From a virus, in IMG/VR virus record IMGVR_UViG_3300011982_000005, positions 1-6,841 of that record: a stretch of DNA of 6,841 nucleotides. One strand, given 5' to 3'. The translations under genes and the position numbers were made by a program. The notes under the pieces were generated by a model. The model was not told where the DNA came from and ran no database searches. It saw only the letters and a program-made list of their open reading frames with translations. This document shows positions 1 to 6,841 of this stretch, in pieces. How positions within the stretch are numbered: position 1 is the stretch's first letter; every line of letters starts with the position of its first letter.

Positions 1-99
1 GGGGGAATTGGGTAAACAAGAGTTTGTTTTCCTTGCTTTGTAATTGTCGTATCACTTCGAAATATAGTTCGTTCAAGGTATAATCCTTGTACTTTTTCA
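1..99. repeat. Terminal direct repeat, copy 1 (overlap from a circular genome or contig)
   Basis: Bases 1-99 (gggggaattgggtaaacaag...taatccttgtactttttca) match 6743-6841 base for base. The repeat lies inside an uninterrupted ORF that reads through the junction. Confidence 0.95.
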
Positions 100-1052
100 A
101 AACTATACGACTTATAGCCGATTGCTGGGCCTTTAGAAGCCAAACAGAACGGCTTGGCAAATTTAGATTGTAGAATTTTTGGCAAATCAGTAAAGCTTGT
201 AACATACGTTGTAACATAGCTGGCAGTTCCGCTATCAGCAGGTTGGACATCGATATTCCCTTGACGGCACAACGTCCAAGCCTTACGTATACACCTTGTT
301 GCGTATTGGTACGCCTTTTCATCATCAAACCAAAAGAAACCATGATAGTGGGGTCTAAAGGTTTCATTGCCATATTCGCTACAAATAAAGTAGCGGACAA
401 CTTGTTTTGCTTTTGCTTTTTCTTTTTCATATATTTTTTTGTAATATTGATAAACTTCAGAATATAAATCATACTCTTCATCATCTAAATCATCTAACCA
501 ACATTCAAAACTCTGCAATTTAGGATTGTAACCAAACCAATAAGTAAACGTAAACAATTTATCATAGAATTTCAGACGGAAATGTCGAAGCAACATCGAA
601 TTCAAATAATAGCGAAAACGCTTCAAAAACTTTTGTACATCAGAACGTGAAGCCACTCCAACAGCGTTACAAACATCAAAACGGGAAAGAGGAGGTACAA
701 AACTACCACAAGACGAATAACGAACGGACACTTTTTCCGAGTAAGAAGTTTCATCGCAATTGGAATATTTATATCCTTTCGCATCATCAAGTATATAGCG
801 TGAAGCGTCTTCAGCAGGTCGAGCAAATGGAACATGATTATTATCGTATGTTAAGGTGAAAAATAAAGCAAATCGATTATCTTTGAATTCCTGAGTAATC
901 CGCGCACGCCAAATCTTAGCTTTTTTATCAAGGCACATATAACACTTACCACAGGCATGAGCATACCAACGGCCATTTTGTTTAACCAAGACAGGGTCAA
1001 CACAAGGCAATAAAACTTCTTTAGGCTTAACAAGCGATACTAATGGGTGCAT
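1..1052 (-). CDS. VP4: Replication initiation protein (HUH rolling-circle endonuclease, microvirus VP4/gpA class), codons 1-350. The ORF continues across the circular junction into 6742..6007.
   Basis: Hand translation from ATG 1052-1050 gives MHPLVSLVKPKEVLLPCVDPVLVKQNGRWYAHACGKCYMCLDKKAKIWRARITQEFKDNRFALFFTLTYDNNHVPF... It contains a Cys cluster (CGKCYMC), motif I FFTLTY (846-863), motif II RPHYHGFFW (330-356), motif III tyrosines SYVTTYVTS (195-221), then PFCLASKGPAIGY. There is no stop codon down to base 1. The start overlaps the upstream stop as TAATG (1050-1054). Confidence 0.92.
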   Translation of the reverse strand, partial: MHPLVSLVKPKEVLLPCVDPVLVKQNGRWYAHACGKCYMCLDKKAKIWRARITQEFKDNRFALFFTLTYDNNHVPFARPAEDASRYILDDAKGYKYSNCDETSYSEKVSVRYSSCGSFVPPLSRFDVCNAVGVASRSDVQKFLKRFRYYLNSMLLRHFRLKFYDKLFTFTYWFGYNPKLQSFECWLDDLDDEEYDLYSEVYQYYKKIYEKEKAKAKQVVRYFICSEYGNETFRPHYHGFFWFDDEKAYQYATRCIRKAWTLCRQGNIDVQPADSGTASYVTTYVTSFTDLPKILQSKFAKPFCLASKGPAIGYKSYSFEKVQGLYLERTIFRSDTTITKQGKQTLVYPIP

Positions 1053-1246
1053 TACTCAAAATCAAGATTTAATTTAATAAAATCAACAACAGACTCAAAG
1101 GTAGAAAAACAAAAATAACGACCATCGGAAAACTCAACACGATAAATAGTTATATCAAAATTACCATGCTTAGAAATACGATGTTCCTTAAATAAAGAAA
1201 ATTCAGTATTCTCAATCAAAGGAAATTTAGTCTTAATACAATTCAT
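1052..1246 (-). CDS. Hypothetical 64-aa protein between the peptidase and Rep genes
   Basis: ORF from the track, with ATG at 1246-1244. It overlaps the peptidase 3' end by 14 nt, and its TAA stop overlaps the Rep ATG (TAATG). A purine-rich AAGAAAGG lies about 9 nt upstream. I recognise no motif (MNCIKTKFPLIENTEFSLFKEHRISKHGNFDITIYRVEFSDGRYFCFSTFESVVDFIKLNLDFE). Confidence 0.6.
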   Translation of the reverse strand: MNCIKTKFPLIENTEFSLFKEHRISKHGNFDITIYRVEFSDGRYFCFSTFESVVDFIKLNLDFE

Positions 1247-1667
1247 AACGGCTACCTTTCTTAATAAGATATTGTGATTTATGGGTAAAACGATTAATAG
1301 AAATATGAAGAAAAGTCGGATAAATAATAACCTGGCCTACAAGAGAATTAAGAGAATCTGTAGAACGAATAACTTTAGCAAGGCGCACAGGAGTATAACC
1401 AATTACACGAACATCAGCAGCAAGACCTTTAAGGTGGTCAGAATTAGGAACACCACCAACATGAGCATTAACAATTCTATTCCGAAAACCAGAGTTAATA
1501 ACAACAGGAGCACATACACGACAACGAAGTAACTCTAAAAAATCACATAAAATACGAAGATTAGATATCTCACTTTCAGATGGTGAATTATAACGACCAT
1601 AACGTTTAACATTACACATTTCAAATAATGTGAAGTGAGTTGATAATTGTATATCGGAATCAATCAT
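1233..1667 (-). CDS. Zn-dependent peptidoglycan peptidase, M15 (Peptidase_M15_3 / LAS-type D-Ala-D-Ala carboxypeptidase-like); putative endolysin
   Basis: 144 aa starting at ATG 1667-1665. It carries the family signature INSGFRNRIVNAHVGGVPNSDHLKGLAADV, that is SGxR..N...GG..S.H..G.A.D with H78-x6-D85, plus a distal FLHIS (H121). The N-terminal FTLFEM segment is typical of this family. There is no signal peptide or TM segment. Confidence 0.85.
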   Translation of the reverse strand: MIDSDIQLSTHFTLFEMCNVKRYGRYNSPSESEISNLRILCDFLELLRCRVCAPVVINSGFRNRIVNAHVGGVPNSDHLKGLAADVRVIGYTPVRLAKVIRSTDSLNSLVGQVIIYPTFLHISINRFTHKSQYLIKKGSRYELY

Positions 1668-1800
1668 AAAATATTAAAATATAAAGTTTGATTTCGCAAA
1701 TATAAACAATTAAATATAATAAGTAATATGATAATCAAATTTTTTAAGGTATTTTAATAAAATCGATGTTTTAATATGTTTGGAGCCCTGTCAGTTTTAC
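1668..1800 (-). promoter_or_regulatory. Very AT-rich upstream region of the peptidase-Rep-capsid gene string; candidate promoter with a Bacteroidota-type -7 box
   Basis: My hand count gives about 18 percent GC over 1671-1790. The minus strand reads TATATTTG (plus 1697-1704), matching the Bacteroides -7 consensus TAnnTTTG, 29 nt upstream of the peptidase ATG. No well-spaced -33 TTTG was found. TTTTAATA occurs twice (1752-1759 and 1769-1776), flanking an ATCGAT palindrome. A (TA)n run lies at 1801-1809. Confidence 0.35.
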
Positions 1801-2017
1801 TATATATATCAAGGGGGAAAGTACGCAGCACGGAGGGCGTGCGCCACTTACGTGGAAACTGAAAAGTAAATAATTTTAAGCTTTTAGGGGGGTCGTATCG
1901 CAAGCTTCACTATCCGCCAAAGGCGAGAAAAATAGGTATGCATTTCGAGTGCGTTCCGTTTCCTGTAAGCGGAAACTACACGCCCGACCGGCTTTGTGTT
2001 CGCAAGCTCACCTAATA
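1801..2017 (-). other. GC-rich, hairpin-dense non-coding block of unknown function (candidate complementary-strand origin, ssDNA initiation signal or structured RNA)
   Basis: Hand count gives 100 G+C in 200 nt (1811-2010), against very AT-rich flanks. Stem-loops (plus coordinates): 1828-1842 (GCACG/CGTGC); 1844-1855 (CCAC/GTGG, with GUAA loop on the minus strand); 1878-1907 (AAGCTT/AAGCTT); 1915-1925 (CGCC/GGCG); 1951-1983 (GCGT+GTTTCC / GGAAAC+ACGC); 1978-1999 (ACAC+GCC / GGC+GTGT). Repeated 9-mers: TCGCAAGCT at 1898-1906 and 2000-2008, and GYGGAAACT at 1852-1860 and 1969-1977. Confidence 0.6.
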
Positions 2018-2050
2018 GCAAACAAAAATAGCGCAGCCGAAGCTACGCTA
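2018..2050 (-). terminator. Rho-independent terminator closing the minus-strand gene string
   Basis: The minus strand reads UAGCGUAGC-UUCG-GCUGCGCUA, a 9-bp stem with one G.U pair and a cUUCGg tetraloop (plus 2029-2050). It is followed directly by UUUUUGUUUG (plus 2019-2028). The stem contains the TAG stop of the 40-aa ORF. Confidence 0.75.
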
Positions 2051-2165
2051 AAGTTAAAGAGAAAAGAACACGTAAACCAATATTCAATAAAGGCAAAAAC
2101 AAGTTCCATAAAAACCACACAAAGGCGATAACAATTAACACCTTTTTCAAATTAAAATCAAACAT
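2043..2165 (-). CDS. Small hydrophobic membrane protein, 40 aa (not in the ORF track)
   Basis: Hand translation from ATG 2165-2163 to TAG 2045-2043 gives MFDFNLKKVLIVIAFVWFLWNLFLPLLNIGLRVLFSLTLA. A short polar N-terminus with KK precedes a TM-length hydrophobic stretch. It starts 9 nt after the preceding micro-ORF, and the terminator follows immediately. Confidence 0.5.
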   Translation of the reverse strand: MFDFNLKKVLIVIAFVWFLWNLFLPLLNIGLRVLFSLTLA

Positions 2166-2174
2166 AACAATAAA

Positions 2175-2264
2175 TTAGTTAGTAACACCTAAAGCGGTAG
2201 CAAGTGCAGTCAATGCCGATACGGCAATCTGGAGCACTAACTTCCATACATTTTGTTTTTTCAT
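2175..2264 (-). CDS. Small single-pass membrane protein, 29 aa (not in the ORF track); holin-like candidate
   Basis: Hand translation from ATG 2264-2262 to TAA 2177-2175 gives MKKQNVWKLVLQIAVSALTALATALGVTN. A basic N-terminus precedes one Ala/Leu/Thr-rich TM helix. It starts 32 nt downstream of the VP2 stop on the same strand. Confidence 0.55.
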   Translation of the reverse strand: MKKQNVWKLVLQIAVSALTALATALGVTN

Positions 2265-2296
2265 AATAATAACGAATTAAATTAATTAATATTATA

Positions 2297-3439
2297 CTAA
2301 CGCCTACGACCACGCATTGTTTTGGAAGAACTTTTAACATTACCACGCGAATCATAATTCGTAGTATGAACAGTTTCAAGAGAACCGAAATTATTATATT
2401 GTCCAACAGCCTGGACACCATTAAGAACAGTATTGAGAAAACCATTAGTCGCATTAGCAACACCCAAATTAATGTTATTATAAATAGCATCTTCCTGGGC
2501 ACTCCACAAACGAGGTTGCCAATAATATGACTTAGAAGCAAGGCGATTAGACCAACGCTGGCCGTTTGCCTGTGCATCAATTAAACCAACTTGATGGCCT
2601 AAAAGTTTACTATTACTTTGAGCATTCATAAGGGCAGCACCTGCACTCGTTTGCGCAGCATAAGCACTTAAACGATTAGTAAAAGCATTCTGATAACCTG
2701 TAGAAACACGCATCGCCTGTTCTTTATTTTCAAGTTCAGCAGAACGAATAACAAAAGGCAAAACAGCGCGAGCACGTTTGTTATCAAGGCCAAGTTGTTC
2801 AATCTGTTTAATAAGCTGATCTTGATTCAAAGATTCTGTACCGACTTTTTGCATAGTCAACGCTGTTTCATGCGCAATCTTATCGATATTACCTTGCAAT
2901 TCTTGCAACTGGGCAGGTTTCATATAATCTAAATCATATTGCGCAGCATTATTGACAATAGATTGTCCATTTACTTGAGAACGCAACAATTCTAATTGCT
3001 GTAAATTAAAATCTTGCTTGGTCTGATTATCAATTTCCTTACCTGCTGCTTCTGCATTCATATCACGAACTTGTGCAGCAACAAGCGAAGATTGTTGAAC
3101 CATTTGTGCAGCAGTATTGACATTAGATACAGATGAATTCAGATCAGGCGAAGACGTAGAAGCAATAGAAGACTGATTGCCAGGATTAACCTGGCCTAAC
3201 ATCATATAGGGGTTTAATCCTGCTTGACGCATGCGTGCTACTTGTTGCTCAGGAGCATTATAGGCGTTTTGCACTTGAATCAATTGTTCTTGACGCTGAT
3301 TATTCTTCGCAACAGCATCAGCATTTAGCTTAGCGCCTAATATACTCGCACCTGCACCAATAAGAGCACCAACAATAAATCTTCTATTCTCGAAAGGAGG
3401 GGAGAGCAAATCTCCCCTTATTAAAAAATTACAACACAT
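2297..3439 (-). CDS. VP2: DNA pilot / minor capsid protein (microvirus VP2, functional analogue of phiX174 H)
   Basis: The ORF in the track starts at GTG 3538, but I place the start at ATG 3439-3437, 1 nt after the upstream TAG (380 aa). It has a Gly/Ala-rich hydrophobic segment (FIVGALIGAGASILGAK) followed by RMRQAGLNPYMMLG, typical of microvirus pilot proteins. A long Gln-rich helical or coiled-coil-like middle follows, and a basic C-terminus (KTMRGRRR). Confidence 0.85.
   Translation of the reverse strand: MCCNFLIRGDLLSPPFENRRFIVGALIGAGASILGAKLNADAVAKNNQRQEQLIQVQNAYNAPEQQVARMRQAGLNPYMMLGQVNPGNQSSIASTSSPDLNSSVSNVNTAAQMVQQSSLVAAQVRDMNAEAAGKEIDNQTKQDFNLQQLELLRSQVNGQSIVNNAAQYDLDYMKPAQLQELQGNIDKIAHETALTMQKVGTESLNQDQLIKQIEQLGLDNKRARAVLPFVIRSAELENKEQAMRVSTGYQNAFTNRLSAYAAQTSAGAALMNAQSNSKLLGHQVGLIDAQANGQRWSNRLASKSYYWQPRLWSAQEDAIYNNINLGVANATNGFLNTVLNGVQAVGQYNNFGSLETVHTTNYDSRGNVKSSSKTMRGRRR
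3398..3418 (-). other. Perfect 8-bp GC-rich hairpin inside the first 15 codons of VP2
   Basis: The minus strand reads AGGGGAGA-UUUGC-UCUCCCCU (plus: aggggaga 3398-3405, loop 3406-3410, tctcccct 3411-3418). It begins 21 nt after the VP2 ATG. Only CCUUUCG follows, so it is not a canonical terminator. Confidence 0.5.
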
Positions 3440-3440
3440 A

Positions 3441-3881
3441 CTATTCAGGTTTAGAATCAGTAGAAGCAGGAGCATCACCAGGAGATGCAGAATCAGTAGA
3501 ACCAACATCAGTAGGAGAAGCATCTGGGAACATATCACCTATAACAACGTCTAGTTCTCTTCGTACTTGGTCAAGTTCTATTTCGTTTTCAAAATGACGT
3601 GAAACAATAGTATTTTTTATCTGCTCATCGGTCCAACCACGATTTCGAGAATCATGCGGAACATTAACAACAAGTTGTGAAATAACGTCCGCAACTTCAC
3701 GAGGTACGTTTTTATCAATCAAACGCGTTATCAAATTAGCACGATGACCATCAGATAGGACTGGGTTTAACTTCTCAAACAATTCTGTACTCTCAACATC
3801 AACAACAACGATGCTTTCGGAAGGAGGAACAAAACAATTTGCATCATCTACAACACTACGACTTAAATAACAATTTTTCAT
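3441..3881 (-). CDS. Hypothetical acidic 146-aa protein; possible internal scaffolding protein (VP3-like), judged by position and composition only
   Basis: ATG at 3881-3879, 18 nt downstream of the VP1 stop. The protein is Asp/Glu-rich with a disordered-looking Pro/Ser/Thr/Asp C-terminal tail (PDASPTDVGSTDSASPGDAPASTDSKPE). It sits between VP1 and VP2. I recognise no diagnostic motif. Confidence 0.5.
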   Translation of the reverse strand: MKNCYLSRSVVDDANCFVPPSESIVVVDVESTELFEKLNPVLSDGHRANLITRLIDKNVPREVADVISQLVVNVPHDSRNRGWTDEQIKNTIVSRHFENEIELDQVRRELDVVIGDMFPDASPTDVGSTDSASPGDAPASTDSKPE

Positions 3882-3899
3882 AATTAAAAATTTATACTA

Positions 3900-5978
3900 T
3901 TAAACACGTGGCATACCAGATACGGACATATCGCTAATATACTGAACAGAGAAACGAGAAGAAATACGGAAAGGGTCGGTTTTTTCTGTACCATCATAAT
4001 TGACTTCTACAACTTCATTCGTTACAGCAGGGTCGACAAACAAAAAGTTTGTCGGTACACCTTTGTACTCCATAGTCGAAGTAGAAACAGCAAACGAACT
4101 ACCTGCACGATATGCACGCAAGTTCAAACCAAGTTCAGCGTTAAAATAAGTAGGACGATGAACGCTTAACACCTGCATACTACGACCAGTCTTAAACTCT
4201 CCGTGGATATAATCTGCACCAGACTTAAATTCATGGTAACGAGGTTGCCAACCATAAACTTTATTAACATCAAACAACTGATTAGTACTACCAAGCGCCT
4301 GACCAACACTCAAAGGGCCTGAATGATTACCAAACATTTTACCATAAACGTTGGCAACCTCATTTTTATGTTCAAGAAAATACTTCTGCATTTGACCAGT
4401 CAAATCAGGCAAACGATACGATGAAAACTTAATCCAAGGAGGCAACAAACGAGAAAACTCGATTGGCTGCATGCCAAGGTCTTCTGTTTCAGGTACAAAA
4501 TAGTCTTCACGAGCAAACTTGACATTGAAAGCGTCGATACCATCTGCATCATAAAGAGTAGCAGGAGAAAACCAAGAAAGGCACATCAATACACCATGTT
4601 CACGTGCATCAAAATTAACGTGCCCACTCTGACCAGAATCAATGTAACTGCCTTGCTGTCCAAAATTTGTTGAACTATCATCAGTGCGACCATCAGAAGT
4701 CGCAATAACTGGACTAACCTCGAGGGCTTTTTGGAAACCACCAACGTAAATACTTTGTATCAAATCATCAGCAACATCTACACCATAATGAGCCATCATT
4801 TGGCCTTTATAAGTCTTAGGCGCACGGCTTGTTATTTGAGCCATCTTATCAAGGGCCATCAAATTACGAAGAGAAGCAGCAGAGATTGTAACATCAGAAG
4901 AATTTAAAGGACGCTGTAAAACGTCATTAGCTTCAAAGAAAGCACGATTATTACCAACAAATGTTTTAATAGTTGATGAAACATCATCAACAAACAAAGG
5001 TGATGGATGGATATTACTCAACAAATCCTTACTATACTTAACGTAACGAGGTGAAAAAAAATCAAGAGCGCGATCCGCACATTCCTTGGTAGGCTTAAAA
5101 TCGAACAGAAACTTCTGCGAAGACTTATCAAACAAATCATCGACATTATACGCAAGCGGATTCACATTCTCATAGTTTGTATCTAAGAAATGGTCTTGAT
5201 AGATCTTCTGATAAGCAAGCCAATAAAACATATTAGCTTCATAATTCATCATGTCAGAAGTAACAGAATTAACGTTGATATTTTCACCAATAAAAGGCAT
5301 AGCACCATATTTCATCATATCCGATAAACGAATATAAGAATATAAGATATTATAACCGAAAATATCAGTCATACCTGGAGAAGTAGCAAGTATTTCGCCG
5401 AAAGGTTTTTTTAAATCTGTAGGTTCAAACTTTTTAGTAGGAACATTATTAACAGCAGAAGCACGAATACCACCAAACGTGCCACCTTGGTGAAATTCAT
5501 TAGTAACACTACTACTACCGGAAGAACTGGAAGCAGAACCAGCAAAAGAAACATAATCAAAACGTTGACCGTCAGCATCCGAGATGCCTGCAAAACGCGC
5601 AAAAACTTGATAAGGCTTGAAACTAGGAGCGCGCATCTTAGAACCTTGCTTAAAATTATAAGCAAGCAAACTACTTGAAGTAGTATTCTTAGGATTAACA
5701 CCAGAGAACAGAGCCTTTGAACTACTACACATCAAACGAGCAGGAACAAAATAAAAAGCAAAATTCTGCTTCATACCAAGGAACGGCCGGCCTTGCAACG
5801 TCTGTGCCTGAACGATACTCGTAGTATCAATACTCACATGATCATGAGGATTTAAAAACATCTGAAACACGGGTAACAACATGCCTGCTGGCTGTGTGTA
5901 CAAATGGGTTTCGCTCCTATCGAAACCATTACGAGGCCGTTTGGCTGGGCCAACGTCAATTTTTGGAACTTTAGACAT
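3900..5978 (-). CDS. VP1: Major capsid protein (Microviridae F/VP1 family)
   Basis: 692 aa. The N-terminus RPRNGFDRSETHLYTQPAGMLLPVFQMFLNPHDHVSID follows the F-protein pattern (N.FDLS....T...G.L.P.....LPGD-like). FAFYFVPARLM and the C-terminal GWQPRYHEFKSGADYIHGEF also fit the family. The size fits the large-capsid (Alpavirinae-like) microviruses. Confidence 0.93.
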   Translation of the reverse strand: MSKVPKIDVGPAKRPRNGFDRSETHLYTQPAGMLLPVFQMFLNPHDHVSIDTTSIVQAQTLQGRPFLGMKQNFAFYFVPARLMCSSSKALFSGVNPKNTTSSSLLAYNFKQGSKMRAPSFKPYQVFARFAGISDADGQRFDYVSFAGSASSSSGSSSVTNEFHQGGTFGGIRASAVNNVPTKKFEPTDLKKPFGEILATSPGMTDIFGYNILYSYIRLSDMMKYGAMPFIGENINVNSVTSDMMNYEANMFYWLAYQKIYQDHFLDTNYENVNPLAYNVDDLFDKSSQKFLFDFKPTKECADRALDFFSPRYVKYSKDLLSNIHPSPLFVDDVSSTIKTFVGNNRAFFEANDVLQRPLNSSDVTISAASLRNLMALDKMAQITSRAPKTYKGQMMAHYGVDVADDLIQSIYVGGFQKALEVSPVIATSDGRTDDSSTNFGQQGSYIDSGQSGHVNFDAREHGVLMCLSWFSPATLYDADGIDAFNVKFAREDYFVPETEDLGMQPIEFSRLLPPWIKFSSYRLPDLTGQMQKYFLEHKNEVANVYGKMFGNHSGPLSVGQALGSTNQLFDVNKVYGWQPRYHEFKSGADYIHGEFKTGRSMQVLSVHRPTYFNAELGLNLRAYRAGSSFAVSTSTMEYKGVPTNFLFVDPAVTNEVVEVNYDGTEKTDPFRISSRFSVQYISDMSVSGMPRV

Positions 5979-6006
5979 AATAAAAAACTTTAATTAAACA
6001 TATAAA

Positions 6007-6841
6007 TTAATCCGTTAAACTATCTAATACATGAGCATTTGCACGCTTACTTTTAGTATGCAATTTCAAATCATCTTTAATCTTATCAGAATACTTTTTA
6101 AAGTGAGGTTGATTAAACTCATAAAAATTCGATAAACGCTCATCATTACGAATTCCACGAATGTAAAACCGACCTAAATTAAGATTATAACTTTTAGCAA
6201 TGTCATACATCCAAGGATATTTATCAATAATATCACAATAATATTTTGGCAAGCGCATTAAAAAAGAATAATCAATGCAGGATTGAATATCAAACTCAGG
6301 ATAATCAACAGCAACAGGATAAATATCATCAGCAGGCCATGTCAAATTACGATATAAATTATCCATATACTGATATTGCTGAAATAACTGAAATTGCGCA
6401 TACTGATAATGAAACCAATCTAACATCTCCATATAATGTAATGGATGAGTGTCAAAATGTAAACACCATCTTAGACAAGCGCGAGCAGCTGCAATATCGG
6501 CGGAATGAAACCAAGAATCTTCGGCATTATAACTATCTCCTAATTCATTAATAGCACGCGTAGGGTATAACTTCGTATTCTTTTTATACCATTCCAGGCA
6601 AGCGAGAGAAGCAGAAGCATCTACTTTTTCGATTCCATCGACTTTTTTATATTTGATAAATCGCGTATATAGACGTAATTTATCCCAATCAGATAACGTG
6701 CTATACTCAAAGCACTTTGGGAAATATCGACATACAACACTCGGGGGAATTGGGTAAACAAGAGTTTGTTTTCCTTGCTTTGTAATTGTCGTATCACTTC
6801 GAAATATAGTTCGTTCAAGGTATAATCCTTGTACTTTTTCA
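6007..6841 (-). CDS. VP4: Replication initiation protein, C-terminal part (codons about 318-595). 6743-6841 duplicates 1-99.
   Basis: The same frame as the 1-1052 piece continues through the junction (codon 351 uses bases 2, 1 and 6742). The reading is ...QTLVYPIPPSVVCRYFPKCFEYSTLSDWDKLRLYTRFIKYKKVDGIEKVDASASLACLEWYKKNTKLYPTRAINELGDSYNAEDSWFHSADIAAARACLRWCLHFDTHPLHYMEMLDWF..., without any stop, down to TAA 6009-6007. The track's 141-aa ORF (6007-6432) is only the tail from the first internal ATG. Confidence 0.9.
   Translation of the reverse strand, partial: EKVQGLYLERTIFRSDTTITKQGKQTLVYPIPPSVVCRYFPKCFEYSTLSDWDKLRLYTRFIKYKKVDGIEKVDASASLACLEWYKKNTKLYPTRAINELGDSYNAEDSWFHSADIAAARACLRWCLHFDTHPLHYMEMLDWFHYQYAQFQLFQQYQYMDNLYRNLTWPADDIYPVAVDYPEFDIQSCIDYSFLMRLPKYYCDIIDKYPWMYDIAKSYNLNLGRFYIRGIRNDERLSNFYEFNQPHFKKYSDKIKDDLKLHTKSKRANAHVLDSLTD
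6743..6841. repeat. Terminal direct repeat, copy 2 (identical to 1-99)
   Basis: Base-for-base identity with 1-99. The offset of 6742 nt defines the genome length. Confidence 0.95.

Follow-up and report, generated by a model that had tools for sequence, protein, structure and literature searches.

Results

Organization of the genome

The window, by which is meant the whole stretch of DNA that was analysed, is 6,841 nucleotides long. Its first 99 positions are repeated exactly at 6743-6841, which means that it holds a complete circular microvirus genome of 6,742 nt. Every gene of the window is carried by the minus strand (Table 1), and the presence on the circle of a Phage_F capsid protein, a pilot protein and a Rep protein bears out the microvirus context in which the initial annotation had placed the peptidase gene.

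The 64-aa ORF that follows the peptidase gene shares 14 nt with it at the peptidase stop, and the stop codon of the ORF overlaps the start codon of Rep (TAATG). In divergent relatives this ORF is retained with an amino acid identity of 44-51% and a dN/dS ratio of 0.13-0.67, and family searches, with Pfam, PHROG and NCBIfam among them, gave zero matches for its product.

The genome is a recombinant. The half that contains the peptidase and Rep genes is 90.6% identical to one prophage (L003), while the half that contains the VP1 and VP2 genes is 92.4% identical to another (L005), the other half of which is only about 71% identical.

Table 1. Features of the circular genome, with positions counted from the first nucleotide of the window
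Feature	Position	Strand	Size or sequence	Basis or remark
M15 peptidase ORF	1667-1233	minus	144 aa	ATG start
64-aa ORF	1246-1052	minus	64 aa	conserved; function not assigned by family
Rep	1052-1 and 6742-6007	minus	595 aa	PF23343; spans the circle junction
Major capsid protein VP1	5978-3900	minus		Phage_F, PHROG 514
Acidic ORF	3881-3441	minus	146 aa
Pilot protein	3538-2297	minus		PHROG match
Region with small ORFs only			~630 nt	last in coding-strand order
Smalltalk/DUF6486 peptide	2175-2264	minus	29 aa, single TM	PF20096, E 3.3e-10; NCBIfam NF033879, E 2.3e-8
40-aa TM ORF after smalltalk	2043-2165	minus	40 aa	KD19 2.51
Intrinsic-terminator-like hairpin	2019-2050	minus	9-bp stem, UUCG loop, T-run	end of the 40-aa ORF
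attP, dif-like	1710-1740	minus	GATTATCATA-TTACTT-ATTATAT	L003/L005 junctions compared with the L055 empty site
Putative -7 promoter box TAnnTTTG, Bacteroidota-type	1697-1704	minus	TATATTTG	29 nt upstream of the peptidase ATG
Putative 70-aa membrane protein, Rep frame +1	623-835	minus	70 aa	stop map, TM hydropathy
201-aa ORF, Rep frame +1	1-484 and 6621-6742	minus	201 aa	net charge +26

Family, residues and fold of the peptidase

The initial annotation had read the ORF at 1233-1667 as the gene of an M15 peptidase. The coordinates that it gave are right, the ORF lying on the minus strand and encoding 144 aa, and the residues that it had singled out are all in place (S59-G60-F61-R62, N67, G71-G72, S76-D77-H78, D85 and H121). 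The family assignment holds up as well: the match to the Pfam profile PF08291, Peptidase_M15_3, has a score of 58 bits (E 1.2e-15) at a curated cut-off of 23.2 bits, and extends over profile positions 24-107 of 108. The peptidase further matches PHROG 894, 'endolysin', with an E value of 5.5e-23, and PDB entry 1LBU with E values of 6.7e-5 from the single sequence and 3.2e-11 from a profile. By these matches, the peptidase is shown to belong to MEROPS M15A/Pfam Peptidase_M15_3.

The motif SxHxxGxAxD takes the form S76-D77-H78-L79-K80-G81-L82-A83-A84-D85 in the peptidase, R62 lies within S59-G60-F61-R62, and the (W/F)xH motif, defined for assayed M15A endolysins (PMC13461873), corresponds to F119-L120-H121. 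In the sequence alignment with 1LBU, residues H78, D85 and R62 fall on H154, D161 and R138. The profile alignment ends at residue 105, and the equivalence of H121 with H197 rests on the (W/F)xH motif together with the published comparison of LysPM1. From these correspondences we infer that the zinc is held by H78, D85 and H121, the same three ligands that had been proposed in the initial annotation.

Among 251 family members outside the clade of the peptidase, residues S59, R62, N67, S76, H78 and D85 are invariant, and all of them are present here. G81 is kept in 250 of the 251, while E16 and H121, both of which are also present here, are kept in 94% and 96%, and the position of residue 119 is occupied by W or F in 82%. 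The aspartate of the common FDQ motif is found in 78% of the relatives, and is replaced by Gly111 in all 15 clade members. Two residues before H121, at the position of H195 in 1LBU, the peptidase has F119, and two residues after it Ser123, where the Proteus phage endolysin LysPM1 has an Asp that has been proposed as proton shuttle (PMC13461873). A guess at the general base, made from conservation, would be E16.

A structure predicted with AlphaFold (AF2) from 20 homologues has a pLDDT of 92.7 and a pTM of 0.88. When this model is compared with the PDB by Foldseek, 1LBU is the top match (E 1e-4, about 24% identity over 103 aligned columns), followed by Hedgehog-N, Ply500, LysB4, VanXYc, LdcB and VanY. 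Among the viral models in BFVD there are 58 matches at E<=1e-3, and where these have names, they are mostly called 'Peptidase M15A' or 'Peptidase'; the M15A matches reach TM scores of 0.7-0.76, and four of them come from marine microviruses. The modelled peptidase is in this way shown to have the LAS/Hedgehog-DD-peptidase fold.

The N-terminus of the peptidase (MIDSDIQLSTHFTLFEMCNVKRYGR) is polar, and its first 25 residues have a mean hydropathy of -0.22. The sole segment with a KD19 value above 1.6, residues 39-57, contains four charged residues and forms a helix-strand of the core in the model. There is, as judged by hydropathy, neither a signal peptide nor a SAR helix in the peptidase.

At the other end, residues 126-144 (1233-1292, minus strand) form a tail, NRFxHKSQYLIKKGSRYxxY, which is specific to the clade and absent from the wider family. 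The tail is almost invariant among sequences that are only 59-70% identical overall; docking, membrane binding and wall binding are possibilities for its role.

Distribution and descent of the peptidase gene

The peptidase gene is under purifying selection, with dN/dS ratios of 0.10-0.14 in relation to close relatives and of 0.22-0.48 at near-saturating distances. The close clade, with identities of 59-97%, occurs solely on microvirus-sized contigs or in microvirus prophages, and a pattern scan of 185,579 GTDB species genomes for the clade-specific motifs of the peptidase found none. When 1.84 billion cluster representatives are searched with HMMER, 6,439 relatives are found at E<=1e-3, and only three of these, with identities of 71, 61 and 51%, at E<=1e-30. 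The remaining ones are at most about 50% identical to the peptidase and, where they are named, come mostly from Proteobacteria.

The initial annotation had suggested a Bacteroidota donor of the gene. Such a donor was not found by the GTDB pattern scan, by a word-indexed profile search or by the exhaustive HMMER search. Identities fall to about 35-50% outside the clade, alike for other GenBank microviruses and for endolysins from tailed phages that infect Stenotrophomonas and Burkholderia, and for this reason no donor can be named.

Within the microviruses, there are two IMG/VR contigs, L089 and L094, where the peptidase is 67-69% identical to that of the window at the same time as VP1 is only 35-36% identical, and in L094 the Rep protein only 32%. 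In these identities, an exchange of the peptidase gene between microviruses is visible.

Host and integration

Peptidases that are 97% and 62% identical to that of the window sit on metagenome contigs of 22-30 kb, which have chromosomal genes on either side of an entire microvirus. Relatives occur in the oral metagenome samples ERZ28634133 and ERZ27319982. The sequences that flank the prophage match Segatella (Prevotella) salivae DSM 15606 at 97-98% identity, and in the genome of this strain (L055) the site is empty. From alignment of attL, attR, attP and attB, with the use of loci L003, L005, L006 and L055, the junctions put attP at 1736-1714 on the minus strand (GATTATCATATTACTTATTATAT) and give attB as ATTTATCATAATACTTATTATATAAATA, with the dif-like layout of two arms separated by a spacer. 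The attP motif keeps its position in most relatives, where it usually precedes the peptidase start codon by about 55-70 nt.

It has been proposed by Krupovic and Forterre that microviruses of Bacteroidetes integrate in dependence on XerC/D (PMC3091885), and the junctions agree with this proposal. The virus has the properties of the Alpavirinae-type temperate microviruses, in that it carries no integrase gene, has a dif-like attP and has relatives that are prophages in Bacteroidota. By comparison of these loci, the virus is shown to be a temperate, integrase-free, Alpavirinae-like microvirus with S. salivae as host. The host is therefore Gram-negative.

Signals for transcription and replication

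Of 14 related upstream regions, 11 have the box TATATTTG at the corresponding position, and a twelfth has TATGTTTG. We take the box to be a promoter element on account of the published Bacteroides consensus, and its position, 29 nt upstream of the peptidase gene, makes it plausible that, as the initial annotation claimed, this gene is the first one behind the promoter region. A scan for sigma-70 promoters gave nothing above the expectation from shuffled sequence, which is what one expects when the host belongs to Bacteroidota. Because the -7 box lies upstream of the peptidase gene and a clean terminator lies after the 40-aa ORF, the arrangement suggests a single genome-length transcription unit, which would begin with the peptidase gene and end at the hairpin at 2019-2050. 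A sub-threshold match of this hairpin to SorY, the only Rfam match in the window, was taken as chance.

Between the peptidase gene and the smalltalk ORF there is a conserved, GC-richer non-coding block at about 1790-1880. It contains the phiX174-like origin motif CTTGATAT at 1813-1794 on the minus strand; the motif CCCTTGATATATATAGTAAAAC (1794-1813, minus strand) resembles the phiX174 nick site CTTG/ATA, and the block is conserved also in contig L125. The motif at 1794-1813 is possibly the origin at which Rep nicks. The DNA fold of the block, with z = -1.8, is not compelling.

Small membrane proteins downstream of the pilot gene

The smalltalk peptide (KD19 2.05) is encoded directly after the pilot gene. 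Its dN/dS ratio is 0.02-0.23, the protein is identical even at a pS of 0.43, and across the clade its sequence varies far less than that of the peptidase. It is present in 12 of 14 near-complete VP1-related contigs that are M15-positive, and in one of the 49 that are M15-negative, so that 48 of the 63 near-complete related microvirus contigs lack both the peptidase and smalltalk. Where the two occur together, the attP region always separates them, with smalltalk 0.5-0.9 kb upstream of the peptidase gene, and the pair persists where the identity of VP1 is 35-36% and that of Rep 32%. This co-occurrence could come from shared descent within one VP1 clade.

A degenerate DNA pattern for smalltalk retrieved only the same clade and four chance matches, and tblastn searches against phages retrieved only the known relative, or nothing. 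Two weak smalltalk-like ORFs in Prevotella chromosomes adjoin a gene that by eye appears to encode an HU-like DNA-binding protein, and not a hydrolase.

The 40-aa TM ORF that follows smalltalk is less conserved; it is identical in L001, while L005 and L006 have only a 38-aa analogue in the same position. Family searches gave no likeness to known holins for smalltalk, for the 40-aa ORF or for the 70-aa protein considered below.

Genes overprinted in Rep

In phiX174, gene E is overprinted in gene D, and gene B lies within gene A. A similar layering appears in Rep, when its two alternative frames are mapped for stop codons in 11 genomes. Frame +1 is free from stops at Rep codons ~72-142 in nearly all of them, and at codons ~189-390 in nine, the other two, L002 and L095, each having a single stop there. 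Over the remainder of Rep, a stop interrupts frame +1 about every 25 codons, and stops abound in frame +2. The synonymous divergence of Rep is lower in both stretches for almost every pair of genomes that excludes L090. Between the window and L003, for example, it is 0.04 and 0.12 in the two stretches vs 0.30 in the rest of Rep, and between L092 and L096 it is 0.09 and 0.29 vs 0.55.

In nine genomes the ORF in the former stretch is exactly 70 aa long and starts from an ATG that occupies an equivalent place, Rep codon 72 (73 in L090). The protein would have a C-terminal TM helix with KD19 2.5-2.9 and a net charge of +4 to +7, and it is a candidate holin or E-like lysis protein. Of 11 related genomes, 10 keep the ORF in the latter stretch open over 183-213 aa, and an early stop in L095 leaves ~194 aa. 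Its counterparts are very basic, with net charges of +14 to +27, and by analogy with B in A of phiX174 a role in DNA binding or as a scaffold is conceivable for the product. Family searches gave zero matches for either product, and the 70-aa protein showed no likeness to known single-gene lysis proteins. Neither overprinted ORF is annotated in the GenBank relatives.

Discussion

Proposed function of the peptidase

Taken together, the family, the residues and the host make it probable that the peptidase is a soluble, zinc-dependent peptidoglycan peptidase, and most likely the endolysin of a temperate microvirus of S. salivae. The proposed course of events is as follows. Transcription probably starts at the Bacteroidota-type promoter beside attP, with the peptidase gene first, and ends after the 40-aa ORF. 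The peptidase would then accumulate in the cytoplasm, and reach the wall only once the inner membrane has been made permeable by a small membrane protein; both the accumulation and the need for a membrane lesion are proposed because the peptidase has no signal or SAR sequence. Candidates for the permeabilising protein would be smalltalk, the 40-aa TM ORF and the 70-aa protein overprinted in Rep. Walls of the Prevotella type contain meso-diaminopimelate. In the wall, R62, the equivalent of R138 in 1LBU, would bind the free D-carboxylate, and the peptidase is predicted to cut bonds in the stem peptides, most plausibly the D-Ala-mDAP cross-links, because the carboxylate-binding arginine is conserved.

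One may go further and suppose that the M15 peptidase and smalltalk, possibly with the 70-aa protein, make up a minimal holin-endolysin cassette that is mobile between divergent microviruses. We regard this as a tentative idea, and rather doubtful. If it were true, no smaller holin-like protein than smalltalk would be known, and this would be the first function for a family of small proteins that is annotated by NCBI across Bacteroidota genomes.

Alternative functions

Lysis could instead be driven by an E-like small membrane protein, either the 70-aa protein or smalltalk, with the peptidase as a dispensable accessory that speeds the breakdown of the wall. This would account for the conserved 70-aa TM protein, whose overlap with Rep recalls that of E with D, and for the 48 contigs that lack peptidase and smalltalk, which imply that related viruses lyse without it; microvirus subgroups that have no peptidase have also been described by Zhang et al. 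(PMC11499846). However, the peptidase gene is under purifying selection and is kept across recombinant backgrounds, and the 70-aa protein has no similarity to the known single-gene lysis proteins, so that this explanation is unlikely. Another possibility is that the peptidase is a virion-associated entry enzyme, which opens the wall locally for the tube of pilot protein when DNA is delivered. M15A domains are indeed fused to baseplate-hub (Gp5-like) and tail proteins of tailed phages, an unrelated hydrolase, Gp7 of the microvirus Ebor, is present in virions in trace amounts (PMC11980548), and the near-invariant C-terminal tail could serve for docking. The gene lies beside Rep, however, and outside the VP1-VP3-VP2 structural block; a T=1 capsid offers little space for a passenger of 16 kDa, and most microviruses manage without such an enzyme. 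An entry role is, on balance, quite improbable.

It is, finally, conceivable that the peptidase has a non-lytic role, e.g., as a D,D-carboxypeptidase that remodels the wall of the lysogen, or that it is catalytically impaired. The structural prototype 1LBU is a carboxypeptidase, the promoter is intact in the prophage, and the clade has lost the common FDQ aspartate, but all residues that are universally conserved in the family are kept and the close single-domain homologues of tailed phages are proven lysins, which makes a role of this kind very improbable. An endolysin function is the reading that we prefer.

Implications

By itself, the presence of the peptidase changes little, because it is one more example of a pattern that has been documented since 2012. 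What is gained is that an oral microvirus lineage is tied to a named and cultivable host, Segatella salivae, and that a single-domain lysin of 144 aa, if such it is, would be an active-site variant with Gly in place of the FDQ Asp. More is to be gained from the candidate export partners and from the two genes overprinted in Rep, which are missed by current annotation.

Comparison with known systems

An M15 peptidase in a microvirus is already known, and a near-identical public copy is already annotated. This copy, the 'peptidase M15' WMC01438.1 of Microvirus D_HF4_111 from human saliva (OR148991.1), has 97% amino acid identity to the peptidase of the window, and its genome is about 96% identical to the window over the whole length, its genes being in the same order. 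The record carries no annotation of smalltalk, of the 40-aa ORF or of the two ORFs overprinted in Rep. Roux et al. described in 2012 M15_3 peptidases in 11 human-associated microviruses, which they took to be horizontally acquired and probable endolysins (PMC3394797). These peptidases, from Alpavirinae and Gokushovirinae, belong to the same Pfam family, and often adjoin a small ORF without assigned function (PMC3394797). With these two precedents, the guess of the initial annotation that the domain was probably not unprecedented proves right, and indeed cautious. Peptidases have since been described as recurrent accessory lysis genes of microviruses, one of which moves between microvirus families (Kirchberger et al. 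2022, PMC9239249), and M15 peptidases are carried also by isolated marine and rhizobial microviruses. To the other microvirus peptidases in GenBank, the oral clade has about 35-40% identity, which is no closer than to the endolysins of tailed phages.

The temperate Rhodobacter microvirus Ebor is like the virus of the window in that it has an accessory wall hydrolase of 146 aa (Gp7), a dif-type attP and a small membrane protein (PMC11980548). Gp7 is, to the knowledge of its authors, the first experimentally verified peptidoglycan hydrolase of an ssDNA phage (PMC11980548), and it was the only assayed microvirus wall hydrolase found in the literature that was searched. Unlike the M15 peptidases it is a T7-lysozyme-type amidase (1ARO, E 3.6e-18) with zero profile similarity to them, and as an amidase it was ruled out as a precedent for M15 activity.

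The Streptomyces zinc D,D-peptidase 1LBU shares with the peptidase its fold, the zinc triad and the arginine that binds substrate. It differs in that it has an N-terminal peptidoglycan-binding domain, and an HxH motif in which H195 is the base, the residue that is F119 here.

The closest parallels with assayed function are two endolysins of dsDNA phages, of which the single-domain M15A enzyme of Burkholderia phage ST79 degrades Gram-negative peptidoglycan (PMC5025407), as does the Zn-dependent LysPM1, which has the same motifs (PMC13461873). They are encoded in dsDNA genomes, where holin and spanin genes adjoin them, and the residue two positions past the third ligand in LysPM1 is an Asp in place of Ser123. 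Like the peptidase of the window, both are about 115-145 aa long and consist of a single Peptidase_M15_3 domain with SxHxxGxAxD and (W/F)xH motifs, both have the arginine equivalent to R138, and both have 1LBU as their best structural match. It is by analogy with ST79 and LysPM1, both of which come from holin-containing cassettes, that we infer an endolysin role for the peptidase of the S. salivae microvirus.

Follow-up and report, generated by a model that had tools for sequence, protein, structure and literature searches.

A gene-free, hairpin-rich block in the 6,841-nt window (the whole stretch of viral DNA analysed here) is, on balance, probably the region that acts in cis in the replication of a temperate microvirus of oral Prevotella/Segatella, combining a (+)-strand origin with a cassette that would act as complementary-strand origin. 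The block is real, non-coding and conserved, and alignment of relatives divides it into two parts, a four-way junction and a hairpin cassette termed module A (Table 1). From the sequence comparisons we conclude that the junction is the likely (+)-strand nicking origin of the Rep protein, and we hold this conclusion considerably more confidently than the function of the cassette. The initial annotation, made from the letters of the window alone, had delimited the block at 1801-2017; this is a real block, but the functional unit runs on to 1789. Its leading hypothesis, an ssDNA initiation signal and/or the Rep nicking origin, is supported and resolves into the two parts, with priming proposed for the cassette by analogy. 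As a whole the annotation was partly confirmed: the non-coding character, the GC jump, the hairpins and the repeated TCGCAAGCT stand, while the folding energy, the GNRA loop, the switch, the GYGGAAACT repeat and the -7 box do not.

Microviruses are among the commonest phages of human microbiomes, and to our knowledge the start sites of either strand of microvirus DNA are almost uncharted beyond phiX174 and G4. We likewise know of no single-strand origin described in Bacteroidota. For the microviruses of Bacteroidota, the analysis gives a concrete (+) origin, namely a four-way junction in which the nick position is predicted, as well as a candidate (-) origin, with one candidate cassette common to phages and mobilizable Prevotella plasmids. 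The proposed functions are of known kinds, namely a double-strand origin and a single-strand origin; what seems to be new is the architecture of the four-way junction, the cassette family and the fact that microviruses and Prevotella plasmids share it. No account of the four-way junction, of the cassettes or, for microviruses other than phiX, of the nick motif was found in the literature, and in other small microviruses intergenic hairpins were only predicted (PMC9865509). The sharing of cassettes suggests a common, host-dictated solution for the conversion of ssDNA to dsDNA, together with DNA exchange between phages and plasmids. If confirmed, the cassettes would be the first candidate family of single-strand origins in Bacteroidota and a useful vector part for Prevotella and Bacteroides.

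Table 1. Predicted and observed features of the block and its surroundings, in window positions.
Feature	Position	Strand	Remarks
Intrinsic terminator of the capsid/pilot/small-ORF operon	2029..2050	-	9-bp stem, UUCG loop, T-run
Module A, ~136-nt hairpin cassette	1880..2015	-	Between capsid-operon terminator and putative origin
Cassette P1, mini-hairpin GGUGA-[GC-UU-GC]-GAAC with tandem G.A pairs	1998..2011	-	Contains one copy of a 9-mer from the initial annotation
Cassette P2, 4-bp basal stem, 3x3 purine internal loop, 6-bp apical stem, loop GCUUACA	1951..1983	-	
Cassette P3 (plausible), CUAU..CGCC-UUU-GGCG..AUAG	1910-1935	-	
Cassette P4 (plausible), GUGA-AGCUUGCGA-UAC	1895-1910	-	
3' boundary motif ACGACCCCCCTAAAAGC	1880..1894	-	Common to cassettes A, B, B', D and plasmid copies
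AT-rich spacer, cassette to origin	1863..1879	-	GC 0.06
Putative (+)-strand origin, four-way junction	1789..1862	-	Covariation, 20 and 30 sequences
Origin P1 arms	1856-1862 + 1789-1795	-	
Origin hp1	1844-1855	-	
Origin hp2, conserved loop CGCCCTCCGTGC	1824-1843	-	
Origin P4 arms	1820-1823 + 1796-1799	-	
Junction loop carrying CCCCCTTG^ATATATAT	1800..1819	-	Core CTTGATAT at 1806-1813
dif-like attP, sense GATTATCATAT-TACTTA-TTATATTTAAT	1709..1736	-	Integrated versus circular copies; outside the block
Bacteroidota-type -7 promoter box of the M15-Rep operon, sense TATATTTG	1697..1704	-	Upstream of the M15 ATG

Genomic context and relatives

With its 99-nt terminal repeat, the window represents one circular genome of a microvirus, and Microvirus D_HF4_111 from human saliva matches it at 95.8% identity. 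The minus strand carries all the genes and is referred to as the sense strand. In sense order, the genes for the major capsid protein, a hypothetical protein and the pilot protein and two small ORFs are followed by an intrinsic terminator, ~360 nt without a gene, the peptidase M15 gene (1667-1233), a small ORF and Rep. The gene-free stretch at 1668-2028 lies between the terminator (2050-2029) and the peptidase M15 gene, and the block within it occupies the sole stretch that sense transcription should not cross, from the terminator to the next promoter. In agreement with the GC jump described initially, the GC content is 0.475 in 1801-2017 and 0.515 in 1880-2015, compared with 0.174 in the flank at 1668-1788 and 0.367 genome-wide. 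Three short ORFs of 45-60 aa (1754-1903, 1884-2021 and 1949-2131) change frame or gain stops in relatives that are 86-98% identical, which bears out the reading of the block as non-coding. Its DNA is kept in D_HF5_96, although the adjoining small ORFs are unrecognisable there.

Relatives were gathered via IMG/VR pattern scans, one metagenome scan, contigs encoding M15 homologues and a Rep-profile scan of species genomes, and ~25 related circular genomes and proviruses form the aligned set. The metagenome scan returned 60 matches, mostly due to chance because of variable gaps in the pattern, of which seven were real. When the block was compared with phages in a distant BLAST search, the matches were confined to three records of microviruses, namely D_HF4_111, D_HF5_96 and a capybara microvirus. 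At 90% identity, the host proteins that flank integrated relatives cluster with those of Segatella (Prevotella) oulorum, S. salivae and S. oris. All relatives have a hairpin and T-run of different sequence preceding the cassette, equivalent to the terminator at 2029-2050.

A covarying four-way junction exposes a phiX174-type nick motif

The layout of the origin region is common to all relatives and consists of TCAGTTT, hairpin 1, hairpin 2 (loop CGCCYYCCGTGC), TAC(T), a pyrimidine run, CTTGAYATATAT, AGTA and AAACTGA. The outer arms pair mutually and TACT pairs with AGTA, which results in a four-way junction. Among 20 sequences, 98.1% of the cells are standard pairs and 13 of the 19 pairs show double-sided changes, a level of covariation reached by none of 500 shuffles, while slid controls paired at 32-41%. 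With 30 sequences, including distant proviruses, 96.3% of the cells are paired and 15 of the 19 pairs covary. The covariation extends to all four helices. Thus hp1 and hp2, like P2 of the cassette, are real, covarying hairpins as initially described, whereas the GNRA loop (GUAA) attributed to hp1 is replaced in relatives by GTCA, TTAA, AACT, ATAT, ATTA or TTCA. Two relatives, L078 and L081, have the same architecture with almost wholly different helix sequences. The minimum-energy fold of the DNA reproduces the junction, except that the hp2 stem is shifted. G.U cells are rare (~6/545), and their near-absence fits a constraint at the level of DNA or of a cruciform.

Covariance model R1 also detected this junction at the end of distant proviruses, 5.2-5.8 kb past the start of Rep; the proviruses belong to P. 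histicola, P. multiformis, Muribaculum and a Bacteroidaceae MAG, and their Rep proteins are only 25-33% identical. The junction is also present in gut and vaginal microviruses.

The large loop of the junction, closed by origin P1 and P4, carries CCCCCTTGATAT and exposes the phiX174 nick motif CCCCCTTG^ATAT on the gene-sense strand. The core CTTGATAT is a single copy in the window and, together with the preceding C-run, is identical to the annotated phiX174 rep_origin CCCCCAACTTG^ATATTAAT; the phiX174 record places the origin of viral-strand synthesis at the A right after CCCCCAACTTG. By this correspondence, we predict a nick between 1810 and 1809 of the minus strand. The 20 closest relatives retain the pattern Y-T-Y-G-A-Y-A, which loosens in some of the distant proviruses. 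A Rep gene is present, assigned to PF23343 (REP_ORF2-G2P) in the near-identical L079, and the conserved C-rich loop of hp2 is a candidate Rep-binding site. In L003 and L108, the same motif lies in the loop of a plain 14-bp hairpin; such a hairpin, with the loop CACCTTGATATA or CCCTTGATA, is found in a capybara microvirus and in a microvirus contig binned in a Limnohabitans MAG. In comparison, the lineage of the window has this plain stem interrupted by two inserted hairpins.

The likeness to the phiX174 origin, where the gene A protein nicks at CAACTTG^ATATTAATAAC, comprises the virus family, the two-tyrosine Rep superfamily and the 8-nt core after a C-run on the coding-sense strand. The full 30-nt phiX174 origin with its AT-rich spacer and recognition sequence is absent from the window: only the first ~13 nt align, the downstream portion is not conserved, and the 3' part of the origin is unlike that of phiX174 (ATATAGTAAAACTGACAG versus TAATAACACTATAGACCAC). 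Moreover, the phiX174 site is inside gene A, with no need for a hairpin described, whereas the site in the window is intergenic, and the loop that holds it belongs to a conserved four-way junction that has two additional hairpins. The stem-loop origins of rolling-circle plasmids and CRESS-DNA viruses share with the junction a nick motif in a loop closed by a covarying inverted repeat, but the stem in the window is broken by the two added hairpins and the Rep family differs.

Structure and conservation of module A

Module A is conserved in ten relatives (L001, L044, L073, L079, L007, L043, L048, L002, L078 and L093), which represent only ~5 independent lineages. Across the 12 pairs of cassette P1 and P2, 98.6% of the cells are paired and seven pairs have double-sided changes, a covariation score matched by 0 of 500 shuffles. 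The changes in P1 include U-A to C-G and, at an inner pair, G-C to A-U, and in L069 and L063 plain 5-bp hairpins take its place. P2 is predicted in every lineage, with five of its eight counted pairs double-sided and all cells paired. Hence, the comparison of homologous regions that the initial annotation had put forward as a check finds covariation above shuffles in both the origin and cassette P1/P2. The inner stem of P3 varies between CGCC/GGCG, GCGU/ACGC and UCAC/GUGA, although these changes were read by eye from an ambiguous alignment and give weaker support. A closing helix is predicted between CCUAA of the 3' boundary and UUAGG at the 5' end (2011-2015); both of its strands are invariant. 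P3, P4 and the closing helix, for which no covariation support was obtained, are plausible parts of the modelled fold.

Some G.U pairs occur on the sense strand of the cassette, and the antisense strand would have mismatches at these positions. Taken together with the nick motif on the sense strand, this suggests that the cassette folds in the packaged strand. Long stretches of the cassette are invariant and unpaired (CUCGAAAUGCAUACCUAU). The sub-motif GTGAG-NN-TGCGAAC was found in the sense orientation in 10 of 126 fetched loci, once each and only within cassettes. It is marked by one of two 9-mers initially reported as repeated, TCGCAAGCT, which indeed occurs twice, while the repeat of the other, GYGGAAACT, is lost in relatives. 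Similarly, of two overlapping hairpins proposed to form a switch, the one at 1951-1983 covaries but that at 1978-1999 has no counterpart in L007 or L002, which leaves the switch unsupported. As RNA, the two copies of AGCUUGCGA could form a long-range helix, a pairing that was rejected as it is lost in L002 and L073. A further conserved motif, ACGACCCC-TAAAAG, is associated with the cassette.

Compared with dinucleotide shuffles, the block and module A lack exceptional thermodynamic stability, and the folding-energy control proposed at the outset therefore finds nothing unusual. The z-scores were -0.34 (sense RNA) and about -1.3 (sense DNA and antisense RNA) for a 254-nt region and -0.06 to -0.82 for module A alone, spanning -0.06 to -1.34 for block and module A together; only the origin folded as DNA reached -2.26. 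Since single-sequence folding energies are unremarkable, the case for structure rests on the comparison across sequences.

In the IMG/VR scan, module A was found only in microviruses, the four other matches being chance hits in GC-rich coding sequence. Module A gave no match in plasmids, and its strict pattern had none in 185,579 species genomes, so that the host match envisaged initially was not obtained.

Cassettes are exchanged between phages and one type has homologues in Prevotella plasmids

The decisive observation on the cassette is its modularity. In two pairs of genomes, L002/L012 and L007/L009, near-identical flanks enclose unrelated cassettes, module A in one case and module B in the other, and the swap boundaries are exact, reaching from the T-run of the terminator to the motif GCGAAAACG-RCCCYCTAWAAG. 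At least five cassette types (A, A', B, C and D), plus a longer composite in L083, occupy this position, and proviruses at one host locus carry either A (L079) or B' (L096 and L097). Module A and the B family have the 3' boundary motif and the GTGAG-NN-TGCGAAC sub-motif in common. The equivalence of A and B is drawn from their position, the boundary motifs and this sub-motif, module A itself having no plasmid or host match; no plasmid match was found for any of the cassettes A', C and D either.

Module B is present in many other microviruses of humans, pigs and rodents, always after the pilot gene. Full-length homologues of ~150 nt, 74-87% identical over the aligned parts, occur in seven small plasmids of Prevotella. 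The six that were examined carry toxin-antitoxin and mob genes, and a Rep_3 initiator wherever the rep gene was checked, but neither microvirus genes nor a microvirus ori. In five of the six, module B and a MOBV-like mob (relaxase) gene are on opposite strands; the cassette is ~190-230 nt upstream of the gene, and oriT-like inverted repeats separate the two. The sixth, the P. veroralis plasmid, was retrieved only in part and no mob gene was identified in the retrieved portion. The relaxases are mutually homologous (the L117 and L119 proteins are 38% identical) and have the MOBV-type motifs HNKR and H-DE...H-H, as read from the alignment. Module B covaries across phage and plasmid copies. In pMV158, ssoU and ssoA flank the oriT-mobM cassette (PMC5737340). 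The location of the sister cassette B beside a plasmid transfer origin suggests that the cassette is most likely a second-strand signal.

Module A as a putative complementary-strand origin

Given that the cassette is conserved and exchanged, that its structure covaries and that its sister has homologues in plasmids, we give about an even chance to module A being a complementary-strand (single-strand) origin (sso/ssi), an assignment made by analogy. A single-strand origin is a structured, orientation-specific element that is active only while single-stranded (PMC4595007; PMC5714925). In line with this, module A is non-coding, with ORFs that are not conserved, and has a conserved secondary structure on one strand, in which P1 and P2 covary; it lies 17 nt from the (+) origin on the nick-bearing strand. 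Module B adjoins the oriT-like repeats and mob, on what is assumed to be the transferred plasmid strand. Unrelated types are interchangeable among related replicons, as seen in the A/B swaps between identical flanks.

The position of the nick, the binding of Rep and the priming step are inferred in the following mechanism. The phage Rep belongs to the two-tyrosine HUH enzymes and is related to protein A of phiX174; by nicking at CCCCCTTG^ATAT it would both initiate and terminate the rolling-circle production of viral strands. As the ssDNA genome arrives in a cell, the module A domain would stay folded in the packaged strand and recruit RNA polymerase or primase from the host, and the recruited enzyme would lay the primer for complementary-strand synthesis. 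The incoming microvirus genome and a mobilised plasmid are both circular ssDNA that needs to be converted to dsDNA by the host, which would be the step shared by the two kinds of element.

The single-strand origins of rolling-circle plasmids (ssoA, ssoU, ssoT and ssoW) resemble the cassettes in being non-coding, hairpin-rich, strand-specific and cassette-like, with unrelated types in related replicons. The ssoU-oriT-mobM arrangement of pMV158 corresponds in its layout beside the oriT of a MOBV relaxase, and ssos also adjoin leading-strand origins. The known sso types are likened here by layout, and no sequence similarity was found to plasmids outside Prevotella. Hallmarks of ssoA are the RSB and CS-6, TAGCGT/A in a terminal loop. 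Neither of them was found in module A, which contains no TAGCG. A CS-6-like TAGCGA in module B was rejected: ATAGCGA varies to ACAGCG along with its 5' partner, so that it is paired and not a loop signal. Further differences are the hosts, as Bacteroidota have an RNA polymerase that uses other promoter elements, and the replicons, as the module B plasmids are of the Rep_3 (theta) type in contrast to the rolling-circle plasmids of the known ssos.

Among phages, the primosome assembly site of phiX174, the primase site of G4 and the intergenic region of f1/M13 are likewise intergenic hairpin clusters in the packaged strand, and in f1/M13 the (-) origin directly adjoins the (+) origin, as in the window. 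Complementary-strand signals of the phiX and G4 types also occur on plasmids (PMC5714925; PMC4595007). The block has no sequence similarity to the complementary-strand origins of phiX174, G4 or f1/M13, and unlike these the cassettes are modular and horizontally exchanged.

Alternative functions of the cassette

The main rival, which we regard as unlikely, is a structured ncRNA gene, expressed by read-through of the terminator or from an unrecognised promoter and acting in trans in regulation, host-factor sequestration or anti-defence. The sense-strand fold with some G.U pairs would suit RNA as well as ssDNA, and the cassette is a multi-helix domain with a terminal closing helix, tandem G.A pairs and GNRA-like loops. 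Its long invariant unpaired stretches are typical of functional RNAs too, and it occurs on two kinds of mobile element. However, the cassette follows directly on a strong, conserved terminator and has none after it, and neither a conserved promoter nor a Bacteroidota -7 box was found upstream of it in phages or plasmids. The TAttTTTG at 2022-2029 that had been taken for such a box is the tail of the terminator, and a promoter in this tail (TATTTTTG) is not conserved among relatives. When the window was scanned with Rfam 15, no match fell in the block at E<=10; at E<=1 there was no relevant match in six relatives carrying other types of cassette or in the module B copies of plasmids and phages, and no tRNA or tmRNA was found. 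An RNA or a long 5' leader, both raised in the initial annotation, thus fares worse than a complementary-strand origin: the position between terminator and promoter, the lack of a conserved promoter of its own and the missing Rfam match disfavour an RNA product. In addition, unrelated cassettes swap at one origin-adjoining position, which is more in keeping with a generic function in cis than with one specific RNA, and in plasmids the cassette tracks oriT and mob.

A broader proposal, which we consider quite unlikely, is that cassettes A, A', B, C and D form an undescribed superfamily of mobile, self-folding elements of ~135-200 nt, traded between Bacteroidales ssDNA phages and mobilizable plasmids. 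Rather than simple priming sites, they would be structured RNAs or ssDNA aptamers that capture a host factor or blunt defence as foreign ssDNA enters.

An accessory role of the cassette in a strand-transfer origin, either as an enhancer of Rep at the microvirus (+) origin or as part of an oriT that lets microvirus DNA be mobilised by conjugation, is highly doubtful, even though the cassette adjoins the structure with the nick site in phages and mob in plasmids. The same origin sequence occurs with unrelated cassettes, and the same cassette occurs in plasmids without a microvirus Rep or ori, which makes a Rep-specific enhancer unlikely. As to an oriT, module B contains GTGCGCCCT, which we take to resemble the MOBQ nick core. 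In the plasmids, however, a typical inverted-repeat region distinct from the cassette lies between it and mob, the GTGCGC of this motif is one arm of a covarying helix (GGACGC/GCGUCC in L009), and the relaxase motifs are of the MOBV type; the MOBQ resemblance is therefore probably a coincidence.

That the hairpins arose by chance in a GC-rich spacer, or that the block encodes a small protein, is barely credible: the folding z-scores are not significant and ORFs of 45-60 aa exist, but the covariation is far above shuffled and slid controls, the block is conserved where the adjoining small ORFs are not, and its own ORFs are frameshifted or interrupted in close relatives.

Integration site and promoter next to the block

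Relatives are integrated in Segatella chromosomes and the block is GC-rich compared with its flank, as would fit an attachment or Xer recombination site or host-derived foreign DNA. We give this explanation next to no chance, since the junctions lie at a dif-like 28-mer at 1709-1736 and the whole block is inside the provirus, at its right end, and since the strict module A pattern is unmatched in the species genomes. Within the 28-mer, which both attL and attR carry, the sequences of integrated copies (L073, L079, L081, L093, L096 and others) part from those of circular genomes. The Xer-type site suggested initially is thus real in this genome but located outside the block. The microvirus proviruses of Bacteroidetes described by Krupovic & Forterre (2011, PMC3091885) are of the same kind, having no integrase and a 28-bp dif-like site duplicated at the junctions; its counterpart here is the 28-mer, a neighbour of the block and not the block itself.

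The -7 box TATATTTG is conserved in all relatives and stays with the M15-Rep operon in proviruses. The Bacteroidota -7 consensus is TAnnTTTG.

Attachment site and integrated relatives

The phage attachment site (attP) is a dif-like 28-mer. Integrated relatives of the window phage carry no integrase gene; in three host contexts the host-side arm at their integration sites is AATTTATCATAAT, and the host flanks resemble Segatella oulorum/salivae/oris.

In one circular related genome (L007, IMG/VR 2600254994_000001) the att region is doubled (GATTATCATATTATGATAAATGCGATTTATCATAATACTTATTATAT). As this doubled region resembles an attL-type (left provirus) junction, host-side sequence included, imprecise or alternative Xer excision is suggested for this genome.

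Coordinates of the features in the window and the compared loci
Feature	Location	Strand	Remarks
attP, dif-like 28-mer	window 1709-1736	minus	junctions in L073, L079, L081, L093
L073 provirus junctions	4650-4680 and 11330-11365		dif-like 28-mer
L007 doubled att	~90-150 nt downstream of L007 origin		
hp2 loop CGCCCTCCGTGC	hairpin window 1824-1843		12 nt, C-rich
L102 origin loop	15278-15397		
L103 tandem repeats	15733-15890		
L083 cassette region	4290-5070		second terminator, extra 52-aa ORF, type D cassette
L106/L102 GC-rich blocks	~100-200 nt upstream of respective origins		
Two short hydrophobic ORFs	window 2043-2165 and 2179-2272	minus	after pilot gene
L117-L122, Prevotella plasmids	NZ_CP072337, CP072376, CP118017, CP072353, CP072391, CP072332		small, Rep_3

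Variation at the origin

The loop of hp2, an inner hairpin of the proposed Rep nicking origin, is nearly invariant between genomes that differ at three of the four hp2 stem pairs; L078 and L081 carry a related, C-rich loop of 10 nt. The hp2 loop is a candidate protein-recognition site.

Two proviruses show enlarged or repeated origin elements. In the Prevotella histicola chromosome (L102), CCAATATCAA is repeated in tandem about four times immediately 3' of the CTTGAC nick motif, which enlarges the origin loop. In a Muribaculum MAG (L103) three tandem repeats of ~52 nt follow downstream of the origin, each ending in AACATTAGCAAAATGACAGC, a copy of the origin 3' arm; these could be repeated termination sites or partial origin sites.

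Cassette region and neighboring small ORFs

Structured inserts appear to pile up in the cassette region, between terminator and origin, as in L083, where ~270 nt of further GC-rich hairpins lie ahead of the origin. Two distant Prevotella proviruses (L106, L102) have shorter GC-rich blocks 3' of their terminators. These include CCGTTAGGCGC...GACCCC..TAAATAC, motifs that echo the ends of module A, the hairpin cassette of the window (5' GTTAGGTG, 3' GACCCCCCTAAAAG), and the short block may be a minimal core of the cassette.

The two short hydrophobic ORFs may encode membrane or lysis accessory proteins. Provirus L096 has two equivalents, the 29-aa one matching PF20096 (DUF6486), and the related record D_HF5_96 has unrelated small ORFs in their place.

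Relaxase genes on Prevotella plasmids

Despite being typed as "non-mobilizable" by MOB-suite, six of the plasmids with a module B homologue (L117-L122) encode a MOBV-like relaxase with the motifs HNKR and H-DE..H-H. The relaxase of L117 is annotated only as hypothetical, and that of L118 is absent from the gene table. Upstream of the relaxase gene lies an inverted repeat with a T(T)GGG loop, which looks like an oriT.

Follow-up and report, generated by a model that had tools for sequence, protein, structure and literature searches.

How does a cell-wall hydrolase that lacks an export signal reach the wall that it is presumed to cut? The question is raised by the window, i.e., the whole stretch of 6,841 nucleotides analysed here (IMG/VR virus record IMGVR_UViG_3300011982_000005), which comes from a small temperate ssDNA phage whose hosts are Bacteroidota of the mouth. 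An M15 peptidase was put forward as the endolysin of microviruses by Roux et al. in 2012, who named no holin; no route through the inner membrane has been proposed (PMC3394797). Protein E of phiX174 aside, the lysis of hosts by microviruses awaits an explanation, and Alpavirinae- and gokushovirus-like viruses rank among the commonest phages in the gut and mouth of humans. Two very small genes of this virus, ORF29 and ORF40, are the strongest candidates for the step releasing the peptidase from the cell.

The peptidase itself (positions 1233..1667, minus strand, 144 aa) is an M15_3 protein and presumed endolysin: it matches PF08291 with 58 bits and PHROG 894, annotated as 'endolysin', at 5.5e-23, and among proteins of solved structure it is closest in sequence to the zinc D-Ala-D-Ala carboxypeptidase 1LBU. 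The initial annotation of the window had described it as devoid of a signal sequence, and the hydropathy scan agrees. There is no N-terminal hydrophobic segment, and the single window of high hydropathy (1.65) is internal and includes charged residues. In VP2 the maximum is 1.54, with a weak hydrophobic segment at the N-terminus. The best 19-residue Kyte-Doolittle windows of ORF29 and ORF40 reach 2.05 and 2.51, which is membrane-spanning strength, and both peptides have basic N-termini. In no other product of the genome is a terminal or charge-free stretch as hydrophobic as these. Being the sole products of clear transmembrane (TM) strength in a genome whose peptidase has no export signal, ORF29 and ORF40 are thus candidates for the membrane step by elimination. 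Two further proteins, p64 and a product of 146 aa, were considered as holins and rejected for having no hydrophobic segment.

All genes of the virus share one strand, and a single terminator closes the gene string. Reading along the minus strand, VP2 (2297..3439) is followed by ORF29 (2175..2264), ORF40 (2043..2165) and a strong intrinsic terminator (2019..2050), with 32 nt between the VP2 stop and the ORF29 start and 9 nt between the ORF29 stop and the ORF40 start. The earlier placement of two membrane micro-ORFs directly after VP2 and directly before the terminator is therefore accurate, in coordinates as in strand. VP2, the DNA pilot protein, was identified by tblastn against relatives and from the annotation of OR148991; its span matches a 380-aa gene call on prophage contigs, and it is invariably the 5' neighbour of the micro-ORF pair. 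The terminator has a 9-bp stem with five G-C pairs, a TTCG loop and a T-run. The hairpin with its T-run (2050-2029) contains the stop codon of ORF40 in the 5' arm, and the same hairpin and T-run lie 3' of the second micro-ORF in 10 lineages, where changes in the stem are compensatory. A search of the window with Rfam gave no RNA family, the sole match (SorY at E 0.55) being the terminator hairpin.

Are the two ORFs genes at all? They might be chance ORFs of a T-rich spacer: spurious hydrophobic ORFs are plentiful in the other frames of this T-rich coding strand, so that hydrophobic ORFs alone are within chance here, and the GenBank entry OR148991 (95.8% identical) annotates the DNA pilot protein and leaves both ORFs unannotated. 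We judged them genuine because they are conserved, not because they are hydrophobic. ORF29 (MKKQNVWKLVLQIAVSALTALATALGVTN) exceeds the curated cut-offs of two family models, scoring 33.7 bits against the NCBIfam model "smalltalk" NF033879 (cut-off 24.7; profile positions 1-26 of 29) and 39.9 bits against Pfam DUF6486 PF20096 (cut-off 22.7). The likeness of the 29-aa peptide to smalltalk that the initial annotation had suggested is, by score, true family membership. Homologues lie directly 3' of VP2 in every relative carrying one, and about 20 distinct microvirus sequences keep the reading frame open despite saturating synonymous divergence. Among the codon columns, 21/27 third positions are variable, against 7/27 second positions, and pairwise dN/dS ranges from 0.06 to 0.3. 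ORF40 (MFDFNLKKVLIVIAFVWFLWNLFLPLLNIGLRVLFSLTLA) matches no Pfam, NCBIfam or PHROG family, including the smalltalk/DUF6486 models, and was recognised from the ORF list, its homologues and their codon changes. The exact protein is among the gene calls of 10 contigs, and the five close relatives that were compared at the DNA level share its nucleotide sequence with 100% identity. More distant homologues occur in L026 (3726-3836) and L145; with these, the first 20 codons show six synonymous and two non-synonymous changes (against L026: pS 0.58, pN 0.04, dN/dS about 0.04), and the C-terminal half diverges fast from that of L026. The comparison of synonymous with non-synonymous changes and of synteny, which the initial annotation had proposed, thus places both ORFs under purifying selection, with changes that are chiefly synonymous and a slot that is constant wherever the pair is present. 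Judged by these sequence comparisons, ORF29 and ORF40 are genuine, conserved and previously unannotated membrane-peptide genes, a clear example of genes missed under annotation length cut-offs; the probability of chance ORFs is close to nil, and that reading is for practical purposes refuted.

Comparison of ORF29 with the bacterial members of its family suggests what it may do. It has their shape, i.e., about 30 aa with a basic N-terminus and one hydrophobic helix with an ALTAL.T.LGV core. The length class is the same, and so is the pattern ...[SA]A[LI]TAL[AL]T[AS]LGV after the basic N-terminus; some viral and Prevotella chromosomal members have helix cores that are identical over 12-14 residues. 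The bacterial and viral forms differ at the C-terminus and in their neighbours. Every bacterial smalltalk examined (32/32) finishes with a perfect lipobox (V-[VT]-[SA]-C) and 1-4 further residues, and its gene usually lies behind a HU-HIG gene. The viral ones follow VP2, always have a second TM micro-ORF on their 3' side and lack the lipobox Cys: ORF29 (...LGVTN) and all its microviral homologues end 1-3 residues past LGV, which is 1-3 residues ahead of the Cys position. ORF29 is a viral smalltalk copy without the Cys. The bacterial form appears to be a lipoprotein signal peptide with nearly no mature part, of which the virus retains the signal-peptide part only. Because ORF29 ends ahead of the lipobox Cys, this free-standing signal peptide would be neither lipidated nor cleaved and would build up in the membrane. 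The same truncation could make it a signalling mimic, if the phage produced the peptide that is normally freed by cleavage of the host smalltalk pre-lipoprotein and so tapped or jammed a host signal. Enterococcal pheromones are excised from lipoprotein signal peptides in this way, and ORF29 and its relatives match almost exactly the signal peptide that bacterial smalltalk is predicted to lose on cleavage. Yet the literature offers no evidence for smalltalk as a signal, no receptor candidate is at hand and the obligatory second TM ORF is left unexplained, which makes this idea very improbable.

The helix of ORF29 is highly conserved. Residues Q12, S16, T19, T23 and G26 share an 80-degree arc, forming a polar stripe on one side, and small-xxx-small and heptad motifs are present. 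The TM sequence is up to 93% identical where VP2 is only about 30% identical. The one-sided stripe, the motifs and a conservation far above that of VP2 fit a specific helix-helix interface, and ORF29 may self-associate through its conserved small/polar stripe. These values also bear on the possibility that the peptides serve VP2, by chaperoning or silencing the N-terminal TM helix of the newly made protein or by aiding assembly or DNA delivery. The invariant place directly 3' of VP2, kept even in a partial contig where no peptidase is seen (L056), and the weak N-terminal hydrophobic segment of VP2 would suit such a role. But ORF29 remains 89-93% identical where VP2 drops to about 30%, so that there is no co-evolution; one relative (L014) has VP2 without micro-ORFs, bacterial smalltalks have no VP2 partner and we know of no such accessory for protein H of phiX174. 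We regard this role as quite improbable.

The second ORF follows other rules. In microviruses, the smalltalk-like ORF always has a second single-helix micro-ORF on its 3' side, which belongs to one of at least three swappable types: ORF40 (...RVLFSLTLA), with its homologues in L026 and L145, is type A, and types B and C take its place in other relatives. The virus L147 has a VP1 94% identical to that of the window and an identical ORF29, yet its second slot is of type B; in L026 and L150 the second-slot ORF is duplicated. The second slot is thus an exchangeable position rather than a single family. Such swaps and duplications resemble an arms race, as would be expected if the peptides were made by the prophage to block DNA delivery by related microviruses or to alter the lysogen's envelope in some other way. 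In this temperate phage, the pair lies at the far right end of the prophage, beside attR and with its own terminator, a typical location for such functions; it is always found behind the DNA-delivery protein VP2, with which it is inherited as one block. The ORF list and the NCBIfam and Pfam searches show no evident repressor gene, which also counts in favour. However, the high conservation of ORF29 is unlike that of an arms-race gene, and the association of smalltalk with M15 on bacterial chromosomes would go unexplained. In addition, ORF29 starts 32 nt past the VP2 stop on the same strand, and expression of the pair in lysogens would require read-through from the structural genes because a separate promoter is not evident. 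Superinfection exclusion or lysogenic conversion therefore seems unlikely.

Types A and B usually have a conserved central Pro, which is absent from the type A peptide of L026 and from type C. This recalls protein E of phiX174, a microvirus lysis protein with an N-terminal TM helix and a mid-helix Pro (LLLPSLL in E, FLPLL in ORF40, IPLL in type B). Microviruses are the classic users of single-gene lysis; E, a 91-aa protein whose gene lies within gene D, inhibits MraY, depends on Pro21 in its TM helix and requires no hydrolase. ORF40 and type B might act like its TM domain on an enzyme of the lipid II pathway, and ORF29, as a non-cleavable mimic of a lipoprotein signal peptide, might jam Lgt/LspA or another conserved membrane enzyme, much as globomycin jams lipoprotein processing. 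The peptides would then be 'protein antibiotics' and the peptidase an auxiliary. Microviral copies that stop 1-3 residues short of the Cys found in 32/32 bacterial members, the coverage of profile positions 1-26 of 29 and the near-identical helices of some viral and bacterial members (AALTALLTSLGV), expected if both bind one conserved host protein, agree with this proposal. It sits badly with a conserved, dedicated peptidoglycan peptidase, superfluous to single-gene-lysis phages, and with a Pro that is not universal in the slot. There is also no detectable homology to E, nor similarity to known single-gene-lysis proteins in Pfam and PHROGs, ORF29 and ORF40 are free-standing genes, and the target is purely conjectural. 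All this makes the proposal rather unlikely.

We gathered homologous loci with a degenerate DNA pattern for smalltalk. The order VP2, smalltalk-like ORF, one or two TM micro-ORFs, terminator, non-coding region and M15 peptidase is kept in L024, L026, L030/L149, L031, L057 and L150, despite VP1 identities of only 35-49% and Rep identities of about 30-43%, and the peptidase is present in every complete smalltalk-bearing microvirus genome found. The converse does not hold. The complete genome of the close relative L014 (VP1 66% identical) has the peptidase and VP2 and neither micro-ORF, and three microviruses of rodents or marmots, L152-L154, encode the peptidase but lack these ORFs; L153 and L154 have no free-standing TM ORF. 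L056, a gokushovirus-like contig, has a smalltalk-like ORF after VP2 and no peptidase on the part that is available. Some 30 caudoviral contigs that carry M15-like peptidases also lack a smalltalk-like ORF; PHROGs contains no smalltalk, and no dsDNA phage examined uses it. Other searches added little. A pattern for the smalltalk N-terminus had no matches in genomes, a protein homologue search with a tandem fusion of two smalltalks gave four matches only, and tblastn searches of phages and plasmids with the peptides of 29 and 31 aa were too insensitive. A profile search of a representative library was swamped by a family of lipoproteins of ~65 aa owing to one such sequence in the query alignment, and the two matches to Bacteroides-type smalltalk in viral contigs both lie at contig ends, where the neighbours are uninformative.

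Bacterial chromosomes provide an independent association. A HU-HIG gene lies directly 5' of smalltalk in 14/17 loci with enough upstream sequence, and smalltalk comes after it in Prevotella chromosomes. In one Prevotella smalltalk subtype, all five loci read M15_3 peptidase, HU-HIG and smalltalk in that order, and these peptidases also lack signal peptides. Overall, M15 is near smalltalk in five of the 15 bacterial loci with enough upstream sequence, and not in the other 10. The initial annotation had named cell-wall amidases as putative neighbours of such peptides in Bacteroidales genomes; the Bacteroides-type smalltalks retrieved sat at contig ends, and the hydrolase neighbourhood seen in five of the 15 loci is that of an M15_3 peptidase. 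One bacterial smalltalk scored 15.9 bits against Phage_holin_3_3, below the cut-off of 28.4, the only trace of similarity to a holin family. For smalltalk/DUF6486, a micro-protein that owes its name to NCBI annotation, the literature offers no function. Its recurrence near M15_3 peptidases without export signals, in virus and bacteria alike, is a first functional lead, together with the signal-peptide character of the bacterial form and the retention of that part alone by the virus.

We tentatively favour, at somewhat less than even chances, the reading in which ORF29 and ORF40 form the holin-like, membrane-lesion half of a lysis system that also comprises the signal-less M15_3 peptidase. Both would be small inner-membrane peptides with the N-terminus in and the C-terminus out. 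Since all genes are on one strand with one terminator, a single transcript may give the peptidase from its 5' end and the peptides from its 3' end. ORF29 would accumulate and self-associate, the second peptide (ORF40 here) would serve as its partner or timer, and at a critical level the membrane would be breached, the peptidase would meet the murein and the cell would lyse. The gene order kept in divergent microviruses, the peptidase in all complete smalltalk-bearing genomes, the independent link in 5/5 loci of one Prevotella subtype, the purifying selection on both ORFs and the homology of the peptidase to phage proteins annotated as endolysins in PHROGs support this reading. It is weakened by the peptidase-bearing viruses without micro-ORFs (L014, L153, L154), the ~30 caudoviral contigs without smalltalk, the smalltalk without a visible peptidase on the partial L056, the 10/15 bacterial loci without nearby M15 and the position of peptides and peptidase at opposite ends of the transcript. 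The literature describes no holin in microviruses. The initial annotation had proposed holin-type partners of the peptidase; they are genuine membrane-peptide genes, and a holin role for them is plausible. Against it, neither resembles a holin family in Pfam or PHROGs, both lack the highly charged hydrophilic C-terminal domain that is typical of holins, and 29-40 aa is, to our knowledge, below the size of any characterised holin. Spanin features (a periplasmic domain, a lipobox) are also missing from both.

Known systems provide partial parallels. Two-component holins and holin/antiholin pairs are known from dsDNA phages (SPP1 gp24.1/gp26, PBSX XhlA/XhlB, P1 LydA/LydB). As here, two adjacent genes for small membrane proteins are found in the same phage as a cytoplasmic, signal-less murein hydrolase, and one partner is conserved and the other variable. 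ORF29 and ORF40 have no sequence similarity to them, are 2-3 times smaller, with one helix each and no charged tail, and are not contiguous with the hydrolase gene; their virus is a 6.7-kb ssDNA virus in which the lytic function is putative. The release lipoproteins of colicins and bacteriocins have in common with the putative state of ORF29 a tiny lipoprotein-type signal peptide that stays in the inner membrane, permeabilisation of the envelope and release of cytoplasmic protein, and their stable signal peptide is itself membrane-toxic. They are true lipoproteins of Enterobacteria that act partly through outer membrane phospholipase A, with a mature lipopeptide of about 28 aa; ORF29 has neither Cys nor mature part. 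Type I toxins (TisB, Hok, Fst class) are likewise short single-helix peptides of the inner membrane (19-50 aa), which depolarise or permeabilise it upon accumulation, but they are chromosomal or plasmid-borne and controlled by antisense RNAs, and Rfam and the window show no such RNA or context here. A broader generalisation, that smalltalk peptides act in the membrane as partners of cell-wall hydrolases lacking signal sequences and that a clade of temperate Bacteroidota microviruses has adopted a Cys-less smalltalk and a swappable second helix as a two-peptide mini-holin for an M15 endolysin, is more doubtful. If true, it would be the first holin-endolysin system of Microviridae and the smallest holin known, and a peptide family frequent in Bacteroidota genomes would gain its first function. 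With two concrete candidates (29 and 40 codons), their natural variants and a natural knockout (L014), the lysis question becomes directly testable.

The distance between peptides and peptidase depends on the form of the genome. On the circular map, as had been noted earlier, the gene string ends with ORF29 and ORF40 ahead of the terminator and begins with the peptidase past the non-coding region; peptides and peptidase are neighbours across its 375 nt (1668..2042), with the terminator and the attachment site in between. In the prophage, they are at opposite ends, about 6 kb apart. The virus integrates at a dif-like site inside this non-coding region, which forms the right prophage end in L003-L010. 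The attP core (1714..1734), defined by the overlap of two blastn segments between the window and L003, L004 and L008, is a dif-like stretch of 21 bp that is duplicated at both prophage junctions, where the host side reads ATTTATCATAA-TACTTA-TTATAT. That integration parts a promoter from the peptidase gene was considered and dropped, as the sole upstream TAnnTTTG-type box is on the peptidase side of the att core. The region also holds a phiX174-ori-like motif, CTTGATAT (1806..1813, minus strand), within a conserved block that the window shares with L012 and L022 in their non-coding regions; we take the core of the phiX174 origin nick site to have the identical sequence, which makes the motif a candidate origin. 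Folded as ssDNA, the non-coding region has a z-score of -2.1.

The 6841 bases of the window comprise the full circular genome of a microvirus (6742 nt) and a terminal redundancy of 99 nt; identity with Microvirus D_HF4_111, from human saliva, is 95.8%. All genes are on the minus strand, in the order M15_3 peptidase (1233-1667), a 64-aa ORF, Rep (which spans the origin of the window), VP1 (3900-5978), an acidic protein of 146 aa, the DNA pilot protein VP2 (2297-3439), and the micro-ORFs of 29 and 40 aa, ORF29 (2175-2264) and ORF40 (2043-2165). A terminator (2019-2050, minus strand) and a 375-nt non-coding region lead back to the peptidase. A 141-aa ORF at 6007-6432 (minus strand) was rejected as a separate gene, being the C-terminal part of Rep read in frame from an internal Met. 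The initial annotation had described two tandem membrane micro-ORFs between VP2 and the terminator, and both lie exactly where it placed them: ORF29 directly follows VP2 and the ORF40 stop codon is within the 5' arm of the terminator. Each has a basic N-terminus and a single segment of membrane-spanning hydrophobicity, and no other product of the genome has a comparable one, except for a weak segment at the VP2 N-terminus. The peptidase was also said to lack a signal sequence, and we found no N-terminal signal on it. Since this T-rich strand has many hydrophobic ORFs in its other frames, the case for the micro-ORFs rests on conservation.

A homologue of ORF29 lies directly 3' of VP2 in all complete relatives found but one, even where VP1 identity is only 35-49%. 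In a comparison of 14 different nucleotide sequences, dN/dS of the pairs ranges over 0.06-0.3, and 21 of 27 columns vary at the third codon position against 7 of 27 at the second. The homologues in two relatives (L018 and L020) differ by 7 synonymous and 0 non-synonymous changes, and ORF29 itself differs from those of close relatives by two synonymous changes and nothing else. Its resemblance to the bacterial smalltalk peptides, suggested initially, is confirmed: ORF29 exceeds the curated cut-offs of both NCBIfam NF033879 and Pfam DUF6486, aligning only to positions 1-26 of the 29-position NF033879 profile. Judged by these comparisons, ORF29 is a genuine gene of the smalltalk family. The invariant place after VP2 would suit an accessory of that protein, but we consider this quite improbable, as there is no co-evolution with VP2; identity with relatives reaches 93% for ORF29 where it falls to about 30% for VP2.

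The smalltalk-like ORF always has another TM micro-ORF behind it, 33-48 codons long. Its sequences fall into three types or more: type A (ORF40 and its homologues in L026 and L145), type B (MS[YTA]KK, then a hydrophobic stretch with ..IPLL..) and type C (MTWQK.., in L113 and L128). Between the window and L026, codons 1-20 of type A have a pS of 0.58 and a pN of 0.04, and the C-terminal half evolves fast; close pairs of type B have dN/dS of 0.1-0.4. Synonymous-biased change in ORF29 and in these 20 codons effectively excludes that the micro-ORFs are chance ORFs, and ORF40, too, is a genuine gene; the slot that it fills is variable, and the types in it are interchangeable. L147 carries type B, though its ORF29 is identical and its VP1 94% identical to the window's; L026 has types A and B in tandem, and L150 two paralogues. 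L002 and L012 have a hydrophobic frame without a clear start codon after smalltalk. In L002, a GenBank-annotated 56-aa ORF (3655-3825; OR149003, WMC01509.1) runs over the smalltalk homologue in another frame, and its initial hydrophobic stretch is an off-frame reading of ISALTALATALGV.

The terminator has a 9-bp stem, a TTCG loop and a T-run. The hairpin AGCGTRGC-TTCG-GYYRCGCT and the T-run are kept 3' of the second micro-ORF with compensatory stem changes, e.g., AGTGTGGC...GTCACACT in L022, across 10 lineages (window 2019-2050 and the corresponding positions in L002, L012, L015, L018, L020, L022-L024 and L026). The exact ORF40 protein was called on ten contigs, most of them Bacteroidota-like chromosomes with SusC-type receptors (about 42-43% GC) in which the phage is integrated in the order peptidase..VP2-ORF29-ORF40. 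The phage is temperate. Both prophage junctions (3650-3730 and 10410-10490 in L003) share a 21-bp core, window 1714-1734, the host side is dif-like (ATTTATCATAA-TACTTA-TTATAT), and there are at least two right-flank contexts (L003, L009). Xer-mediated integration has been described for Alpavirinae, and the dif-like site and shared core fit it. It follows from the integrated order that, in the lysogen, the phage genes begin with the peptidase and end with the micro-ORFs. A pair at the prophage end, linked to VP2 and with a swapped second ORF, could serve superinfection exclusion or lysogenic conversion, which we regard as rather unlikely. In prophages L003, L004 and L008, VP1 is just 75-85% identical to the window's despite identical ORF29 and ORF40, with Rep and VP2 at about 95%, suggesting that strong mosaicism or diversifying change is confined to the capsid gene. 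In the GC-rich non-coding region, whose folding is only slightly better than that of shuffled sequences (z -2.1), a conserved block shared with L012 and L022 contains CTTGATAT (1806-1813, minus strand, inside 1735-2042). We take this to correspond to the core of the nick site in the phiX174 origin, making the block a candidate origin of replication.

We ran a degenerate DNA pattern for [SA]A[LI]TAL[AL]T[AS]LGV on IMG/VR, GTDB genomes and metagenomes. The IMG/VR matches were exclusively on microvirus-sized contigs (11/11); the others were of the microviral type or chromosomal genes of Prevotella, Prevotellaceae and Paludibacteraceae. All 32 chromosomal smalltalks end in a perfect lipobox (V-[VT]-[SA]-C, the lipoprotein motif) plus 1-4 residues. 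The bacterial peptide (loci L036, L040, L042, L043, L047, L049, L051 and L094-L146) amounts to a signal peptide of the lipoprotein kind whose mature part is just the Cys and 1-4 residues. Microviral smalltalks all end 1-3 residues past LGV, without Cys, and the 7 Cys-less members among 154 proteins of a representative search are microviral except one of unknown origin. The viral form is a lipobox-less variant, itself new, of a known family for which we found no function in the literature, as smalltalk or as DUF6486. The missing Cys, the helix common to ORF29 and host peptides, and a mid-helix Pro would suit a signal-peptide mimic or E-like single-gene lysis, an unlikely reading in our estimate; that ORF29, which matches a predicted cleaved host signal peptide, is a signalling mimic seems very improbable.

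The 30-aa smalltalk MKKDIIKAIIQMVIAALTALLTSLGVVSCL is identical on many contigs of differing GC content and often adjoins contig breaks, suggesting that it is part of a multi-copy element. Lipoproteins of about 65-70 aa (P0005-P0064) have a smalltalk-like signal peptide and a conserved mature part, CNVTRTITNKSEYYQRGDTSVMIQTKTTESYDASKK; one (L053, 6001-6198) has as neighbours the replication-initiator, methyltransferase and SSB genes of a mobile element. It may be from these lipoproteins that smalltalk derives, by truncation. An HU-HIG gene is directly upstream of chromosomal smalltalk in 14 of the 17 loci with enough upstream sequence. The 'MNDFKKQ..VTAC' subtype has the order M15_3 peptidase (145-150 aa), HU-HIG, smalltalk in 5/5 loci (L043, L049, L051, L111, L120), with no signal peptide on any of the five peptidases. 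The paper defining HU-HIG reports no conserved operon for it and does not describe this cassette. In Prevotella chromosomes, smalltalk is again, and independently, associated with signal-less M15_3 peptidases. The viral and the bacterial peptidases share just 27-29% identity and so give no hint of a recent joint transfer. One bacterial smalltalk (P0119) has a sub-threshold match to Pfam Phage_holin_3_3 (LydA holin; E 0.014, 15.9 bits vs a cut-off of 28.4), which probably reflects transmembrane composition and was left out of the evidence.

The murein peptidase of the phage is conserved and belongs to a type that carries the annotation endolysin; Roux et al. (PMC3394797) proposed that role for it. 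Being cytoplasmic, it would have the two micro-peptides as the sole membrane proteins on offer for the exit step. A holin-like role of the pair is the reading that we favour, tentatively, and the Prevotella association speaks for it. Small-xxx-small and heptad motifs mark the ORF29 helix, which also bears a polar stripe on one side (Q12, S16, T19, T23, G26), and its conservation, unusually strict for a TM segment, suggests that it acts in a defined oligomer or with a defined partner. Holin/antiholin pairs and two-component holins are known, and the combination here of one conserved peptide with one that changes fast resembles them. The stable signal peptide of colicin release proteins is toxic; a non-cleavable lipoprotein signal peptide building up in the membrane would resemble it. 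The initial proposal of holin-type partners of the peptidase is reasonable but unproven. Against it, we found no homology of ORF29 or ORF40 to any holin, and they differ from holins in their unprecedentedly small size and lack of a charged C-terminal tail. L014, a recombinant with a different VP2 C-terminus, has retained the peptidase but has neither micro-ORF. L153 and L154 have the peptidase and no free-standing TM ORFs, and no smalltalk-like ORF lies beside the M15 peptidases of about 30 caudoviral contigs. In the partial contig L056, a smalltalk-like ORF precedes Rep, with no peptidase visible. Pair and peptidase are both near-universal in the main clade, and their co-occurrence therefore carries little independent weight. 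The new smalltalk variant forms part of a conserved two-peptide module beside a putative endolysin in temperate Bacteroidota microviruses, with no annotation in public records or discussion in the searchable literature.

L152, a marmot microvirus whose genes are ordered differently, encodes an unrelated 41-aa TM micro-ORF, MKKAILITLLSVMMLFRFVYICRIIVFLFGVFVALIVLTCV (5326-5451), located 5' of its M15 peptidase gene and ending just inside the start of that gene; it is a candidate for another small membrane partner of the peptidase.
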